Shown in pieces: positions 1-24,519 of a stretch of DNA of 24,519 bases. A program made the position numbers and the translations under genes. The notes under the pieces are model-generated. The model worked only from the letters and a program-made list of their open reading frames with translations, had not been told where the DNA came from and made no database searches. The stretch's first letter is position 1; each line of letters opens with the position of its first letter. Origin of the DNA: a virus (taxonomy: Duplodnaviria > Caudoviricetes); the IMG/VR virus record IMGVR_UViG_3300005805_000473, positions 1 through 24,519 of that record; one strand, 5' to 3'.

Positions 1-2
1 CT

Positions 3-149
3 GCCCTGAAGGACCATCCAGAAGCCTTCAGCCTGAAGTCACCATCAGCCATTGCCGACCTGAAGATTGAGGTGTCCGAAGACCTGATTGGCGTGAAGCA
101 GGCAGCGGCATCACTGGCGAAAGAGAAGGCCCAAAAGGCCCAAGACTAG
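3..149 (+). CDS. 3' end of a truncated CDS, possibly a DUF2800/Cas4-like phage nuclease C-terminus
   Basis: Open frame from the window edge (ALKDHPEAFSLKSPSAIADLKIEV...KAQD) ending TAG at 147-149. LKSPSAI resembles DUF2800 C-terminal motifs; the product call is weak. Confidence 0.5.
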   Translation, partial: ALKDHPEAFSLKSPSAIADLKIEVSEDLIGVKQAAASLAKEKAQKAQD

Positions 150-163
150 AATCCTCATTCCCC

Positions 164-200
164 AAAAGAAAACCCCGGCATGACGCGAATCATGCCGGGG
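164..200 (-). terminator. Hairpin with upstream A-tract; intrinsic terminator on the minus strand or RNA structure
   Basis: Perfect 11 bp stem CCCCGGCATGA (173-183) / TCATGCCGGGG (190-200), 6 nt loop, preceded by AAAAGAAAA, which is a U-tract on the minus strand. Confidence 0.55.
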
Positions 201-232
201 GAATTTGCAAAGAAATCAAGGAGAAGTTTGCG

Positions 233-2377
233 ATGAGTATTTTACCGGATCAACACGCATCCACGTTTGAGCAGTCCCAGGCCATTGCCCTCAAGCTAGG
301 CAACGCCTACCAAGCCGCTAGCTTCTGCACCTTCAGCCTCGACGGCTCCAAGAAACTCCCCTACAAGCGTGACGGCTCCATGGGCGTGGCCCGAGACACC
401 CCAGCCGACAACCTGTTCACCACCGAGGACATTTGGGCCATGGAGGCCATGCCCTCCGGCCAATACTTTGGCCTAGTCCTACAAAAGGCGGCAGCCATCC
501 CCGGTAAGGGCCACTTGGTGGTGCTGGACGTTGACCTCAAGCACAGCCAGACCACCACCAACATGGCGATTCAGAAGATGGCCCGGTGGGTCAAGGCCAA
601 CAAAGCCCTGACTGAAATCAGCGTCTCAGGCAAGGGCCGCCACATATTCCTGATCGCCAAAACGGCCGAGAACATCCTCCCCAAGTACAAGCTGGCAGCA
701 GGCCAAGAGATCGAGGTCTTTGGCCTCGACAACAGCGCAGGCAAGTCAGTGCTACTCAGTGGCTCTCAACTCACTGGCGACATCATCGAGGTGGATGACC
801 TGCACGCCCTGCTGACCGAGTGGGGCATCATTGAGCAGCACCAACTGAACCAGCCCAAGACAGCGCCACAAGCCCCCATCGACTTCAGCCCCATCCTCCA
901 GCCCCAAGACGATTACGCCCGTGCGGCCAATGCCCTCCAGTTCATCAGCCCTGACATTGAGTACGACCAATGGATTGAACTGGGCCAAGCCCTCCACACG
1001 GCCTTTGGCGGCCAAGGCAAGGACTTGTGGCAGCAGTGGTCATCATCTGGCTCCAAGTACCAAGGCGACAAGGACATCGACACCCACTGGAAGTCCTTTC
1101 ACCAAGGCAAAGGCGTGACCCTTGGCACGCTGTTTCACACGGCCAAGCAAAACGGCTGGGAGTCACCCACCAAAGCCACTGAGCGCAAATCAGCCGTGGA
1201 AGACTTCCAAAACATATTGAATCCAGTACCTGTTGCGACAGGCTCACCGGATGAGCCACTGCCATTGAACGCACTGCAAGGCTGGCCGGAACTCCAGTTG
1301 GACATCTCCAGCCTCAAGCCGATTGAATACTTGATCCAAGGCTTTTGGGCGCATTCCTTCTTTGTCTTGGCAGGGCAGCCAGGAGTTGGCAAGACCACGG
1401 CCATGATCGCCGCCTGCATGGTTATGGCCGGGTTCCAGATTGGTGATGCACCACTGACCGCCAAGACCCGCCGCAAGACCATATTCGTCACAGAAGACTC
1501 AGACCAGATCACCCGCACCCTGTTTGCCTATTCCAAGCACTTCCACATCGACCCCATGGAACTGCTGAACTGGTTTGTAGTGATTGATGCCAAGCGCTCG
1601 GATGTCAAGGATCTGCTCACGCTGGCCCATAACGTCATGCGCCACACGGTTGATGGCATCCGGCCACATTTGGTCCTAGACACGGCCAACAGCACCATGG
1701 CGATTGACAACGAGAACGACAATTCCGAGGTCGGCAGCTACCTCGCAGCCCTAAAGCAGACCATTTATGTCCAACTGCACACGCCCATCTCCATCCTGAC
1801 CCACACCAACAAGACTATTTCCCGCCAGGACTCAGATGCCATGGCCCGTGGAGCCAGTGCCTTCACAGGTGATGCAACGCTCACTGGCATCCTGTTTATG
1901 GACGAGGACAACACCCGTTACCTGAAGCTGACCAAAACCCGCTACGAGCCAGATTTCAGGGAAATCAGGTTCGACAGTCAGCTATTTCCCGAAATCGTGA
2001 TCGACCAGAACGGCGAGCCACAGACCATGTTGTGCCGCATCGCCATCCCGATGGCCTCCAGTGAGACTGACCGTAAACAACTCAACGCCTCTAAGCAAGA
2101 AGACAAGCGCCAGCAGCAGATCACTGATGCCGCCGATGCCGCCTGCAACTTTATCCAGACCCTGATCAATCAGCACCACAACGTCATCATGCGCAAAGGG
2201 CCAGGTCGCCCAAACGTGCCAAAAGAACTGTCAGATGCCTATCAATTGGAGTGGCAAGAGGTTTACCAGGCGGTGCCAAGTGCCGACCAGTCATATGCCA
2301 GAAAGGCTGTTGGGGCTGCCATATTCCAGCGGTTTGGCATTGCTCCAAGTGCCAGTGGTTGGGTCAGATTGGTCTAA
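233..2377 (+). CDS. Primase-polymerase / PriCT-2 / AAA (RepA-like) helicase fusion
   Basis: AEP-type motifs VVLDVD and SVSGKGRH; PriCT-2-like YDQWIELGQALH...WQQWSSSGSKY...HWKSF...TLGTLFHTAKQNGW; Walker A GQPGVGKT, Walker B LVLDT; SD AAGGAG upstream. Confidence 0.9.
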   Translation: MSILPDQHASTFEQSQAIALKLGNAYQAASFCTFSLDGSKKLPYKRDGSMGVARDTPADNLFTTEDIWAMEAMPSGQYFGLVLQKAAAIPGKGHLVVLDVDLKHSQTTTNMAIQKMARWVKANKALTEISVSGKGRHIFLIAKTAENILPKYKLAAGQEIEVFGLDNSAGKSVLLSGSQLTGDIIEVDDLHALLTEWGIIEQHQLNQPKTAPQAPIDFSPILQPQDDYARAANALQFISPDIEYDQWIELGQALHTAFGGQGKDLWQQWSSSGSKYQGDKDIDTHWKSFHQGKGVTLGTLFHTAKQNGWESPTKATERKSAVEDFQNILNPVPVATGSPDEPLPLNALQGWPELQLDISSLKPIEYLIQGFWAHSFFVLAGQPGVGKTTAMIAACMVMAGFQIGDAPLTAKTRRKTIFVTEDSDQITRTLFAYSKHFHIDPMELLNWFVVIDAKRSDVKDLLTLAHNVMRHTVDGIRPHLVLDTANSTMAIDNENDNSEVGSYLAALKQTIYVQLHTPISILTHTNKTISRQDSDAMARGASAFTGDATLTGILFMDEDNTRYLKLTKTRYEPDFREIRFDSQLFPEIVIDQNGEPQTMLCRIAIPMASSETDRKQLNASKQEDKRQQQITDAADAACNFIQTLINQHHNVIMRKGPGRPNVPKELSDAYQLEWQEVYQAVPSADQSYARKAVGAAIFQRFGIAPSASGWVRLV

Positions 2378-2555
2378 TCCGGTAATCCGGTAGTAATCCG
2401 GTAGTAATGCGGTATACCGGATTAGACAATGGCTGGGTCTGGGGATTAAGTGGGGGCTATTTGCCCCACTTATCCACAGGCCAGTCTCGGACAAATGCAT
2501 GGTTTTGGGGCTAATCCGGTAAGGCGGTAAATTCCTTTGGGGTCTACCGGATTAG
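2372..2555. repeat. Iteron-like TAATCCGGTA direct and inverted repeats; putative replication origin
   Basis: TAATCCGGTA at 2375, 2383, 2394, 2512; TAATGCGGTA at 2405; reverse complement TACCGGATTA at 2415 and 2545. Located immediately after the primase-helicase gene. Confidence 0.75.
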
Positions 2556-2630
2556 GAATACTCATAAGGTATACAGATTTTTGAGGGGTAAATTGATGAT
2601 GATTTCAGAGTTATCCACAGGTTATCCACA
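2470..2630 (+). promoter_or_regulatory. DnaA box cluster 1 (three perfect boxes)
   Basis: TTATCCACA at 2470-2478, 2611-2619 and 2622-2630. Confidence 0.8.
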
Positions 2631-2943
2631 GGCTGCAAACTGGGTCGAGGATGACCGCGTTTTGTGCCAAAACTGCGCTAATGCGGTAGAAGTCGATTGC
2701 AGGCAGTCAATGCCAGCAGAGCAGATGGAAAAGCACCGCAAAGTCAATGCGAGGCCGTTGCAATGGATGTTCGACAGCGCCAAGGTCAGGAACGGCTGGG
2801 CGACAGTCAAATGGAAGGAATGGCAGTGCCAAGCAACTGGCATGGCCGCCATGCCCATGGATCTCAAGCACCGCTGCCATTTGTATTGCAAGGCAACAGC
2901 CAAGCCATCATCGGTAGAATCCGACTCATGGTGGCAAGACTGA
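2596..2943 (+). CDS. Hypothetical Cys-rich, putative Zn-binding protein
   Basis: ATG at 2596 with SD GAGGGG; CQNC...C...HRCHLYC pattern. Confidence 0.65.
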   Translation: MMISELSTGYPQAANWVEDDRVLCQNCANAVEVDCRQSMPAEQMEKHRKVNARPLQWMFDSAKVRNGWATVKWKEWQCQATGMAAMPMDLKHRCHLYCKATAKPSSVESDSWWQD

Positions 2944-3305
2944 GAAAAAGCATCGAACACACTGAGCAGGTCAAACTGGTGCAGCGGGTCCGAGCGTTTT
3001 ATCCAGATGCCATCATTGCGGCAATACCGAATGGAGGCGATAGAACGGCTTCAGAGCGCGTTAGGCTGCATGGTGAGGGGGTACTGGCTGGAATGCCTGA
3101 TCTGTGCATCCTAGAGGCTTGTGGAGGGTTTCACGGGCTGTTTGTGGAGATGAAGACGGCCACAGGGCAGCAGAGCAAAGAGCAGAAGGCTTTGCAGTTG
3201 CAATTAAACAACAGGGGATACCTCTGCACGGTCGCCAGATCGGCAGCAGAAGGGTTTGAAATGATTAAGGAGTATCTGAATGGCAAGCGCAAACACACTG
3301 TCTGA
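2928..3305 (+). CDS. VRR-NUC (PD-(D/E)XK) nuclease / Holliday junction resolvase-like
   Basis: IPNGG...GVLAGMPDL...LFVEMKT...SKEQK motifs; start reassigned to ATG 2928 within ORF 2697-3305. Confidence 0.88.
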   Translation: MVARLRKSIEHTEQVKLVQRVRAFYPDAIIAAIPNGGDRTASERVRLHGEGVLAGMPDLCILEACGGFHGLFVEMKTATGQQSKEQKALQLQLNNRGYLCTVARSAAEGFEMIKEYLNGKRKHTV

Positions 3306-3774
3306 AGTGGCTGACAACATTGCCGCCAGGCAGATGAATCAACGCGAGATGGCAACCGTTGATCGCCAAGAGATGAGCGCCATCAATAAAAAGATCCACG
3401 CCTTTGGCGGTGAAGCTATGCTCTTTGACCATATTGCACAAGGTAAGACCGTGGATTCGATGATTAAGGCGCTCGGGGTGAGCATTGGCGGCTTTTACAA
3501 ATGGGTTGATAGGGATGCAAAGCGGGGAGAGCTTCTCGCTCGCGCACGCACGCGAGGTGGGCAGAGTTTAGCCGAGCAGACGCTGGAGATCGCCGACAGC
3601 GCGACCCCGCAAGAGGCGCAGGTCGCCAAGCTGCGCGTCGATACGAGGCGCTGGCTGGCCTCCAAGATGAACGATGACTACGGCGACAAGCAGCAGCCGC
3701 TGGTCAACATCGACTTGGGCAGCATGGCGCTCGATGCACTGCGCAAACGCAGCATTACGCATACCGAAGACTGA
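3280..3774 (+). CDS. terS: Terminase small subunit (Sf6-like)
   Basis: N-terminal HTH-like segment (FYKWV) and LEIADS...AKLRVDTRRWLASKM..DYGDK signature. Confidence 0.85.
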   Translation: MASANTLSEVADNIAARQMNQREMATVDRQEMSAINKKIHAFGGEAMLFDHIAQGKTVDSMIKALGVSIGGFYKWVDRDAKRGELLARARTRGGQSLAEQTLEIADSATPQEAQVAKLRVDTRRWLASKMNDDYGDKQQPLVNIDLGSMALDALRKRSITHTED

Positions 3775-3778
3775 CGTC

Positions 3779-3806
3779 ACTTCATACAACGTCCATTATG
3801 TTAAGT
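3779..3806 (+). other. XerC/XerD recombination site (dif/psi/cer-like)
   Basis: ACTTCATACAA-CGTCCA-TTATGTTAAGT in 11-6-11 layout. The right arm has one mismatch to the E. coli dif XerD arm TTATGTTAAAT; the left arm ends TACAA as in cer. Confidence 0.8.
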
Positions 3807-3816
3807 CGATGCTGAG

Positions 3817-3905
3817 ATATCCACAGATTTATGGATACGTTTGGTATAGGTTTGTAGTTATCCACAGAAATCTGTGGATAACTGTGGACAAAACCCTGTG
3901 GACAG
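3817..3905. promoter_or_regulatory. DnaA box cluster 2
   Basis: ATATCCACA 3817, TATGGATAC 3830, TTATCCACA 3858, TGTGGATAA 3873, TGTGGACAA 3883, TGTGGACAG 3897. Boxes at 3858 and 3873 form a 13 bp inverted repeat (3856-3883). Confidence 0.8.
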
Positions 3906-3907
3906 GT

Positions 3908-4024
3908 CGGCCAGCGCCAGCCGACTGGCCGCCGCGACCCCCCCATCGGGCGGCGCGGCGGGGGCGCGGCTGTGGCGGTGCCTGACCTCTATCTACATAC
4001 CCTGCTCAAAAAAAATTTTTTAAA
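3908..4024. other. GC-rich hairpins followed by an A8-T6 tract; possible packaging or terminus signal
   Basis: CGGCCAG/CTGGCCG (3908-3931); GCCGCG-A-C7...G5-CGCGGC (3931-3970); AAAAAAAATTTTTT (4008-4021). Function is inferred. Confidence 0.4.
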
Positions 4025-4100
4025 GTAATGTCGTAAATAGGCAACATCCACTCACAATAGTTGCGCTAAACTGCAATTCCTATCAACCAGGAGTTAAACG

Positions 4101-4265
4101 ATGAACACGACATATCTGATCAAGGTGAGGGCCATGTACCCGAATAGTCGGCACAACCAGAGGCAGTGGGTTAAGAGCATTCGCCATTTGGGCAGCCGCT
4201 GGCTGGTGGCGCAGCCGCAGCCGCATGACAAGCTGCGTGAGCAGGCAGCGGGGCGGTGTGTATGA
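4101..4265 (+). CDS. Small hypothetical protein (54 aa), not in the ORF track
   Basis: SD AGGAG at 4089-4094 region; MNTTYLIKVRAMYPNSRHNQRQWVKSIRHLGSRWLVAQP...; ATGA overlap with the next gene. Confidence 0.75.
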   Translation: MNTTYLIKVRAMYPNSRHNQRQWVKSIRHLGSRWLVAQPQPHDKLREQAAGRCV

Positions 4266-4426
4266 ACTGCTGCGACGACTATGGCAACTGCCGACAGGGC
4301 CGGGACTGCCCGATCCGCAAGGAGATGGAGGCCGAGCCAACCCCTGCTGACGGGCAGTTGATTTGGATACTGTGGGCCTTCATCGTGCTGATGCTGGGGC
4401 TGTTGACACTGAGGAGTTGTTTATGA
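4262..4426 (+). CDS. Small Cys-rich membrane protein (54 aa), not in the ORF track
   Basis: MNCCDDYGNCRQGRDCPIR... with a C-terminal hydrophobic helix LIWILWAFIVLMLGLLTL; ATGA overlaps at both ends. Confidence 0.75.
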   Translation: MNCCDDYGNCRQGRDCPIRKEMEAEPTPADGQLIWILWAFIVLMLGLLTLRSCL

Positions 4427-4992
4427 CCAAAGACAAAGCATTGGACTTGGCGCTGGAGGCGTTGGAGAAAATTTTCAGAACCTACTATCACATTGAAACA
4501 CCACCGATTGAAAGTCTTGAGGAGAAGATGCGGCGCATTGCTGACAAAGCCATCACCGCCATCAAGCAAGCCGTTGCCCTCGACAAGAAGGCAAAGGAAC
4601 ACATGATCTACAGAACCTTTGAACAGTGGAAAAGTGGCAATGTGCTGGAGCATGGCATTCCACGCACCGAGTATTACAGCGAAGACCAACTCGATCTGGT
4701 TGAGATGGGTTGGAACTATGGCTACGATGCTGGCCGCGCAGTGGAGCAAGCCCTCGACAAGATGGCAGAGAACGCCAGAGAGTTGGGGTTGGACTATGAG
4801 CCCGCTGATAGCACTCAGGTGTCAAAGGTCTGGTGGGATGGCGAGAAGCTGATGGCTAAACCGATCCCGCGTGAGGACTTTTACCAGCCAGCCGTGCCTG
4901 ATGCCTTTGGAACCCGTGAAGGTGAGCATCCCCAGTACATCGAAGGCTGGAACGATTGCAGGGCAGAGATGCTGAAAGGAATGAAACCATGA
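4423..4992 (+). CDS. Hypothetical mosaic phage protein
   Basis: Start MTKDKALDLALEALE with SD GAGGAG and ATGA overlap; ends GWNDCRAEML, a common phage accessory motif. Confidence 0.75.
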   Translation: MTKDKALDLALEALEKIFRTYYHIETPPIESLEEKMRRIADKAITAIKQAVALDKKAKEHMIYRTFEQWKSGNVLEHGIPRTEYYSEDQLDLVEMGWNYGYDAGRAVEQALDKMAENARELGLDYEPADSTQVSKVWWDGEKLMAKPIPREDFYQPAVPDAFGTREGEHPQYIEGWNDCRAEMLKGMKP

Positions 4993-5207
4993 ACGAAGCA
5001 GCAAAAATATGGATGGCTACAAGGCGGTCAGCCTTTGACTCTAAACATTCTGTTTACGGCAGAAGCACGTCCGTTGAGATCGGAACGTACAAGTGTGAAA
5101 TCTGCGAAACAACAACGACCATCATGTCGATTGATGGGTCAGGCGGTGAGTACGGTTCGTTTGACTGCTGCAAACCTTGTTTTGACAAACTGTGGGAGAA
5201 GCCATGA
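4989..5207 (+). CDS. Small putative zinc-ribbon protein
   Basis: CEIC...CCKPC; ATGA overlaps on both sides. Confidence 0.65.
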   Translation: MNEAAKIWMATRRSAFDSKHSVYGRSTSVEIGTYKCEICETTTTIMSIDGSGGEYGSFDCCKPCFDKLWEKP

Positions 5208-5506
5208 CCCCAGTCAGACAGCAAAAGGTGCGCAAGCTGCTGCGAGAGCATCCTGGTGGTATGACCCCGATGGAAATTTCAGGGATTACGGGGATGCACG
5301 TTGCCAATGTCAGAACGGCACTGAGGGCCATGCCGGATGTGTATGTGGACCGCTGGAGGATGGGCAAGCGTGGGCAGTATGAGAAGGTGTGGATTGCTGT
5401 CCATGTGCCCGAGGACTGTCCGCATCCCAAAGACCGCCTCAAATGGGGTGCGCACTACACAAAGCCAAAGACCCAGTGGGTCATTACTGAAGGAGCAAGA
5501 GCATGA
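5204..5506 (+). CDS. Putative winged-helix/HTH DNA-binding protein
   Basis: LLREHPGGMTPMEISGITGMHVANVRTAL HTH-like pattern; ATGA overlaps. Confidence 0.65.
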   Translation: MTPVRQQKVRKLLREHPGGMTPMEISGITGMHVANVRTALRAMPDVYVDRWRMGKRGQYEKVWIAVHVPEDCPHPKDRLKWGAHYTKPKTQWVITEGARA

Positions 5507-5793
5507 GTCAGGAAAAATTTAGGCCGCAGGGTATGAGCATTGAGATGCTGGACGCTGGTGCGAACGGCCTCACCGCGGATGACATCCAAGTCAGCGGCAG
5601 TCATTACAAGGACATGCCGATGCAGCCGTGGCATGTGATGGAGGCGGTGCTGACCGCCGAGGAGTTCAAGGGGTTCCTCAAGGGCAACATCATCAAGTAC
5701 AGCATGAGGGCTGGCCGCAAAGATGGGACGGATGACGCTGGCAAGGCCAGGCACTACGCCCAGAAGCTGCAAGAGGTGCAGGGCAAGGCATAA
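5503..5793 (+). CDS. DUF3310 family protein (T7 gp1.7-like)
   Basis: QVSGSHYK...EEFKGFLKGNIIKYSMRAGRK...DAGKARHY signature. Confidence 0.85.
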   Translation: MSQEKFRPQGMSIEMLDAGANGLTADDIQVSGSHYKDMPMQPWHVMEAVLTAEEFKGFLKGNIIKYSMRAGRKDGTDDAGKARHYAQKLQEVQGKA

Positions 5794-5802
5794 TTGCCAA
5801 CT

Positions 5803-7212
5803 ATGGCAAATGACAACGTATTCAAGCAGTGGGTGGACAGGTATCACCCTGACCCGGTGCTGTTTGTGCAGGAGGTGCTGGGGGTTGACCCTGACCCCTG
5901 GCAGATTGAGTTCTTGAAGGCAATTGCCCGAGGTGATCGCAAGATCTCGGTGAGGTCCGGCCACGGGGTGGGCAAGAGTACGGCATCCTCATGGGCCATG
6001 CTGTGGTACTTCATGACCCGCAGCCCGGTGAAGGTGGTGGTGACTGCGCCGACATCCAGTCAGCTTTACGACGCGATGTTTGCGGAATTGAAGCGCTGGA
6101 TCAACGCGATGCCGCTGCCGCTCCAAGGGCTGCTCACGGTCAAGCAGGAGCGGATTGAGTTCAACGCTGCGCCCACTGAGATGTTTATCTCGGCGCGGAC
6201 ATCACGGGCAGAGCAACCAGAAGCCTTGCAGGGGATTCACTCCGAGAATGTGATGCTGGTGGCCGACGAGGCCAGCGGTGTGCCAGAGCAGGTGTTTGAG
6301 GCGGCGGCAGGGTCCATGTCCGGCCACAACGCTGTCACGCTGCTGCTGGGCAACCCGGTGAGAAGCAGCGGGTTTTTCTACGACACGCACACGCGCCTGG
6401 CCGACGAGTGGACCACGTTTCAGGTGTCGTGCCTGGACTCGCCACGGGTGAGCGACGAGTACGTCAAAGAGATGCAGATGCGCTACGGCGAGGAGAGCAA
6501 CGTCTACCGCATCCGAGTGGTGGGCGAGTTCCCCAAGGGCGATGACGACACGGTGATTGCAATGGACTTGCTGGAGCAGGCGGTCACCCGCGATGTGGCC
6601 CCCAGCCAACACGCACCCGTGGTGTGGGGCTTGGATGTGGCGCGGTTCGGCAGTGACCGCAGCGCGCTGTGCAAGCGCCAGGGCAATGCAATGACCGAGG
6701 CGGTGCGGACTTGGAAGAATCTGGACCTGATGCAACTGACGGGTGCGGTGGTGGCCGAGTACAACGCGCTGCCGCCCAGCCAGCAACCCAGAGAGATTCT
6801 GGTGGACAGCATCGGCCTTGGGGCTGGGGTGGTGGACCGCCTCAGAGAATTGAACCTGCCAGCCCGAGGCATCAACGTGGCCGAAAGCCCTGCGCTGGGC
6901 GGGACGTACAGGAATTTGAAGGCTGAACTGTGGTACAGGGCCAGAGCGTGGCTGGAGGCGCGGGACTGCAAGATGGCAAAGGACGAGGTGCTGATTGCTG
7001 AACTGGCGACGGTGCGCTACAGTTTTACGAGCAACGGCAAGATTCAGATTGAGGGCAAGGACGAGATCCGGCGGCGGGGACTGCCTAGTCCCGACAAGGC
7101 CGATGCGTTTGTGCTGACCTTTGCAAGTGACGCGATTGCGGGGATGTACGGCTCGGCGGGGAGCAACAAGTGGAGCCAGCCGCTGCGCCGAAACCTGTCG
7201 CGGGTTGCATAA
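5803..7212 (+). CDS. terL: Terminase large subunit
   Basis: PWQ adenine-binding motif, Walker A SGHGVGKS, Walker B LVADEASG, coupling motif GNP, nuclease GLDVARFGSD...SPDKADA. Confidence 0.95.
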   Translation: MANDNVFKQWVDRYHPDPVLFVQEVLGVDPDPWQIEFLKAIARGDRKISVRSGHGVGKSTASSWAMLWYFMTRSPVKVVVTAPTSSQLYDAMFAELKRWINAMPLPLQGLLTVKQERIEFNAAPTEMFISARTSRAEQPEALQGIHSENVMLVADEASGVPEQVFEAAAGSMSGHNAVTLLLGNPVRSSGFFYDTHTRLADEWTTFQVSCLDSPRVSDEYVKEMQMRYGEESNVYRIRVVGEFPKGDDDTVIAMDLLEQAVTRDVAPSQHAPVVWGLDVARFGSDRSALCKRQGNAMTEAVRTWKNLDLMQLTGAVVAEYNALPPSQQPREILVDSIGLGAGVVDRLRELNLPARGINVAESPALGGTYRNLKAELWYRARAWLEARDCKMAKDEVLIAELATVRYSFTSNGKIQIEGKDEIRRRGLPSPDKADAFVLTFASDAIAGMYGSAGSNKWSQPLRRNLSRVA

Positions 7213-7237
7213 TCTGGGCTAACCAACTGGAGGTTCT

Positions 7238-7423
7238 ATGCCGATGAACAAAGCCGCCAAGAAAATTGGCAAGGTCATGTCAGAGTACAAGGCTGGCAAG
7301 CTGCACAGCGGCGGCACTGGCAAGGTGGTGAAAAACCCCAAGCAGGCGGTCGCCATTGCCATGAGTGAAGCCAAGATGCCCATGCGCGGCCAGCGCACAG
7401 CAACAAACAGGAGCAAGAAGTAA
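7238..7423 (+). CDS. Small basic protein, DUF6496-like
   Basis: KVMSEYKAGKLHSG...VKNPKQAVAIAMSEA; SD GGAGG. Confidence 0.75.
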   Translation: MPMNKAAKKIGKVMSEYKAGKLHSGGTGKVVKNPKQAVAIAMSEAKMPMRGQRTATNRSKK

Positions 7424-7902
7424 TGGCAACGCTAAAGCGCACCATGGAGCAGGCCATGGACATGGAAGAAGGCGACGACATGGAGGAGGGCAGCAACTGC
7501 CCGATGCCAACACAAGACATCACGCTGAACCTGAAGAACAGGGCCAAGGCGATTACCAGCGCGGCCTATGGGCCGCAAAACCCCAAGCTGCCCAACCGTG
7601 CGTTTTGGGCAAAGAAGGCTGACGCATGGGATGTGTCAGAGAAGGAAGCCAAGACGAGCCTGTGCGGGAACTGCGCGGCCTTCAATGTGTCCGATGACAT
7701 CAAAGAGTGCATTGCCGAGGGCATTGGCATGGAGGCTGACCCATGGGGCACGATTGAGTTGGCTGATCTTGGATATTGCGAGATTTTCGATTTCAAATGT
7801 TCCGCATCTAGAACTTGTTCGGCATGGGTAGTGGGTGGTCCCAACACTGGTGAGCAAGAGGGTGAGGACATGGAAGGCGAGTACGAGGAGGGCGAATCAT
7901 GA
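7423..7902 (+). CDS. Acidic Cys-motif protein with HiPIP-like metal/Fe-S ligand pattern
   Basis: CGNCAAF...GYCEIFDFKCSASRTCSAW, with acidic N- and C-terminal tails. Confidence 0.65.
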   Translation: MATLKRTMEQAMDMEEGDDMEEGSNCPMPTQDITLNLKNRAKAITSAAYGPQNPKLPNRAFWAKKADAWDVSEKEAKTSLCGNCAAFNVSDDIKECIAEGIGMEADPWGTIELADLGYCEIFDFKCSASRTCSAWVVGGPNTGEQEGEDMEGEYEEGES

Positions 7903-8054
7903 AAGGTCTTTATGCGAACATTGCTGCAAAACGTGCTCGAATTGAGGGAGGCTCTAAAGAGAAAATGCGACAGCCTGGAAGCAAGGGTGCGCCAACGGCT
8001 GCTGCTTTTAAGGCAGCGGCTAAAACGGCCAAGCCAGTAAAGGCCAAGAAATGA
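7899..8054 (+). CDS. Small Lys/Ala-rich basic protein (51 aa), not in the ORF track
   Basis: MKGLYANIAAKRARIEGGSKEKMRQPGSKGAPTAAAFKAAAKTAKPVKAKK; SD GGAGGG; ATGA overlaps at both ends. Confidence 0.8.
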   Translation: MKGLYANIAAKRARIEGGSKEKMRQPGSKGAPTAAAFKAAAKTAKPVKAKK

Positions 8055-8347
8055 AGACGCCAGCCTGGCAGCGCAAGGAGGGCAAAAGCCCAAGCGGTGG
8101 CTTGAATGCCAAGGGCCGGGCCAGCGCCAAGGCCGAGGGCATGGACCTCAAGGCGCCAGTGAAGTCTGGCGACAACCCACGGCGTGCCAGCTTCTTGGCA
8201 CGCATGGGCAATATGCCTGGGCCTGAGATGAAGGGTGGTGAGCCAACACGGCTGCTGCTGTCCCTGAAGGCTTGGGGCGCATCCAGCAAGGCTGACGCCA
8301 AAGCCAAGTCGGCTGCGATTTCTGCGAGAAACAAGGCGAAGAAATGA
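8051..8347 (+). CDS. Basic protein, DUF6321-like
   Basis: AWQRKEGKSPSGGLNAKGRAS...RRASFLARM...SLKAWG. Confidence 0.75.
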   Translation: MKTPAWQRKEGKSPSGGLNAKGRASAKAEGMDLKAPVKSGDNPRRASFLARMGNMPGPEMKGGEPTRLLLSLKAWGASSKADAKAKSAAISARNKAKK

Positions 8348-9033
8348 TCCCCATTTGTATTGCGACTGTCCATGGCAAGGGCTTGGCGGTGCTGCTGGAG
8401 TCCATCAAACAGTACGCACCCGAATGCCCGGTCTATCTGCGCGGCCCTGAGTCGGTCATTGGAAACTCCATCGCCGACCTCAAGATTTACGGCCAGCCGA
8501 GCAACTTTGGCGATGATTACAACCATGTGATCGGTGAGGCGCTCAAGGACTGGAACGATTGCATAGTGGCAAACGATGACATCGTGCTGACCCCTGACAG
8601 CGTGAAGACGCTGATGGAGGATGTGCAGATCGTCAAGAGTATGCACAGCGCCAAGGCTGGGTGGATTGCCTCGCGCAGTGATGCCGCGCGGCCATGCCAA
8701 AACGTGCGGATCTGTGAGCCGGGTGAGAGGCTGCACTTTTACAAGTTCTCTTCCGAGAACTTCATCCGCATGGTCGAGGAGGTCAGCCCCATTTTTGCGT
8801 ACATCACCAAAGAGGCATTTGGCGAGGGGTTCCCCCCACTGAATTGGTACTCGGACGATGTGCACTGCCGGGATCTGATCGAGCGCGGGTTCAGCCACTT
8901 TGTCAGCGCGTCCTATGTCCACCACATTGGCAGCCACACAATTGGCTTTAATGCAAAGAAACTGCACGACGAGGCGCTGCCTTGGTTGCTAGAGCACAGG
9001 CCGGAGTATGCAAAAGCCTGGTTTGACGCTTAA
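8344..9033 (+). CDS. Glycosyltransferase, GT-A fold / GT2-like
   Basis: IVANDDIVL (NDD), WYSDDVHC acceptor motif, VHHIGSHT C-terminal His motif. Confidence 0.78.
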   Translation: MIPICIATVHGKGLAVLLESIKQYAPECPVYLRGPESVIGNSIADLKIYGQPSNFGDDYNHVIGEALKDWNDCIVANDDIVLTPDSVKTLMEDVQIVKSMHSAKAGWIASRSDAARPCQNVRICEPGERLHFYKFSSENFIRMVEEVSPIFAYITKEAFGEGFPPLNWYSDDVHCRDLIERGFSHFVSASYVHHIGSHTIGFNAKKLHDEALPWLLEHRPEYAKAWFDA

Positions 9034-9541
9034 TTTAGGCTCGGGCAAGGACTGGCGCGAGGACTGCCTAAATGCCGACATCCAGTCCAGCAAGAAGCCA
9101 GACTGGGTTTTGGACATCACCACCATCCCGTGGGGTGAGACAATTGCCACAAGGCTGGGCGCGTTGGAGATTCAGCGCGGGATGTTTGATGTCATTCTTG
9201 CCAACGATGTGCTGGAACACATCCCCGACTTGGTGGCGGCCATGACCAACTGCAAAGAACTGCTGCGAGTCGGCGGGGAGATGCGGATTCATGTGCCCTA
9301 TGACTTGAGCCTTGGTGCGTGGCAAGACCCGACCCATGTTCGGGCCTTCAACGAGAACTCTTGGCGCTATTACACCGACTGGCACTGGTATCTGAACTGG
9401 CCGGATCGGTTTGAGTTAACCATGCTGGAGATGCGTCTTTCAGCGGTCGGTCAGGCACTAAAATTGCCAGAAGCCGAAATCCTCCGCACGCCACGGGCTG
9501 TGGATTCAATGTATGTGGTTCTCACAAAGGTTGCACCATGA
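9008..9541 (+). CDS. Class I SAM-dependent methyltransferase
   Basis: LNLGSG motif I, FDVILANDVLEHI, LLRVGGEMRIHVP, DPTH. Confidence 0.88.
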   Translation: MQKPGLTLNLGSGKDWREDCLNADIQSSKKPDWVLDITTIPWGETIATRLGALEIQRGMFDVILANDVLEHIPDLVAAMTNCKELLRVGGEMRIHVPYDLSLGAWQDPTHVRAFNENSWRYYTDWHWYLNWPDRFELTMLEMRLSAVGQALKLPEAEILRTPRAVDSMYVVLTKVAP

Positions 9542-11739
9542 ACGAGCAAGACATCACCAACACGATCAACACCGACATCACGGCGGCCCAGCCCATGGAT
9601 GATGCCGAGTTGCAGTCCATCATCACGCAAGACCTGGTGGATGCGGTCAGCTACATCGACAGCGACATCTCGCCCACACGGGCCAAGGGCACCGAGTATT
9701 ACCGTGGCGACCTGTTCGGCAACGAGGTCGAGGGCAACAGCAAAGTGGTGGCGATGGAGGTGCGCGACACGGTGAGCGCCATGCTGCCCAGCCTGATGCG
9801 CGTTTTCTTCAGCACCGAGAACGTGGTGGAGTTTGTGCCCCGAGGCCCAGAGGATGTGGCGAACGCCCAGCAGGCGACCGATTACGTCAACTACATATTC
9901 CAAAACGACAACAACGGGTTTCTGACCAGTTACGCAATCTTCAAGGATTCGCTGGTGCGCAAGTGCGGCATTGCGAAATTCTGGTGGGAGGATGAGGAGA
10001 AGGTCCACATTGACGAGTACACGGGGCTAGACGAGCAGACGCTGCAAATGCTGATGCAAGAGCCGGAGTCCGAGGTCAAGATCGTGGTGTCCTACCCTGA
10101 CCCCGATGTGGATGAAATGCAACTGACCACGGTGGACCCGATGACGGGCCAGCCCATGGTAATGCCTGCGCCGATGCTGCACGATGTGCAGATCAAGCGC
10201 ATCACCAAGGATGGCCGCATCCGCATCATGGCCGTGCCTCCCGAGGAATTGCTGCTGGACCGCCGCGCCCGGTCCTTTGATGACTCGACCATCATTGCCC
10301 ACCGCCAGATGGCGACCGTGGCCGACCTGATCGCCATGGGTTATGACCAAGAAGAGATTGAAGAGAACATCATGTCCAACGATTTGGACAGCAATGACGA
10401 GTATCTGGCTCGCCAGCCGCTGTCCACGACATTCGGCACCAATGACGCTGCCAACCCAATGATGCGCCGGGTGCTGTATGTGGAGGCGTATTCGCGTGTG
10501 GACTATGACGGCGACGGCATTGCCGAGTTGCGCAAGGTCTGCTGCATGGGCGGCGGCTACAAGGTGGTGCGCAACCTGCCAGCCTCTTACATCCCCTTTG
10601 CCGACTTCCCCTGCGACCCCGAGCCGCATACATCGCCATTGGAGGCGATGAGCATTTTTGACATCACCCGCGACCTGCAAGAGATCAAGTCGGAGATTCT
10701 GCGCAACACGCTCGACAGCTTGGCGCAGTCCATCCACCCGCGCACAGCCGTGGTGGAGGGCCAGGTCAACATCGACGATGTGCTGAACAACGAGACAGGC
10801 GCGATTATTCGGATGCGTGCCCCCGGCATGGTCCAGCCTCTGTCCACGCCATTTGTCGGCCAGGCTGCATTCCCGATGATGGAGTACATGGACCAAATCA
10901 AGGAAGACCGCACGGGCATGAGCAAGGCGGCCATGGGCCTGAATGCCGATGCCTTGCAGTCCAGCACCAAGGCTGCGGTGAATGCCACCATCAGCGCCAG
11001 CCAAGGCCGAATTGAGTTGACAGCACGCATCTTGGCCGAGGGCATGAAGAAGCTGTTCAAGGGCATCCTGTTCTTGGTGGTGACCCATCAGGACAAGGCA
11101 CGCATGGTGCGGATGCGCAACGAGTGGGTGGCGATGGACCCGCGCCACTGGGAGTCCACCATGGATGCCAGCATCAACATCGGGCTGGGCAATGGCGACA
11201 TGAACGAGCGCCGACAGGCTTTGATGATGATCTTGGCAAAGCAAGAGCAGATCTTGCAGCAGCTTGGCCCAACCAATCCGCTGGTGACTCCGCAGCAGTT
11301 CAGCAACACGCTGCGCAAGATCGTGGAGTTGTCTGGGTTCAAGGATGCGTCCAGCTACTTCCAAGACATCCCTGCCGACTATGTGCCGCCAGCGCCGCCC
11401 CAGCCCAAGCCCACGCCCGAGCAGGTGCTGGCGCAGGTGCAGGCCGAGAGCATCAAGGCCGACATCCAGAAAAAGGCTGCTGATCTGGAACTCCAGCGCC
11501 AGCAGATGATCATGGACGATGACCTCAAACGCGACCAAATGGCCCAAGACCTGTATCTCAAGAAGTACGAAATTGAGTTAAAGTACAACTCACAGATCAG
11601 TACAGCCGAAATTGATGCGGCCCAGAATATTGATCGTGAAGCGATACGCCAGCAGGCAGTGATTGCGCAGCAGCAAGCAGCGCAGTTGATGCAACCACCG
11701 CCGCAGGCTCCATCAACCTTTAACGGAATGGCACAGTGA
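9538..11739 (+). CDS. Portal protein (P22-like podoviral)
   Basis: 733 aa, located between terL and scaffold/capsid; YYRG..FGNEVEG.SKVV, DRTGMS, Gln-rich helical C-terminus. Confidence 0.9.
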   Translation: MNEQDITNTINTDITAAQPMDDAELQSIITQDLVDAVSYIDSDISPTRAKGTEYYRGDLFGNEVEGNSKVVAMEVRDTVSAMLPSLMRVFFSTENVVEFVPRGPEDVANAQQATDYVNYIFQNDNNGFLTSYAIFKDSLVRKCGIAKFWWEDEEKVHIDEYTGLDEQTLQMLMQEPESEVKIVVSYPDPDVDEMQLTTVDPMTGQPMVMPAPMLHDVQIKRITKDGRIRIMAVPPEELLLDRRARSFDDSTIIAHRQMATVADLIAMGYDQEEIEENIMSNDLDSNDEYLARQPLSTTFGTNDAANPMMRRVLYVEAYSRVDYDGDGIAELRKVCCMGGGYKVVRNLPASYIPFADFPCDPEPHTSPLEAMSIFDITRDLQEIKSEILRNTLDSLAQSIHPRTAVVEGQVNIDDVLNNETGAIIRMRAPGMVQPLSTPFVGQAAFPMMEYMDQIKEDRTGMSKAAMGLNADALQSSTKAAVNATISASQGRIELTARILAEGMKKLFKGILFLVVTHQDKARMVRMRNEWVAMDPRHWESTMDASINIGLGNGDMNERRQALMMILAKQEQILQQLGPTNPLVTPQQFSNTLRKIVELSGFKDASSYFQDIPADYVPPAPPQPKPTPEQVLAQVQAESIKADIQKKAADLELQRQQMIMDDDLKRDQMAQDLYLKKYEIELKYNSQISTAEIDAAQNIDREAIRQQAVIAQQQAAQLMQPPPQAPSTFNGMAQ

Positions 11740-11996
11740 CCAACGACGACCAGATTAGAAAGGGCCGAAAGGCCCAGCAGATTCTTGAGGACGAAACCCT
11801 CAACACTGCAATTGCGAAACTTGAAGGGGATCAGCTTTGGGCGTTTCGGTCATCGAAGCCTGAAGAATCCGCAAAGCGCGAGACAGCTTGGTGCATGTTG
11901 CAGGCCATCGACGGCCTGCGGCAAGAGTTGATCAAGATCATGGACAACGGCAAGATTGCCCAAAAGTCCATGGACCGCACGCAAAAACTAATTTGA
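11736..11996 (+). CDS. Small hypothetical protein following portal
   Basis: GTG start overlapping the portal stop; 86 aa, helical. Confidence 0.75.
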   Translation: MTNDDQIRKGRKAQQILEDETLNTAIAKLEGDQLWAFRSSKPEESAKRETAWCMLQAIDGLRQELIKIMDNGKIAQKSMDRTQKLI

Positions 11997-12001
11997 GGTA
12001 A

Positions 12002-12985
12002 ATGATGTCAGAATCTCAAGCAATGAATGTGGCCGACGCGGCCACTGCTATCTCGGCAATGATGGCCCCTGAAGAAGGACAAGCAGAAGTTGACGAGGCG
12101 CAGCCAGTCGAGGAATCCGAGGAGGATACCGAGACAGCGGCTTCTGAGGAGGAATCCTCTGGTGTGGAAGACGCGCCAGATGAGGAAACCGCAGAGGAAC
12201 AGTCCGAGGAAGACGAAGAATCCGAGGAGCAAGAACAGCCACAGACTTTCACCGTCAAATTAGATGGCAAGGAAGTTTCTGTAACGCTGGACGAACTCCA
12301 AAAGGGTTATTCGCGGACCCAGGACTACACCCGAAAAACGCAGCAGATTGCCGAGGTGCGAAAGCAAGTCGAGCAAGAAACGCAGGCAGTTCGGGCCGAG
12401 CGTCAACAGTACGCTCAATTGTTGGGTGCATTGCAAGCACAACTTCAAGCGACCGAGCCGCAAGTCGATCTGGACCGTCTTTATCATGAAGACCCAATCG
12501 AGTGGGTGCGGCAAAAAGAGGTCATGCGGGAGAGACAAGAGAAAGCCTATGCTATTCAGGCCGAGCAGCAGCGGTTATCTAACCTGTCCCAGTATGAACA
12601 GCAGCGTGCCATGGAGGAGACTCTTTCAAGCCAGAAAGATGCCCTGCTGGCAGCCTTGCCAACTTGGAAAGATCCCAAGACGGCAAGGGCCGAAAAGGCG
12701 CTGGTGGTTGAATCTGCGAAGGCCGCAGGTTTCTCTGAGGAAGACTTGAAGAGCGTTTACGACCACCGACTGGTTTTGCTGCTGCGCAAGGCGGGGCTGT
12801 ACGACCAGATGGTGAGCAAACGCCAGGGCATCAAGCCCGTTGTGAACAATGGCCCACGACCTGCCAAGCCGGGTGCAGCAGGTCGGGTTTCGACAACAAC
12901 TGAGAGTACGAGGGCAAAGCAGCGTCTTGCAAAAACTGGCCGCATCGACGATGCGGTTTCTGCAATTGAATTTTTACTTAAATGA
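12002..12985 (+). CDS. Capsid scaffolding protein
   Basis: Acidic N-terminus, FTVKLDGKEVSVTLDELQKGYSRTQDYTRKTQ motif, coiled coil; precedes the MCP. Confidence 0.85.
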   Translation: MMSESQAMNVADAATAISAMMAPEEGQAEVDEAQPVEESEEDTETAASEEESSGVEDAPDEETAEEQSEEDEESEEQEQPQTFTVKLDGKEVSVTLDELQKGYSRTQDYTRKTQQIAEVRKQVEQETQAVRAERQQYAQLLGALQAQLQATEPQVDLDRLYHEDPIEWVRQKEVMRERQEKAYAIQAEQQRLSNLSQYEQQRAMEETLSSQKDALLAALPTWKDPKTARAEKALVVESAKAAGFSEEDLKSVYDHRLVLLLRKAGLYDQMVSKRQGIKPVVNNGPRPAKPGAAGRVSTTTESTRAKQRLAKTGRIDDAVSAIEFLLK

Positions 12986-12993
12986 GGTAAATC

Positions 12994-13956
12994 ATGGCTA
13001 TCGTAAGCAACACATTCTTGACCTATTCGGCCAAGGGCATCCGCGAAGACTTGAGCAATGTGATCACAAACATCGCTCCTGAAGAAACCCCTTACATGAG
13101 CAACATTGGCCGTGAAAACGTGTCCAACAGCTTGTATGAGTGGCAGACCGACACATTGGCCGCAGCCGCTGCCAATGCTCAACTGGAAGGTGATGACGTT
13201 GCATCTTTTGATGCTGTCACTGCCACCGTGCGTTTGCAAAACTACGCACAGATCAGCCGCAAGACCATCATCTTGTCGGCCACTGAAGAAGTGGTCAACA
13301 AGGCAGGTCGCCGCAGCGAACTGGCCTACCAGATCGCAAAGCGTGGCGCTGAGATGAAGCGTGACCAAGAGTTCAGCATGTTGAACGGCGCTATTGCTGT
13401 GGCGGGTGATTCCACCACTGCACGCGCCACTGCATCGCTGGGTGCCTTTGTCAAGACCAACACCGACAAGCAGACCAACGGTGTCGATCCATCGTACACA
13501 ACGCTGCCAAACAGCGCCCGTACCGATGGCAACGTGCGTACCTTCACTGAAACCATCCTGAAGAACGTCATCCAAAAGGTGTGGACCGCTGGCGGCACTC
13601 CAAAGATCCTGATGTGCGGCCCTGTCAACAAGCAGCGCGTGTCCGGCTTTGCGGGTATTGCTTCTTCACGTTTCAACATCGATGGTGGCGCCAAGCCTGC
13701 CACTTTGGTCGGCGCTGTTGACATTTACGTTTCCGATTTCGGCAACGTGCAAGTCATCGCCAACCGTTTCCAGCGTGAGCGTGACGCATGGGTGATCGAT
13801 CCTGACTACGCCAAGATGACCGTGCTGCGTCCTTACCAGCAAGTCGAACTGGCGAAAACAGGCGACGCTGAGAAGCGCATGTTGATCGTTGAATGGGGTC
13901 ACAAAGTGACCGCTGAAAACGCCCACGGCTTGGCCGCAGACTTGGTTACTTCTTAA
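12994..13956 (+). CDS. Major capsid protein (DUF5309/SU10-like)
   Basis: REDLSNVI.NIAPEETP...EWQTDTL...NYAQI...YVSDFG...LAKTGDAEKRML; SD GAGGT; followed by a terminator. Confidence 0.92.
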   Translation: MAIVSNTFLTYSAKGIREDLSNVITNIAPEETPYMSNIGRENVSNSLYEWQTDTLAAAAANAQLEGDDVASFDAVTATVRLQNYAQISRKTIILSATEEVVNKAGRRSELAYQIAKRGAEMKRDQEFSMLNGAIAVAGDSTTARATASLGAFVKTNTDKQTNGVDPSYTTLPNSARTDGNVRTFTETILKNVIQKVWTAGGTPKILMCGPVNKQRVSGFAGIASSRFNIDGGAKPATLVGAVDIYVSDFGNVQVIANRFQRERDAWVIDPDYAKMTVLRPYQQVELAKTGDAEKRMLIVEWGHKVTAENAHGLAADLVTS

Positions 13957-13966
13957 ACCAAACGGG

Positions 13967-13996
13967 AAAGGGCCAAGGAAACTTGGCCCTTTTTTT
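13967..13996 (+). terminator. Rho-independent terminator after the major capsid gene
   Basis: AAAGGGCCAAG-GAAA-CTTGGCCCTTT continuing into a T7 run. Confidence 0.88.
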
Positions 13997-14314
13997 ATGA
14001 TTGAAAAAAAACTGTTTGATGTAAACGCCCAGCAAGGCATCACCCGTCACTGGCACTACAACACCGACACCGATGAGGTGACGATCCAGACGCAACAGGA
14101 CGTGACCGATGTCATCGAGGCCAACAAAGCCATTTACAATTCAGTTGACGAGAAAGCCAATTGGACAGGGGAATGGCACTTGGTCGCAAGCATTCCAGAA
14201 GCCTTGTATTACAAGATGAAGGCCGAGGGAAAAATTGATGACCAGGAGTACATGAAGAAATGGCTCAACTCGAGCGAAAACCAATTCTTCAGAACTCGAC
14301 CAGGAAAAGTGTGA
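13997..14314 (+). CDS. Hypothetical protein (head region)
   Basis: 105 aa ORF with QDVTDVIEANK...VASIP...FRTRPGKV. Confidence 0.75.
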   Translation: MIEKKLFDVNAQQGITRHWHYNTDTDEVTIQTQQDVTDVIEANKAIYNSVDEKANWTGEWHLVASIPEALYYKMKAEGKIDDQEYMKKWLNSSENQFFRTRPGKV

Positions 14315-14781
14315 TGGCAAGACCAAGAATACCCATTGATCAAAAAATTTCAGAAAAGGTTGTAAAAATACCTGAATCGGGATGCTGGTTATGGATTGGC
14401 TCCATAACAAATCACGGATATGGAACCATGACATTGGGTAGAAATAAAAACATCAGCGCACACAGAGCATCGTATGAATTAAGACATGGACCAATCCCAG
14501 ATGGAATGTTGGCCTTACATCATTGCGACATCAAATGCTGCGTCAACCCCGACCACATTTTCTTAGGCAACCAACAAGACAACATGACCGATAAGGTCTG
14601 TAAAAACCGGCAGGCTAAAGGCAGTAAGCACGGCCAAGCCAAATTGACTGAGCAGCAAGCCAGAGAGGCCAAGTTTGGCACTGCACAGCCAACTGAATTA
14701 GCGCAGAAATTTAACTGTTCAGCCGCCATGATTCGCCAAATTCTCGGCGGACTTTATTGGAAACACTTGGAGAATAAATGA
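14314..14781 (+). CDS. HNH homing endonuclease (His-Me finger)
   Basis: SGCWLWIG...GYG...AHRASY...LHHCDIKCCVNPDHIFLGNQQDNM; ATG 14314 overlaps the upstream TGA; AT-richer than flanks. Confidence 0.9.
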   Translation: MARPRIPIDQKISEKVVKIPESGCWLWIGSITNHGYGTMTLGRNKNISAHRASYELRHGPIPDGMLALHHCDIKCCVNPDHIFLGNQQDNMTDKVCKNRQAKGSKHGQAKLTEQQAREAKFGTAQPTELAQKFNCSAAMIRQILGGLYWKHLENK

Positions 14782-15440
14782 GGAATTACATCGCAGTCTG
14801 CACGCCAGCCCGTGACCAGGTACACACCAACTACACCTATTGCATGGTAAACATGGTGGCGTACCACACGCTCAACACCCAAGACGCTATCAGTCTGAAG
14901 TTGATGCAGGGCACGATCATTCAGAATCAGCGTGCGGATCTGTGCCTCGATGCCATGCGCGAGGGCTGCACGCATATCCTGTTCATCGACAGCGACATGA
15001 CCTTCCCCCAGGACTTGGTGGGCCGCCTCTTGGCGCACGACAAAGAGATCGTGGCCGCCAACTGCGCACGGCGCAGAATGCCCACTGGCCCCACGGCGCA
15101 AGACTATGACGAGAACGGCAAGCGCATCCCTATTTACACCATGCCAGAGTCCACTGGACTGCAAGAGGTGGGAAGCATTGGGACAGGCATAATGCTGATC
15201 AAGCGTGAGGTGTTTGAGGGTATGTCCGAGCCATGGTTCGACATGCCGTGGCAGACCACCCGTGGGTACATGGGCGAGGATGTGTTCTTCTGCAAGAAGG
15301 CACAAGAACTCGGCTACAAGGTCTACATCGACCACGATGTGTCCAAAGAGATTGGGCACATTGGCACGTTTGAATTCCGGCACGACCACACCTGGATCGT
15401 GAAGGAGGAAATGGACAAAGAGGCGAACAATGGCACTTAG
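14778..15440 (+). CDS. Glycosyltransferase, GT-A fold / GT2-like
   Basis: THILFIDSDMTF (DxD), GTGIMLIKREVF, GEDVFFC, GHIG. Confidence 0.85.
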   Translation: MRNYIAVCTPARDQVHTNYTYCMVNMVAYHTLNTQDAISLKLMQGTIIQNQRADLCLDAMREGCTHILFIDSDMTFPQDLVGRLLAHDKEIVAANCARRRMPTGPTAQDYDENGKRIPIYTMPESTGLQEVGSIGTGIMLIKREVFEGMSEPWFDMPWQTTRGYMGEDVFFCKKAQELGYKVYIDHDVSKEIGHIGTFEFRHDHTWIVKEEMDKEANNGT

Positions 15441-16053
15441 CACATACGCACAGTTACAGACATCCATCGGTGACTGGCTCAACAGGTCAGACCTGACGGC
15501 CACCATCCCCGACTTCATCTCTTTGGCCGAGGCGCAGATTGAGCGCACGCTGCGCACGCGCCAGATGATTGTTCGGGCCAATGCGTCTTTTGACTCCCAG
15601 TATGGCGCTGTGCCTGCTGACTTCTTGGAAACCAAGTCCTTGAAGTTGACCAGCACCAACCCACCAACGCCCTTGTCGTTTTTGAGCATTGACGCATTGG
15701 ACGAGCAGTCCACGCGCTACACGGGAAGCGGCAAACCCAAGTTCTTTGGCGTGGTCGGTGGGCAGTTCCGCATTGTTCCAATCCCTGATGCCACCTATAC
15801 CGCCGAGTTGACCTACTTTGCCAAATTGACAAAGTTGTCAAACGATGTGACCAGCAATTGGCTTTTGGCATCAAGTCCAGACGTTTATTTGTACGGATCG
15901 CTGTTGCAGGCTGCGCCATACCTGCAAGACGATGCGAGAATTCAGACATGGGCCACGCTGTACGAGCGTGCATTGAATGATCTGCGCACAGCCGATGATC
16001 GCGCGGCATCCTCGGGCGGTGCGCTGCTGACCCGAGCAAAAACTTTTGGATAA
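15430..16053 (+). CDS. Head-tail adaptor / tail tubular A-like protein
   Basis: YAQLQTSIGDWLNRSDL...IPDFISLAEA...NWLL...PDVYLYGSLLQAAPYL; position after the capsid gene. Confidence 0.75.
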   Translation: MALSTYAQLQTSIGDWLNRSDLTATIPDFISLAEAQIERTLRTRQMIVRANASFDSQYGAVPADFLETKSLKLTSTNPPTPLSFLSIDALDEQSTRYTGSGKPKFFGVVGGQFRIVPIPDATYTAELTYFAKLTKLSNDVTSNWLLASSPDVYLYGSLLQAAPYLQDDARIQTWATLYERALNDLRTADDRAASSGGALLTRAKTFG

Positions 16054-16064
16054 GGAACTGAGCC

Positions 16065-16463
16065 ATGTCATCTTTCACCGACCACACCGAAAGCCTGGTG
16101 CTGACCTGGCTCTTGACCTCCGGCACCGCAACCCGCCCGACAGCTTGGTATGTGGGCCTGTTCACGGCTGCCCCATCCGACACGGGCGGCGGCACTGAGG
16201 TGTCTGGCAGCGGCTACGCCCGAGTGGCTACTGGCACCATGACCATCTCTGGCACATCACCCACCACGGCCACCAACGCTGCGGCGATTGAGTTCGCGGC
16301 TGCAAGCGGCGGCAACTGGGGGTCCATTGGCTGGGCGGCAATCTTTGATGCTGAAACCAGCGGCAACATGCTGGCTTGGGCTGCGCTGTCCACGGCACGC
16401 ACCATCAACGATGGTGATGTGCTGCGCATCCCTGCTGGCGACCTTGATGTCACATTGACATGA
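16065..16463 (+). CDS. Putative tail/virion structural protein
   Basis: YVGLFTAAPSDTGGGTEVSGSGYARV...WAAIFDAETSGNML; tail region. Confidence 0.7.
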   Translation: MSSFTDHTESLVLTWLLTSGTATRPTAWYVGLFTAAPSDTGGGTEVSGSGYARVATGTMTISGTSPTTATNAAAIEFAAASGGNWGSIGWAAIFDAETSGNMLAWAALSTARTINDGDVLRIPAGDLDVTLT

Positions 16464-16464
16464 C

Positions 16465-17226
16465 ATGGCTGCCTACGGTCTTGGTCCATACGGCCTGGGG
16501 AATTACAGTTACGGCGTAAGCCTCGCTGCCGCCACCATGGAGGCCACCAGCGCGGTGGCCGTGGACGCAAAACGCATCTGCATAGGTGCGTTTTCTGTTT
16601 CTGCTGCCAGCACGGTGTCGGTGTCCGCCAACCCGATCAAGGATGCGTCCTTTGCGGTGTCGGCCTCCGGCGGCGCATCGGCTGCGGCGCAAAGAATTGC
16701 AGTGGCATCGGCCACGGCCTCCAGCGCCTCTAGCGTGGCCGCAAATGCTGTGCGGTATGCCATAGGTGCGGCAACGGCTGCATCGGCCTCTGGCGCGTCT
16801 GTTGCGGCACTGCGCGTGGCGATTGCCAGTGCCACGGCTGTGGATGCCAGCGCGATGGCCGTGAATGCGGTGCGGGTGCCGCTGATCCAGATCCTGATTG
16901 AAGACTTTGGGCAGATGACGGTCAGCACCTCGGTGATCGTCAACCAATCAATGCTGATTGAGGCGGCATCGGGGATGACGGTCAATGGGGTGCGCAGGCA
17001 GTCCTTTGACGTGCTGTTTGAGGCCACATCACAGATGCTGGTCGATGCAAACCTGAAGTGGGTGGTGGATCCTGACACTGCTGAGAGTTGGTCGGCACTG
17101 CCTGACACGGAAGAGGTGTGGACCCCCTTGACCGATGAGAGTGAAACCTGGGCTGCAATTGAAGACACAAGCGAAACTTGGTCGGCAATTGCGGATAATA
17201 CTGAGACTTGGCAAATTGCCGCATGA
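16465..17226 (+). CDS. Repetitive Ala/Ser-rich virion protein
   Basis: N-terminal YG repeats, about nine 20-aa repeats, and a C-terminal 10-aa Trp/acidic repeat. Confidence 0.7.
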   Translation: MAAYGLGPYGLGNYSYGVSLAAATMEATSAVAVDAKRICIGAFSVSAASTVSVSANPIKDASFAVSASGGASAAAQRIAVASATASSASSVAANAVRYAIGAATAASASGASVAALRVAIASATAVDASAMAVNAVRVPLIQILIEDFGQMTVSTSVIVNQSMLIEAASGMTVNGVRRQSFDVLFEATSQMLVDANLKWVVDPDTAESWSALPDTEEVWTPLTDESETWAAIEDTSETWSAIADNTETWQIAA

Positions 17227-17234
17227 GGTGAAAT

Positions 17235-18740
17235 ATGGCTGACTCCACAACGACCAACTTATTGCTGACCAAACCAGAGGTGGGAGCCTCGACCGATTCC
17301 TGGGGGACCAAGATCAACACCGACTTGGACTCGGTGGATGCGGTCTTTGCGGCTGCTGGCAACGGCACCAGCGTGGGCTTGAATGTCGGCGCGGGTAAGA
17401 CGCTGAACGTGGCTGGCACGGCCACCCTGCCTGCTGCCACCACGTTGGGCGGTGTGACGGCGGTGGGCACCACCACCACGCAGACCCTGACCAACAAGAC
17501 GATCAACCTGACCAGCAACACGTTGGTGGCGACATCGGCTCAACTGGCCGCAGCGGTATCTGACGAAACAGGCACAGGCGCTTTGGTGTTCGCCACCAGC
17601 CCAACCTTGGTCACTCCGGCTTTGGGTACTCCAGCATCGGGTGTGGTGACCAACCTGACAGGCACAGCCTCGATCAACATCAACGGCACTGTGGGCGCTA
17701 CAACAGCCACCACAGGCGCATTTACTGATGTGACCACTTCAGGCACTGTGACGCACAATGGCGGCACAGCCAACGGCGTGGCATTCCTGAATGCTTCCAA
17801 AGTCCTGACCACTGGGTCTGCGCTGACGTTTGATGGGAGTACTTTTGGAGTTACAGGGGCGGCAACTGTAACTGGCGACATATCAACAACAAGTACAGGA
17901 CGTTTAAATCTGCGTGGTTCTGCGACCGGCGTTAACAACGATTTCCAATTAGACAACAGTGACACGCTTGTTAATTTTCGAGCCACCCGAAGCAATGCAA
18001 TAACTAAAGGTTATGTTTGGTTTTTAGATAATTCCACAAACGAAGCCATGCGCCTGACCAGCGCAGGTCTGGGTATTGGGACGAGTTCGCCAGCGGCAGG
18101 TGCAAAACTTACTGTGAATGGCGGTGTTTTTGTAACATCCAACATCACTGCGGCAACAACAGCAGCATCTGCAATTGACTACTTGTCTGGTGCAATGCGG
18201 TTTATTGCATACGGCCCATCAACATCAAACTTTGGAAGCCAAGTATTTTCAAGGTCAGACGGGACTACCACCACCGAAAGTATGCGCCTCGACGCCTCCG
18301 GCAGCCTCGGCTTGGGGGTTACTCCGAGTGCTACAAGTAGTAGCTATAAAAATGTGCAAAACGGTCTTGCAACATTCATGGGGTCTTCTAGCGATCCTGC
18401 GGCATATTTGAATGCAAACGCTACATTCAATTCAGGTTGGAAATACATTGCAAACGGCACAGCGACCCGTTACGAGCAAGGCGCTTCTCACACTTGGTAC
18501 ACCGCCCCCTCCGGCACAGCAGGTGACGCTATTAGCTTTACTCAGGCCCTGACCCTGTCGGCTGTGGGCAACTTGTTGCTTGGCGGTACATCTGATCCAG
18601 CAAGCGCAGCAAAAGCCATTGTGATTTACAACGGCACAGCGCCAACAGGCAACATCGCTGGCGGCACTTTGTATGTTGAGGCTGGTGCTCTCAAATATCG
18701 TGGCTCATCTGGAACAGTGACAACACTGGCAAACGCATGA
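17235..18740 (+). CDS. Tail fiber / receptor-binding protein
   Basis: N-terminal [18 protein letters not shown] anchor, TQTLTNKT and [16 protein letters not shown] motifs, MRL...GLGIG repeats; Thr/Gly-rich. Confidence 0.82.
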
Positions 18741-19222
18741 CGACACAGCAACTTGTAGCCGAGTACTTTGAATACCGTGACGGCAAACTGTACTGGAAAA
18801 AGGTCGCACACCCTAACAAGCAATGTCTTGTTGGGCAAGAGGCTGGATCAATGCATCCAACTGGCTATCGATATGTCACATGGCTAAACAAATCACATAA
18901 AGTTCATCGTTTGATTTTTTTGCTTGAACATGGTTATTTGCCTCCAGAGGTTGACCACATCAACAGCAATAGGGCAGACAATCGTCTTGAAAATCTTAGG
19001 GCAGCAAACAGAAGTCAAAACCAATGCAATCGCTTTGCGTTGTCAAACAATAAAAGCGGATACCCCGGCGTAAATTGGCACAAACACGCAAAATCTTGGT
19101 ATGTCCGAGTAATGAAAGACGGGAAAAGTCACATCATCGGCTACTTCAAAGACTTGGAGTTGGCTGGCCTTGTCGCAACCGAAGCACGATCTTTGTATCA
19201 CGGCTCTTACGCCAAAAACTGA
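18737..19222 (+). CDS. HNH endonuclease with AP2-like DNA-binding domain
   Basis: VHRLIF...[17 protein letters not shown]...SGYPGVNW...[10 protein letters not shown]; AT-rich. Confidence 0.9.
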
Positions 19223-19233
19223 AAGGACTCATC

Positions 19234-19533
19234 ATGACTACCACTTGGACAATCACCCAAACCGACTACGAAGTTTCCAACGGCTTCATCACGACCGCAC
19301 ATTGGACTGCCACAGCAACTGATGGCGACTACACAGCCTCCATCTATTCCACTTGCAGTTTTGCCGCTGCTACACCATCCATCCCCTACGCTGACGTAAC
19401 CATGCAAGAGGTTTTGAACTGGTGCTGGAACAACGGTGTGGACAAAGATGCCACTGAGTCTGCCTTGGCTGCCAACATTGCCCTGCAAAAGAATCCTGTG
19501 ACTGCCACTGGCACACCTTGGAGCGCCGCATGA
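19234..19533 (+). CDS. Hypothetical tail-fiber-associated protein
   Basis: Start reassigned to ATG 19234 (SD AAGGA); MTTTWTITQ...HWTATATDG...IPYADVT...GTPW. Confidence 0.75.
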   Translation: MTTTWTITQTDYEVSNGFITTAHWTATATDGDYTASIYSTCSFAAATPSIPYADVTMQEVLNWCWNNGVDKDATESALAANIALQKNPVTATGTPWSAA

Positions 19534-19685
19534 CTTTGAACCTTGAAGCCAACGAGTTGCAATTCATCCTGAACGTCTTGGGTGAGTTGCCATCCAAGTC
19601 GGGTGCATGGCCCTTGATCGTCAAGATTCAAGAGCAGGCCGCACCACAGGTGAAACCCGCAGAGCCAGAAAACCCGGCAGAGTAA
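19530..19685 (+). CDS. Small hypothetical protein (51 aa), not in the ORF track
   Basis: MTLNLEANELQFILNVLGELPSKSGAWPLIVKIQEQA...; ATGA overlap with the upstream gene. Confidence 0.72.
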   Translation: MTLNLEANELQFILNVLGELPSKSGAWPLIVKIQEQAAPQVKPAEPENPAE

Positions 19686-19700
19686 TTGAAAGGTTGCAGT

Positions 19701-19880
19701 ATGACCACGGTGGACAAGACAGAAGCCCGGTTGCAGACGCACGAGCAGCTTTGCGCCCTCCGCTACGAGCAGATCAACGCCAGGCTAAAGCGCATCGAGG
19801 GCATCATGATGCGCACTGCTGGAGTCATGATTCTGTCAATGGCTGGCACTATATTTTCCGCAGTCTGGATCCTCAAATGA
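19701..19880 (+). CDS. Coiled-coil plus single-TM protein (XhlA/holin-like)
   Basis: RLQTHEQLCALRYEQINARLKRIE followed by a hydrophobic C-terminus. Confidence 0.65.
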   Translation: MTTVDKTEARLQTHEQLCALRYEQINARLKRIEGIMMRTAGVMILSMAGTIFSAVWILK

Positions 19881-19972
19881 AAGACTGGGCCATCAGCTTC
19901 ATTGCTGCGGTGGCCCTAGTCGCCTTTGTGGTCTATTGCGTCAAAATCATGGTGTGGGCCTATGTTGGTTGA
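19877..19972 (+). CDS. 31-aa hydrophobic peptide
   Basis: MKDWAISFIAAVALVAFVVYCVKIMVWAYVG; ATGA overlap; fills the gap between neighbouring genes. Confidence 0.5.
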   Translation: MKDWAISFIAAVALVAFVVYCVKIMVWAYVG

Positions 19973-20393
19973 ACTCGCGGCGGCGAACGCAGCATTCCAA
20001 GTCATTAAAGAAACTGTCCAAAACGGCGGCGATATCATGGCCGCAGGCCAGAAGCTGTTCGACTTCTTTGACAACAAGAGCGCCATCCAGAAGAAAGCCA
20101 GTAGCGGCTCTGACATGGAAGCCTTTGCGGCTCTTGAGCAGATCAAGAACAACGAGGCCGAACTCAAGCGCATGATGGTCTACCACGGCAGGGCTGGGCT
20201 GTGGGAGGATTGGCTCAAGTTCCAGAAAGAAGCCAAACACAGACGCGAGGCAGAAGAGAAAGCCGCAGCGCGTAAGAAGGCTGCAAGGGTCGAAAAGGCT
20301 TGGATCATTGTTATGTGGTCGGCTGTTTTTGTGGTGGTCTGCGCCCTGACCATCATTGGCCTCTATGTTGTCAATCACCTGAAAGGAAAGTAA
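19962..20393 (+). CDS. Hypothetical membrane-anchored protein (lysis region)
   Basis: ATG 19962; helical body, basic stretch, C-terminal TM WIIVMWSAVFVVVCALTIIGLYVV. Confidence 0.7.
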   Translation: MLVELAAANAAFQVIKETVQNGGDIMAAGQKLFDFFDNKSAIQKKASSGSDMEAFAALEQIKNNEAELKRMMVYHGRAGLWEDWLKFQKEAKHRREAEEKAAARKKAARVEKAWIIVMWSAVFVVVCALTIIGLYVVNHLKGK

Positions 20394-20896
20394 TGCTGTC
20401 ACTCATCTCAACCCTTGGGGGTCTGCTGATCTCTGGCTTACCCAAGCTGCTGGAGTTCTTCCAAAACAAAGCCGACCAAGCGCACGAGTTGCGGCTGGCG
20501 CAGATGCAGACAGAGCGCGAGTTGCAAATGGCTGCCGCTGGTTTCGCAGCCCAAGCTCATATCGAGGAAATCCGCACTGAGCAAGTCGCTATGCAGACCC
20601 AGGCTGAAATGGTGCAGGGCGCTCAAGACCACGACAAGGCAGTGCTGGAAAAGGCATCCAAATGGGTCGCCAACTACATCGGCACAGTGCGCCCCACGGT
20701 GACGTACATCTTTGTGGCCGAGCTGGTCGCCATCAACGCCTTCCTGTGCTACTACCTGTGGAGTAATCCTGGCCTGATCACCAGCATGGACGATGTGCTG
20801 CGCTATGCCGACATCATTTTCAGCCCTGACGAAATGGCAATGCTTGGCGGAATTATCGGTTTTTGGTTCGGAAGTCGTAATTGGAGCAAGAAGTGA
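20393..20896 (+). CDS. Putative holin (3TM/GTA-holin-like)
   Basis: ATG 20393 (TAATG overlap); VRPTVTY and IIGFWFGSR motifs, hydrophobic segments; directly before the endolysin. Confidence 0.7.
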   Translation: MLSLISTLGGLLISGLPKLLEFFQNKADQAHELRLAQMQTERELQMAAAGFAAQAHIEEIRTEQVAMQTQAEMVQGAQDHDKAVLEKASKWVANYIGTVRPTVTYIFVAELVAINAFLCYYLWSNPGLITSMDDVLRYADIIFSPDEMAMLGGIIGFWFGSRNWSKK

Positions 20897-21399
20897 AAAC
20901 TTCTGAACTAGGCTTAGACTTGATGCACAAGTTCGAGGGCTACCGTAACCGTCCATATTTGTGCCCAGCGCACATTTGGACTTGCGGTTGGGGGACAGTG
21001 ATATACCAAGAGCAAATCCGCTTGCCGATGCTGCGGGTTGAGGGCAAGGATGTGCCCATGATTCGCAAAGAGATGCCACTGAAACCGGAGGACAACCGTG
21101 TCTGGTCCAAAGAAGAACTGGTTGCGATGTTCAAGGCTGATCTCGCAAATTTTGAACGTGGTGTTTTACGACTTGTTCCCGGCTGTGCTGGGCATCAAGG
21201 CCGCTTTGACGCTCTGGTATGTCTGGCCTATAACATAGGCTTGGGCAACATCCAACGCAGCACCATCCGCATGAAGGCCAACCGTGGCGACTGGGAAGGC
21301 GCAGCCCAAGCCTTCAGAATGTGGACCAAGGGGGGTGGGAAAGTGCTGCCGGGTCTTGTGCGCCGCAGGGAGGCAGAGATTGCTTTGTTCCTGTCTTAA
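20893..21399 (+). CDS. Endolysin, GH24 lysozyme
   Basis: FEGYRNRPYLCPAHIWT (E-x8-C-x5-T triad), FDALVCLAYNIG, LPGLVRRREAE; GTG start overlaps the holin stop. Confidence 0.93.
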   Translation: MKTSELGLDLMHKFEGYRNRPYLCPAHIWTCGWGTVIYQEQIRLPMLRVEGKDVPMIRKEMPLKPEDNRVWSKEELVAMFKADLANFERGVLRLVPGCAGHQGRFDALVCLAYNIGLGNIQRSTIRMKANRGDWEGAAQAFRMWTKGGGKVLPGLVRRREAEIALFLS

Positions 21400-21417
21400 A
21401 GGTGGAATAATTGCGCT

Positions 21418-22074
21418 ATGGCCAACATCAAGCAGCAACTGGAAGTCCCCTCAATACCAAGCCTTGGCTTTGCGCCAGAAGGGTATGAACGCAGGCATTT
21501 CAGCGAAAACTATGGGTCTTTGAATCTGTACTTTCGCAAGCTGACCAGCGTGCTGGGTGCATTGTTTGGGCCAAAGGGTGGCAAGAATCTGAACAACCCG
21601 CATGGGGCGTTTCACGACAGCACCGACCAGGTGGCTGCAAATACGACCACTGCTTACCCTGTTTTTTTTCGCAATACTGACATCTCCAATGGTGTCAGCA
21701 TTGCAAGCGACTCTCGCATCACTGTGGCGGTGGATGGCATTTGGAACTTGCAGTTTTCTTTGCAGATCAAAAACGTCAGCAATGATGGCCAAGACTTTGA
21801 CATTTGGTTTCGCAAAAACGGCACAAACATTGCAGACTCCAACAGCAGGTTTCACATCCCAGCCCGAAAATCTGGTGGTGATCCAAGCCACCTGATCGCT
21901 GCTTTAAACTTTTTTGTCAGCTTGTCGGCTGGTGATTACGTTGAGGTTGTGGGCTGCGTGACCAGCACAGATGTGAGCCTTGAGGCATTCGCTGCTGGCA
22001 CAAGCCCCACACGCCCAGCAGTGCCATCGGCAATTGCGACCATGACGTTTGTCTCTAATTTACCAACGGTGTGA
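21418..22074 (+). CDS. Putative virion protein with a beta-sandwich (C1q/TNF-like) C-terminal domain
   Basis: SRITVAVDGIWNLQFSLQ...IWFRKNG...LSAGDYVEV pattern. Confidence 0.6.
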   Translation: MANIKQQLEVPSIPSLGFAPEGYERRHFSENYGSLNLYFRKLTSVLGALFGPKGGKNLNNPHGAFHDSTDQVAANTTTAYPVFFRNTDISNGVSIASDSRITVAVDGIWNLQFSLQIKNVSNDGQDFDIWFRKNGTNIADSNSRFHIPARKSGGDPSHLIAALNFFVSLSAGDYVEVVGCVTSTDVSLEAFAAGTSPTRPAVPSAIATMTFVSNLPTV

Positions 22075-22076
22075 AT

Positions 22077-23555
22077 ATGTACATCCCCATCAAACTTCCA
22101 CCAGGCATTTACCGCAACGGCACAGAGTACCAAGCTGCTGGCCGCTGGTATGACGCCAACCTAGTGCGCTGGTACGAGAACACGCTGCGGCCAATTGGCG
22201 GCTGGCGCAAACGCTCCAGCGACCAAGTTACTGGCCTGTGCCGAGGATTGATCAACTGGCGCGACAACAACGCCACACGCTGGACAGGCATCGGCACGCA
22301 TTCGAATCTGTACGCCATGAGCGAGTCAGGCTCAATCAAGGACATCACGCCAACTAGCTTCACGGCTGGCATTGCGGATGCACTTGTGAAGACGGGTTAC
22401 GGTTACAGCGATTACGGCAAATTTAGCTATGGCGTGGCACGCCCAGACCTTGGTGCGATCACGCCAGCCACCACCTGGAGCATGGACACATGGGGTGAGT
22501 ATTTGGTGGCCTGCTCCAGCGCCGATGGCAAGCTATACGAGTGGGAGCTTGATTTTGCAACGCCAACGATTGCCGCGCCAATTGCCAACGCGCCAGAAGA
22601 CAACAGCGCCTTGCTGGTGACTGCCGAGCGCATTCTTTTTGCCCTTGGCGCTGGTGGCAACCCACGCAAGGTGCAGTGGTGCGACCAAGAAGACAACACC
22701 CTTTGGACGCCTTCCACCGACAACTTGGCTGGTGACTACGAACTGGCCACGCCTGGCACGCTCTTGGCTGGCAAGCGCGTCAAGGGCATCAACTTGCTGT
22801 TTACCGATGTGGATGTCCACACGGCGCAGTATGTGGGCGCTCCATTCGTTTACGGCTTTGAGAAGGCTGGCTCGGGCTGCGGCCTGATTTCGGCGCAGGC
22901 AGTGGCTGCCATTGACACTGCGGCCATCTGGATGAGCAAGTCGGGCTTTTGGATTTATGACGGTTACGTCAAGCCACTGCCAAGTGATGTGGGTGATTAC
23001 ATCCTTGGAAACATCAACTACAACCAAGCCAGCAAGATTTACGCTGTTCACAACAGTCAGTATGGTGAAATCTGGTGGTACTACCCCAGCAACAGCAGCA
23101 ACGAGAATGACAGCTACGTCACCTTCAATTACCGGGAGAACCACTGGAGCGTTGGCACACTGGCGCGTACCGCAGGCACAGACTCTGGGGTGTTCTCACG
23201 CCCCATGATGGTGTCGGTGGATGGCTATGTGTATGAGCATGAGGTAGGCTTCTCCTATGACGGTGCGTCAGTCTTTGCCGAGTCTGGACCCGTGCAGATC
23301 GGCAACGGGGACAACATCATGAGCGTGCTGCAAGTAATTCCTGACGAGCAGGCGCTAGGCGAGGCTGTGGTGTCATTCACCACCAGAAACTACCCCACAG
23401 GCGCTGAGGTCTCATATGGGCCTTATTCGGCTGCCAACCCGACCAGCGTGCGATTTTCTGGCCGCCAGATCAACATGAAGGTGACGGGCGCTGTTTTGGC
23501 TGATTGGCGGGTAGGTGTCATGCGCCTTGATGCGGTGGCTGCTGGCAAGCGATGA
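22077..23555 (+). CDS. Tail hub / packaged-DNA stabilization protein (P22 gp10-like)
   Basis: About 490 aa, beta-rich; VQWCDQED...W, GCGLIS, IWMSKSGFWIYDG, EIWWYYPS; podoviral synteny. Confidence 0.7.
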   Translation: MYIPIKLPPGIYRNGTEYQAAGRWYDANLVRWYENTLRPIGGWRKRSSDQVTGLCRGLINWRDNNATRWTGIGTHSNLYAMSESGSIKDITPTSFTAGIADALVKTGYGYSDYGKFSYGVARPDLGAITPATTWSMDTWGEYLVACSSADGKLYEWELDFATPTIAAPIANAPEDNSALLVTAERILFALGAGGNPRKVQWCDQEDNTLWTPSTDNLAGDYELATPGTLLAGKRVKGINLLFTDVDVHTAQYVGAPFVYGFEKAGSGCGLISAQAVAAIDTAAIWMSKSGFWIYDGYVKPLPSDVGDYILGNINYNQASKIYAVHNSQYGEIWWYYPSNSSNENDSYVTFNYRENHWSVGTLARTAGTDSGVFSRPMMVSVDGYVYEHEVGFSYDGASVFAESGPVQIGNGDNIMSVLQVIPDEQALGEAVVSFTTRNYPTGAEVSYGPYSAANPTSVRFSGRQINMKVTGAVLADWRVGVMRLDAVAAGKR

Positions 23556-23920
23556 ATGACTTAGAGCAACTGGAGAGGCTGCGCCACCATGTGGAGGCGG
23601 CATTAGAATACTCTGGAGGCACACACCATTTCGATGATGTCGTTGAGATGGTTAAGCAGAACAAGTTGCAGCTATGGCCTGCTGTCAATTCTGTGGTGCT
23701 CACTGAGATCATTGTCTATCCCAGGCTCAAGAATTTGCATTACTTCTTGGCTGGTGGCGACCTCGATGAACTCTCAAGGATGCGACCGATGATCGAATCC
23801 TGGGGCAAATCACTTGGTTGCACCAGGGTGTCATTGGCAGGCCGAAGAGGCTGGGCCAAGACATTTTTGAAAGATGAAGGATACAGCCCACAGTGGACTG
23901 TATTGGCAAAGACACTTTAG
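23552..23920 (+). CDS. GNAT-like protein (position of P22 gp14 / T7 gp13)
   Basis: TEIIVYPRLKNLHYFLAGG...WGKSLGCTRVSLAGRRGW. Confidence 0.65.
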   Translation: MNDLEQLERLRHHVEAALEYSGGTHHFDDVVEMVKQNKLQLWPAVNSVVLTEIIVYPRLKNLHYFLAGGDLDELSRMRPMIESWGKSLGCTRVSLAGRRGWAKTFLKDEGYSPQWTVLAKTL

Positions 23921-23926
23921 GAGCAG

Positions 23927-24519
23927 ATGATGGCAACCAGAGCGCAAGTATTGGCAGCGTATGCGGCAAACCCCAAGGCCGAGTTGTTTCCAAGCGAAGC
24001 CGCCATCCAGTATTGGCAAGGCGCAGGGCTGGGGTCTTTTGATGCAACCGTGGATGCTGTGCGTGCGGAGAATCCTGCACTGGCTGCGCAGATTGACGCA
24101 CAGCGCACCGCAGTTAGCACAAACACTGGTGCCACCACGGGCGCTGCCACTGGTGCTGCCACGGGTGCTGCCACTGGTGCCAACACGGGCTTGCTGGATG
24201 CTGTAGCCGCTACCAACACGGCGGCGGCATTGGGTGGCAACACAGGGGTGGTTAACACGGGCTTGCTGGATGCTGTGGTGTCCGGCAACACAGCCGCAAC
24301 AGGCAACACAGGTGTAACCACCACTGCTAACACAGCCGCAACAGACGCGACAGATGACGGGGGGTATTCTGACGCACAAGTAATTGTGTACGGCCCTGAC
24401 GGCACCATGTATAGCAGTCCCGGCGATGCCAGAGCGGCTGGCGTGACCAACTATACAACTACCCGGCCTGCAGCCACTGGTGCAGCCACTGGTGCAGCCA
24501 CTGGTGCAGCCACTGGTGC
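23927..24519 (+). CDS. Truncated Thr/Ala/Gly-rich protein, possibly internal virion/ejection protein
   Basis: SD AGGAG, ATG 23927/23930, open to the window end (MMATRAQVLAAYAANPK...TGAATGAATG...). Absent from the ORF track because it has no stop in the window. Confidence 0.75.
   Translation, partial: MMATRAQVLAAYAANPKAELFPSEAAIQYWQGAGLGSFDATVDAVRAENPALAAQIDAQRTAVSTNTGATTGAATGAATGAATGANTGLLDAVAATNTAAALGGNTGVVNTGLLDAVVSGNTAATGNTGVTTTANTAATDATDDGGYSDAQVIVYGPDGTMYSSPGDARAAGVTNYTTTRPAATGAATGAATGAATG
24469..24519 (+). repeat. Perfect 12 bp tandem repeat (TGCAGCCACTGG) x4.25 encoding AATG
   Basis: Units at 24469, 24481, 24493, 24505; a degenerate array of the same unit lies at about 24125-24190. 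Confidence 0.95.

Follow-up and report, generated by a model that had tools for sequence, protein, structure and literature searches.

A candidate host XerC/XerD recombination site with a phased array of DnaA boxes beside the small terminase gene of a group of tailed phages

The small terminase gene (terS) of a group of tailed phages is followed by a 127-bp cassette in which a core closely similar to the chromosomal dif site of Rhodoferax stands at a fixed distance from an array of DnaA boxes, and comparison of this cassette across related phages leads us to regard it as probable (roughly 0.8) that it is a site for the host's XerC and XerD recombinases, acting on the phage's own DNA. We propose further that the site is doubled at the ends of the virion DNA, that it would circularise this DNA and that DnaA would serve as the accessory protein, a complete chain to which we give about an even chance of being correct. 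The wider generalisation, that unrelated tailed phages circularise through host XerCD with DnaA as a factor of synapsis or activation and so display a third mode of Xer control, is put forward tentatively and we think it rather doubtful.

The means by which tailed phages with short repeats and no recombinase circularise after injection are poorly known, and control of Xer recombination has so far been described through FtsK, through PepA with ArgR or ArcA, and through XafT. If the proposal is true, control by DnaA would take its place beside FtsK and PepA/ArgR/ArcA, exerted from the XerD side and on linear DNA, the establishment of the phage would be tied to the DnaA state of its host, and the cassette would be evolutionarily interchangeable with a phage-encoded serine resolvase. 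The cassette is clonable, which makes both the licensing of XerCD by DnaA and the circularisation of phage DNA by XerCD directly testable; in an abundant group of freshwater phages the sequence of its arms can also serve as a marker for predicting the host, and the cassette's natural exchange with a serine resolvase offers a rare case in which comparison of genomes bears on function in a virus that is uncultured. Newly added here are the fixed-phase array on the XerD side, the joint inversion and loss of core and boxes, the cassette's recurrent exchange with a resolvase and its placement within a projected terminal repeat.

The cassette and its conservation

The window (the whole stretch of DNA analysed, 24,519 nucleotides) represents 24.5 kb of the genome of a podovirus-like phage, the genes of which were read by profile search (Table 1). 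Its large terminase is 52% identical to that of phage phiM5 and 73% to that of MW202879.1, and the other genes recognised are a VRR-NUC gene and a portal and capsid of the SU10 type. Elsewhere in the window, ORFs with the look of glycosyltransferases or methyltransferases lie among the structural genes (8344-9541 and 14778-15440), that at 9008-9541 having weak methyltransferase matches only, and an ORF with ATGA-type peptide repeats (23927-24519) runs past the window end.

Table 1. Features of the window, in order of position; projected and candidate features are marked as such.
Feature	Position	Strand	Remarks
Primase-helicase gene (PriCT_2 + AAA_25)	233..2377	+	Domain matches
Candidate replication origin: ATCCGGT-type repeats and three perfect DnaA boxes (2470, 2611, 2622)	2374..2630	+	
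Small terminase gene terS, Sf6-type	3280..3774	+	PF20901, E 1.6e-17; phrog_1482
Projected terminal repeat, assuming the same extent as in phiM5	about 3624..3980		Extent taken from the annotation of one record
Putative XerC-binding arm, ACTTCATACAA	3779..3789	+	Host-family type
Central region CGTCCA, 6 bp	3790..3795	+	Host equivalent is TGTATA
Putative XerD-binding arm, TTATGTTAAGT	3796..3806	+	Compared with Rhodoferax dif
Fixed-length spacer, 10 bp, about one helical turn	3807..3816		Length kept; sequence conservation only 0.74
DnaA box 1	3817..3825	+	0-1 mismatch in 76/77 terS relatives
32-bp spacer, containing the 2-mismatch 9-mer 3830-3838	3826..3857		32 nt in 60/61 modules; conservation 0.73
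Head-to-head perfect DnaA boxes, 6 bp apart	3858..3866 and 3873..3881	+ and -	Array centre
Two weaker DnaA boxes	3883..3891 and 3897..3905	-	Mismatch counts in text
GC-rich hairpin containing a C-run and a G-run; candidate signal for packaging or for a genome end	3918..3972	+	Common to Xer-type and resolvase-type phages
A8T6 tract	4008..4021	+	Precedes a variable block of small genes
Large terminase gene terL	5794..7212	+	phrog_2, E 2.1e-46

Four bases separate the terS stop codon (3772-3774) from a 28-bp core at 3779-3806, ACTTCATACAA-CGTCCA-TTATGTTAAGT, in which we find the sequence features of an XerC/XerD site (xrs), namely two 11-bp arms about a centre of 6-8 bp, here 6 bp, and a match to the dif of a host. 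Compared with the dif of R. ferrireducens as given in Table 1 of PMC2731167 (in part), the XerD arm agrees at 11/11 positions and the XerC arm at 9/11, the latter reaching 10/11 when compared with several genomes of the family to which the bacterial genome G295 belongs. Both arms together match the published Rhodoferax dif at 20 of 22 positions, a score reached by none of 200 shuffles (shuffle maximum 16); a loose pattern of the XerD arm alone is not significant (31/100 shuffles). The mean column conservation of the XerD arm is 0.99 over 61 distinct modules, and its exact sequence occurs as a single copy in each of the five complete cassette-bearing relatives. The centre, on the other hand, is identical to that of the host dif in 0/215 distinct modules: its XerD-side triplet reads CCA in 180 of these, TCA in 34 and CTA in one, its XerC-side triplet is host-like in 27, and 188, the window included, differ from the host centre on both sides. 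Four loci (L064, L065, L071 and L076) form a sub-lineage with a degenerate XerC arm, two of which (L065 and L071) are also without perfect boxes at the origin candidate, and the terS of L071 falls outside the main cassette-type clade.

Beyond the XerD arm lie six 9-mers resembling the DnaA box TTATCCACA, starting at 3817 (plus strand, one mismatch), 3830 (minus, two), 3858 (plus, none), 3873 (minus, none), 3883 (minus, one) and 3897 (minus, two). A density of at least four boxes with no more than one mismatch per 100 nt was found in 0/200 dinucleotide shuffles, the largest number being two, and a relaxed DnaA consensus applied across the whole window is not significant (37/100 shuffles). Of 149 modules, 123 retain the first member of the head-to-head pair with at most one mismatch and 128 the second; the box at 3883 is kept in some sub-lineages only, while the second of the weaker positions (offset 79/80) is kept more widely. 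The DnaA of one bacterial genome (G328) has the same recognition helix as domain IV of the E. coli protein (PDB 1j1v).

Signals for other accessory factors were sought around the core. Consensus patterns for ArgR (ARG)- and ArcA-like boxes, allowing up to four mismatches, matched neither flank. The E. coli KOPS consensus, GGGNAGGG, occurs nowhere in the window, and among 138 modules one has a KOPS aimed at XerD within 500 bp; given that KOPS are almost absent, an activator other than KOPS-loaded FtsK is likely to be needed. An IHF-like score of at least 8/9 within the 32-bp spacer is seen in 40/149 modules, all of one sub-lineage, and the window scores 6/9, so that an IHF site between the boxes is not claimed. 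Several other candidate interpretations of this DNA were rejected: a 103-aa ORF across the cassette (3674-3985) has no family match and is treated as spurious, a promoter or terminator reading yields a single weak promoter-like match at chance level, and the fold z-score of -6.45 that might indicate a structured RNA is accounted for by the inverted boxes and the GC hairpin, Rfam giving no structured-RNA match in 2300-4300.

The arrangement is strongly conserved. We identified 80 terS relatives in IMG/VR at 60-98% identity, of which 77 include the terS stop; in 76 of these a spacer of exactly 10 nt leads from the XerD arm to a box with at most one mismatch, the other one being cut off. Conservation over the 61 distinct modules is 0.93-0.99 in the arms and boxes and 0.73-0.74 in both spacers. 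The fixed spacing of one turn suggests that DnaA at box 1 would share a helix face with XerD. A search pattern with spacers of 6-16 nt and no XerC arm specified is estimated to fit some 530 stored IMG/VR stretches; among the matches listed, the spacer is exactly 10 nt in 101/120, and a Rhodoferax-like XerC arm (at least 7/11) is present in 95 of the 98 listed 10-nt loci with enough flank, compared with one of 19 with other spacers. The preliminary description of this DNA had reported a Xer core 4 bp past the terS stop and DnaA-like boxes 10 bp past the XerD arm, both of which are confirmed in the sequence, and the pairing it drew attention to is indeed kept beside terS in 76 of the 77 relatives; of the six boxes it listed five recur in relatives and the sixth, at 3830, is probably incidental, being present within two mismatches in just 4/149 distinct modules.

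The cassette also moves as a unit and is found with three unrelated types of large terminase. It is inverted as a whole between terS and the hairpin in the lineage of viral genome G003. Two further genomes, G004 and G005, have the same cassette but a different head module, with a terL about 30% identical; G004 has other portal and capsid families, yet its 28-bp core is identical to that of the window. With the third type of terL the cassette adjoins a G/C run. DnaA boxes lie on both sides of the core in two loci (L634 and L654), and a set of viral contigs (L492-L497), one of them 155 kb long, has dif-like cores with DnaA boxes around them at other spacings, in some cases ahead of promoter-like sequences. 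Outside phages the combination was not recovered: an exact scan across GTDB for the XerD arm, 10 nt and a DnaA box gave 22 matches against about 13 expected under even base composition, which is near chance, none of the 22 having an XerC-like arm or phage genes, and when the module was searched with BLASTN in plasmids and in cultured phages, short DnaA-box matches were all that appeared, with no record covering 80% of the query.

Hairpin, origin candidate and exchange with a serine resolvase

Whichever terminase it accompanies, the core keeps a constant position relative to the GC-rich hairpin, which lies downstream of it, on the terL side and within about 200 bp, in 124 of the 126 oriented loci with enough flank. 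A possible meaning for this placement comes from phiM5, a cultured Sinorhizobium phage whose GenBank record annotates a 357-bp direct terminal repeat (DTR) with a C-run from base 315; the repeat ends 42 bp after the start of the C-run hairpin, just before terL. Alignment of the phiM5 segment with the window hairpin scores 67, barely above the 500 shuffles (mean 41, maximum 65). The repeat projected onto the window from phiM5 (3624-3980) would include the whole cassette and the 3' part of terS; phiM5 differs in that it has no dif in its terminal repeat and encodes an integrase. At the terS position of phiM5 (L498), an ORF annotated as hypothetical (43581-43949) overlaps the DTR and gives a weak profile match (E 0.018). 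The ends of contigs are ambiguous as evidence of genome termini: in IMG/VR the left ends of 19/52 terL-selected contigs lie no more than 412 nt upstream of the core, against a maximum of 8/49 in any window of that size in a capsid-gene control, and this cluster of ends within terS is not repeated in 67 oriented metagenome loci. The preliminary description had made no link between the site and a packaging signal or probable genome end.

A second feature of the window bears on the role of the boxes. All five of its perfect boxes fall in two clusters, the array beside terS and a group within 2470-2630 that the preliminary description overlooked, and the minimum of the cumulative GC skew, at 2243, is near the latter. 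Two to three perfect boxes follow the primase gene in 47/53 Xer-type and 23/26 resolvase-type intervals, and the repeat unit of this origin candidate differs between lineages while the boxes stay. Since the boxes beside terS are lost along with the core and the cluster on the primase side is retained, the former most likely serve the core, and the array beside terS is probably not the origin.

The resolvase-type phages are the most informative comparison. In MW202879.1, the closest GenBank relative, the hairpin and the A/T tract are kept, no core or array follows terS, and a small serine recombinase gene is found about 210 bp after terS; in such sister phages the serine resolvase gene comes after the A8T6 tract. 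Among 54 resolvase loci, 48 of which include terS, the core is present in 0/48 and there is no box between terS and the resolvase in 47/48. Conversely, no cassette-type locus has a resolvase match (0/120 among the metagenome loci), and the cassette is present in all 56 terL-selected loci that include terS. The exact XerD arm is found in none of five near-complete resolvase-type genomes, against all five complete cassette-type genomes. In pairwise comparison, homology between the two types covers terS and resumes at the hairpin, the stretch in between being the only part that differs; the resolvase gene itself sits beyond the hairpin, not inside the exchanged slot.

This exchange appears to have happened repeatedly. 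The cassette and resolvase states interleave on the terS and terL trees, and monophyly of the resolvase type is rejected both on a terL tree of 22 rows (p-AU 7e-5; the starred branches force at least three changes) and on one of terS with 37 rows (p-AU 3e-4; at least two changes), the rows in each being hand-chosen representatives and the counts being ones to which mosaic exchange can add. A 12-bp palindrome at the terS end of the slot, found in 34/36 distinct resolvase-type slots (L224-L277), is a candidate crossover site for the resolvase; it also occurs upstream of 12/140 Xer modules, and upstream of the core in G004 and G005. An invertase reading of the resolvase is not favoured, MW202879.1 being without a near-identical pair of inverted sites and the palindrome being in one copy. 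No close relative of the resolvase was found in 301 host-family genomes, a search run without a positive control.

That sister phages without the cassette carry their own recombinase gene implies that the cassette likely lets host enzymes make single circles. The resolution role that the preliminary description had assigned to the Xer site thus gains support from the exchange with a serine resolvase, and the absence of an integrase or resolvase that it noted in the window extends to whole genomes, the five complete cassette-bearing relatives having no match to PF00589, PF00239 or PF13614, and hence no tyrosine recombinase, resolvase or ParA. Its suggestion that DnaA is the initiator at the site beside terS fares badly, because the resolvase-type phages lose the array and keep the cluster near the primase gene; 'architectural factor' is the best of the three options it gave for DnaA and is the role that we predict.

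More distant relatives extend the picture. Other types of dif stand beside the same C-run in 9/69 loci, mostly without DnaA boxes, at a rate of 16 matches per Mb compared with 1.5 in shuffles; the other 60 have no dif core in the available DNA, and a minority carry a resolvase instead. As most distant relatives with a dif core are without DnaA boxes, DnaA would not be universally needed. An unannotated dif-like core lies between terS and the C-run hairpin of phage C72C1 (OQ984150.1, L499; about 19400-19425), which is a possible experimental model if cultured. In L423 (terL 71%; about 3774-3870), which groups with the resolvase-type phages on the terL tree, a different dif core is followed by a motif like the IHF consensus and then, farther off, by DnaA boxes, and in L436-L439 (terL 64%) a dif core without DnaA boxes lies about 760 bp upstream of terL, with a second, oppositely facing XerD-like arm beside the C-run.

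Probable host, proposed mechanism and competing explanations

The arms point to a host. A loose two-arm pattern occurs in 2/301 genomes of a phylum-wide sample and in 26/151 of the family of G295, XerD scores above the cut-off in all five candidate-host genomes tested, and one candidate-host genome that matches the arms carries the Rhodoferax dif exactly, from which we infer a probable host of Comamonadaceae type. At the chromosomal dif of the host a DnaA array is present at none of 27 sites, three of which have a single near-box at other positions; the array is thus specific to the phage.

We propose the following course of events, modelled in its first step on phiM5. The terminase would cut in such a way that the DNA that begins in the 3' part of terS and ends at the hairpin recurs at both ends of the virion DNA, so that the phage would carry two directly repeated cores. 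After injection, XerC and XerD would bind both cores and DnaA both arrays; DnaA oligomers would hold the two ends together and, acting from box 1 at a distance of one turn from XerD, would license strand exchange in place of FtsK or PepA. This would yield a single-site circle whose replication would start at the separate origin by the primase gene, and the same site could later resolve dimers. The non-host centre would prevent the phage from recombining with the chromosome. A PepA-type filter is favoured on supercoiled DNA (10.64898/2026.02.23.706985, in part), unlike which substrate the incoming phage DNA would be linear and not supercoiled.

An alternative that we judge unlikely, though it shares much of the evidence, is that XerCD resolves only the products of replication (dimers or catenanes in lytic growth) at a site that is not doubled at the virion ends, where DnaA may act as a directional filter. 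The motif, the mutual exclusivity and the trees apply to it equally well. The usual task of small serine resolvases, the resolution of dimers on supercoiled circles, speaks for this explanation, as does the failure of the cluster of contig ends within terS to be reproduced. What it leaves unexplained is why the core is always on the terS side of the hairpin and within about 200 bp of it, a placement that holds in three terminase lineages and in both orientations and that coincides with the interval repeated in phiM5.

The probability is low that the phage is a circular plasmid prophage in which the block comprises a DnaA-dependent origin and a dimer-resolution site. Tyrosine recombinases or small serine recombinases are common in plasmid prophages (PMC8026635, in part), the five complete relatives have no integrase and MW202879.1 encodes an RHH protein, all of which would suit such a lifestyle. 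Against it, the separate origin-like cluster is kept in both types of phage, ParA (PF13614) is found in none of the five complete relatives, the module is absent from 401 host-family genomes and from plasmid records (0 covering 80% of the query), and the GTDB-wide matches are near chance and without phage genes. The plasmid-like persistence suggested in the preliminary description is disfavoured on the same grounds, the ORFs scanned from G001, G003 and G004 also including no partition genes.

Equally hard to favour is a binding of host proteins without recombination, whether as titration of DnaA, as control of host initiation of the datA/DARS kind, as a membrane anchor of the sort proposed for the T5 injection-stop region, or as XerD-dependent unloading of SMC. 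There are precedents for its parts: DnaA-box arrays are present in the terminal repeat of T5 (10.1101/866236, in part) and the boxes were also seen by us in the T5 sequence, XerD has an SMC-unloading role independent of recombination in Firmicutes (PMC9226527, in part), and an IHF-like motif lies between the boxes in one sub-lineage. Yet both arms, the 6-bp length of the centre and the host-specific XerC arm are all conserved, and a decoy needs neither a fixed 10-bp phase to XerD nor exchange for a recombinase.

That the core is an attP integrating the phage at the host dif, in the manner of the IMEX elements CTX, VGJ and TLC, is very improbable: the arms match host dif, no integrase is encoded, VGJ integrates although the XerD side of its centre is mismatched (PMC5357621, in part) and 27/215 modules have the host's XerC-side triplet, but 188/215, the window included, mismatch both triplets of the host centre and integration would leave terS parted from terL. 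Among 401 genomes of the probable host family, a sample that may miss the true host, neither a close prophage nor the module turned up, and no host junction was recognised among 120 metagenome loci, where the uncovered sides scanned held phage-type genes. With a centre that never equals host dif (0/215) and no prophage found, the cassette is probably not an attP, and we return to action on the phage's own DNA as the preferred reading.

Comparison with known systems

A full-text literature search, with subscription papers mostly outside its coverage, gave no title or abstract opening that brings together dif and DnaA boxes in tailed phages, and the nearest systems each share part of the arrangement. 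The chromosomal dif/XerCD/FtsK system of Rhodoferax-type Betaproteobacteria resembles it in the arms (XerD 11/11, XerC 9/11); it differs in that the phage centre is never TGTATA (0/215), the window is without KOPS and the host sites are without a DnaA array (0/27).

The lox site of phage P1 has a role in cyclisation. P1 combines headful packaging with Cre (PMC8026635, Table 1, in part), and loxP/Cre is comparable in being site-specific recombination on a terminally redundant genome, which is a prediction here. The difference is that P1 encodes its own recombinase together with ParA/ParB, whereas the phages described here are predicted to use the recombinase of the host and no partition system was found in them.

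The attP sites of the IMEX elements (CTX, VGJ and TLC with XafT) are likewise phage-borne and dif-like, come without an integrase and are independent of FtsK, and XafT is an instance of a factor besides FtsK that can activate XerD (PMC9226527 and PMC5357621, each in part). Here, by contrast, no integrated form was found, the centre is mostly incompatible with host dif, the phage is a tailed dsDNA phage and the candidate activator is predicted to be a host protein bound in cis. The T5 injection-stop region shares the precisely spaced pairs of DnaA boxes in a phage terminal repeat, and the circularisation mechanism of T5 is described as unresolved (10.1101/866236, in part). It differs in that 10.1101/866236 makes no mention of Xer or dif, and no dif pattern occurs in bases 1-11000 of T5.

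There is also a likeness to psi of pSC101 and cer of ColE1, which have a dif-like core, a non-host centre and an adjoining array for host proteins, and which are used independently of FtsK on the element's own DNA (10.1101/2024.04.05.588136 and 10.64898/2026.02.23.706985, each in part). The cer/psi layout, with about 200 bp of accessory DNA beside the XerC arm, is replaced in the phage by terS coding sequence on that side. Where the accessory sequences described for plasmids adjoin XerC and not XerD (10.1101/2024.04.05.588136, in part), the phage array stands on the XerD side, 10 bp off, extends over about 90 bp and consists of DnaA boxes, and the site as a whole lies beside the candidate packaging signal of a tailed phage.
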